NCBI RefSeq assembly: GCF_965223225.1
Contig: NZ_CBDCVU010000004.1
Coordinates: 1,147,584-1,179,583, forward strand
Reading direction: 5' to 3'
Length of the DNA: 32,000 nucleotides
From: Nitrosopumilus sp.
Lineage (GTDB): Archaea > Thermoproteota > Nitrososphaeria > Nitrososphaerales > Nitrosopumilaceae
Below the pieces are notes generated by a model, which saw nothing but the letters and a program-made list of their open reading frames with translations, had not been told where the DNA came from and made no database searches. A program made the translations under genes and the position numbers. Positions 1 to 32,000 of this stretch are shown here, one piece after another; positions within the stretch are counted from its first letter, which is position 1; the number at the start of each line of letters is the position of its first letter.

Positions 1-264
1 AGGTTGGAAACAAGGATGGTATCCAAGCATGGATAAATAATGCCACACTCATAGACATATCTCTCCACCAATGATCCTTGTAAGTCATATTATTCTCTTT
101 AAGATGCCTTATTGTGTTGATTTTTCTCATAGTGATAAGATTGAGTCAAATTAGAATAATAAAGCAAAAGATATTTTCCATTAACGGTTTTCAGATGTGG
201 AAATCGTATCAAAAGAAGAAGAACTGCTTGTTTTCATTTCAGATTCACCAAAAAAAGAAAAAAA

Positions 265-1233
265 TTATTGATCAGGAATATCCTGAACAATCAAGGTGTA
301 TGGTTCACCTATTGGATACGTATCGCCATAGTTCCAAAAGTAAACTACTTTTCCATAGGTCTCATCAAGAATGGGTTGTAATTCTGCTAACTCTTCAGTT
401 GTGAGTTCGGGAAATGTAGCTTGTGCTCTTGGAAATTCTGTCTTGTGGTAGTGCCAATATTGTTTTTCTTCTTCAGAAAGCTCGTTGTATTGATCAGTTG
501 TTATGACATATTCTATTCCATATGGTTTGTCTTGATCAGTCATTCCATAAGGGAAGAGTAAACATGTTGCAGTATTGTCATCATAAACTTTACAGTGATG
601 ATGAACTATTGTCTGTAAAAGATCATCTGAAGTACCATGTGACTTGTCTACATCAAGATGTCTGATTGCATGTATGTGGAGGTCATTGAATCCAAGAATG
701 TTTGGATATTCAACCTGTCTTGGGTTTAGTGTCTCGTTATAGACGGGTTCCTTTTTCATCATAGTGTCTTTCATTTTTTGCGGGTCATGTTCCATGTGGG
801 ATTTGTCCTGCGTCATATTTTTCATCATCTGCATGTGCTCATCTGTCTTCATTGATTCCATTTTGCTAATCATCTGCTCCATGTTTTGGAACATTTTTGA
901 TTGCTCTTGAGGGGTCATGGATTTCCACATCTGCATCATTTCTGATTGATGCTTCCTGTGAACAGAATCCATTCTCTCAAAGAGGGATTCAATGTTATTT
1001 GATGGAGTAGTTGCTGTTATTGTTTTGCTCTTTGTCATGATTTTTCTCTCTTCTGGAGGAATTTCAGAGCAAAGTCGGTCACCGCAGACTTTTTTCGAAC
1101 CGACTTCTGGGAGAGCGTTCCCTTTCGATGTTGCAGCATCCGCAGTTTGCCCAAAATCTGCAGGAGCTGCCATTGCCACGGTCAACAGGATTGCCATTCC
1201 AAGTATGGATGGAAATACTATTTTCTTATTCAT
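265..1233 (-). CDS. Secreted DUF1264-like protein with a Met/His-rich central segment
   Basis: ORF 265..1281(-). The internal ATG at 1233 gives MNKKIVFPSILGMAILLTVAMA, a signal-peptide-like N-terminus. The C-terminal ~150 aa (VHHHCKVYDD...YGIEYVITTDQYNELSEEEKQYWHYHKTEF) fits my recollection of the DUF1264 pattern. The central 72 aa contain 18 Met and 5 His. Confidence 0.6.
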   Translation of the reverse strand: MNKKIVFPSILGMAILLTVAMAAPADFGQTADAATSKGNALPEVGSKKVCGDRLCSEIPPEERKIMTKSKTITATTPSNNIESLFERMDSVHRKHQSEMMQMWKSMTPQEQSKMFQNMEQMISKMESMKTDEHMQMMKNMTQDKSHMEHDPQKMKDTMMKKEPVYNETLNPRQVEYPNILGFNDLHIHAIRHLDVDKSHGTSDDLLQTIVHHHCKVYDDNTATCLLFPYGMTDQDKPYGIEYVITTDQYNELSEEEKQYWHYHKTEFPRAQATFPELTTEELAELQPILDETYGKVVYFWNYGDTYPIGEPYTLIVQDIPDQ

Positions 1234-1434
1234 TAAATGACAGGATGCATTCCTGTATAAAAACGCCGAAACGTCTCCCATATTCGATTTTCAGATGTGG
1301 AAATCGTTTAGGATTATGTCTCCACGTAACTGATCTTTTGAAGATCACAAAGACGTCTTTTGCCCTAGCGGTAGAAAAAATGCTTTTCCTCTTCTTTGTT
1401 AGTGTCGTTAGGCAGAATCTGGTTTGGGTGATTC

Positions 1435-2316
1435 CTATCGTTTCAACATTTTTTGAATTGCAAGCCCGTACAAGCCATAAACAAACTTGGTACTCTTTAA
1501 CACATATCCTAAAACATATTTCCTGTTTATTTTGGCGTCTTCTTTTGTCTTTTTGTATTCTAGTGACTGGTATAGATGCTCAACGTCTATATCGGATTTT
1601 CCAAAAATTGTACATATGTCTCTGATTTCTTGAGTACTAGTTGACAGAGGTTTGTCTAATGCAAAAAGTACGTCATCGCAAGCCCAAAAATTTGCTTTGA
1701 CTGCATGAGAAAAAGCAGATTTTGGACTGAATGGAAATAGTACAAAACTCATCATCAAAAGCAGCATGGCATTAAATGATGCCTTTATTTTCTCGATAGT
1801 GGGAACTGTTTTTGGAATCTCTTTTCTGATGTCTTTTCCATATAGTATGACTCCGGTATTTTTTATTCTCTGCAAGAACAGTCCAAGGGATGCAATGGTT
1901 CTTGTGCCAATCTCGATTTTGAGGTCTTTTCTTATCTTGAATCCCTTTAGGTCTATCTGATCTTGGGACACCACGTAAAATGGCTGGCCAAACATCATCT
2001 TGTTTTCGGTTTTAAAAATTAGATCCAATGCAATGTTGTCCGTCTTTTTGTATGATGTGCATGTCTCAGATAATTTCAGGTCGTATTTTGCATCAAGATC
2101 CAACAAAAGACTCATCAGATATTTTTCAATTTCTTTTGAGAGTTTTTTGTTTTTTATTATTACAATACAGTCAATGTCTGACTTCCCACGTATCCATTCC
2201 CCAGTGGTTGCAGAACCAAACATGACAAATGAGACTATTTCATCAACATACTTGTCGGTGAGTTGCAAGACTAGCTCTTTCATGAACTGCTCAAGTTTTT
2301 TATTTTTTATTGCCAT
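1435..2316 (-). CDS. Nucleotidyltransferase-domain protein (Pol-beta/MNT-like NTase fold) with an uncharacterised C-terminal half
   Basis: 293-aa ORF. The N-terminus has FGSATTGEWIRGKSDIDCIVII, which is the GS-x(n)-D-x-D minimal NTase signature. The remaining ~180 aa are not recognised. Confidence 0.65.
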   Translation of the reverse strand: MAIKNKKLEQFMKELVLQLTDKYVDEIVSFVMFGSATTGEWIRGKSDIDCIVIIKNKKLSKEIEKYLMSLLLDLDAKYDLKLSETCTSYKKTDNIALDLIFKTENKMMFGQPFYVVSQDQIDLKGFKIRKDLKIEIGTRTIASLGLFLQRIKNTGVILYGKDIRKEIPKTVPTIEKIKASFNAMLLLMMSFVLFPFSPKSAFSHAVKANFWACDDVLFALDKPLSTSTQEIRDICTIFGKSDIDVEHLYQSLEYKKTKEDAKINRKYVLGYVLKSTKFVYGLYGLAIQKMLKR

Positions 2317-2358
2317 GGTAAAAGCCTCAAGTTTTATGCATTCATAAACCTGTAGATG

Positions 2359-2568
2359 TTACTGGCACCCATACTTTTGTGCCCATGATTCATCTGCAAA
2401 CTCACTTGTCGGGCAGTATTGTACAAGAATATTTGCATGTACGGTATCTAACAATTCAGAATTTAGTATTTTGTCTTGGCAGGATACCTTTCCAAGCAGC
2501 CTACCATACATGTCGTATGGTTGCAGGTCGTCTTGATCAACTATGACTGTACTGGTCACAGGACACAA
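2359..2568 (-). pseudogene. C-terminal fragment of a thermonuclease (staphylococcal-nuclease-like) gene
   Basis: The 69-aa ORF has a TTG start and an in-frame stop only 10 codons upstream. DMYGRLLGKVSCQDKILNSELLDTVHA matches the SNase D-x-YGR-x-L...N-x-x-L-v-x-x-G-x-A region. About 80 N-terminal residues, which carry the Ca-binding and catalytic residues, are absent. Confidence 0.45.
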
Positions 2569-2590
2569 ATCCGCAGTAAACTTTGTGGCC

Positions 2591-2746
2591 TTATGAAATC
2601 ATCTTTTCAGCTGCAATCCCAGTCAGAAAATCATAATCCTTGACGTGGTAGAACTTCATGAAATTGTTGAGATGATAAAGGTAAGTCTTTCTGGTTGATT
2701 CGGATTTAATCGAATTCTCAAACAATAGCATGCTTCTCTGTTGCAT
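2591..2746 (-). pseudogene. Possible relic of a tyrosine-recombinase N-terminal (SAM-like) domain, 51 codons
   Basis: My own translation is MQQRSMLLFENSIKSESTRKTYLYHLNNFMKFYHVKDYDFLTGIAAEKMIS*. The S-x-x-T-x-x-x-Y-x-x-x-L-x-x-F pattern is typical of integrase N-termini. No catalytic domain follows. The ORF is below the 60-aa threshold of the ORF track. Confidence 0.25.
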
Positions 2747-2788
2747 GTGTTTTAATACGATAAAGACGTATTTTAACCAGACATTCCC

Positions 2789-3025
2789 TTGTTAGAAAAG
2801 CAATTCAACCCAGACATTTTGTACAATAGAATTGTCCATTATTACATAGACAAAAAAGGATACACCAAAGACAAGGCAAACCTAATTGCTCAAGCAGTAG
2901 TGCAAAAGGAAGCTCAAAGAAGGATTTGCAAAAATAAAGAGTGTAAACATTTTTCACATGATCATATTAGAAACTCAGAAACGTGTTTGGTTACAGATTG
3001 CAAGTGTTCAAAATTTACTAAGTAA
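2789..3025 (+). CDS. Small hypothetical Cys/His-rich protein
   Basis: 78-aa ORF with a TTG start and no in-frame ATG. The C-terminal CKNKECKHFSHDH...CLVTDCKC suggests metal binding. It overlaps the convergent MBL gene by 8 nt. No family recognised. Confidence 0.3.
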   Translation: MLEKQFNPDILYNRIVHYYIDKKGYTKDKANLIAQAVVQKEAQRRICKNKECKHFSHDHIRNSETCLVTDCKCSKFTK

Positions 3026-3980
3026 AATCATCAAGTGAATTTTCCAACAGAGGTTGTGCACTAATACCCATTTTTCGCAGATGTTCTGCAAACTCTTCAA
3101 CAAAACCATGAATCGTATAGACTTGTTCAGCTTCAGATTGTAAAACCATGTCTACAAGTTCATTAAAATCACAGTGATCACTCATCGGTATAGAATAGTC
3201 AGTACGCCTTCCAAAACTAAATCGTGATGATTGCGCCCATCCACTAAATCCGATTGTGACGGCACCATATTTTGATTTCATCTCTTGAATGAATTTATTT
3301 TTGCTTGACATCATTGGAGATACCATCACCCAGGGTTTTTTTGCCAACAGTCCTTTCTTTTCAGCCTCAGAATGACCCATTCCGTTTGCAAGGGACATGC
3401 CAAATTTTTGGTGAAGTGAGTTCATGTCTTTTACAGAGTCATGAAAATATAACGGTCCCCAATGGCCAAAAAACTGAGTAATGGTTTGAGCTTTGCCTAG
3501 CTGGTAACCCATCAGTATGACGGGAATTCCCTTTCCATAAAGTTCAGAGATTAACTCATTTACCTGCTTTTGAATAACATCGATTGATGGAAATCTAAAT
3601 TCAGGCAATCCAAAAGTGGTTTCAGTAATCAAGACTTTGCATTTGGGAACTTTGGCACCTTTGAGAAAACCCCTATCCCTAGTGCAAATATCACCAGTAT
3701 AGAAAATATCATCAAAAAGAAGTCCTTTAGATCCTAGAATGTGTCCGCTATCAATCAGAGTGAAATCATCAACTGATTCAACATGATTTTCCATTTTAAA
3801 CCCCCTAAGATTTGCAATTTCATTTGTTTCAATTGAGGACAGGATAGTGCCGCCATTTTTTGAGGGCAAGTGATCAGAGTGTGCATGAGATACAAAATTA
3901 ATCCCTGAAGAATCAGTGTTTTTTGGATCCAGATAAACAAGTTTTTCATTTACGTTACACAAAATACCATTCTTGGTCAT
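3018..3980 (-). CDS. Metallo-beta-lactamase-fold hydrolase, short beta-CASP / RNA-processing-exonuclease-like
   Basis: The HAHSDH motif (the HxHxDH of MBLs) lies near the N-terminus, followed by GH, TETTFG and a C-terminal DH...H. At ~320 aa it matches the short archaeal beta-CASP-like proteins. The ATG at 3980 is preferred over the TTG at 3998. Confidence 0.75.
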   Translation of the reverse strand: MTKNGILCNVNEKLVYLDPKNTDSSGINFVSHAHSDHLPSKNGGTILSSIETNEIANLRGFKMENHVESVDDFTLIDSGHILGSKGLLFDDIFYTGDICTRDRGFLKGAKVPKCKVLITETTFGLPEFRFPSIDVIQKQVNELISELYGKGIPVILMGYQLGKAQTITQFFGHWGPLYFHDSVKDMNSLHQKFGMSLANGMGHSEAEKKGLLAKKPWVMVSPMMSSKNKFIQEMKSKYGAVTIGFSGWAQSSRFSFGRRTDYSIPMSDHCDFNELVDMVLQSEAEQVYTIHGFVEEFAEHLRKMGISAQPLLENSLDDFT

Positions 3981-4242
3981 TCTGACTTTTCTTGACAACA
4001 GAGATGAAAAATATCAGATTTGATATAAACTAAAAGTTTGTCAGAGACGAACCTTAGATCAATTTTGTTTTGACAAGATCACATCGAAGAAGAAGAAAAT
4101 AAAGTTAGATCAAAAATTATAATTGGATAAAAAACACAATTACTTTTTTTATTGAATTTAGGAATCGTGAACAAAACTTGTACGATGAGGATCATTGTTA
4201 AACCACACACATTAATTGCAGAATTAATGTAAAATCAACCAA

Positions 4243-4863
4243 ATGAAGAATCTCGGGATATTGATTTCAGGCAGAGGCAGCAACATGGAATCTATCCTAA
4301 AAGCAATTGCAAAAAAAAAGATACCCATCACACCATCAATAGTGATCTCAAATAGACCAGATGCCAAAGGACTTAAAATTGCAGAGAAATTAGGAGTCAA
4401 AACAGAGGTTGTTGAAAGCAAGGGATTCAAAGGCACAAGATGGGATTACGATCAAGAGATCATAAGGGTCCTAAAAAAGCACGGAGTTTCCCAAAAAAAT
4501 GGGCTTGTTTGCCTTGCAGGATTCATGCGTATTATCAGCCCAGAGTTTGTAAAAAAATACAAAAACAGAATCATCAATATCCATCCAGCACTTTTACCAT
4601 CATTTCCAGGATTAGATTCACAAAGACAAGCATTAGAGTATGGCTCAAAATATTCAGGATGTACAGTTCATTTTGTAAATGCAGGGATGGATACAGGTCC
4701 AATAATAATCCAAGCAGTAGTTAAAATCAAAGAAGACGACACAGAGGAATCGCTATCAAAACGCATTCTAAAAGAAGAACACAAGATCTATCCTAAAGCA
4801 GTCAGTTTATTTGCACAAGACAAAATCAAGGTTCAGGGCAGAAAAACAATAATCAGTGTCTAG
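4243..4863 (+). CDS. purN: Phosphoribosylglycinamide formyltransferase
   Basis: LGILISGRGSNMESILKAI, INIHPALLPSFPGLD and GCTVHFV..GMDTGPII are the canonical PurN motifs. Length is 206 aa. Confidence 0.9.
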   Translation: MKNLGILISGRGSNMESILKAIAKKKIPITPSIVISNRPDAKGLKIAEKLGVKTEVVESKGFKGTRWDYDQEIIRVLKKHGVSQKNGLVCLAGFMRIISPEFVKKYKNRIINIHPALLPSFPGLDSQRQALEYGSKYSGCTVHFVNAGMDTGPIIIQAVVKIKEDDTEESLSKRILKEEHKIYPKAVSLFAQDKIKVQGRKTIISV

Positions 4864-5186
4864 TCAGTATCAGGTCCACCAAAAAAATACAAAACTTTGA
4901 GAGCCTCTTTGTTTCCATGAAAGTGATGCGGAACATCTTTTCCAACAAAAAAGACCTTGTCTTGTGATACCCCATAATCCTTGTTGTTGATGTTTAGAAA
5001 TCCATCACCTGATATGACATAGTATATCTCATCATTCTCATGAGGTTCTTGAGTATCTTCTTGTCCAGGTTCAAGATACAAAACACCTGCAGCCAAGCTT
5101 TCCTTGTTGATAAAAGTGTAAAAATAAGAAGAACTGCTTTTCTTGATTTTTCCTACATATGAGGAAACATCAAATTCTTGCTTCAA
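4860..5186 (-). CDS. Cupin-domain protein
   Basis: 108 aa. G-x5-H-x-N-x-E-x-YYVISG ... NKDYGV...VPHHFH resembles the two cupin motifs. The TTG start is forced because there is no in-frame ATG. It lies 2 nt downstream of the ABM gene. Confidence 0.65.
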   Translation of the reverse strand: MKQEFDVSSYVGKIKKSSSSYFYTFINKESLAAGVLYLEPGQEDTQEPHENDEIYYVISGDGFLNINNKDYGVSQDKVFFVGKDVPHHFHGNKEALKVLYFFGGPDTD

Positions 5187-5187
5187 T

Positions 5188-5520
5188 TTATTCAGCAGCT
5201 ACGGTGAATGTTTTTCTTACAGGATCTGCACTCATAAAGGAATGTCCCTTTGGATGAATTTTCTCATGTTCAGGACTCTGATGCATTTTGATGAAGGTTT
5301 CTTTGCTTTCATGTTCTACTAATATTCTGAAACTTCCATCTGCAGATTTGAGGAATTTTCTGGAAATAAATCCTGGAAAACTTTCTAAAACTCTGTTGGA
5401 TTCAGAAAACCACTCTTTGAAACCTTCCTCAGCTCCTTCTTTGAGTTGAATATCTGCCATCATTACAAACATAGTAGAGCCACAACTTATGCCATTTAAT
5501 TTCTTTTCTAAGATTTCCAT
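5188..5520 (-). CDS. Antibiotic-biosynthesis-monooxygenase (ABM, ferredoxin-like) domain protein
   Basis: MFVMMADIQLKEGAEEGFKEWFSESNRVLESFPGFISRKFLKS...FRILVEHESKETF is ABM-like. The start is ambiguous: TTG 5532, ATG 5520 or the later MFVMM. Confidence 0.6.
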   Translation of the reverse strand: MEILEKKLNGISCGSTMFVMMADIQLKEGAEEGFKEWFSESNRVLESFPGFISRKFLKSADGSFRILVEHESKETFIKMHQSPEHEKIHPKGHSFMSADPVRKTFTVAAE

Positions 5521-5563
5521 TTCAAAGTCCAAGAATTAAATATCTACAGAGTGCCAAAACGTC

Positions 5564-6427
5564 ATGGCAGGCACCAAAATTGACGGAAAGGTCATTGCAC
5601 AGTCAGTCAAAGACAGGGTCAAAAAGGCAGCAGAGGAATTAAAATCACAAGGAATCAATCCATGCTTGGCCACAATCCTAATTGGCGATAATCCAGCATC
5701 TGCCACATATGTCAGAAACAAGCACAAAGCATGCGAAGAGGTGGGAATTGCAACAAAAGACCACAAGATTGGTGCAGACATTACACAGATTGAACTAAAC
5801 AAGATAATTGATGAGTTAAATTCAGACCCTTCAGTGCACGGCATTTTGGTTCAACTTCCATTGCCTGATCATTTAGACGAATTTGCAACAACATCAAGAA
5901 TATCTCCATTAAAAGATGTGGACGGACTCACGCCACACAATGCGGGTCTTCTTGCAATGAAAAAGGCAATACTTGTTGCATGTACGCCATCAGGAGTAAT
6001 GGAGATGTTTGAGTATCATGGTATTGATCTTGAAGGTAAAAATGTCGTACTGATAAACAGAAGCAATCTTGTAGGAAAGCCACTATACCATTTACTGTTA
6101 GAAAAAAATGCAACTGTGATGACGTGCCATTCTAAAACAAAGAACCTAAAAGAGTTATGCAAAGAAGCAGACATTATAATTACTGCAGTAGGCGACAGAA
6201 CAAAATTCACTTTAACTGCAGACATGATAAAAGAAGACTCTATTGTTATTGATGTTGCAATATCCAGATTCAATGAAAAACTAGTAGGAGATGCAGACTA
6301 TGAAGGGATTATTCAAAAAGCATCTTTTGCAACACCAGTTCCAGGAGGAGTGGGCCCCATGACAGTAGCAATGCTGTTAAAAAACACAATAACTGCAGCA
6401 TCATTGAGTAGTCAAATTGGAAGATAA
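5564..6427 (+). CDS. folD: Bifunctional 5,10-methylene-THF dehydrogenase / 5,10-methenyl-THF cyclohydrolase
   Basis: IDGKVIAQ...LATILIGDNPASATYVRNKHKACEEVGI, HGILVQLPLP, VDGLTPHNAG, GKNVVLINRSNLVGKPL and ATPVPGGVGPMTVAMLL together form the full FolD signature. Confidence 0.92.
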   Translation: MAGTKIDGKVIAQSVKDRVKKAAEELKSQGINPCLATILIGDNPASATYVRNKHKACEEVGIATKDHKIGADITQIELNKIIDELNSDPSVHGILVQLPLPDHLDEFATTSRISPLKDVDGLTPHNAGLLAMKKAILVACTPSGVMEMFEYHGIDLEGKNVVLINRSNLVGKPLYHLLLEKNATVMTCHSKTKNLKELCKEADIIITAVGDRTKFTLTADMIKEDSIVIDVAISRFNEKLVGDADYEGIIQKASFATPVPGGVGPMTVAMLLKNTITAASLSSQIGR

Positions 6428-6980
6428 TCCAGAAAAAAAATCATTGAGGAACCTATTATTACAAAAAAGAGAAAACACATCCTCAGATTTTCTTAATATT
6501 GCAAGCGAAAAAATTCAGAAGAAATTAAAAAAAATAAAGGAATTCAGAGATGCACAAAAAATTGGCGCATACTATTCAATAGGAAACGAAGTGCAGACAA
6601 ACGAGATAATACAAGAAATGCTCAGTAGTGGAAAAGAGGTATTTTTGCCCAAGACAATAGGCCAAGAAATGGAGTTTAGAAAGATCAAAGACTTTGCAAG
6701 CCTAGAGAAAGGAAATTTTGACATAATGGAGCCCAAAGACAACTGTGAAAAAGACAATGAATTAGACATGCTGCTGGTGCCGACAGTAGGGATTTCAGTA
6801 GACGGAGTCAGGCTAGGATACGGGCATGGGTTCTATGACAAATTTTTGGCCCAACATAAAACAGTGACAGTCTCACTTGTAATGGAAAAACAAATTGTAA
6901 AAAAAATTCCCAGATCAGAACATGATGTGCCAATTGACTGGATAGTATCTGAAGACAGAGTAACTAAAACTCACAAATAA
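6417..6980 (+). CDS. 5-formyltetrahydrofolate cyclo-ligase (MTHFS)
   Basis: KKSLRNLLLQKR near the N-terminus, LPK..., D(M)LLVPTVGISVDGVRLGYGHGFYDKFL and DWIVSE. The TTG start overlaps the folD 3' end by 11 nt. Confidence 0.8.
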   Translation: MEDNPEKKSLRNLLLQKRENTSSDFLNIASEKIQKKLKKIKEFRDAQKIGAYYSIGNEVQTNEIIQEMLSSGKEVFLPKTIGQEMEFRKIKDFASLEKGNFDIMEPKDNCEKDNELDMLLVPTVGISVDGVRLGYGHGFYDKFLAQHKTVTVSLVMEKQIVKKIPRSEHDVPIDWIVSEDRVTKTHK

Positions 6981-8233
6981 GAAAGGCCTTTTTTGCCAAT
7001 ATCTTTTCTGCAATACTTGTGAGGCCATGAAATTTTCTCAGCTGCAGAATATGCGTTTTTTATCGCAGAATCCAACGAGTCTCCTAACGCAACGACTCCC
7101 AGTACACGTCCGCCATTTGAAAGAATTTTTCCATCTTGCTTTTTTGTTCCTGCGTGAAATACAAAACCGTTTTCAAAGTTAGAGTCCAGTCCCGTGATTG
7201 CTTCATCTTTTGGATATGATTGTGGGTATCCTTCAGATGCCAAAACAACACAAACTGCAGATTGTTTTTTCCAGGAGATTGGAGGCAATGAAGAAAGGTT
7301 TCCCTCTGCACTTGCAGTCAGATAATCATACAAATCAAAATCCATTCTGGCAGTAATAGGTTGACATTCTGGATCACCCATTCTCACATTATATTCAAGC
7401 ACGTATGGTTCGTTATCTTTTATCATTATTCCAGCATAAAGAAATCCTTTGAATGTGATTCCTTCTTTTTTCATAGATTGAATTGTTTTATCAATAATTT
7501 TTTCCTGAATTTTTTTTGTCAACTCTTCATCAACAATTGGAGTAGGAGAATACGCACCCATTCCTCCGGTGTTTGGGCCTTTATCATCTTCGAAGATTCT
7601 TTTGTGATCTTGGCTAGAAGCCATAGGAATTGCAACGGTTCCATCAGAGAGTGCAATGTATGAGGCCTCAATTCCGTCAATTCGCTCTTCAATTATTATT
7701 CGATTTCCAGCATCACCAAAAGTCTTCTTGATCAGGATTGTTTGAATTGCATCAAGTGCTTCTTGTTTTCCGTTACAAACAATCACACCCTTGCCAGCTG
7801 CCAAACCATCTGCTTTTACCACTACATCATAATCAAGTGAATTTACATAATCTTGTGCCTTTTGGGCATTATCAAATATCTCAAATCTTGCAGTCTGGAT
7901 ATCGTTTCGTTTCATAAACTGTTTTGCCCAAATTTTGCTTGATTCAAGCTGCGCTGCCTGTCTTGAGGGTCCAAAAATCTTCAGATGGAGTTCATTGAAT
8001 TTATCAACTATTCCTCCTGCCAGGGGGTCCTCAGGTCCCACTACCGTAAAGCAGTTGTTTTCTTTTGCAAACTTTGCCAGACCATCAAGATCATTGACAG
8101 TTAGTGGCACATTGTTTTGTGTTCCGCCATTTCCAGGGGCAGTGTAAACAACATCAACATGGGGGCTCTGACTTAGCTTCCATGACAACGCATGCTCTCT
8201 TCCTCCAGAACCTACAACAAGAACATTTACCAA
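6971..8233 (-). CDS. purD: Phosphoribosylamine--glycine ligase
   Basis: VNVLVVGSGGREHALSWKL, an ATP-grasp core (VVKADGLAAGKGV, GPNTGGMGAYSP) and GGRVLGVVALG. The TTG start is forced because the conserved N-terminus begins at the first codon. Confidence 0.92.
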   Translation of the reverse strand: MVNVLVVGSGGREHALSWKLSQSPHVDVVYTAPGNGGTQNNVPLTVNDLDGLAKFAKENNCFTVVGPEDPLAGGIVDKFNELHLKIFGPSRQAAQLESSKIWAKQFMKRNDIQTARFEIFDNAQKAQDYVNSLDYDVVVKADGLAAGKGVIVCNGKQEALDAIQTILIKKTFGDAGNRIIIEERIDGIEASYIALSDGTVAIPMASSQDHKRIFEDDKGPNTGGMGAYSPTPIVDEELTKKIQEKIIDKTIQSMKKEGITFKGFLYAGIMIKDNEPYVLEYNVRMGDPECQPITARMDFDLYDYLTASAEGNLSSLPPISWKKQSAVCVVLASEGYPQSYPKDEAITGLDSNFENGFVFHAGTKKQDGKILSNGGRVLGVVALGDSLDSAIKNAYSAAEKISWPHKYCRKDIGKKGLSYL

Positions 8234-8319
8234 TGAAAATTATTTTTTTGCCAATTATATAATCCAAATCTTGATTTGCCAATTTAGCTTTATAATGTCA
8301 CCAATATACCAAAAGCCAG

Positions 8320-11300
8320 ATGGAACTTTCTGCAAAATTTGACGCAAAAGAAATCGAATCTCAGGTAAGAGAGTATGTCAAATCAATTGATTTGAAAAAA
8401 GAGATCTTTGCATCAGACAAGCCAGAAAAGATAAGATTTATCGAGGGCCCACCAACAATGAACGGAATTCCTCATGCAGGGCACCTGAGAGGACGAGTAA
8501 TCAAAGATTTGTGGTATAGATTCAACACATTACAAGGAAAAAAGATAGAGTTTAACGGCGGCTGGGATACTCAAGGGCTTCCAGTAGAGTTGCAAGTTGA
8601 AAAAGAGCTTGGAGTAACCGGAGGAAAAACAGAAGCAATCAAGCAATTTGGAATTGAGAGAATTGTTTCAGAATGCAAGAAAGTTGTTCAGAAATACAAC
8701 AAGACATGGCTTGAGGTAGACGACCTGCTTGGAATGTCATTTGATCATGAAAAGGCCTATTGGACATTTAGAGATGAGTTTATTGAAAGAGAATGGCAGA
8801 TTCTCCGCAAGGCCCACGAGAACGGAATTTTAGAAGAGGATTTTACAGTAATTGCCTATTGTCCAAGTTGCCAGACATCACTTAGTCATGCCGAAGTAAA
8901 CCAAGGATATGAGGAAGTCAAAGACCCATCATTATACTATAAGGTAAAACTAGTCGATGAGGATGCATATTTGGTGGTATGGACCACAATGCCGTTTACA
9001 CTTGTCACAGATGCAATGGTAGGACTGCAGCCAGATGAAGACTATGTCTACGTTGATGTGGAAGGCCAAACTTGGGTCGTAGGAAAAACAAGATTAGAAG
9101 AATTCATGAAGGAAGTAAAAATTGAAGATTATAAAATTAAAAAAACAGAGAAAGGATCATATTTTGAAGGCAAAAAATACATTCATCCATTGCTTGATGC
9201 AATTCCAGAATTAAAAGAGCATTCAAAGGCAGAGAATTTCCATGTTGCAGTATCTGAGAGTTTTGTGGATGCAAGCACCGGCAGCGGTCTGGTTCACTTA
9301 TCTCCTGCAAACGGAGAAGAAGATATCAAAATTGCAAACAAAAGAAAAGTCAAGATTTTCAGCCCGATTGATGACGAGGTAAAGTTTACCAAGCTTGCAG
9401 GAAAATACGAAGGACTGTTTGTCAGAGATGCAGACAGACAAATTGTGGAGGATCTAAAAGAGGCAGGCGCATTAGTAAAGATTGGAAAAATAAAACACAA
9501 GTATCCACTTTGTTGGAGGTCACACCATCCAATTGTATGGCTTGCAAGAAAGGGATGGTTTTACAAATTAGAAAGGCTAGATAACAAAGCAATTGATGCT
9601 GCTGACAGTGTGGAGTACTTTTTTGATCAGCCAAAAAACAGGTTTCTGGGAATAATCAAGGAGAGGCACCCATGGTGTATCTCAAGGGAGAGAGTTTGGG
9701 GTTGTCCATTGCCAGTATGGGATTGCAGTGATTGTGGAAAGAAGAGTTGGTTTTTCTCCAGGAAAGAAATAATCGATGCTGCAAAAGACCTTCCAGACGG
9801 TCCTGAATTTGAACTGCACAGACCATGGATAGACAACATTTCCATAAAGTGCAAAGACTGCAGCAGTTACAATACAAAAAGAGAAGAATACGTTTTAGAC
9901 ACATGGCACAACAGTGGATCTGCACCCTACTCGTCACTAACTGATGAAGAGTACAAAGATGAGATACCAGCACCGTTCTTTACAGAGGGAATTGATCAGA
10001 CCAGAGGTTGGGCATATACCCTGCTAATTGAGAATGTGATTTTAAACAATGGTCCGACACCGCCTTACAAATCATTTCTGTTTCAAGGACACGTATTAGA
10101 TGAGAAAGGAGGCAAGATGAGCAAAAGCAAAGGAAACATCTTGGAGGGCTCTGAGATATTAGAAAAGTACCCTGTTGATCTAGTCAGATTTTATTTTATG
10201 TGGAAAGCAAGTCCAATTGAGCCCCTAAGCTTTAGCACTGAAGAATTGATGTCAAGACCATACCAGGTAATCAACACGTTGTTTAATCTTCACTTGTACT
10301 TTAAACAGAACAGCGAGTTTGACAAATTTGATAAATCAAACACCGTAGAGTGGGCAAAAAAATCAGACCTGTTGAAATCACCTGACATCTGGCTTTTATC
10401 AAAACTGCAAAAGTTGATTCAAAAAATAACTGAGAGAAATCAATCATGCAAATTCCATGAAGCAGCAAAAGCAATTGATGATTACATAATCAACAACCTA
10501 AGCCAGATTTACATCCCAATTACTAGAGGAGAATTGTGGGATGAAGATGACGCAAAGAAAAACAGGAGACTTGCAATCTATGCTGTTTTGCAAGAAGTTT
10601 TGAAAAAACTAGACATTTTGATTCATCCGTTCTGTCCATTTACCAGTGAATATCTTTACCAGACAGTCTTTGAAGAACATCAAAGCATACTGCTTGACAA
10701 ATGGCCAACACCCCAAGACTCTTTTGTAAGTGAGGAAATTGAAGAGTCCTTTGATATCATGAAAGACGTTGTCTCTGTTTCTTCGGCTGCAAGAATGAAA
10801 GGCAAGCTCAAGAGGAGATGGCCTCTAAATGAAGCAAAAATATGCGTAAAGAAGGGACAAAAAAACAAGCTAGAGTCATTGTCTGAATTATTACAGTCAC
10901 AGCTCAACGTTGAGAAATTTACCATAACTGAAACTGAAAAAGAAGAGGGTTTGGAGCAACTAATAGAGCTGCAAGACTCAGAAATGCCGGTAAAACCAAA
11001 AGTAGAGTTGGAGAGAAAGAAGATAGGTCCCAAAGCAAAACAGCACATGGGAAAACTTGTTTCAAACTTTGGTCAAACCAATCCGGAACAAATCATTTCA
11101 TCACTGCAAAAAGACAACGGTTACACATTTGAGATTGATGGCCAAAAGATTCTCTTGGATGGAAAAGACTTTGTTATAGACTTTGAAGAGAATGAAAATT
11201 TTGCAATGGCAAAAAGAGACAGATATGTTGTTTTTGTTTCCACCACACGAAACAGAGAGATGACTGCAAAGGGACTGGTAAAAGACGTTGCAAGAAGAAT

Positions 11301-11517
11301 TCAGACCCTAAGAAAAGAGAGAGGATACAACCCTACTGACGTGCTAAATGTTGCATCAGTTTTGGATTTGGATGAGGAATCACAAAATATGATTGATGAG
11401 AGAAAAGAAGAATTGGTATTTTTGGTCAGAGTCAAAGAGATTAACTTTGAGAATACATGCAAGGAATACAAGGAAGACGACATTGACGGCCAAAAAATTA
11501 GAATCGGCATAGAATAG
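8320..11517 (+). CDS. ileS: Isoleucyl-tRNA synthetase (archaeal/eukaryote-like long form)
   Basis: 1065 aa. PPTMNGIPHAGH (the HIGH motif), WDTQGLP, an editing-domain insertion, GKMSKSKGN (the KMSKS motif), and a Zn-ribbon-like CPLPVWDCSDCG. Confidence 0.95.
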   Translation: MELSAKFDAKEIESQVREYVKSIDLKKEIFASDKPEKIRFIEGPPTMNGIPHAGHLRGRVIKDLWYRFNTLQGKKIEFNGGWDTQGLPVELQVEKELGVTGGKTEAIKQFGIERIVSECKKVVQKYNKTWLEVDDLLGMSFDHEKAYWTFRDEFIEREWQILRKAHENGILEEDFTVIAYCPSCQTSLSHAEVNQGYEEVKDPSLYYKVKLVDEDAYLVVWTTMPFTLVTDAMVGLQPDEDYVYVDVEGQTWVVGKTRLEEFMKEVKIEDYKIKKTEKGSYFEGKKYIHPLLDAIPELKEHSKAENFHVAVSESFVDASTGSGLVHLSPANGEEDIKIANKRKVKIFSPIDDEVKFTKLAGKYEGLFVRDADRQIVEDLKEAGALVKIGKIKHKYPLCWRSHHPIVWLARKGWFYKLERLDNKAIDAADSVEYFFDQPKNRFLGIIKERHPWCISRERVWGCPLPVWDCSDCGKKSWFFSRKEIIDAAKDLPDGPEFELHRPWIDNISIKCKDCSSYNTKREEYVLDTWHNSGSAPYSSLTDEEYKDEIPAPFFTEGIDQTRGWAYTLLIENVILNNGPTPPYKSFLFQGHVLDEKGGKMSKSKGNILEGSEILEKYPVDLVRFYFMWKASPIEPLSFSTEELMSRPYQVINTLFNLHLYFKQNSEFDKFDKSNTVEWAKKSDLLKSPDIWLLSKLQKLIQKITERNQSCKFHEAAKAIDDYIINNLSQIYIPITRGELWDEDDAKKNRRLAIYAVLQEVLKKLDILIHPFCPFTSEYLYQTVFEEHQSILLDKWPTPQDSFVSEEIEESFDIMKDVVSVSSAARMKGKLKRRWPLNEAKICVKKGQKNKLESLSELLQSQLNVEKFTITETEKEEGLEQLIELQDSEMPVKPKVELERKKIGPKAKQHMGKLVSNFGQTNPEQIISSLQKDNGYTFEIDGQKILLDGKDFVIDFEENENFAMAKRDRYVVFVSTTRNREMTAKGLVKDVARRIQTLRKERGYNPTDVLNVASVLDLDEESQNMIDERKEELVFLVRVKEINFENTCKEYKEDDIDGQKIRIGIE

Positions 11518-11545
11518 AATTATTGTAAACTAGTAAAAATAAAAG

Positions 11546-11580
11546 ATAAAAAAATGTGCTTTTGCACAATTTTGTTTTCT
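11546..11580. terminator. Bidirectional terminator-like hairpin between convergent ileS and amoC
   Basis: TGTGC-TTTT-GCACA (11555..11568) is flanked by an A-run upstream and TTTTGTTTTCT downstream. This gives oligo-T tracts on both strands, the usual archaeal termination signal. Confidence 0.35.
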
Positions 11581-11583
11581 TGT

Positions 11584-12147
11584 CTATGGGATTGCTCTAC
11601 TGTACAATTTGCCTTCTAGGGCCATCTTGTACATTTCTGCAACATATGGATTCTCACCAGGAGTCTCTGCACCTAATTCTACGAGTCTAGCATATACTCT
11701 GACTACGTATGCAAGTGCACCCATGAATGCTACTACAACACCCATGTTAAACATCCAGTGATTTGGTACTGCAAAGATTTCCTCTACAAACCAGAAGTGC
11801 CACATCTCATTGACTCCAATTGTAAACATGGTTGCAAGGTAACCAAGAATAGTCATCTTCAAACCAGTGTTCATTGAGTTATTTGGACCTCTGAGAACTG
11901 GTACTTTTCTATCATAGATTGCTGCTGCTCCCCATCCAAGTGGTAATGCAACAAAGTGGGAATACAGCCACCAGTGTGCTGGTGTAAATGCACTGTCTCT
12001 GATAGAAGTTTGGTGTAGAGAACCATCAACGAAGTTATCTACTTCGACTGATGCTGCAGTTGACCCCATAGCAATAACGATGAGCCAGATTTTCTTTAGT
12101 CTCTGAATCTCAACTTCTTTTGGGATTAATGCGGGCATCTGTGCCAT
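11584..12147 (-). CDS. amoC: Ammonia monooxygenase subunit C (archaeal AmoC)
   Basis: The 187-aa polytopic membrane protein MAQMPALIPKEVEIQRLKKIW...HWWLYSHFVALPLGWGAAA...NEMWHFWFVEE...NHWMFNMG matches archaeal AmoC as I remember it from Nitrosopumilus, including the conserved D/H/H metal-site context. Confidence 0.9.
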   Translation of the reverse strand: MAQMPALIPKEVEIQRLKKIWLIVIAMGSTAASVEVDNFVDGSLHQTSIRDSAFTPAHWWLYSHFVALPLGWGAAAIYDRKVPVLRGPNNSMNTGLKMTILGYLATMFTIGVNEMWHFWFVEEIFAVPNHWMFNMGVVVAFMGALAYVVRVYARLVELGAETPGENPYVAEMYKMALEGKLYSRAIP

Positions 12148-12167
12148 ATCTCTGTTTGACGTGTTGG

Positions 12168-12179
12168 AGGTTTAAACTC
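12168..12179 (-). promoter_or_regulatory. TATA-like box of amoC
   Basis: GTTTAAAC is centred ~27 nt upstream of the amoC ATG (12147). This spacing fits a leaderless or very short-leader archaeal transcript. Confidence 0.35.
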
Positions 12180-12416
12180 AGAGACGATTTCGAATAGTGC
12201 AAATCTGGAATTCTCATAAAAAATAAAAACAAAAATAAAAAAATTTTAAAAAAATGTAAATGATTTTGATGAAAAATTATATCAGAAAAAAAATTTCATG
12301 CAGCAAAATCCAATGTTAAACATTATTGCATATCATCAAAACCAAAAATTTTGCAAAAAGTATAGTGCATTGCAGTCATACTGCTTTAATCTGTGGAAGC
12401 TTACCTTGTTCAAGAA

Positions 12417-12728
12417 ATGATACAAGAAAAGTATCAACAAAGAGAGCAAGGAGACATACTAAGACTAATCTCTGATCAGTGTACAAGAGAAATCATCAAT
12501 GTTATCAGTTCTGAACCAAGATCAGCTGTGCAGATAAGTAAGGAACTGAATACAGAAATCAGTACAATCTACAGAAAACTGCACAAGCTTGAAGAGTATG
12601 ACTTGCTGCAAATAACGTTTCAAATTACGCCAGATGGCAAAAAGTCGTTTTATTACAAAAGCAAGCTAAACTCTGTTAATGCAAGCTATCAAGAAGGCAA
12701 GTTCAATGTCAGTTTAGAATTTAATTAA
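12417..12728 (+). CDS. Winged helix-turn-helix transcriptional regulator (ArsR/TrmB-like)
   Basis: ILRLISDQCTREIINVISSEPRSAVQISKELNTEISTIYRKLHKLEEYDLL followed by a beta-wing (PDGKKSFYYK). The ATG at 12417 sits ~28 nt after a TTTAAT box. The ORF track starts at GTG 12393. Confidence 0.6.
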   Translation: MIQEKYQQREQGDILRLISDQCTREIINVISSEPRSAVQISKELNTEISTIYRKLHKLEEYDLLQITFQITPDGKKSFYYKSKLNSVNASYQEGKFNVSLEFN

Positions 12729-12900
12729 AAACTACATTTACAAGAATATTGATGAGATGGCACAGATGCTAAAATCATCAACACTCTTGCAAAGTCATTA
12801 CGTCAAAATAATAAATAAACACAAAGACGTTTGGCAAAAAAAGAAATCAAAAATGCATTGCGTTGCAGTCTTAGTCTTTAAATAAATTTTTCAGACATAC

Positions 12901-13239
12901 ATGTTCATGTCACAAGTAGAGATTCAATATGATCAGTTCCTGTCATCAATTGGAAAGACTATCTCAAACATGGATGTTAATCTGCTGGTAAAGATAATGT
13001 ATCTTGAGAGAAGGCTGCCAGACGTAAATCCAAGAGTTGAGTTGCACATAGACTACAAATCAGGAGTAGACCCATTAAAAAAACAAGAAAAGATTAGAGC
13101 AAAATACGGATTCCCAATACAGCCAAGTCTGCATGGATTGACTGCAGTAGGTCAAATGAACGTTGACATGATTGAGGAAATTTCAGCAGATCAGGACATA
13201 AAATACATTTCAGGAAATGCAACACCTGCATCATATTAG
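12901..13239 (+). CDS. Hypothetical protein
   Basis: 112-aa ORF with a TTTAAATAAA box ~20 nt upstream. No recognised family. Confidence 0.45.
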   Translation: MFMSQVEIQYDQFLSSIGKTISNMDVNLLVKIMYLERRLPDVNPRVELHIDYKSGVDPLKKQEKIRAKYGFPIQPSLHGLTAVGQMNVDMIEEISADQDIKYISGNATPASY

Positions 13240-13337
13240 ATAATGATGATGCTAATTCACATCACTTTATTTTTAAAAGATAAAACAATACTTTGATCCA
13301 ATACTATCATCTCACAAATTTATTTTTCAATTATAAA

Positions 13338-13355
13338 TGCAATATTTTTATTGCA
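13338..13355. promoter_or_regulatory. Perfect palindrome TGCAAT-N6-ATTGCA overlapping the TATA region of the ferritin-like gene
   Basis: TGCAATATTTTTATTGCA lies 21-38 nt upstream of ATG 13376. An operator overlapping the TATA box is the usual geometry for archaeal repressors. Confidence 0.4.
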
Positions 13356-13375
13356 ACAGGTGACTTTACAAGAAA

Positions 13376-13963
13376 ATGTCCGAGTCGACAAGTCCAAATG
13401 TTGTTGGAATCAATGTCCTAAAACAAAACGGCCTTGATGTTGATGAACTGGTAAAAGAGCTGATAAAAAATGCAGCAGTAGAATTTACAGCATACTACTA
13501 CTTTACCAACCTCAGAGCACATTGTACAGGAATGGAAGGCGAGGGACTAAAAGGAATTATCGAAGATGCAAGACTAGAAGACCTTAGTCACTTTGAATCA
13601 TGTATTGAGAGAATCTACCAGCTTGGAGGTGCTCTTCCAAATGATGCAACAGAATTTATCAAAATATCTGGATGTGAATTTCTGCAGTTACCACCAAACC
13701 CAACAGATCATATGGCAATCCTAGAAAAATGCCTCAAGGCAGAACAAGGTGCTATTGTCAACTGGAATAAAATCTGCAAGATGACGTTAGGAAAAGATCC
13801 TGCAACATACGATATTGCAAAAGACATCCTAGCTGAAGAGATCGAACATGAGTCATGGTTCTTAGAATTAATCTATGGAAGACCATCAGGACACATGAGA
13901 AGAAAATATTCCGGTGAGAGACCACACACACATAAACATTCAAGAGCACTAGATATGGCATAA
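13376..13963 (+). CDS. Ferritin-like di-iron protein (Dps-like / DPSL type)
   Basis: A four-helix-bundle pattern with E...EDLSH and EEIEHE ligand motifs, plus a His-rich tail (HMRRKYSGERPHTHKHS). Confidence 0.75.
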   Translation: MSESTSPNVVGINVLKQNGLDVDELVKELIKNAAVEFTAYYYFTNLRAHCTGMEGEGLKGIIEDARLEDLSHFESCIERIYQLGGALPNDATEFIKISGCEFLQLPPNPTDHMAILEKCLKAEQGAIVNWNKICKMTLGKDPATYDIAKDILAEEIEHESWFLELIYGRPSGHMRRKYSGERPHTHKHSRALDMA

Positions 13964-14082
13964 TGCCAAATCATTTTCTTTCTTTATTTCTGAGCTTTGA
14001 ATTTAGTGTGACATTATTGACGACAAATAGTGAAGATGGTTTGTTTTATCACGGTTAAATAGAAAAATCACATAGTAAACAT

Positions 14083-14412
14083 GTGGTTAAGCAGATTAGT
14101 CTGGATGCATGGCAGATTCAACACTTGACAGATCTATTACAAAAGGGATCAGACATTGTCACAAAGACAAACAGACCCATCGTACTATACAGACAGACAC
14201 TGGAAGAAGAAGACGAATCATATGAGGAGATTGTCTGCACGCTAACCAAAGGATACATCATCGAACAAATGGTCACATCAGGTGGAATCCTAGTTCCAAG
14301 CTTTCACCAACAATTCGTATTCAAAATAGAAGAATATCCAGAAGAATTGCTAAGAAAAAGCAAAGATCGCTTTTTGCAGATGATTGATTTTCTAGAAGAG
14401 CAGCTAAAATAG
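14083..14412 (+). CDS. Hypothetical protein
   Basis: 109-aa ORF with a GTG start (no usable ATG). No recognised motif. Confidence 0.4.
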   Translation: MVKQISLDAWQIQHLTDLLQKGSDIVTKTNRPIVLYRQTLEEEDESYEEIVCTLTKGYIIEQMVTSGGILVPSFHQQFVFKIEEYPEELLRKSKDRFLQMIDFLEEQLK

Positions 14413-14452
14413 CATCATAGTTAATAAAGAACATAAAATTCATGAATTCTAC

Positions 14453-15559
14453 ATGCGTTTACTAGAGTTTCAAGCAAAGGAGTTGTTCAGAGAGTACGGA
14501 ATAAACCTACTTGACAGCAAATCATCAACAAATATCGAAGAAGGAAGAGTCCATGCAAAGGAATTAGGATATCCATTTGTGATTAAAATCCAGGTACCGG
14601 TCGGAGGAAGAGGAAAGGCAGGAGGAATTCAAAAATGTCAAAATGATGACGAATTTGAGATAAAATATCCACAAGTGATGGACTTGACAATTAAAGGCGA
14701 GAAAGCAAGAGCGATTTTGCTTGAAAAGATGGCAGACATCAAAAAAGAGTTGTATCTGTCATTGTTTTTGAACCGCTCAAAGAGATGTTATACAATTATT
14801 GCCTCAGCTGAAGGTGGAGTTGAAATTGAATCAGTGAAAAACCAGATAATCAAAGAAGTAGGACTAGGAGATGTCTCAGACGAGGTTGCAAAAGAGGTTG
14901 CAAAAGAGATGGGCCTTGAAGGAATTACAGCAGACGGCTTTGTTGATACGTTAAAGAAATTATCAAAACTTACAATAGAAAAAGAAGCAGAACTAGCAGA
15001 AATCAATCCACTTGCAATCATGCAAGATGACACAATAATGGCACTTGATGGAAAGTTTGTCACAGATGACAACAGTAACTTTAGACATGAAGAGTTGCAA
15101 AAGTACCAAGAAAAATCAGAGATTGAAGAACGTGCAGAAAAAAGTGGATTCTCGCTAGTTGAACTAGACGGAGACATTGCAGTAGTCGGAAACGGAGCAG
15201 GTTTGGTAATGTCAACACTTGATATGTTATCAGACAATGGCGGAAAGCCTGCATGTTTCTTAGATGTCGGGGGCGGTGCAACAACCGAATCAGTTTATGA
15301 GGCATTGACACTAATTAGCAAGATTGACAGAGTAAAGGGAATTTTAGTAAACCTTTATGGAGGAATCGTAAAGACAACAGTAGTTGCAGAGGCATTCCTA
15401 AAAGCATACGAGGACAACCTGATTGACTTGCCGGTCTTTTCAAGACTCAAAGGAACAGAGTCAGAAAAAGCAAAAGAGATGTTGCAAGGCTCTAGAACAA
15501 AAATATATGATTCTGTAGAAGAAGCAATTAATGCAGCTGTAATGGAGGTTAAGAATTGA
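14453..15559 (+). CDS. sucC: Succinate--CoA ligase (ADP-forming) beta subunit
   Basis: MRLLEFQAKELFREYGI, VIKIQVPVGGRGKAGGI, an ATP-grasp fold, and the C-terminal ligase-CoA domain GNGAGLVMSTLD...FLDVGGGA. Confidence 0.9.
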   Translation: MRLLEFQAKELFREYGINLLDSKSSTNIEEGRVHAKELGYPFVIKIQVPVGGRGKAGGIQKCQNDDEFEIKYPQVMDLTIKGEKARAILLEKMADIKKELYLSLFLNRSKRCYTIIASAEGGVEIESVKNQIIKEVGLGDVSDEVAKEVAKEMGLEGITADGFVDTLKKLSKLTIEKEAELAEINPLAIMQDDTIMALDGKFVTDDNSNFRHEELQKYQEKSEIEERAEKSGFSLVELDGDIAVVGNGAGLVMSTLDMLSDNGGKPACFLDVGGGATTESVYEALTLISKIDRVKGILVNLYGGIVKTTVVAEAFLKAYEDNLIDLPVFSRLKGTESEKAKEMLQGSRTKIYDSVEEAINAAVMEVKN

Positions 15560-16473
15560 CTGACATTTTTGGATTACTCAAAGGAAAACCCGAAGATCCA
15601 GACTATGAGAAAAAAGGAGTGATTGTTCAGGGAATTACAGGAGCATATGGTTCCCTTCATGCAAGAAACATGATGGCATACGGCACCAACGTTGTTGCAG
15701 GAGTCACCCCAGGAAAAGGTGGTCAGAAATTTGACGATAAAGTGCCAATCTACAACACCATGAAAGAGGCAGTAGATGCAACCGGTGCAAAAATTTCAAT
15801 TGTTTACGTTCCAGCAAAGTTCTTCCTAGGTGCAGCAAAAGATGCACTAGAGGCAGGAATCAAGCTGCTAGTTGCAATACCAGAACATGTTCCAATCAGA
15901 GATACAATGGAAGCATTAGAATTAGCAAAACAAAAAGACGCAGTAATCATCGGCCCAAACACTCCAGGAATCATGATTCCAGAACTAATCAAGGTAGGAA
16001 TCATGCCACCAACTCCATTTAAGGCAGGAAAGATTGCAGTCCTCTCAAAGAGCGGAACCTTGTTGTATGAAATATCAGATGCACTAACAAATGCAGGCTT
16101 TGGCCAATCAATCACAATCGGAATTGGAGGAGACCCAATCAACGGAACAAGACTGATTGACGCATTTGAGATGGTAAAAGACATTCCAGACCTTGAAGGA
16201 CTAGTAGTAGTAGGAGAGATAGGAGGAGACTCTGAAGAGATTTTAGCTCAGAGAATTATCGATAGTGGATTTAACAAGCCAACTGTAGCATACATTGCAG
16301 GAAGGGCAGCACCAAAAGAGAAGAGAATGGGCCATGCAGGAGCCATAGTCATGGGAACTTATGGTTCAGCTGAATCAAAGGTATCAATGTTCAACAAGGC
16401 AAACGTTCCAGTAGCCAAAAGACCAATTGAAGTGCCAGTACTGCTAGCAGGAAAGATGGAAAAATCCGATTAG
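15556..16473 (+). CDS. sucD: Succinate--CoA ligase alpha subunit
   Basis: GVIVQGITGAYGSLH, SKSGTLLYE, GIGGDPINGT and the MGHAGAIV phosphohistidine loop. The TTG start overlaps the sucC TGA (ATTGA). Confidence 0.92.
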   Translation: MTDIFGLLKGKPEDPDYEKKGVIVQGITGAYGSLHARNMMAYGTNVVAGVTPGKGGQKFDDKVPIYNTMKEAVDATGAKISIVYVPAKFFLGAAKDALEAGIKLLVAIPEHVPIRDTMEALELAKQKDAVIIGPNTPGIMIPELIKVGIMPPTPFKAGKIAVLSKSGTLLYEISDALTNAGFGQSITIGIGGDPINGTRLIDAFEMVKDIPDLEGLVVVGEIGGDSEEILAQRIIDSGFNKPTVAYIAGRAAPKEKRMGHAGAIVMGTYGSAESKVSMFNKANVPVAKRPIEVPVLLAGKMEKSD

Positions 16474-16506
16474 AATAAAAGAGAGCGACTGAGGAGATAG
16501 AATGAA

Positions 16507-16674
16507 ATGCCAATAACAGATCCAGAAAAGAAGCGAATTGCACAGCAGGCACGTCTTGTAATGAGAATTTGTTTTAATTGTGGAGCAAGAAACGATGTTG
16601 GTGCTACTAGATGCAGAAAATGCAGAAACCCATACCTGAGATTAAAGAACAGAAATCTCGGCGTAAAGAAGTAG
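16507..16674 (+). CDS. rpl40e: 50S ribosomal protein L40e
   Basis: 55 codons found by hand, below the ORF-track cutoff: MPITDPEKKRIAQQARLVMRICFNCGARNDVGATRCRKCRNPYLRLKNRNLGVKK. The C-x2-C...C-x2-C zinc ribbon and basic tail are typical of archaeal L40e. Confidence 0.8.
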   Translation: MPITDPEKKRIAQQARLVMRICFNCGARNDVGATRCRKCRNPYLRLKNRNLGVKK

Positions 16675-16699
16675 CAGTTAGCAGTATTATTTCTAAATT

Positions 16700-17014
16700 C
16701 TAAAAAACCATCAACCTTTCACGGTATTCAGATATTGCGATTTTCATATCAGATTTGTATTGCATTACAAATGACTTTGCAGCATCAGATTCCTCAAGTT
16801 CATCCAAGGTCAACTGCAAGTCATCAGGAAGCTGCTCATTCATTTGATAGAGGACTTTGGCAGCATCCACATACTGGCCCAAGTTCTCAGCATACTCAAA
16901 GACCAGTTTCATGCGGTCAATTAACGCGTCAAACTCATGCAATGTCATAGAATCTCTGAATAAACTGATTAGAAAAGGCAGAGGTAATTGTGCAATATCC
17001 CAATCTAAAGACAA
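16700..17014 (-). CDS. Hypothetical acidic helical protein
   Basis: 104-aa ORF with a TTG start. An alternative ATG at 16945 gives 82 aa and leaves room for a promoter before the tRNA. No family recognised. Confidence 0.4.
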   Translation of the reverse strand: MSLDWDIAQLPLPFLISLFRDSMTLHEFDALIDRMKLVFEYAENLGQYVDAAKVLYQMNEQLPDDLQLTLDELEESDAAKSFVMQYKSDMKIAISEYRERLMVF

Positions 17015-17041
17015 AAAAACTCGTGTTATTGTAAAGTTGTT

Positions 17042-17135
17042 GGACCGGTCGTCTAGTTTGGTTTGGATGACGCACTCACACTGCGTAAGGAATCAATTCC
17101 CGCAAAGGTCGTGGGTTCAAATCCCATCCGGTCCA
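17042..17135 (+). tRNA. tRNA-Val (anticodon CAC) with a 19-nt non-canonical intron in the variable loop
   Basis: Folded by hand. Acceptor GGACCGG/CCGGTCC. D arm GTCT-AGTTTGGTTT-GGAT. Anticodon arm ACGCA-CTCACAC-TGCGT. T arm GTGGG-TTCAAAT-CCCAT. Discriminator A. The extra 17088..17106 is excisable from a bulge-helix-bulge fold and leaves the variable loop AGGTC. Confidence 0.7.
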
Positions 17136-17513
17136 TATCCCAAATTAGGATTAAAAAAGACGCATGCGTAATCAACGCCATAATTTCTAAAAAAATAGGC
17201 TTAGTTTATTATTAATTTACAAAAATTTTCATGTTGAAGGTACGGACCATAGCAGGTCCACACCATGTGGAAATCCTGAAAAGATAAAGTTTGTAATTGA
17301 TAGAAAACATGTCAAAATAGAACAAGTTCAGTAAATATTTTGGATTCAGTTTCAAATGTAAACTCGGTGAAGAATTAAATAGTAATTTGCAGAATATTGT
17401 TTGATGGCTACCGTAACATCTCCACCGCTTCCAAAAGATGTAAAGAACTCTAAAATGGTTGAGGAAGTAAAAGAGATGATAGACGAGGATCTAGAGCTAT
17501 TTGAGAAACTGGC

Positions 17514-17855
17514 CTACAAGTAATCAAATTTTATATCTTCAACTTTACGAGTCAAATATTCTTCAACTTCTGAATAGATTGTAGGATCATCTTCAAATTT
17601 TTCCTCCGCAGTACGTCTAAGCATATCTGCAAATTGATCCTCTTCTTTGGCATTGTAAAATCTTAGTTGGTATAGATTCCTTCCAAGAAAATTTTTCACG
17701 AGGTAATGCGATGTTCTACGATTTCCTTCAATAAATGGTTGATTGTAAGATATTCCAGCTAGAATATGCGTTGCCTTTTTGATTATTCTTGTTCTTCTAT
17801 CTGATATGTCATTAAAAGAATTTACTTTATCAAAAATAGCGTTTAGGGTTTCCAT
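17514..17855 (-). CDS. Fic/Doc (death-on-curing)-family protein with a degenerate active-site motif
   Basis: The 113-aa protein has ILAGISYNQPFIEGNRRTSHYLVKNFL, which aligns to the Doc/Fic core H-x-F-x-[DE]-[GA]-N-[GK]-R-[TV]. Gln (codon 17739..17741) replaces the catalytic His. Confidence 0.6.
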   Translation of the reverse strand: METLNAIFDKVNSFNDISDRRTRIIKKATHILAGISYNQPFIEGNRRTSHYLVKNFLGRNLYQLRFYNAKEEDQFADMLRRTAEEKFEDDPTIYSEVEEYLTRKVEDIKFDYL

Positions 17856-18051
17856 ATTAACACGACTGGTTCATGATCATAAGAACAAATCAGTTTGTTG
17901 ACTTCGATTATCTCTTCAATATCTTTTTGTCCAAAGATCTCAAACAATTCAATTAGTGTTGTTATTTCCAGTATTTAACACACAAACAAATTCATTCTAA
18001 AAAATTTAGATAATCTTGTAATTAATTGATGAAACAAAAACATACAGAAAC

Positions 18052-18147
18052 GTGGGCCAAAACAGGTTTGAACCCGTGACAAGAGAATTATTGTTGAAAT
18101 CTACCATTAGTTATTTTTACTGTTGAGTTCAAATCTCGGCAACGGTA
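18052..18147. other. Two convergent tRNA-like T-arm/acceptor fragments (no complete tRNA foldable)
   Basis: Minus strand 18053..18080: ACGGG-TTCAAA-CCTGT then TTTGGCC. Plus strand 18119..18147: ACTGTTGAG-TTCAAAT-CTCGGCAACGGT-A. Neither has a matching 5' half, D arm or anticodon arm. Confidence 0.25.
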
Positions 18148-18189
18148 CAGGATATGTGGATAAGAGATGTTATTAAAAATTTGAATTTG

Positions 18190-19200
18190 TTATTTTTCTT
18201 CAATCAAAGGAATCAAGCTAAGAATGTGCTCTGCAGTTTTTTCATTTTGTATAATACTCATATGATCTGTTCCTTCTACAACCACATGTCTGCCATCACT
18301 TGACAAGGATGCCAAATCCTTGTGAAAAGACTTGATGGCATCTCTAATTTCTTGTTCGGATGGTCCAGTTTTTGGGAAAAAAGATGCATCATGATCAGAT
18401 GCAGAAAGTGAGATTATTGGCAAGTCCTCTCTGAAATAGTGTGCTTCCTTTCCCTGTTCAAAAGAAGTTTGAAGGCTGACAATTTCAGACTTCATTGTGG
18501 CGTATAACGGAGTCCACCTATCAAAATAAGCATACATCCCTTGTATGTTCATGTCGCTTTCAGACTCGGAATCCTCTGAGATAAGAGATGTCAGACTGAC
18601 AATTCCAAGTTTGCTGACAAGTTCTATCAACCAGAAACTTGACAACAGGTCGTCATTTTGTTTGTACACTGCGTCACTGAATTCTTTTCCAAAGTAGTCA
18701 TATTGATTGTAGTGACTAGAGTCGATGAATGCAATTCCCGCAACTTGCTCCTCATGCTCTGCACTGTAAATCAAGCTTACAATTCCTCCAAGGGAATGTC
18801 CTGCCAAGATTATTGGACCATCAATTTTGGCAATTTGTAATAGACGATACAACTCATCAGACATGTTGTTGGCATCTGCAGGATTGCCATTTGATTCACT
18901 CCAACCAGTTCCTGCACGATCATAACTGCATGTACGTACTGTTTCAGACAAATTCGCCTGAAGATTATAGTATAGTGGACTCTGAGTTCCTGCCCCCGTT
19001 ATGATAATTATTATTGGAGCAGAATCATTTTCCGGACCTGTACAATAAAGGTGCATGTCAGTGCCCTCAACTGAATAGATCTTTCCAGGAGGTTCCATCA
19101 TAGGTACGCTGTGATATGCAATTTGTCCTGCAGCAAGAAAACCTCCTACCAGAATGACGATAGATATACCAAAATATTTTAAAATTCTTTTGGTTTTCAT
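18190..19200 (-). CDS. Alpha/beta-fold hydrolase with an N-terminal membrane anchor
   Basis: N-terminal TM segment (ILKYFGISIVILVGGFLAAG), nucleophile elbow GHSLGG, and later D and H (GTDHMS), typical of the alpha/beta hydrolase triad. Confidence 0.8.
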   Translation of the reverse strand: MKTKRILKYFGISIVILVGGFLAAGQIAYHSVPMMEPPGKIYSVEGTDMHLYCTGPENDSAPIIIIITGAGTQSPLYYNLQANLSETVRTCSYDRAGTGWSESNGNPADANNMSDELYRLLQIAKIDGPIILAGHSLGGIVSLIYSAEHEEQVAGIAFIDSSHYNQYDYFGKEFSDAVYKQNDDLLSSFWLIELVSKLGIVSLTSLISEDSESESDMNIQGMYAYFDRWTPLYATMKSEIVSLQTSFEQGKEAHYFREDLPIISLSASDHDASFFPKTGPSEQEIRDAIKSFHKDLASLSSDGRHVVVEGTDHMSIIQNEKTAEHILSLIPLIEEK

Positions 19201-19205
19201 TTTTC

Positions 19206-20129
19206 TTATCCAAAGTCATATCTAACTTTTGTCAGTTTTTCTGAAATATTCCAAAGTTCTTTGGCATTTTTCAGATCATATGATGCATCATTGGATTTTA
19301 CTTTTACTGGATGTCCTCTCCATTCTTGAAATCCTCCCGGTCCAAAATAATCTCCTCCTTTGACAAGAGGATCAACTGAGGCTCTTATTTCAGGCAATAC
19401 CCCCATTGAAGTGCTCTGAGACATTATTAAATTTGATATTCCCATTCCAATTTTATACAGTAATTTCTTGCTGACATGCTTTGCCAGGTTACTCTTTGCT
19501 ACTCCGGGATGTGCTGCAACTGCAATACAATCAACATGAAATTTCTCAAACCTTCTTTGCAACTCATAAGTGAATAAGAGATTGGAAAGTTTTGTATTTC
19601 CATATGCTTTCATTATGGAATAATTTCCTTTTTCAAACATAAAGTTGTCAAAATCCATTTTACCAAACTTGTGTCCCAAACTACTTACATTAACAACTCT
19701 TGATCCTTTTGTGTTTTTTAAACAGTTCAACAACAAACCAGTGAGTGCAAAATGTCCTAGGTGGTTCGTGCCCATCTGTATTTCAAACCCATCCTTGGTT
19801 TTCTTGTATGGGCACACGATTCCAGCATTATTCAAAAGAACGTCTAGGTTGTCGTGTTGCTCATCAAACTTCGCTGCAAATGAGCGAATTGATTCTAAAT
19901 CCGCTAAATCAAGACTCATGATGTTGATTTGTGCATTTGGATGTTCTTCTTGTATTTTCTTTTTTGCAGACTCTCCACTATCTTCATCACGACAGGCAAG
20001 AATGGTTTGAGATCCTTTTGCTGAAAAAGATTTCACTGCCTCAAAACCAAGACCACTGTTGCCTCCAGTCACAATTATTGTTCTTCCGGATAAATCTGGA
20101 ATGTCATCAAAGCTCCATTTTTGCTTCAT
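19206..20129 (-). CDS. Short-chain dehydrogenase/reductase (classical SDR, retinol-dehydrogenase-like)
   Basis: TGGNSGLG cofactor motif, NNAG, S...YGNTK (Y-x3-K catalytic). Its ATG overlaps the upstream gene's stop (ATGA). Confidence 0.85.
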   Translation of the reverse strand: MKQKWSFDDIPDLSGRTIIVTGGNSGLGFEAVKSFSAKGSQTILACRDEDSGESAKKKIQEEHPNAQINIMSLDLADLESIRSFAAKFDEQHDNLDVLLNNAGIVCPYKKTKDGFEIQMGTNHLGHFALTGLLLNCLKNTKGSRVVNVSSLGHKFGKMDFDNFMFEKGNYSIMKAYGNTKLSNLLFTYELQRRFEKFHVDCIAVAAHPGVAKSNLAKHVSKKLLYKIGMGISNLIMSQSTSMGVLPEIRASVDPLVKGGDYFGPGGFQEWRGHPVKVKSNDASYDLKNAKELWNISEKLTKVRYDFG

Positions 20130-21223
20130 TTTATTTTTTTATCCCAGTCTACTTTGTATCCATAAATTTCATCAAATCCTTTTGTACTTAATTTTATCAT
20201 GAAAGGCGATATTGCATTTCTAACTATTTTTCCTATTGGGTTTGTGGTAGTGAACATTCCTCCAGAGCGTCTTGCCATAGATATCATCTTCTCTACCCTG
20301 TCTTTTCTCAATTGTTGGTATTTGGAAAATGCATCTTGTATGTCATATATGTCTCTCAAACATTTTGCCAAGACTACTGCATCCTCAATTGCCATCGTGG
20401 CACCCTGTCCTGCATGTGGAGATATTGCATGAGCTGCATCGCCAATAAGGCACACATGACCCTTGTGCCACGTAGGCAAATGGGGGATATTGTAAATCGG
20501 CAGGTACAGTAAAGTCTCTTTGGTCATCTCTATAGATTTTCTTACTGTCAGGTGTTCATCTTTAAGAAGGAAAAGTAATTTTTTCTTCCATTCATCCCAA
20601 GATACTTTGGTTCTGTTTTTCACTGAATCTTCAGGATACGGAACATACGTCCACCATAACTTCCTTCCTAATTTTTCAAAAAGATTTCCAAAGTGCAAGT
20701 TTTTACCAAATGTCATGTGGTACGTATTTGGTGCCAAGGATGTCTGCATCAAATCATCAATTATTCCTCCAACCAGAACGGTTCCTGTGTATGTTGGACT
20801 TGGAAAGTCAGGCATCATCAAAGTGCGGGTCTTGGAATGTATTCCATCGCAGCCAATCAGCAAATCCCCTTTAGTTTCTGTCCCATCTTCAAAATAGGCA
20901 GTTATTCCTTGTCCTTTTTCAGATTCTATTTTTTTCAGTTTTTTGCCCCATTCTATTTTGATATTTTCTATGCAAAGATTCCCATATTCTTGTGGTAAAT
21001 GTTTCATGCACTCATTGATTATATTCTCGATAATTTTTTCTTCATTGTTATCATCTTTGTTTTGTATTTTATCGTACCATGACATTAATTCTTGAATTCC
21101 TTCCAAGTTTTCAAATGTGGGATTAAGTTCTGAAAAAAGTTCAGTGAAAACAGGTTCTAAATTTTGTTTTATTTTAATAGCAATCCTATCTTGATTATTG
21201 GAGGAATTTTCCTTCTCTAGCAT
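20126..21223 (-). CDS. FAD-dependent (group A flavoprotein) monooxygenase homolog lacking the N-terminal GxGxxG Rossmann motif
   Basis: The DLLIGCDGIHSKTR (DG motif) and IGDAAHAISPHAGQGATMAIEDA (GD motif) are present. The first ~60 aa are N/D/E/K-rich and unrelated. An in-frame stop lies at 21266..21268. Confidence 0.75.
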   Translation of the reverse strand: MLEKENSSNNQDRIAIKIKQNLEPVFTELFSELNPTFENLEGIQELMSWYDKIQNKDDNNEEKIIENIINECMKHLPQEYGNLCIENIKIEWGKKLKKIESEKGQGITAYFEDGTETKGDLLIGCDGIHSKTRTLMMPDFPSPTYTGTVLVGGIIDDLMQTSLAPNTYHMTFGKNLHFGNLFEKLGRKLWWTYVPYPEDSVKNRTKVSWDEWKKKLLFLLKDEHLTVRKSIEMTKETLLYLPIYNIPHLPTWHKGHVCLIGDAAHAISPHAGQGATMAIEDAVVLAKCLRDIYDIQDAFSKYQQLRKDRVEKMISMARRSGGMFTTTNPIGKIVRNAISPFMIKLSTKGFDEIYGYKVDWDKKIK

Positions 21224-21239
21224 CAGATTTTCTCCTGAT

Positions 21240-21797
21240 TCATTTTTCGATTCCTCCTCTGATTTCTATTTCGATATTCTCTGAATTTTCCTTTCGAGAT
21301 TCATCATTTTTTTCATGGTATTTTGAATTTTTATTTTTATTTGATTTGAGGTAGAAATAGGTAAATCCAATTATGGTAATGGCAATCATTATGACAACAC
21401 CGACATAATACAAATCATCTGTAGTTTGTTGTCTGAAATTTTCTTCTTTAGGGGGTAGCTCTTCTTCAGATATTACAATTGTAGGAATTATTGAGTCATC
21501 GATTCCTAATTTAGTCACACAGTCCAATGATCTTTGCCAATCTTGACCTATTTTTTCCTCCTTGATTGCAGATTCAAAATAAGATTGTGCCGCAGCAGCA
21601 CCATCAGACAAAGTTATCTTATCGATTGTAGTTTGAAAGTTTTCAGTATATGTCTGATAGTAGCTTAGTTCTATATCAATTTCATTGGAACAAACCCATT
21701 GTCCTTGTTGATTAAACATTCCGTAAACTTGATCGATGTTAATTAGTAAAACTGAAAACAATAGCAGAAAAATTTTAGATTTGTTATTTTTTATCAT
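21240..21797 (-). CDS. Hypothetical exported protein with a C-terminal membrane anchor
   Basis: Signal-peptide-like MIKNNKSKIFLLLFSVLLINIDQVYG, a C-terminal TM segment YYVGVVIMIAITIIGFTYFYL, then a K/E-rich tail. Confidence 0.5.
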   Translation of the reverse strand: MIKNNKSKIFLLLFSVLLINIDQVYGMFNQQGQWVCSNEIDIELSYYQTYTENFQTTIDKITLSDGAAAAQSYFESAIKEEKIGQDWQRSLDCVTKLGIDDSIIPTIVISEEELPPKEENFRQQTTDDLYYVGVVIMIAITIIGFTYFYLKSNKNKNSKYHEKNDESRKENSENIEIEIRGGIEK

Positions 21798-21971
21798 ATA
21801 ATCTAAAACGTATCAAAACTGATTAGATTTTCGGTTGTAATTTAAACTGAAAATCAAGGCAGAATCCAAATAGATTTGGAACAACTAAATACCATCTTAA
21901 ATAAACATTTTACTATTTTGTCAACAAAAATATTTTTTGTATTCTAATTTTTTTTCTAATCAACAAACACA

Positions 21972-22358
21972 ATGCAAAAATTAGAAAAGATTAGGCCTGA
22001 AAGTCAATTTTGTATCAAAGTTTTGAATATTGATTCAAACATACGATTTGTCGGAATATTGTGTAAATGTGGACGATTAAAAGCATATTACAGAAAAAAA
22101 GAGATGATTCCAAGACTGAGTTTACAAGAAACCAAATTAGTGCAGCGCCAAGCTCTGTTAAAAGCCAAGATGAATCATGTCTTTGACAAGAAACTCGGCA
22201 AAACAACATGGTCCATAGAGTTAAGGGATGGTGTAAAATGGATTACAGTTTATTTTAATAAAGATCTCATATTATTGTCTACGGAAATTTCATCTGATCA
22301 TAATAAGATAATAGAAAAAATCCTTTCAACATTACAAGCATCTCATCTGCCGTACTAG
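21972..22358 (+). CDS. Hypothetical small protein, paralog of 23375..23743
   Basis: It shares collinear motifs with the downstream ORF at equal spacing (~85 aa): NID-x2-IR-[FY], LG/IG and L-[LM]-x-[ST]-TEI-[ST]-S-x4-II-x-K-[IV]-L. Confidence 0.5.
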   Translation: MQKLEKIRPESQFCIKVLNIDSNIRFVGILCKCGRLKAYYRKKEMIPRLSLQETKLVQRQALLKAKMNHVFDKKLGKTTWSIELRDGVKWITVYFNKDLILLSTEISSDHNKIIEKILSTLQASHLPY

Positions 22359-22401
22359 GAGATTAAAACAAATTTTTTTCCAAATATATTCAACATAATT
22401 G

Positions 22402-22479
22402 TGGATCCTCACGGGTAGTATTATTTGGGGAATCTGAAGAAAATAATACATGATTTCTCTAGGATTATGAAAACTTGAA
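22402..22479 (+). repeat. Imperfect direct repeat, copy 1 (see 23247..23317)
   Basis: The blocks TGGATCCTC, AAATAAtacaTGATTtctCTAGGATtA and ACTTGAA recur in the same order in copy 2. Confidence 0.4.
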
Positions 22480-22559
22480 ATTATTTTTTAGTTTTTAATC
22501 CTGAATCAAATTCTAATTCTTTAATCATGTCACTACAAGATTTAACGACACTTGAAGAA

Positions 22560-22799
22560 TTATTTTTCATTGTTTTTATTTTCTTTTCGGTATTTTTCAA
22601 ATAAAACCTCATTATTTTTTGTAATCTTCTCAATTCTGCTAATTGGAATAGTTTCAAAGTTTTCAGATACTTTGATGAACTCTGGCAAAGTTACCTCTAT
22701 AATTTTTTCAAAATCCCTATAGAAGATCTTGTATGTTTCTGCTGGAGTACCAAATCTTGCCCTGCTAAAAATTTCATTGATTTGTCCTTTTTTTGTCAC
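22560..22799 (-). CDS. Small DUF504/UPF0248-like protein (MJ1316-type domain)
   Basis: 79 aa. YKIFYRDFEKIIEV...ETIPISRIEKITKNNEVLFEK resembles the DUF504 pattern (Y-x-DR ... IP-x-HRI-x-x-I ... g-e-v-l) as I remember it. Confidence 0.4.
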   Translation of the reverse strand: MTKKGQINEIFSRARFGTPAETYKIFYRDFEKIIEVTLPEFIKVSENFETIPISRIEKITKNNEVLFEKYRKENKNNEK

Positions 22800-23246
22800 A
22801 ATTTCATTTCATAATATTATATTAATATCCATTCTAACATGATAAATTTTTCTTTCTTTTTCAAATAACTAAGTTTTCAAAGATTTTTTACTTTTCAAAT
22901 TTTTATTTTGTAAGTTGAATAATGTACTATTGATATTTTTTTATGTATAACTTTTCATTCCCATTTCATTTTATACGATGTGATGATGATTGGGTCTGAT
23001 TTTCTCAGTCCCCATTCATTTTGATTATGGCTATTATTTTCAGAAATTGACAAATTATCCCAATCAAAATCAACTTTTACAGATTCCATGATTTTTCATT
23101 TTGAATTTAATACTTAATTTACAGGTGACACTGCAATCAAATTTTCTACCCGAAAGGGTATGACATCACTGAATTCAAACCAGTGTTTACAAGAGTATTA
23201 GGTGTGCAAGCCTATCTACATCCATTTTTATCCCCAATTTGGTATC

Positions 23247-23317
23247 TGAATCCTCGTGGACCCATTTTTGTATCCAAATAAGTGATTGAGCCTAGGATAA
23301 CTTGAACCTAGGATAAG
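23247..23317 (+). repeat. Imperfect direct repeat, copy 2, with an internal CCTAGGATAA duplication
   Basis: TGAATCCTC, AAATAAgTGATTgagCCTAGGATAACTTGAA, then a second CCTAGGATAAG (23291..23300 and 23307..23316). Confidence 0.4.
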
Positions 23318-23374
23318 ACAAGATATCACTATTCACAACAGAAATTTAATATGAAATGACTACCTTAACAGTTT

Positions 23375-23743
23375 ATGAATTTTGATAAATTTTATGACGA
23401 GATCATGAATATTGATCAGACAATTCGATACGCAGCTGTTCAAAATATCGATGGTGAATCAATTTGTGGCCATGTTAGAGAAGGAACCACACCATATCTT
23501 AGTGATGAGGAAATTAAGATGATGCATTATTATGCAGGGCAGAGATGGGATACACGAAAAAGGATTGCACATAAAATAGGAAATGCAAAATATGCGATGG
23601 CCGAATATGATAAAATAAAGCGATTTACATTTCCGATGGATGAGGAACATCTGCTAATGATAACCACTGAAATCACCTCAGAATCCTCAAACATTATTCC
23701 AAAGGTTCTTGAATTAATAAAAAACATACAAAATAATATGTGA
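23375..23743 (+). CDS. Hypothetical small protein, paralog of 21972..22358
   Basis: 122 aa with the same motif architecture as the upstream paralog (NIDQTIRY ... IGNAKY ... LLMITTEITSESSNIIPKVL). Confidence 0.55.
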   Translation: MNFDKFYDEIMNIDQTIRYAAVQNIDGESICGHVREGTTPYLSDEEIKMMHYYAGQRWDTRKRIAHKIGNAKYAMAEYDKIKRFTFPMDEEHLLMITTEITSESSNIIPKVLELIKNIQNNM

Positions 23744-23845
23744 CTCATTAGAAGATATCAACAGTTTCCTATTTGAAATTTGATCAAAAAACAATTTGTT
23801 ATTTTAGAATTGAAAATTCAGATTCAAACAAAGTAATTTTTGATG

Positions 23846-24694
23846 TTATTTTAAAAAAGCCAGAGCTTTTACAATATCGGTCTTGCTGATGATTCCCACA
23901 ATGGTGTCATGTTTAGACAAGACTCCTGCACCGTTGATATTTTTCTTTAACAATATTTTGCCTGCTTTTGCCAAATCATCATCATAATTTACAGAAATAA
24001 CATCAGTACTCATTACATCATCAGCTTTTACACTTGCACCAAATCCAGATTCTGAAATGAAGCCTTTTCTTGGAAAAATTACAGAAATTACAGGATCAGA
24101 ATTGTCAAGAACATCTTCATAATTTCCCTGCTTTAGCGCCAATTCAAACAAGTCTCGAAAAGTGACAACTCCAACAGGCACTTCATCATGATTTCGAAGT
24201 ATTATTCTAGATATTTTCTCATCAATCATTTTTAGAACAATTTTGTATAGCGGAGCATCGGAATATTGCCAGGCATAATATGGAGACATGTACTCTCCAA
24301 CTATTTTTTCACCATAATGCATTTTAGCAAAATATCTCACAAGATCAGTCTTTGTTAAAATTCCAACTACCTCATCGTTTGATGTAATGACCAAAGAACC
24401 AATGGATTTTGTTAGCATAATTTCGGCACATTCTGCCATACTTGTATTTTCATCAACAGAAATTATTTTTTTAACAATTGCAGACAGTGGGATTTCATCT
24501 AATTTCCTTTCAGTATCATCAGTCAGGAGAAAAATACCCAAGTCTTTTTCAGTTACAATACCTGTAATTTTGTCATTTTCTGTGACTAGGAGCCTACTCT
24601 TTTTTTCATCAATTATCTTTTTTAAAACATCAGCAAGACTGGATTCATGTTTTATTTTTCTGGGGGCATTTTTGTAATCTAATGCGTGTTTCAT
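23846..24694 (-). CDS. CBS-domain protein (four CBS repeats, two Bateman modules)
   Basis: Four repeats of the CBS pattern (for example SRLLVTENDKITGIVTEKDL, GSLVITSNDEVVGILTKTDL, SRIILRNHDEVPVGVVTFRDL and GAGVLSKHDTIVGIISKTDI). The ATG at 24694 is preferred over the ORF-track start at 24754. Confidence 0.8.
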   Translation of the reverse strand: MKHALDYKNAPRKIKHESSLADVLKKIIDEKKSRLLVTENDKITGIVTEKDLGIFLLTDDTERKLDEIPLSAIVKKIISVDENTSMAECAEIMLTKSIGSLVITSNDEVVGILTKTDLVRYFAKMHYGEKIVGEYMSPYYAWQYSDAPLYKIVLKMIDEKISRIILRNHDEVPVGVVTFRDLFELALKQGNYEDVLDNSDPVISVIFPRKGFISESGFGASVKADDVMSTDVISVNYDDDLAKAGKILLKKNINGAGVLSKHDTIVGIISKTDIVKALAFLK

Positions 24695-25217
24695 AATTTT
24701 ACAAATTCTACTAATTATAAAAAACACAAGACAATTACCATGTTTGGTTTTCATTTGATGCCTGGTGAGTTGTTACTTGGAAGCAATACGATTTCTTTCT
24801 CTAATAGTTTGATTCCAAAATATTATTTTCTATTTTGGATAAGTTGGATTTGATGAAAAATTTCACATTTTATGACTGAACATAAATTAATAATTTTAAT
24901 TCCTAAAATAAACATGAGAAGTCTATCTCCAATAACTGGAAACGGAAACCAAAAAGCATTGATTAACAAGATCAATTAGATTGTTGCGCAAAACAATGAG
25001 CAAAAAGAAGAGATCCGTCAAATCAAACAAAAACTATGTGTTAATGCTCATTTTAGTCATCGTAGTTAACGCATTTTTTATTTGCTGTTTTTATTTTCTC
25101 ACATCAGGTCAGTAATTTGTTTGTGATTATACTAAATCAAAAAATTGAGAAAATCCATCGTGATATTTATCGATACAGTTAACTTTAGTCTAGTATCTTT
25201 TTAATTGAAATTCAAAT

Positions 25218-26699
25218 ATGAAAAATAAAATAGTGCCGATTAGTATGTTGGTTATTTTATGTAGCATTGGATTCACCAATCTTTCTTATGGTCAGGATTC
25301 TCAAATATCCGGAGGAGTTGATGTTGACGGTACCTGGTATCTGGGCGAAGGTCTAGAGGTAGGAAATTATTTTGAGTATTCTTTATGTGAAATAAATCTC
25401 AATGACTGTTCCCCTATTGAATTGAAAATGTGGATAAAAGGGGAGATACAAAATATCAGTGAAACGTTGTGGGATGCAAAAGTTGTGATTATCGATGGGG
25501 ATAAAATCGCTAAAGGGTCTTGGGGTCTTGGTAAAACTACTCCGGATCCCATAGTATTTGATGAGGATCTTTTTGATTATGTCATTGCAATCAAGTCTTC
25601 ATTAAATTGGCTTTCTGCTTTTGCTTCTGCAAATGAAGATGATAGACTTCATGGGCCACAAGAATTTAGATCGGGCAAATGGGGTAATATTGGTAATTTT
25701 GGGAGCGGCAGTGATGCGCCATTAATCCCACATAGAATAGAAACAATAGATTCTGTTATTGGAAATGTGGATGCCGTGGTTGTTGGCTGGTATGTTGAAA
25801 CTGACAACGAAATGTGGATAGTAGATGGTTTTCCTTTTCCTGTTAAAGCATTGACGTATCCCAGGACTAATGCTGAGAACCCTCCAATACAGTATCAATT
25901 CACCTTGTTAAATTATGAGAAAAATGTGACAAATGATCCTTTCAAGGACGTAAAAGAAACAATTCAAAAAGAAGAGTTGTTGGAGTGTCCTACAAAGTTT
26001 TATGACTATGTAAGTCAACGCGATGCTACAGATACATATTCCATGATGATTCAACATAACTATTCTCCAGAATATCCAACTGAAGGCTGCAGTATTGACT
26101 GGAAAATAAATTTCGTCAGCAGGTATAATGATCGTGAAATTCTAGATCAGATTCATTACGATGTTTTGGTTTTAGATGAGCAAGGTAACAAATTGAGATC
26201 ATATGCACAAGAAATCGGAGAAGAGAAACTGTTTACTGACTTTGGTAGAGTTGACCATCTCATTCCAATAAAAGAAGAAGCAGGAATTGTAAATTATTCC
26301 ATATTTGTTTACGGTACAGGACCAGAAGAAGAGAAACCTGACGTGTCCATGAGTGGATCTGTTATTATTGAAATTGAGATTGAGGAAAACCCTCTACTTG
26401 AAAAATTAAATGATGATTTTATCTCGACCCCAGATATTCCTACGTGGATAAAGAACAATGCTGGATGGTGGGCAGATGGACAAATTGATGACAATGCATT
26501 TGTTCAAGGCATACAATTCCTAGTCAAAGAGGGCGTCATTCAAATTCCAGACACTGTCCAATCTACAACTGAAACCACACAAGAAATTCCTGCATGGATA
26601 AAGAACAATGCTGGATGGTGGAGTCAAGGATTGATTTCAGATGATGATTTTCTAAAGGGAATTGAGTTTATGGTTAAAAATGGAACAATCAAAATATAG
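25218..26699 (+). CDS. Secreted protein with two C-terminal ~40-aa WIKNNAGWW repeats
   Basis: Signal peptide MKNKIVPISMLVILCSIGFTNLSYG. The ~390-aa N-terminal region is unrecognised. The C-terminus is a tandem IP-[TA]-WIKNNAGWW-x-x-G-x-I-x-D-x-x-F-x-x-GI-x-F-[LM]-VK-x-G-x-I repeat. Confidence 0.7.
   Translation: MKNKIVPISMLVILCSIGFTNLSYGQDSQISGGVDVDGTWYLGEGLEVGNYFEYSLCEINLNDCSPIELKMWIKGEIQNISETLWDAKVVIIDGDKIAKGSWGLGKTTPDPIVFDEDLFDYVIAIKSSLNWLSAFASANEDDRLHGPQEFRSGKWGNIGNFGSGSDAPLIPHRIETIDSVIGNVDAVVVGWYVETDNEMWIVDGFPFPVKALTYPRTNAENPPIQYQFTLLNYEKNVTNDPFKDVKETIQKEELLECPTKFYDYVSQRDATDTYSMMIQHNYSPEYPTEGCSIDWKINFVSRYNDREILDQIHYDVLVLDEQGNKLRSYAQEIGEEKLFTDFGRVDHLIPIKEEAGIVNYSIFVYGTGPEEEKPDVSMSGSVIIEIEIEENPLLEKLNDDFISTPDIPTWIKNNAGWWADGQIDDNAFVQGIQFLVKEGVIQIPDTVQSTTETTQEIPAWIKNNAGWWSQGLISDDDFLKGIEFMVKNGTIKI
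26445..26621 (+). repeat. Exact 27-nt direct repeat (26445..26471 and 26595..26621) inside the CDS
   Basis: TGGATAAAGAACAATGCTGGATGGTGG occurs twice, 150 nt apart. It encodes the WIKNNAGWW core of both protein repeats. Confidence 0.85.
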
Positions 26700-26990
26700 A
26701 CATTCAGTATTTTTCTGAAAATTCTGAACACGATATAGGAGGAATTAAGAGATGGGCCGGATGGGAATCGGTACTGTGATGTCTCCAAACACTTTAGATT
26801 TGGAATAAATTTGGAAATTCTCTTTAATATTTCAAAAACCTACAGAGAGCAAGCGCTTATTCATATCGCTTAACCGACAACCGACCGTACGTCCGCCTGA
26901 CTGTACACTTGGAGTCATTTTCGCAGTCAGGTTTATTTTCAATCTAGCCTATTAAAGGAAATTTATAGAATCCCGACACTAGGATAGTGA

Positions 26991-27743
26991 ATGCCAGAAG
27001 ATAATGAAAAGTCTCTCCCAAAAGACTCTGATTCAGATTATAGCCTACCAGGCAGGCTGGAGGAGAGTAATTCAGAATATTTTGAGATACAGCCTGCCGA
27101 ATCCAAATCAAAAAGCAGGACTATCTTGATACTTGCTGCTGCTTTTGTGATTGTTTCATCAGGATTCTTTTCATATTATTTTATCAACCAAGACGATATT
27201 GATTCAAGGATAATTCAGAACATGAACAGCGTTGATCCTGAGAGAAGTTTGGTAAATCAGTATGGTGTTGGGGAATATGGAAGTGATCATGCACATGCTG
27301 CAATCGCAGTTTTTGTAGACGGTGAGCAAGTAAATTTTGGCCTTCGCCAGTTCCAGCTTTCAAGCAAATACATACACTTTGAGGACCACAACCCATACAT
27401 GATTCACAAACATGCAACAGGAGTTCCATTAGACATGTTGTTTACATCATTGGGATTGAAGATTACCACTGAATGTATAATGATGAGTTATGGGGAATCA
27501 CCATCAAAGTCCAAAATTAACAGTTTTTGTGAGGACAAAGACAATCCTCTGTTGTTTTATCTTAATGGGGAAAAATATCGTGCAGACATTTCACAATATG
27601 TTATTGAACATGGTGACAGAATACTGATTTCCTATGGAGATACTAAATCCATTCCAAAATATCTTGCATATTTAGAATCATTAGAGATTTCGGATGTTCC
27701 TAAAAAGACTCCCCGATATTCGGAAAATGAGATATTTGTCTGA
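26991..27743 (+). CDS. Membrane-anchored extracytoplasmic protein with conserved His motifs
   Basis: An acidic N-terminus, one TM segment (ILILAAAFVIVSSGFFSYYFI), then GSDHAHAAIAVFVDGEQVNF...IHFEDHNPYMIHKHATG...FYLNGEKY...GDRILISYGD. This resembles an uncharacterised family (H-x-H ... vnG ... H-x-H-d...G-x-iH ... vNG ... gD-x-I) seen in archaea and Gram-positive bacteria. Confidence 0.55.
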   Translation: MPEDNEKSLPKDSDSDYSLPGRLEESNSEYFEIQPAESKSKSRTILILAAAFVIVSSGFFSYYFINQDDIDSRIIQNMNSVDPERSLVNQYGVGEYGSDHAHAAIAVFVDGEQVNFGLRQFQLSSKYIHFEDHNPYMIHKHATGVPLDMLFTSLGLKITTECIMMSYGESPSKSKINSFCEDKDNPLLFYLNGEKYRADISQYVIEHGDRILISYGDTKSIPKYLAYLESLEISDVPKKTPRYSENEIFV

Positions 27744-27821
27744 CCTAGGAATGCTTTTGCTATTTGGAACTTGATTCGGTAGAGAAAATAATTAAGAAGA
27801 GGGCATCAAAAACAATACTAC

Positions 27822-28022
27822 ATGTCATATGATGAAGTATGTCCCATATGCCACAAATCACAAGAACAACACAATGCTGAAGAAAAGAACACCTGCAATT
27901 CAGAACTTGTAAAGCAAGGGATCATGAGGTATTGCAGCATATGCGGTCTAACAAAGCCTGCAAAGGGCTTGAAAGACAGGTGTGCAAAATGCGGAGAAAA
28001 GTATTCTTTTTCAAATTATTAG
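27822..28022 (+). CDS. Small zinc-ribbon protein
   Basis: 66 aa with CPIC, CSIC and CAKC pairs. Confidence 0.45.
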   Translation: MSYDEVCPICHKSQEQHNAEEKNTCNSELVKQGIMRYCSICGLTKPAKGLKDRCAKCGEKYSFSNY

Positions 28023-28528
28023 ACAAGAATTTAAAAATCTCAAGAAGAACAAATGCACAAGATTCACCGGCTATCTACAAAATTTGTGAAAATAAAGAAG
28101 ATAAGACAAAATACACGGAACAATAATTGATTCAGACAAGAGATATCAAAACAAAATGACAATAATTTGAATAATATATCAATAACTTTATAGTTAAATC
28201 AATAAATTCTTATTATTTGTCATAATAAGTCTGGGAAATCCCTTATATTTGTTAAACACTAACTAATATCAGAGAAAAATGTCTTGGGTGGTTCGATGTC
28301 CGACACATGGTAAAGTGATCACAGAATACCGATGTGAAGGAATGACACAATTGGAAAAACACAGTAAAGAGGAGAGAGTCTTCTATGAGGCTTGCTATCT
28401 TTACGAAGATCGGGATATCTGATGATGTGAATCTATTGGCTGGATCTTTTTTCTGATGATAGGCATTCTTCTCGCAATTTTATTTTCTGATTATAGATAA
28501 ACCACATTATTTGAAAACTAGGACAAGC

Positions 28529-28957
28529 ATGAGAAAGCTGCACATCATAATCATAGGGATTTTAATACCTGTTGCATTTTTTGGGATAATGACTCTCATA
28601 TTGGCAGTCAACATCAGTGAGGCAAATTCCAATTCAGATAGGTGGATGATAGAGTTAGAACCTCATCTAAATCTATCAGATGGCCAGTTATTTTTCCAGA
28701 TGCAAGAAGAAGACATAAAGGAATTGTATCTATATCGAGTAGTCACCTTGGAGCATTATGTTGAAACATTAGAGCATATCATCAATGTAGAGTTTGAAGA
28801 AGGATTCAACCTCAAAGACAGATTTGTATTTTTAATTGATAAGAATTCAGGATACTCAAAAGAACAGATACAAGAAATCATTACAGATGCAAACGGAATC
28901 AGAGATGCAGAATATCTCAATGACTGGTTGTTGGCGCCATTAAGGTCAGAAGGTTAA
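28529..28957 (+). CDS. Hypothetical N-terminally membrane-anchored protein
   Basis: MRKLHIIIIGILIPVAFFGIMTLILAV is a TM anchor or signal anchor. The remainder is not recognised. The ATG at 28529 is preferred over the TTG at 28511. Confidence 0.45.
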   Translation: MRKLHIIIIGILIPVAFFGIMTLILAVNISEANSNSDRWMIELEPHLNLSDGQLFFQMQEEDIKELYLYRVVTLEHYVETLEHIINVEFEEGFNLKDRFVFLIDKNSGYSKEQIQEIITDANGIRDAEYLNDWLLAPLRSEG

Positions 28958-29012
28958 TTTTCAAAACAACTAGTTTTACAATCATCATTGGCAAATTTGC
29001 TAATTTTTTAAT

Positions 29013-29039
29013 TGTTAACAAATGTTAACAGTGTTAGCA
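29013..29039. promoter_or_regulatory. Three tandem TGTTAACA-type boxes upstream of the Hcp-like gene
   Basis: TGTTAACA (29013..29020), TGTTAACA (29023..29030) and TGTTAGCA (29032..29039) are spaced 10 and 9 nt apart, 36-62 nt upstream of ATG 29075. Confidence 0.4.
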
Positions 29040-29074
29040 CAGAGCCTATATGCTAAGCCTCTTTGATTTTTATA

Positions 29075-29632
29075 ATGACAATGCAAAACAAGACCAGAAA
29101 TATTCTCTTAATGTCTGCCATCAGCGTTCTTGCTGCTGCGGCAATCCCACATGCTGATGCTGCAATATACATGAAGATTGGAGACATAGAAGGAGAGTCT
29201 ACAGATGACAAACACATAGGATGGATAGAGCTTGATTCATTCAAATGTGGAGTTGACAACACTACGAAAAAAAAATCCGGTGAAAGAAGAGGAACTGCCG
29301 ATATCAATATAGGCGTTGGAGAACTACAAGAGTGCACCATCTCAAAGAGTACAGATTCTGCCAGTGCACAGCTTGCACAATTTGCAATTAATGGAAACTC
29401 ACTAGGTACTGCTGAAATCGATTTTGTCGAGGTTGCAGGGGGAAGTGAGTCAGGAGAGCCAATAACATATCTCAAATACAAACTAGACCGGGTATTTATC
29501 AAAAGCTGGAGTACCTCAGGAGATGCAGATGACAGGCCTACTAAGGAAGTAGCCTTTTACTATAACAAGATTGGATTTGCATACACTCCTCAAGGCGAAG
29601 ACCGTCCAACACCAAGCAACATAATGTCATGA
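29075..29632 (+). CDS. Hcp (type VI secretion tube protein, DUF796) family homolog with an N-terminal Sec signal peptide
   Basis: After M(T)MQNKTRNILLMSAISVLAAAAIPHADA the sequence is AIYMKIGDIEGESTDDKHIGWIELDSFKCGV ... ISKSTDSASAQLAQFAINGNSLGTAEIDFV ... YLKYKLDRVFIKSWSTSGDADDRPTKEVAFYYNKIGFAYTPQ. It is collinear with the Hcp1 consensus (MFLKI.G.KGES.D..H..WI.V.S.SWG ... K..D.ASP.L......G......A.L ... YL...L..V.VSS.S.SG.....P.E.V.L.F.KV...Y.PQ). Confidence 0.8.
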   Translation: MTMQNKTRNILLMSAISVLAAAAIPHADAAIYMKIGDIEGESTDDKHIGWIELDSFKCGVDNTTKKKSGERRGTADINIGVGELQECTISKSTDSASAQLAQFAINGNSLGTAEIDFVEVAGGSESGEPITYLKYKLDRVFIKSWSTSGDADDRPTKEVAFYYNKIGFAYTPQGEDRPTPSNIMS

Positions 29633-29797
29633 GATAATGTAAAGAACATTTCTTGGGATACATTTTTGGATCCAATTAGAGACGCATTTTTCCCACAAAG
29701 AAAGTAAAATAACTTCCAAGAATTTCAATTCTTTTTCTTTTTTGTATTACTAGCCATCGAAACTGCTTTAGATCATAATATCAGTGTAAAAAAAGAA

Positions 29798-30142
29798 TCA
29801 TACTTCGCCTATAACCATGTATGATATTTCTTCTATAGTACTATGTTTGCCAGCAGACCAAGTAATTTTCAGTCTTTGTTTGTTTACATAATCCCCAATT
29901 TTGAATTTCTCCAAAGAAGAAGGTCCGCCAACTGCAGGCGCAACAACAGTTTGCACTTTGATTTGTCTTAATGCCACCATCTTTGTTGGAACCTTTTTGA
30001 AATTGCCTTCAGGTCCGAGTGTCTTTTTTTCGACCACATCCCCATCAGAAGTATGCTCAATTGCATGATCATCAAACATTACTTTGATGTATCCGTTTTG
30101 TTTTGAAGGAATGACTATTCCAGACATGATTTTTAATACCAT
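29798..30142 (-). CDS. Hypothetical beta-rich small protein
   Basis: ORF of 114-115 aa (possible starts at ATG 30142 or 30127). No recognised motif. It is convergent with the Hcp-like gene. Confidence 0.45.
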   Translation of the reverse strand: MVLKIMSGIVIPSKQNGYIKVMFDDHAIEHTSDGDVVEKKTLGPEGNFKKVPTKMVALRQIKVQTVVAPAVGGPSSLEKFKIGDYVNKQRLKITWSAGKHSTIEEISYMVIGEV

Positions 30143-30337
30143 CAATTAAAAAAAAGAAAACTAGGTTTTATGTATTGCATTACGAGTTATAGATTTCAGA
30201 TTCAAGATTTGAGTTTTCGTATCTCAGTGTTTTCAACTAATTCCAGTAATTCTTTGAGGATGACCCCAATTCTTGCTTCAATTGATTCAGATAGTCTCTC
30301 CCCAGTCAATGACTTTATCTTGTTGCTTTCTAGCAGG

Positions 30338-30739
30338 TCAGATAGCTGAATCAGGACTTTCTTTTCTGTCTGACAAATACTCAAAGTATTTTGGGTGGGA
30401 TTCAGAATATACCTCCCATTTGGAATGCAGAGCATCATCATCAAAATAAAGATTCATCAAGGATGTAATTACGGATTCTTTTTTCTCCAGTTCCCCAGTT
30501 AGCTTTGTGATGATTTTTGCATTTTCGGTTTCATCCTCAAGAGGATATGCCATGTCATCAAGGACAATATGCCATTCAGCATCCAACTCTGTAATTTTTA
30601 CAATAAGATCCTTTTTGATTTCCAATTGGTGCCTTTTCTTGCCATATATGTCACTGAATCTAGGCACCAAAAACATGGAAATCAATGATCCAATTGCTAA
30701 CAACGCTAAGGGATAGAGAAATGACTCTTCAAAACTCAT
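30338..30739 (-). CDS. Hypothetical membrane-anchored protein, possibly disrupted by a frameshift (continues in ORF 30202..30444)
   Basis: N-terminal TM segment (FLYPLALLAIGSLISMFLV) followed by a helical region. A second ORF in another frame overlaps its last 107 nt and runs on to 30202. Confidence 0.45.
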   Translation of the reverse strand: MSFEESFLYPLALLAIGSLISMFLVPRFSDIYGKKRHQLEIKKDLIVKITELDAEWHIVLDDMAYPLEDETENAKIITKLTGELEKKESVITSLMNLYFDDDALHSKWEVYSESHPKYFEYLSDRKESPDSAI

Positions 30740-30879
30740 GTATGAATAACTGAATCATTACAGTTATCCTTTCTTCTCAATTACAAGCTTACCACTACAT
30801 ACATTAGATTCAAGATTGTCTTTTTTTTAATTTCTATTTACTTGAGATTGATAAAACAACAAAACATAGAAGACAAAAA

Positions 30880-31140
30880 CTAGAAAAGATTTAGGAATTT
30901 TTTTCTACCGATCTGCCATTTTTCCAAACGCCACCAATCCTCATCTTTGCTCACAAGAAAAGAAGATGAATTCCTCATTTGTTTTGACAGGTTATGTTTC
31001 GTTTTGTTTGATCTAAAACTGTTTTTACAGTTTGTTGAATCATTAATTTCACACATGCAATTTTTTTCAGTATCTCCACAATAAGGACAGAAGCAAAAAC
31101 AACACAGAGATGGGTTCTCACATACAACGCATTTCATCAT
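30880..31140 (-). CDS. Small cysteine-rich protein
   Basis: MMKCVVCENPSLCCFCFCPYCGDTEKNCMCEINDSTNC has 11 Cys in its first 38 residues, followed by a basic tail. The ATG at 31140 is preferred over the TTG at 31161. Confidence 0.45.
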   Translation of the reverse strand: MMKCVVCENPSLCCFCFCPYCGDTEKNCMCEINDSTNCKNSFRSNKTKHNLSKQMRNSSSFLVSKDEDWWRLEKWQIGRKKFLNLF

Positions 31141-31397
31141 TACTCTTCTTATCAGGATCAATTATTTTAAACAGTGTCAGATCAACCTTTACGTTTGTTG
31201 GAAAATTGCTTTCAAATTAAAAATTCATCAATAACTTAAAACAGCCTCTTTATTTTTCACAAATCATAAAGGAAATAATATGAATACCGCTCCCATTTGG
31301 CATCATAGAACTATGTGTACTGACTGCAAGAGAATAAAGTGCACAAAGGGCTGTAACTGCGATTGTCACTGGAACCCTACTGGATAAAGTCAAATAC

Positions 31398-31979
31398 TCA
31401 AGGGAGTAATTTTTGCAAAAGCAGTGTTTTTGCAAGTAGTTGTGATACACGTATTGGTTCTGGGATGGAGCCATGCAATGTCAGTTTATCTAGCAAATTT
31501 TTCACATCATTTAGTGTGCATCCTTCTTTTCTAACATAAACATCACAAGATGTATTCAAGGTGATTTTTTCTCTTTTGCCTAGTTTTTCATACAAGGCCA
31601 TTTTAGATTCATAAGAATCTGGAAAGTGGTGCCTTATGGCATCTTCAATCCCTGCAGAGTAGTGGTAAGAGATTCCAATTATAGGAACTTTTAAGATTTG
31701 ATGTAATTTCTGGATATCAATTATGTTATACATTGAGACGATAAGCCCTGAAATCAAGACATAGCTGATGTCAGGTCTCTGCAGTTTATCATACATTTTC
31801 AAGATTGCCTCGGTGGCATCATCACCTTCGAGTGTCGCACTACCAAATACAAACCCGTCAATGACAAAATCTCCTCTCATCACAACCCCAGAAAAGACAG
31901 ATTTTGGATGATTAGGTTTGAAGCTTTCAGCTATTGCCAGTCCTCGCAGTCCCTTTTTTTCAAGATGCAGAGTCCTCAT
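31398..31979 (-). CDS. DUF99 / UPF0215 family protein (archaeal endonuclease-V-like fold)
   Basis: KKGLRGLAIAESFKPN...FSGVVMRGDFVIDGFVFGSATLEGDDATEAILKMYDKLQRPDISYVLISGLIVSMYNIIDI...VPIIGISY matches the DUF99 pattern. Confidence 0.8.
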   Translation of the reverse strand: MRTLHLEKKGLRGLAIAESFKPNHPKSVFSGVVMRGDFVIDGFVFGSATLEGDDATEAILKMYDKLQRPDISYVLISGLIVSMYNIIDIQKLHQILKVPIIGISYHYSAGIEDAIRHHFPDSYESKMALYEKLGKREKITLNTSCDVYVRKEGCTLNDVKNLLDKLTLHGSIPEPIRVSQLLAKTLLLQKLLP

Positions 31980-32000
31980 GATAATTTATTTTAAAAAACT

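What the first reader, a model, noticed from the sequence alone, without database searches (positions are those of the whole stretch)
29075..29632. Sec-signal-bearing homolog of the T6SS tube protein Hcp in an ammonia-oxidising archaeon
The mature part of this ORF is collinear with bacterial Hcp over its whole length: AIYMKIGDIEGESTDDKHIGWIELDSFKCGV; ISKSTDSASAQLAQFAINGNSLGTAEIDFV; YLKYKLDRVFIKSWSTSGDADDRPTKEVAFYYNKIGFAYTPQ. Canonical Hcp starts directly with the M-x-x-D-M-F-L-K-I strand, has no signal peptide and polymerises in the cytoplasm inside the TssBC sheath. This protein is instead preceded by a textbook Sec signal: the basic n-region MQNKTRN, the h-region ILLMSAISVLAAAAI, and the A-x-A site HADA|A. 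Nothing else in the window resembles T6SS or contractile-injection components (no sheath, VgrG/spike, PAAR, baseplate, TssM/ClpV). To my knowledge canonical T6SS has not been described in archaea. An Hcp ring exported through Sec would have to work outside any contractile machine, for example as an extracellular ring, pore, chaperone or adhesin. That would be a previously undescribed use of this fold and a likely inter-domain transfer.
Basis: partly seen in the sequence, partly recalled or inferred. Interest (0 to 1): 0.8.

Follow-up and report, generated by a model that had tools for sequence, protein, structure and literature searches.

The report
Sec-exported Hcp tube-protein homolog in archaeon
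An ammonia-oxidising archaeon carries the tube protein (Hcp) of the bacterial type VI secretion "nano-syringe", fitted with an ordinary export signal and with no syringe genes nearby, so the ring-forming protein was probably borrowed from bacteria for a job outside the cell; the copy in this window is cut short by a recent stop-codon mutation.

Summary
ORF 29081-29632 (+) is a full-length Hcp domain: Pfam PF05638 E=1.7e-27; all 50 listed Foldseek PDB matches are Hcp chains or Hcp fusions. A 27-residue Sec/SPase-I leader precedes it. The window is archaeal and ammonia-oxidising (187-aa AmoC, 96-nt tRNA-Val call) and holds no T6SS gene.

What is new:
- The protein belongs to a tight Hcp subfamily ("DINIGVGE...FYYNKIAF"). 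Its leaderless members sit in complete Planctomycete T6SS clusters or in VgrG/FHA islands.
- About 85 distinct homologs carry a leader ending A-x-A exactly at the first Hcp strand. They occur in archaea (Nitrosopumilaceae, Woesearchaeota), Gammaproteobacteria and Verrucomicrobia. None of 9 leader-bearing loci has T6SS genes within 10 kb, against 16 of 22 leaderless loci.
- Some archaeal copies are fused to a C-terminal repeat shared with other exported archaeal proteins.
- The gene evolved under purifying selection (dN/dS about 0.11). The window allele, however, has TGG->TGA, which removes a conserved 24-residue tail, and a sister strain has a 644-bp deletion allele.

Best reading: a horizontally acquired Hcp repurposed as a Sec-exported protein that works without T6SS. 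Its function is unknown and it is variably lost in this population. This is a new variant of a known kind. Whole-genome absence of contractile systems and actual export were not testable.

The parts
29081..29632 (+). Coding sequence of the pre-protein (183 aa plus TGA). An alternative in-frame ATG at 29075 adds Met-Thr.
   Evidence: The n-region is conserved in homologs (MTKTxNLL...) and one of three leader differences against L084 is a synonymous change within it.
29081..29161 (+). Predicted Sec/signal-peptidase-I leader, residues 1-27: n-region MQNKTRN, h-region ILLMSAISVLAAAAI, c-region PHADA, with cleavage A27|A28.
   Evidence: The h-region has mean KD 2.56 and is the only hydrophobic segment. 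The model shows a helix at residues 2-19. In 85 distinct homolog leaders, Ala is at -4 in 85% and at -2 in 89% relative to strand 1, 80% have a net positive n-region, and the median apolar run is 18. The cleavage point coincides with Met1 of leaderless homologs. All 3 changes against L084 are synonymous.
29168..29584 (+). Complete Hcp (PF05638) domain, residues 30-168.
   Evidence: Pfam E=1.7e-27 over profile 1-129/129; PDB phmmer; Foldseek.
29237..29356 (+). Subfamily-specific beta-hairpin and long loop (SFKCGVDNTTKKKSGERRGTADINIGVGELQECTISKSTD). Its core 'GGTxDINIGVGELQE' is nearly invariant in the subfamily and also occurs as a portable motif in unrelated proteins, many with signal peptides.
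   Evidence: Invariant columns G71-L82; low-confidence loop at residues 59-74 in the model; motif outside Hcp domains.
29630..29632 (+). Premature stop: TGA where all homologs have Trp (TGG) in the conserved 'MSWDNVKN' motif. It is a single G->A change.
   Evidence: Protein alignment. DNA alignment with the closest relatives L084 (95% nt identity) and L085 (98%), both TGG.
29633..29707 (+). Ancestral C-terminal tail, now untranslated: 24 in-frame codons DNVKNISWDTFLDPIRDAFFPQRK plus TAA. It is almost identical to the intact tail of the relatives.
   Evidence: 0 synonymous and 2 non-synonymous differences against L084; one, P->S, is unique to the window.
29729..29744 (+). T-rich run (ttctttttcttttttg) downstream of the ancestral stop, a candidate archaeal oligo-T terminator. 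This is inference only.
   Evidence: Sequence. It is conserved in L084 and L085. The bacterial-type terminator scan found nothing.
29046..29074 (+). A/T-rich upstream region with TATA-like elements (ctatatgc at 29046-29053; tttttataa at 29066-29074), a candidate archaeal promoter for a leaderless or short-leader mRNA. This is inference only.
   Evidence: Sequence. It is conserved in L084 and lies within the 644-bp stretch deleted in L085.

Best explanation
The gene encodes a member of the Hcp/TssD tube-protein family that has been uncoupled from the type VI secretion machine and converted into an ordinary Sec-exported protein. SHOWN: (1) It is a complete Hcp domain. (2) It belongs to a compact subfamily whose leaderless members are the tube genes of Planctomycete T6SS clusters. 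(3) In archaea, some Gammaproteobacteria and Verrucomicrobia, a classical n-h-c signal peptide with an A-x-A site is fused so that cleavage would expose exactly the first Hcp beta-strand. (4) Leader-bearing copies are never next to T6SS genes. (5) In some Nitrosopumilaceae-type genomes an Hcp copy with its own leader is fused through a linker to a C-terminal two-helix repeat, and that repeat also ends other signal-peptide proteins such as a zinc metalloprotease. (6) The gene evolved under purifying selection, leader included. INFERRED: The gene entered Nitrosopumilaceae by horizontal transfer from bacteria. The pre-protein is translocated unfolded by SecYEG and cleaved by signal peptidase I. 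The ~156-residue mature protein (~180 in intact alleles) folds outside the membrane, in the pseudo-periplasm, at the S-layer or in the medium, and probably assembles into the hexameric rings typical of the fold. There it would act as a scaffold or binding ring and not as a projectile. In this genome a very recent TGG->TGA mutation removes the conserved 24-residue C-terminal tail, and a sister strain has lost the promoter, the leader and 72 codons by deletion. The locus is therefore dispensable or is being lost or varied in this population.
For: Hcp identity. Archaeal ammonia-oxidiser host: the 187-aa AmoC is 95-99% identical to abundant metagenome sequences and 72% to Nitrososphaera evergladensis AmoC; the tRNA-Val call is 96 nt long; homolog contigs carry MCM, RFC, eIF-6 and Cdc6. 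Subfamily and its T6SS roots: L030 (Pirellulaceae SH501) has TssA-TssB-TssC-Hcp-Hcp2-ImpE-TssE-TssF-TssG-ClpV, and 16 leaderless loci have T6SS, VgrG or FHA genes within 10 kb. Leader; at least 85 distinct leaders share A-x-A|A-I-Y-V-K. Uncoupling: 0 of 9 leader-bearing loci against 16 of 22 leaderless loci have T6SS genes nearby, Fisher p=2.5e-4. The loci are not phylogenetically independent, so this p-value is only indicative. Extracellular module fusions: P0064, P0080, P0083 and the second Hcp copies of L008 and L082. The repeat is also in window 25218-26699, in the L083 metalloprotease and in L081. Selection: dN 0.021, dS 0.196; in the leader 3 synonymous and 0 non-synonymous changes. Sporadic archaeal distribution against broad bacterial distribution. 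Non-syntenic insertion sites. Allelic decay.
Against: No signal-peptide predictor, proteomics or localisation data were available, so export and cleavage are inferred from sequence features. Ring or oligomer formation was not modelled (monomer only, pLDDT 67.5). The window covers 32 kb, and a contractile system elsewhere in the genome cannot be excluded. Phage-type sheath homologs have been reported in some Thaumarchaeota (PMC9230969). The NJ tree interleaves archaeal and bacterial sequences and does not resolve the direction or number of transfers. The window allele is truncated and may be non-functional. The TGA could also be a sequencing or assembly error.
Confidence: 0.72

Rival explanations
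1. Decaying relic: the gene was acquired horizontally, has no role in this organism, and is on its way to becoming a pseudogene. On this view the leader and the conservation reflect its history in other lineages.
For: The window allele has a nonsense mutation at a conserved Trp. Sister strain L085 has a 644-bp deletion removing the promoter, the leader and 72 codons. The gene is rare among archaeal species representatives.
Against: dN/dS is 0.11 between the window and L084, and the leader is fully conserved with only synonymous changes. The Pfam domain (residues 30-168) is intact upstream of the stop. Many distinct intact leader-bearing homologs exist in archaeal contexts. The nonsense change is very recent, because the tail is still about 97% identical at the DNA level. 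Loss-of-function alleles are also typical of surface proteins under negative frequency-dependent selection. This rival concerns the window allele only and is compatible with the main explanation at family level.
Confidence: 0.3
2. Ordinary cytoplasmic Hcp serving a contractile machine encoded elsewhere in the genome. On this view the N-terminal extension is a gene-calling artefact or an uncleaved sequence with no role in export.
For: Hcp genes are often orphan and lie far from the core T6SS cluster in bacteria (general knowledge). Sheath homologs have been reported in some Thaumarchaeota (PMC9230969). Only 32 kb of the genome is visible.
Against: The first in-frame Met after the leader (M31) lies inside strand 1, and most homologs have no Met there (IYVKIPG). 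The leader is conserved as a signal peptide in at least 85 distinct sequences while its primary sequence varies. It is under purifying selection. No T6SS gene lies near any of 9 leader-bearing loci. Hcp-repeat fusions share their C-terminal module with other signal-peptide proteins. A hydrophobic N-terminal helix would be incompatible with packing into the sheath lumen (inference).
Confidence: 0.05
3. Membrane-tethered Hcp: the N-terminal hydrophobic segment is an uncleaved signal-anchor, so the Hcp domain is displayed on the outer face of the cytoplasmic membrane instead of being released.
For: The h-region (15 aa in the window, median 18 in homologs) is at the long end for signal peptides. 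No cleavage predictor or N-terminal sequencing was available.
Against: Small residues at -3 and -1 (A-x-A) are conserved at 85-89% across otherwise divergent leaders, and a helix-breaking Pro/Gly or polar c-region precedes them. This is the signature of signal-peptidase-I cleavage. The predicted mature N-terminus equals the N-terminus of leaderless homologs. Some lineages add a separate C-terminal retention module, which would be redundant if the N-terminus anchored the protein.
Confidence: 0.1
4. Bacterial contamination or a chimeric assembly: on this view the Hcp gene is not really archaeal.
For: The closest annotated relatives outside the clade are bacterial, at 60-66% identity to Planctomycete Hcp.
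Against: The gene is embedded in archaeal sequence on both sides in the window (AmoC, a 96-nt tRNA-Val call, Endo_dU). The same is true on independent contigs from different samples, including a 1.8-Mb contig and contigs of 528, 215 and 80 kb with MCM, RFC, Cdc6 and eIF-6. GC content (0.35) matches the surroundings. Two near-identical strain contigs share the flanks.
Confidence: 0.02

Closest known systems
T6SS tube protein Hcp/TssD (Pfam PF05638; e.g. EvpC 3EAA, P. aeruginosa Hcp1 1Y12)
   Same: Same domain over its full length, the same fold, and the canonical N-terminal 'GESTDDKH.GWIEL.SF' motif (alignment).
   Different: It has a cleavable-type Sec leader, whereas canonical Hcp is leaderless and polymerises in the cytoplasm inside the TssBC sheath (general knowledge). 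It scores below the NCBIfam TIGR03344 cutoff (38.5 against 58.9 bits). It has a long subfamily-specific loop and a 'WDNVKNxxW' C-terminal extension. No T6SS genes are nearby. The host is an archaeon.
Planctomycete T6SS Hcp of the same subfamily (e.g. Pirellulaceae SH501 locus L030; VgrG/FHA-linked copies L006, L012, L013, L017, L034)
   Same: 46-66% identity; shared 'DINIGVGE', 'YLKYKLDR.F.KSWS.SGDADDRPTEEVAFYYNKIAF' and 'WDN' motifs; a second divergent Hcp paralog lies directly downstream in many loci of both kinds.
   Different: Those copies are leaderless and sit inside TssA-B-C-Hcp-Hcp2-ImpE-TssE-F-G-ClpV clusters or next to VgrG/FHA genes. The window gene has a leader, stands alone and is archaeal.
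Hcp with C-terminal extension domains ('Hcp-ET' type effectors; recalled from the T6SS literature, not tested here)
   Same: The archaeal homologs P0064, P0080, P0083 and the second Hcp copies of L008 and L082 have the same architecture: an Hcp domain followed by a linker and an extra C-terminal module.
   Different: The extension is not a toxin. It is a tandem two-helix repeat found on other exported archaeal proteins. These proteins carry Sec leaders. The window protein itself has no extension.
Phage tail-tube and eCIS tube proteins
   Same: They belong to the same structural superfamily of ring-forming tube proteins (general knowledge). The window protein matches a PHROG of unknown function (phrog_27303, E=1.3e-13).
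   Different: No member of this subfamily was found on 2.9 million viral contigs. The neighbours have no viral or defence hallmarks. Sequence affinity is to T6SS Hcp, not to phage tube families.

Membership tests
Hcp domain family (Pfam PF05638 T6SS_HCP) | Whole-protein score above the curated gathering threshold, with full-length profile coverage | tested here: met
   96.7 bits against a cutoff of 23.5, E=1.7e-27, profile positions 1-129 of 129.
Hcp domain family (Pfam PF05638 T6SS_HCP) | Hcp beta-barrel fold with a single helix | tested here: met
   The AF2 model shows a strand-rich core with one helix at residues 93-104. All 50 listed Foldseek PDB matches are Hcp chains or Hcp-fusion constructs, probability 1.00.
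Functional T6SS tube protein TssD (NCBIfam TIGR03344) | Score at or above the curated NCBIfam cutoff | tested here: not met
   38.5 bits against a cutoff of 58.9.
Functional T6SS tube protein TssD (NCBIfam TIGR03344) | Leaderless cytoplasmic protein (no signal peptide) | tested here: not met
   A 27-residue n-h-c leader with an A-x-A site is conserved in at least 85 homologs.
Functional T6SS tube protein TssD (NCBIfam TIGR03344) | Genomic association with the sheath (TssB/C), baseplate (TssE/F/G/K), VgrG/PAAR and ClpV | tested here: not met
   None is found in the 32-kb window or within 10 kb of 8 other leader-bearing loci, but they are present at 16 leaderless loci. The rest of the genome could not be examined.
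Functional T6SS tube protein TssD (NCBIfam TIGR03344) | Assembly into hexameric rings that stack into a tube | not testable with these tools
   Only monomer prediction was available.
Sec/signal-peptidase-I secretory signal peptide | Positively charged n-region, hydrophobic h-region of about 7-15 or more residues, and small residues at -3 and -1 | tested here: met
   The window has K4/R6, a 15-aa h-region of mean KD 2.56, and A25-x-A27. Across the family, 80% have a net positive n-region, the median apolar run is 18, and Ala is 85% and 89% at the two site positions.
Sec/signal-peptidase-I secretory signal peptide | Demonstrated cleavage and export, or a dedicated predictor score | not testable with these tools
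   No SignalP or DeepSig and no proteomics were available.
'DINIGVGE / FYYNKIAF' Hcp subfamily (defined here) | Invariant loop 'G-T-x-D-I-N-I-G-x-G-E-L' and C-terminal strand 'P-T-x-E-x-x-F-Y-Y-N-x-I', followed by 'W-D-N' | tested here: met
   43 invariant columns across 18 archaeal and bacterial members. The W of the 'WDN' motif is replaced by the TGA stop in the window.

The most novel reading that the evidence does not exclude
Sec-exported Hcp is the building block of a previously unrecognised extracellular assembly that needs no sheath. Free leader-bearing Hcp rings would stack on, or associate with, a surface-retained Hcp paralog (Hcp plus linker plus two-helix repeat, as in L008 and L082). 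Other proteins would dock to this scaffold through portable Hcp-derived peptide tags, namely the near-invariant 'KESGEKGGTEDINIGVGELQE' hairpin and the strand-1 and last-strand motifs. These tags occur in Marinicaulis mini-proteins, in CPR PKD-domain proteins, in PEP-CTERM proteins, and at the N-terminus of an RHS-repeat toxin with a signal peptide. This would be a Sec-dependent, Hcp-based surface structure or toxin-display system shared by archaea and by bacteria that lack T6SS.
Probability: 0.12. Interest if true: 0.9.

Novelty: new variant of a known kind. Interest (0 to 1): 0.62.

Why it matters
Hcp is considered diagnostic of type VI secretion, and genome annotation pipelines name these archaeal proteins "T6SS tube protein". 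This work shows a large, conserved clade of Hcp proteins that carry Sec signal peptides and are never linked to T6SS genes. The clade occurs in ammonia-oxidising and DPANN archaea, and bacterial members carry the same type of leader. That would mean the tube-protein fold has a second life outside the contractile machine. Three consequences follow:
1. It warns against inferring T6SS from Hcp hits in metagenomes.
2. It documents an inter-domain transfer into an ecologically dominant archaeal group.
3. It gives a tractable test: express the ~156-180-aa mature protein and look for rings or tubes and for binding partners, to learn what an extracellular Hcp ring does.

The portable hairpin motif on other proteins, several with predicted signal peptides, including an Rhs toxin, hints at a wider interaction network.

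Tried and rejected
- **Literature.** Seven full-text searches on Hcp with archaea, Thaumarchaeota, Nitrosopumilus, signal peptide, Planctomycetes and CIS found nothing on leader-bearing Hcp in archaea. Boyer 2009 reports SignalP/TMHMM runs on the selected T6SS-locus proteins, but the passages read say nothing about leaders on Hcp.
- **Window 25218-26699 as a second Hcp.** It clustered with the Hcp proteins only through its C-terminal repeat and is not an Hcp.
- **Conserved partner genes.** None is shared across archaeal, gammaproteobacterial or Acidimicrobiia loci. The only recurrences are the second Hcp paralog in some loci and loose microsynteny with a 250-aa membrane protein in L081.
- **Viral or defence-island origin.** No subfamily member occurs on viral contigs. 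The neighbours give only two marginal PHROG hits to families of unknown function (E=0.0017 and 0.0063) and no PADLOC hits.
- **Bacterial promoter/terminator scan.** It was uninformative for an archaeon.
- **Model of the Hcp-repeat fusion P0064.** Overall pLDDT was 40.5, so no fold search was run. Only the two helical hairpins were confident.
- **NJ tree.** Branches are too short and interleaved to infer the direction or number of transfers.
- **Antisense ORF 29053-29502.** It is conserved only as the shadow of the Hcp frame.
- **P0313 (2478 aa).** This hit from the hairpin search is a low-identity Ig-like repeat protein and probably a false positive.
Full report
**1. The observation**

The + strand ORF is real. 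The ORF listing gives 29063-29632 from a TTG. In-frame ATGs lie at 29075 and 29081 (MQNKTRN...), and the stop is TGA at 29630-29632.

The Hcp homology is strong:
- Pfam PF05638 (T6SS_HCP) matches residues 30-168 over the whole 129-position profile, with E=1.7e-27 and 96.7 bits against a gathering cutoff of 23.5.
- phmmer against PDB sequences gives EvpC (3eaa) at 1.3e-17 and further Hcp entries.
- An AlphaFold2 model built on an 18-sequence alignment is moderate (pLDDT 67.5, pTM 0.63). It shows an N-terminal helix at residues 2-19 followed by a strand-rich core with one helix.
- All 50 listed Foldseek PDB matches are Hcp structures or Hcp-fusion constructs, with probability 1.00.
- The stricter NCBIfam TssD model TIGR03344 scores only 38.5 bits against a cutoff of 58.9.

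So the protein is a member of the Hcp domain family, but not a typical TssD.

**2. Host and surroundings**

The window encodes housekeeping genes (purN, folD, purD, IleRS, sucCD) and a 187-aa AmoC. It also holds a 96-nt tRNA-Val call, long enough to suggest an intron. GC content is about 0.35 throughout.

The AmoC is 95-99% identical to abundant metagenomic sequences and 72% identical to Nitrososphaera evergladensis AmoC. The host is therefore an ammonia-oxidising archaeon.

No T6SS or contractile-injection gene is present, either by Pfam or by phmmer with Planctomycete TssA/B/C/E/F/G, ClpV, ImpE, VgrG and FHA proteins as queries. The neighbours of the Hcp gene have no PADLOC matches and only two marginal PHROG hits to families of unknown function.

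**3. The family**

A search of 5.8 billion proteins returned 744 hits. The best 120 form a compact subfamily at 55-95% identity. It has near-invariant motifs: GGTxDINIGVGELQE, YLKYKLDRxFxKSWSTSGDADDRPTEEVAFYYNKIAF, and a C-terminal WDNVKNxxW.

A scan of one genome per GTDB species found 74 loci:
- Strong matches are mostly Planctomycetota (Pirellulales), with Acidimicrobiia, Acidobacteriota and Gammaproteobacteria.
- Weaker or partial matches come from CPR and other bacteria.
- Only three archaeal species representatives carry a full-length copy (Nitrosopumilus sp., a Nitrosopumilaceae archaeon, a Woesearchaeote), plus one Nitrosopumilaceae locus (L075) that carries only the hairpin motif.

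In Pirellulaceae SH501 (L030) the subfamily member lies inside a complete T6SS cluster: TssA, TssB, TssC, Hcp, a second Hcp, ImpE, TssE, TssF, TssG and ClpV. Five other loci share much of this array.

A second group, 60-66% identical to the window protein, lies 4-6 kb from a VgrG-like gene and an FHA/DUF6931 gene.

The subfamily is therefore rooted in genuine T6SS tube proteins.

**4. The leader**

Among the genome-derived loci, N-terminal extensions with signal-peptide character occur in:
- all archaeal copies (window, L001/L007, L008, L009);
- three gammaproteobacterial copies (L020, L026, L027);
- Verrucomicrobia (P0082, Haloferula; P0098 has the same leader type, taxon not stated).

Planctomycete, Acidimicrobiia and Acidobacteriota copies start directly at M-(A)-I-Y/F-V-K-I-P-G. 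A few Planctomycete copies instead carry the 'LExRxLMAxD' motif.

Of the 120 closest database relatives, 89 have an extension of at least 18 residues starting with Met, giving 85 distinct leaders. In these:
- Ala occupies position -4 in 85% and position -2 in 89%, relative to the first strand residue. This gives A-x-A|A-I-Y-V-K.
- 80% have a net positive n-region.
- The median uncharged run is 18 residues.

In the window the h-region ILLMSAISVLAAAAI has a mean Kyte-Doolittle value of 2.56. It is the only hydrophobic segment of the protein.

The predicted cleavage point coincides with the initiator Met of leaderless relatives. The leader is therefore an add-on that leaves the Hcp domain intact.

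Between the window and its 95%-identical relative L084, the 27 leader codons differ by three synonymous and no non-synonymous changes. One of the three lies in the n-region, which supports translation from 29081 or 29075 rather than from the ATG at 29111 that a gene caller chose for P0001.

**5. Uncoupling from T6SS**

phmmer with ten T6SS queries against every ORF of the window and 85 fetched loci found T6SS genes within 10 kb at 16 leaderless loci. It found none at any of 9 leader-bearing loci of at least 17 kb (window, L001, L008, L009, L020, L026, L081, L082, L083). That is 0/9 against 16/22, Fisher p=2.5e-4. The loci are not independent samples, so the p-value is only indicative.

The archaeal contigs are unmistakably archaeal (MCM, RFC, eIF-6, Cdc6, proteasome). 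The gene sits at a different place in each. This is consistent with a mobile accessory gene. No subfamily member was found on viral contigs.

**6. Further evidence for an extracellular location**

In L008 and L082 a second Hcp copy follows directly. It has its own Sec leader, a Ser/Asp/Lys-rich linker and two copies of a ~35-residue repeat (IPxW[IV]Kxx[AT]xWWxxGx[IV]xDxxFxxGIx[FW]L[IV]KxxII). P0064, P0080 and P0083 have the same architecture.

The same repeat ends other signal-peptide proteins:
- the window's 493-aa ORF 25218-26699 (two copies);
- a zinc metalloprotease with an HEFGHALGLGH motif in L083;
- further proteins in L008 and L081.

The repeat matches no Pfam or NCBIfam model. The two repeat copies are the only confidently modelled parts (block-mean pLDDT about 57-84), and each is predicted as a two-helix hairpin. 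I read it as a retention or interaction module of exported Nitrosopumilaceae proteins. This is inference.

**7. State of the gene in this window**

All homologs continue past the window's stop as ...MSWDNVKNIPWDTF[LV]DPIR[DE]...K. The window has TGA where the two closest relatives (L084, 95% nt identity; L085, 98%) have TGG. The next 24 codons and the TAA at 29705-29707 are still in frame and nearly identical.

L085 is collinear with window 27924-28646 and 29291-30325. It therefore carries a 644-bp deletion that removes the 3' part of ORF 28511-28957, the promoter region, the leader and the first ~72 Hcp codons.

Over the longer term the gene was constrained: dN=0.021 and dS=0.196 against L084. 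Within one species-level population there is thus an intact allele, a nonsense allele and a deletion allele. This means either recent loss of function or the allele turnover expected for an exposed surface protein. A sequencing error at the TGA cannot be excluded.

**8. Mechanism**

*Shown:*
- an Hcp fold;
- a conserved signal peptide of the SPase-I type;
- no linkage to T6SS genes;
- fusion to modules of exported proteins;
- purifying selection.

*Inferred:*
- horizontal acquisition from bacteria;
- SecYEG translocation and cleavage at A27|A28;
- folding and ring formation outside the membrane;
- a scaffold or binding role rather than a projectile role.

A hydrophobic leader and co-translocational unfolding are incompatible with cytoplasmic polymerisation inside a sheath. 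Function must therefore differ from that of canonical Hcp. What the ring binds or builds is unknown.

**9. An unexpected lead**

The subfamily's hairpin (SFSFGVEREM-KESGEKGGTEDINIGVGELQE-CTISKSxD) occurs almost unchanged outside Hcp domains:
- Marinicaulis mini-proteins consisting of a signal peptide plus one or two hairpins;
- small Dehalococcoidia, Chloroflexia and Burkholderiaceae proteins;
- CPR proteins, some with PKD domains, that also contain copies of strand-1-like (FLKLGGVKGE) and last-strand-like (LNFEKIK) peptides;
- Planctomycete proteins with PEP-CTERM-like ends;
- a Nitrosopumilaceae protein (L075) that also carries one copy of the W..W..G..D..F repeat, near its N-terminus;
- five to six tandem copies at the N-terminus of a 2122-aa RHS-repeat ORF segment (L067) that begins with a predicted signal peptide.

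A phmmer search with the window's 48-residue hairpin against 1.84 billion representatives found 117 hits at E<=1e-3. Many have the hairpin in several copies or at unusual positions. Several are mosaics with VgrG-like, Rhs-core-like or metallopeptidase-like (HELTH) sequence motifs. Some of these metagenomic ORFs may be assembly chimeras.

The meaning is unexplained. One possibility is that the hairpin is a docking or assembly tag for Hcp rings.

**10. Comparison and novelty**

The protein is a member of the Hcp domain family. It fails three defining features of a functional T6SS tube protein: the NCBIfam cutoff, leaderless cytoplasmic status, and gene linkage. Ring and tube formation are untested.

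Public databases already hold homologs auto-named 'type VI secretion system tube protein Hcp [Nitrosopumilus sp.]'. Seven literature searches found no description of leader-bearing Hcp or of Hcp in ammonia-oxidising archaea.

I rate it a new variant of a known kind, with interest 0.62. A T6SS or archaeal cell-surface specialist would be surprised by a large Sec-dependent Hcp clade. The function is still unknown, however, all the evidence is computational, and the copy in this window is a truncated allele.

Noticed in passing
window 29237-29356; loci L043, L049-L053, L055, L057-L060, L063, L066, L067, L070-L072, L074-L076, L078, L079; proteins P0241-P0354: The ~21-residue loop 'KESGEKGGTEDINIGVGELQE' (with its flanking strands) of this Hcp subfamily occurs nearly unchanged as a portable, sometimes tandemly repeated motif. 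The carriers are otherwise unrelated proteins of many phyla, several with predicted signal peptides. They include Marinicaulis mini-proteins, CPR PKD-domain proteins, PEP-CTERM proteins and the N-terminus of a 2122-aa RHS-repeat ORF segment (L067). The C-terminus of L067 also carries repeats resembling the first strand of CIS tube proteins (weak PF19266 hit). The meaning is unknown.
   Followed up: partly
window 25218-26699 (+), repeats at about aa 405-445 and 455-493; also L008 5915-8413 and 10642-11484, L081 8903-9805, L082 10606-11532, L083 14624-15868, L075: An uncharacterised ~35-aa repeat (IPxWIKxxAxWWxxGxIxDxxFxxGIxFL[IV]KxGxI), predicted as a two-helix hairpin, lies at the ends of signal-peptide proteins of Nitrosopumilaceae-type archaea. 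The carriers include Hcp fusions and a zinc metalloprotease. It matches no Pfam or NCBIfam family. It is possibly a surface-retention module.
   Followed up: partly
L085 versus window 28647-29290: A sister strain (98% nt identity) has a clean 644-bp deletion. It removes most of ORF 28511-28957, the intergenic region and the first ~72 codons of the Hcp gene. Together with the window's nonsense allele, this points to population-level loss or variation at this locus.
   Followed up: yes
window 26991-27743 (+) and L081 8124-8843: A 250-aa protein with one predicted transmembrane segment and a conserved 'GEYGSDHAHAA...HFE.HNPY..HKHA' motif is 56% identical to a gene lying ~1.2 kb from the Hcp gene in another archaeal contig. 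This is the only microsynteny seen around archaeal copies. It has no family assignment.
   Followed up: no
window 11584-12147 (-): The amoC gene stands alone between IleRS and small ORFs. No amoA or amoB was recognised among the 20 larger window ORFs scanned with Pfam. It is probably one of the extra, unlinked amoC copies known in ammonia-oxidising archaea (general knowledge).
   Followed up: no
window 17041-17136 (+): ARAGORN calls a tRNA-Val(CAC) gene of 96 nt. That is longer than a standard tRNA and suggests an intron, which would fit an archaeal genome.
   Followed up: no
L015, L019, L022, L024 (Ilumatobacter / Acidimicrobiia); L004; L021: Leaderless members of the subfamily occur in Acidimicrobiia (actinobacteria, normally monoderm) and elsewhere, with no T6SS gene within 10 kb and no conserved neighbours. 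How a leaderless Hcp would be used there is unclear.
   Followed up: partly
L018, L028, L032, L036; P0041, P0050, P0101, P0241, P0243, P0302, P0338: Some Planctomycete copies carry the 'LExRxLMAxD' planctomycete-extracellular N-terminal motif instead of a Sec leader. Several metagenomic ORFs are scrambled mosaics: duplicated Hcp segments fused to sequences resembling the VgrG N-terminus or an Rhs-core end ('DPxGL'). They may be real recombination products in hcp-vgrG islands or assembly chimeras.
   Followed up: no
L006, L008, L009, L011-L013, L016, L023, L025, L029-L031, L033, L034, L054, L082: A second, much more divergent Hcp paralog (about 180-310 aa) lies immediately downstream of the subfamily Hcp in many bacterial and some archaeal loci. 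This suggests an ancestral two-Hcp cassette. The window lacks the second copy.
   Followed up: partly
window 29053-29502 (-): A 149-aa antisense ORF overlaps the Hcp gene. Its apparent conservation in many loci is only the mirror of the conserved Hcp frame, so it is not a gene.
   Followed up: yes
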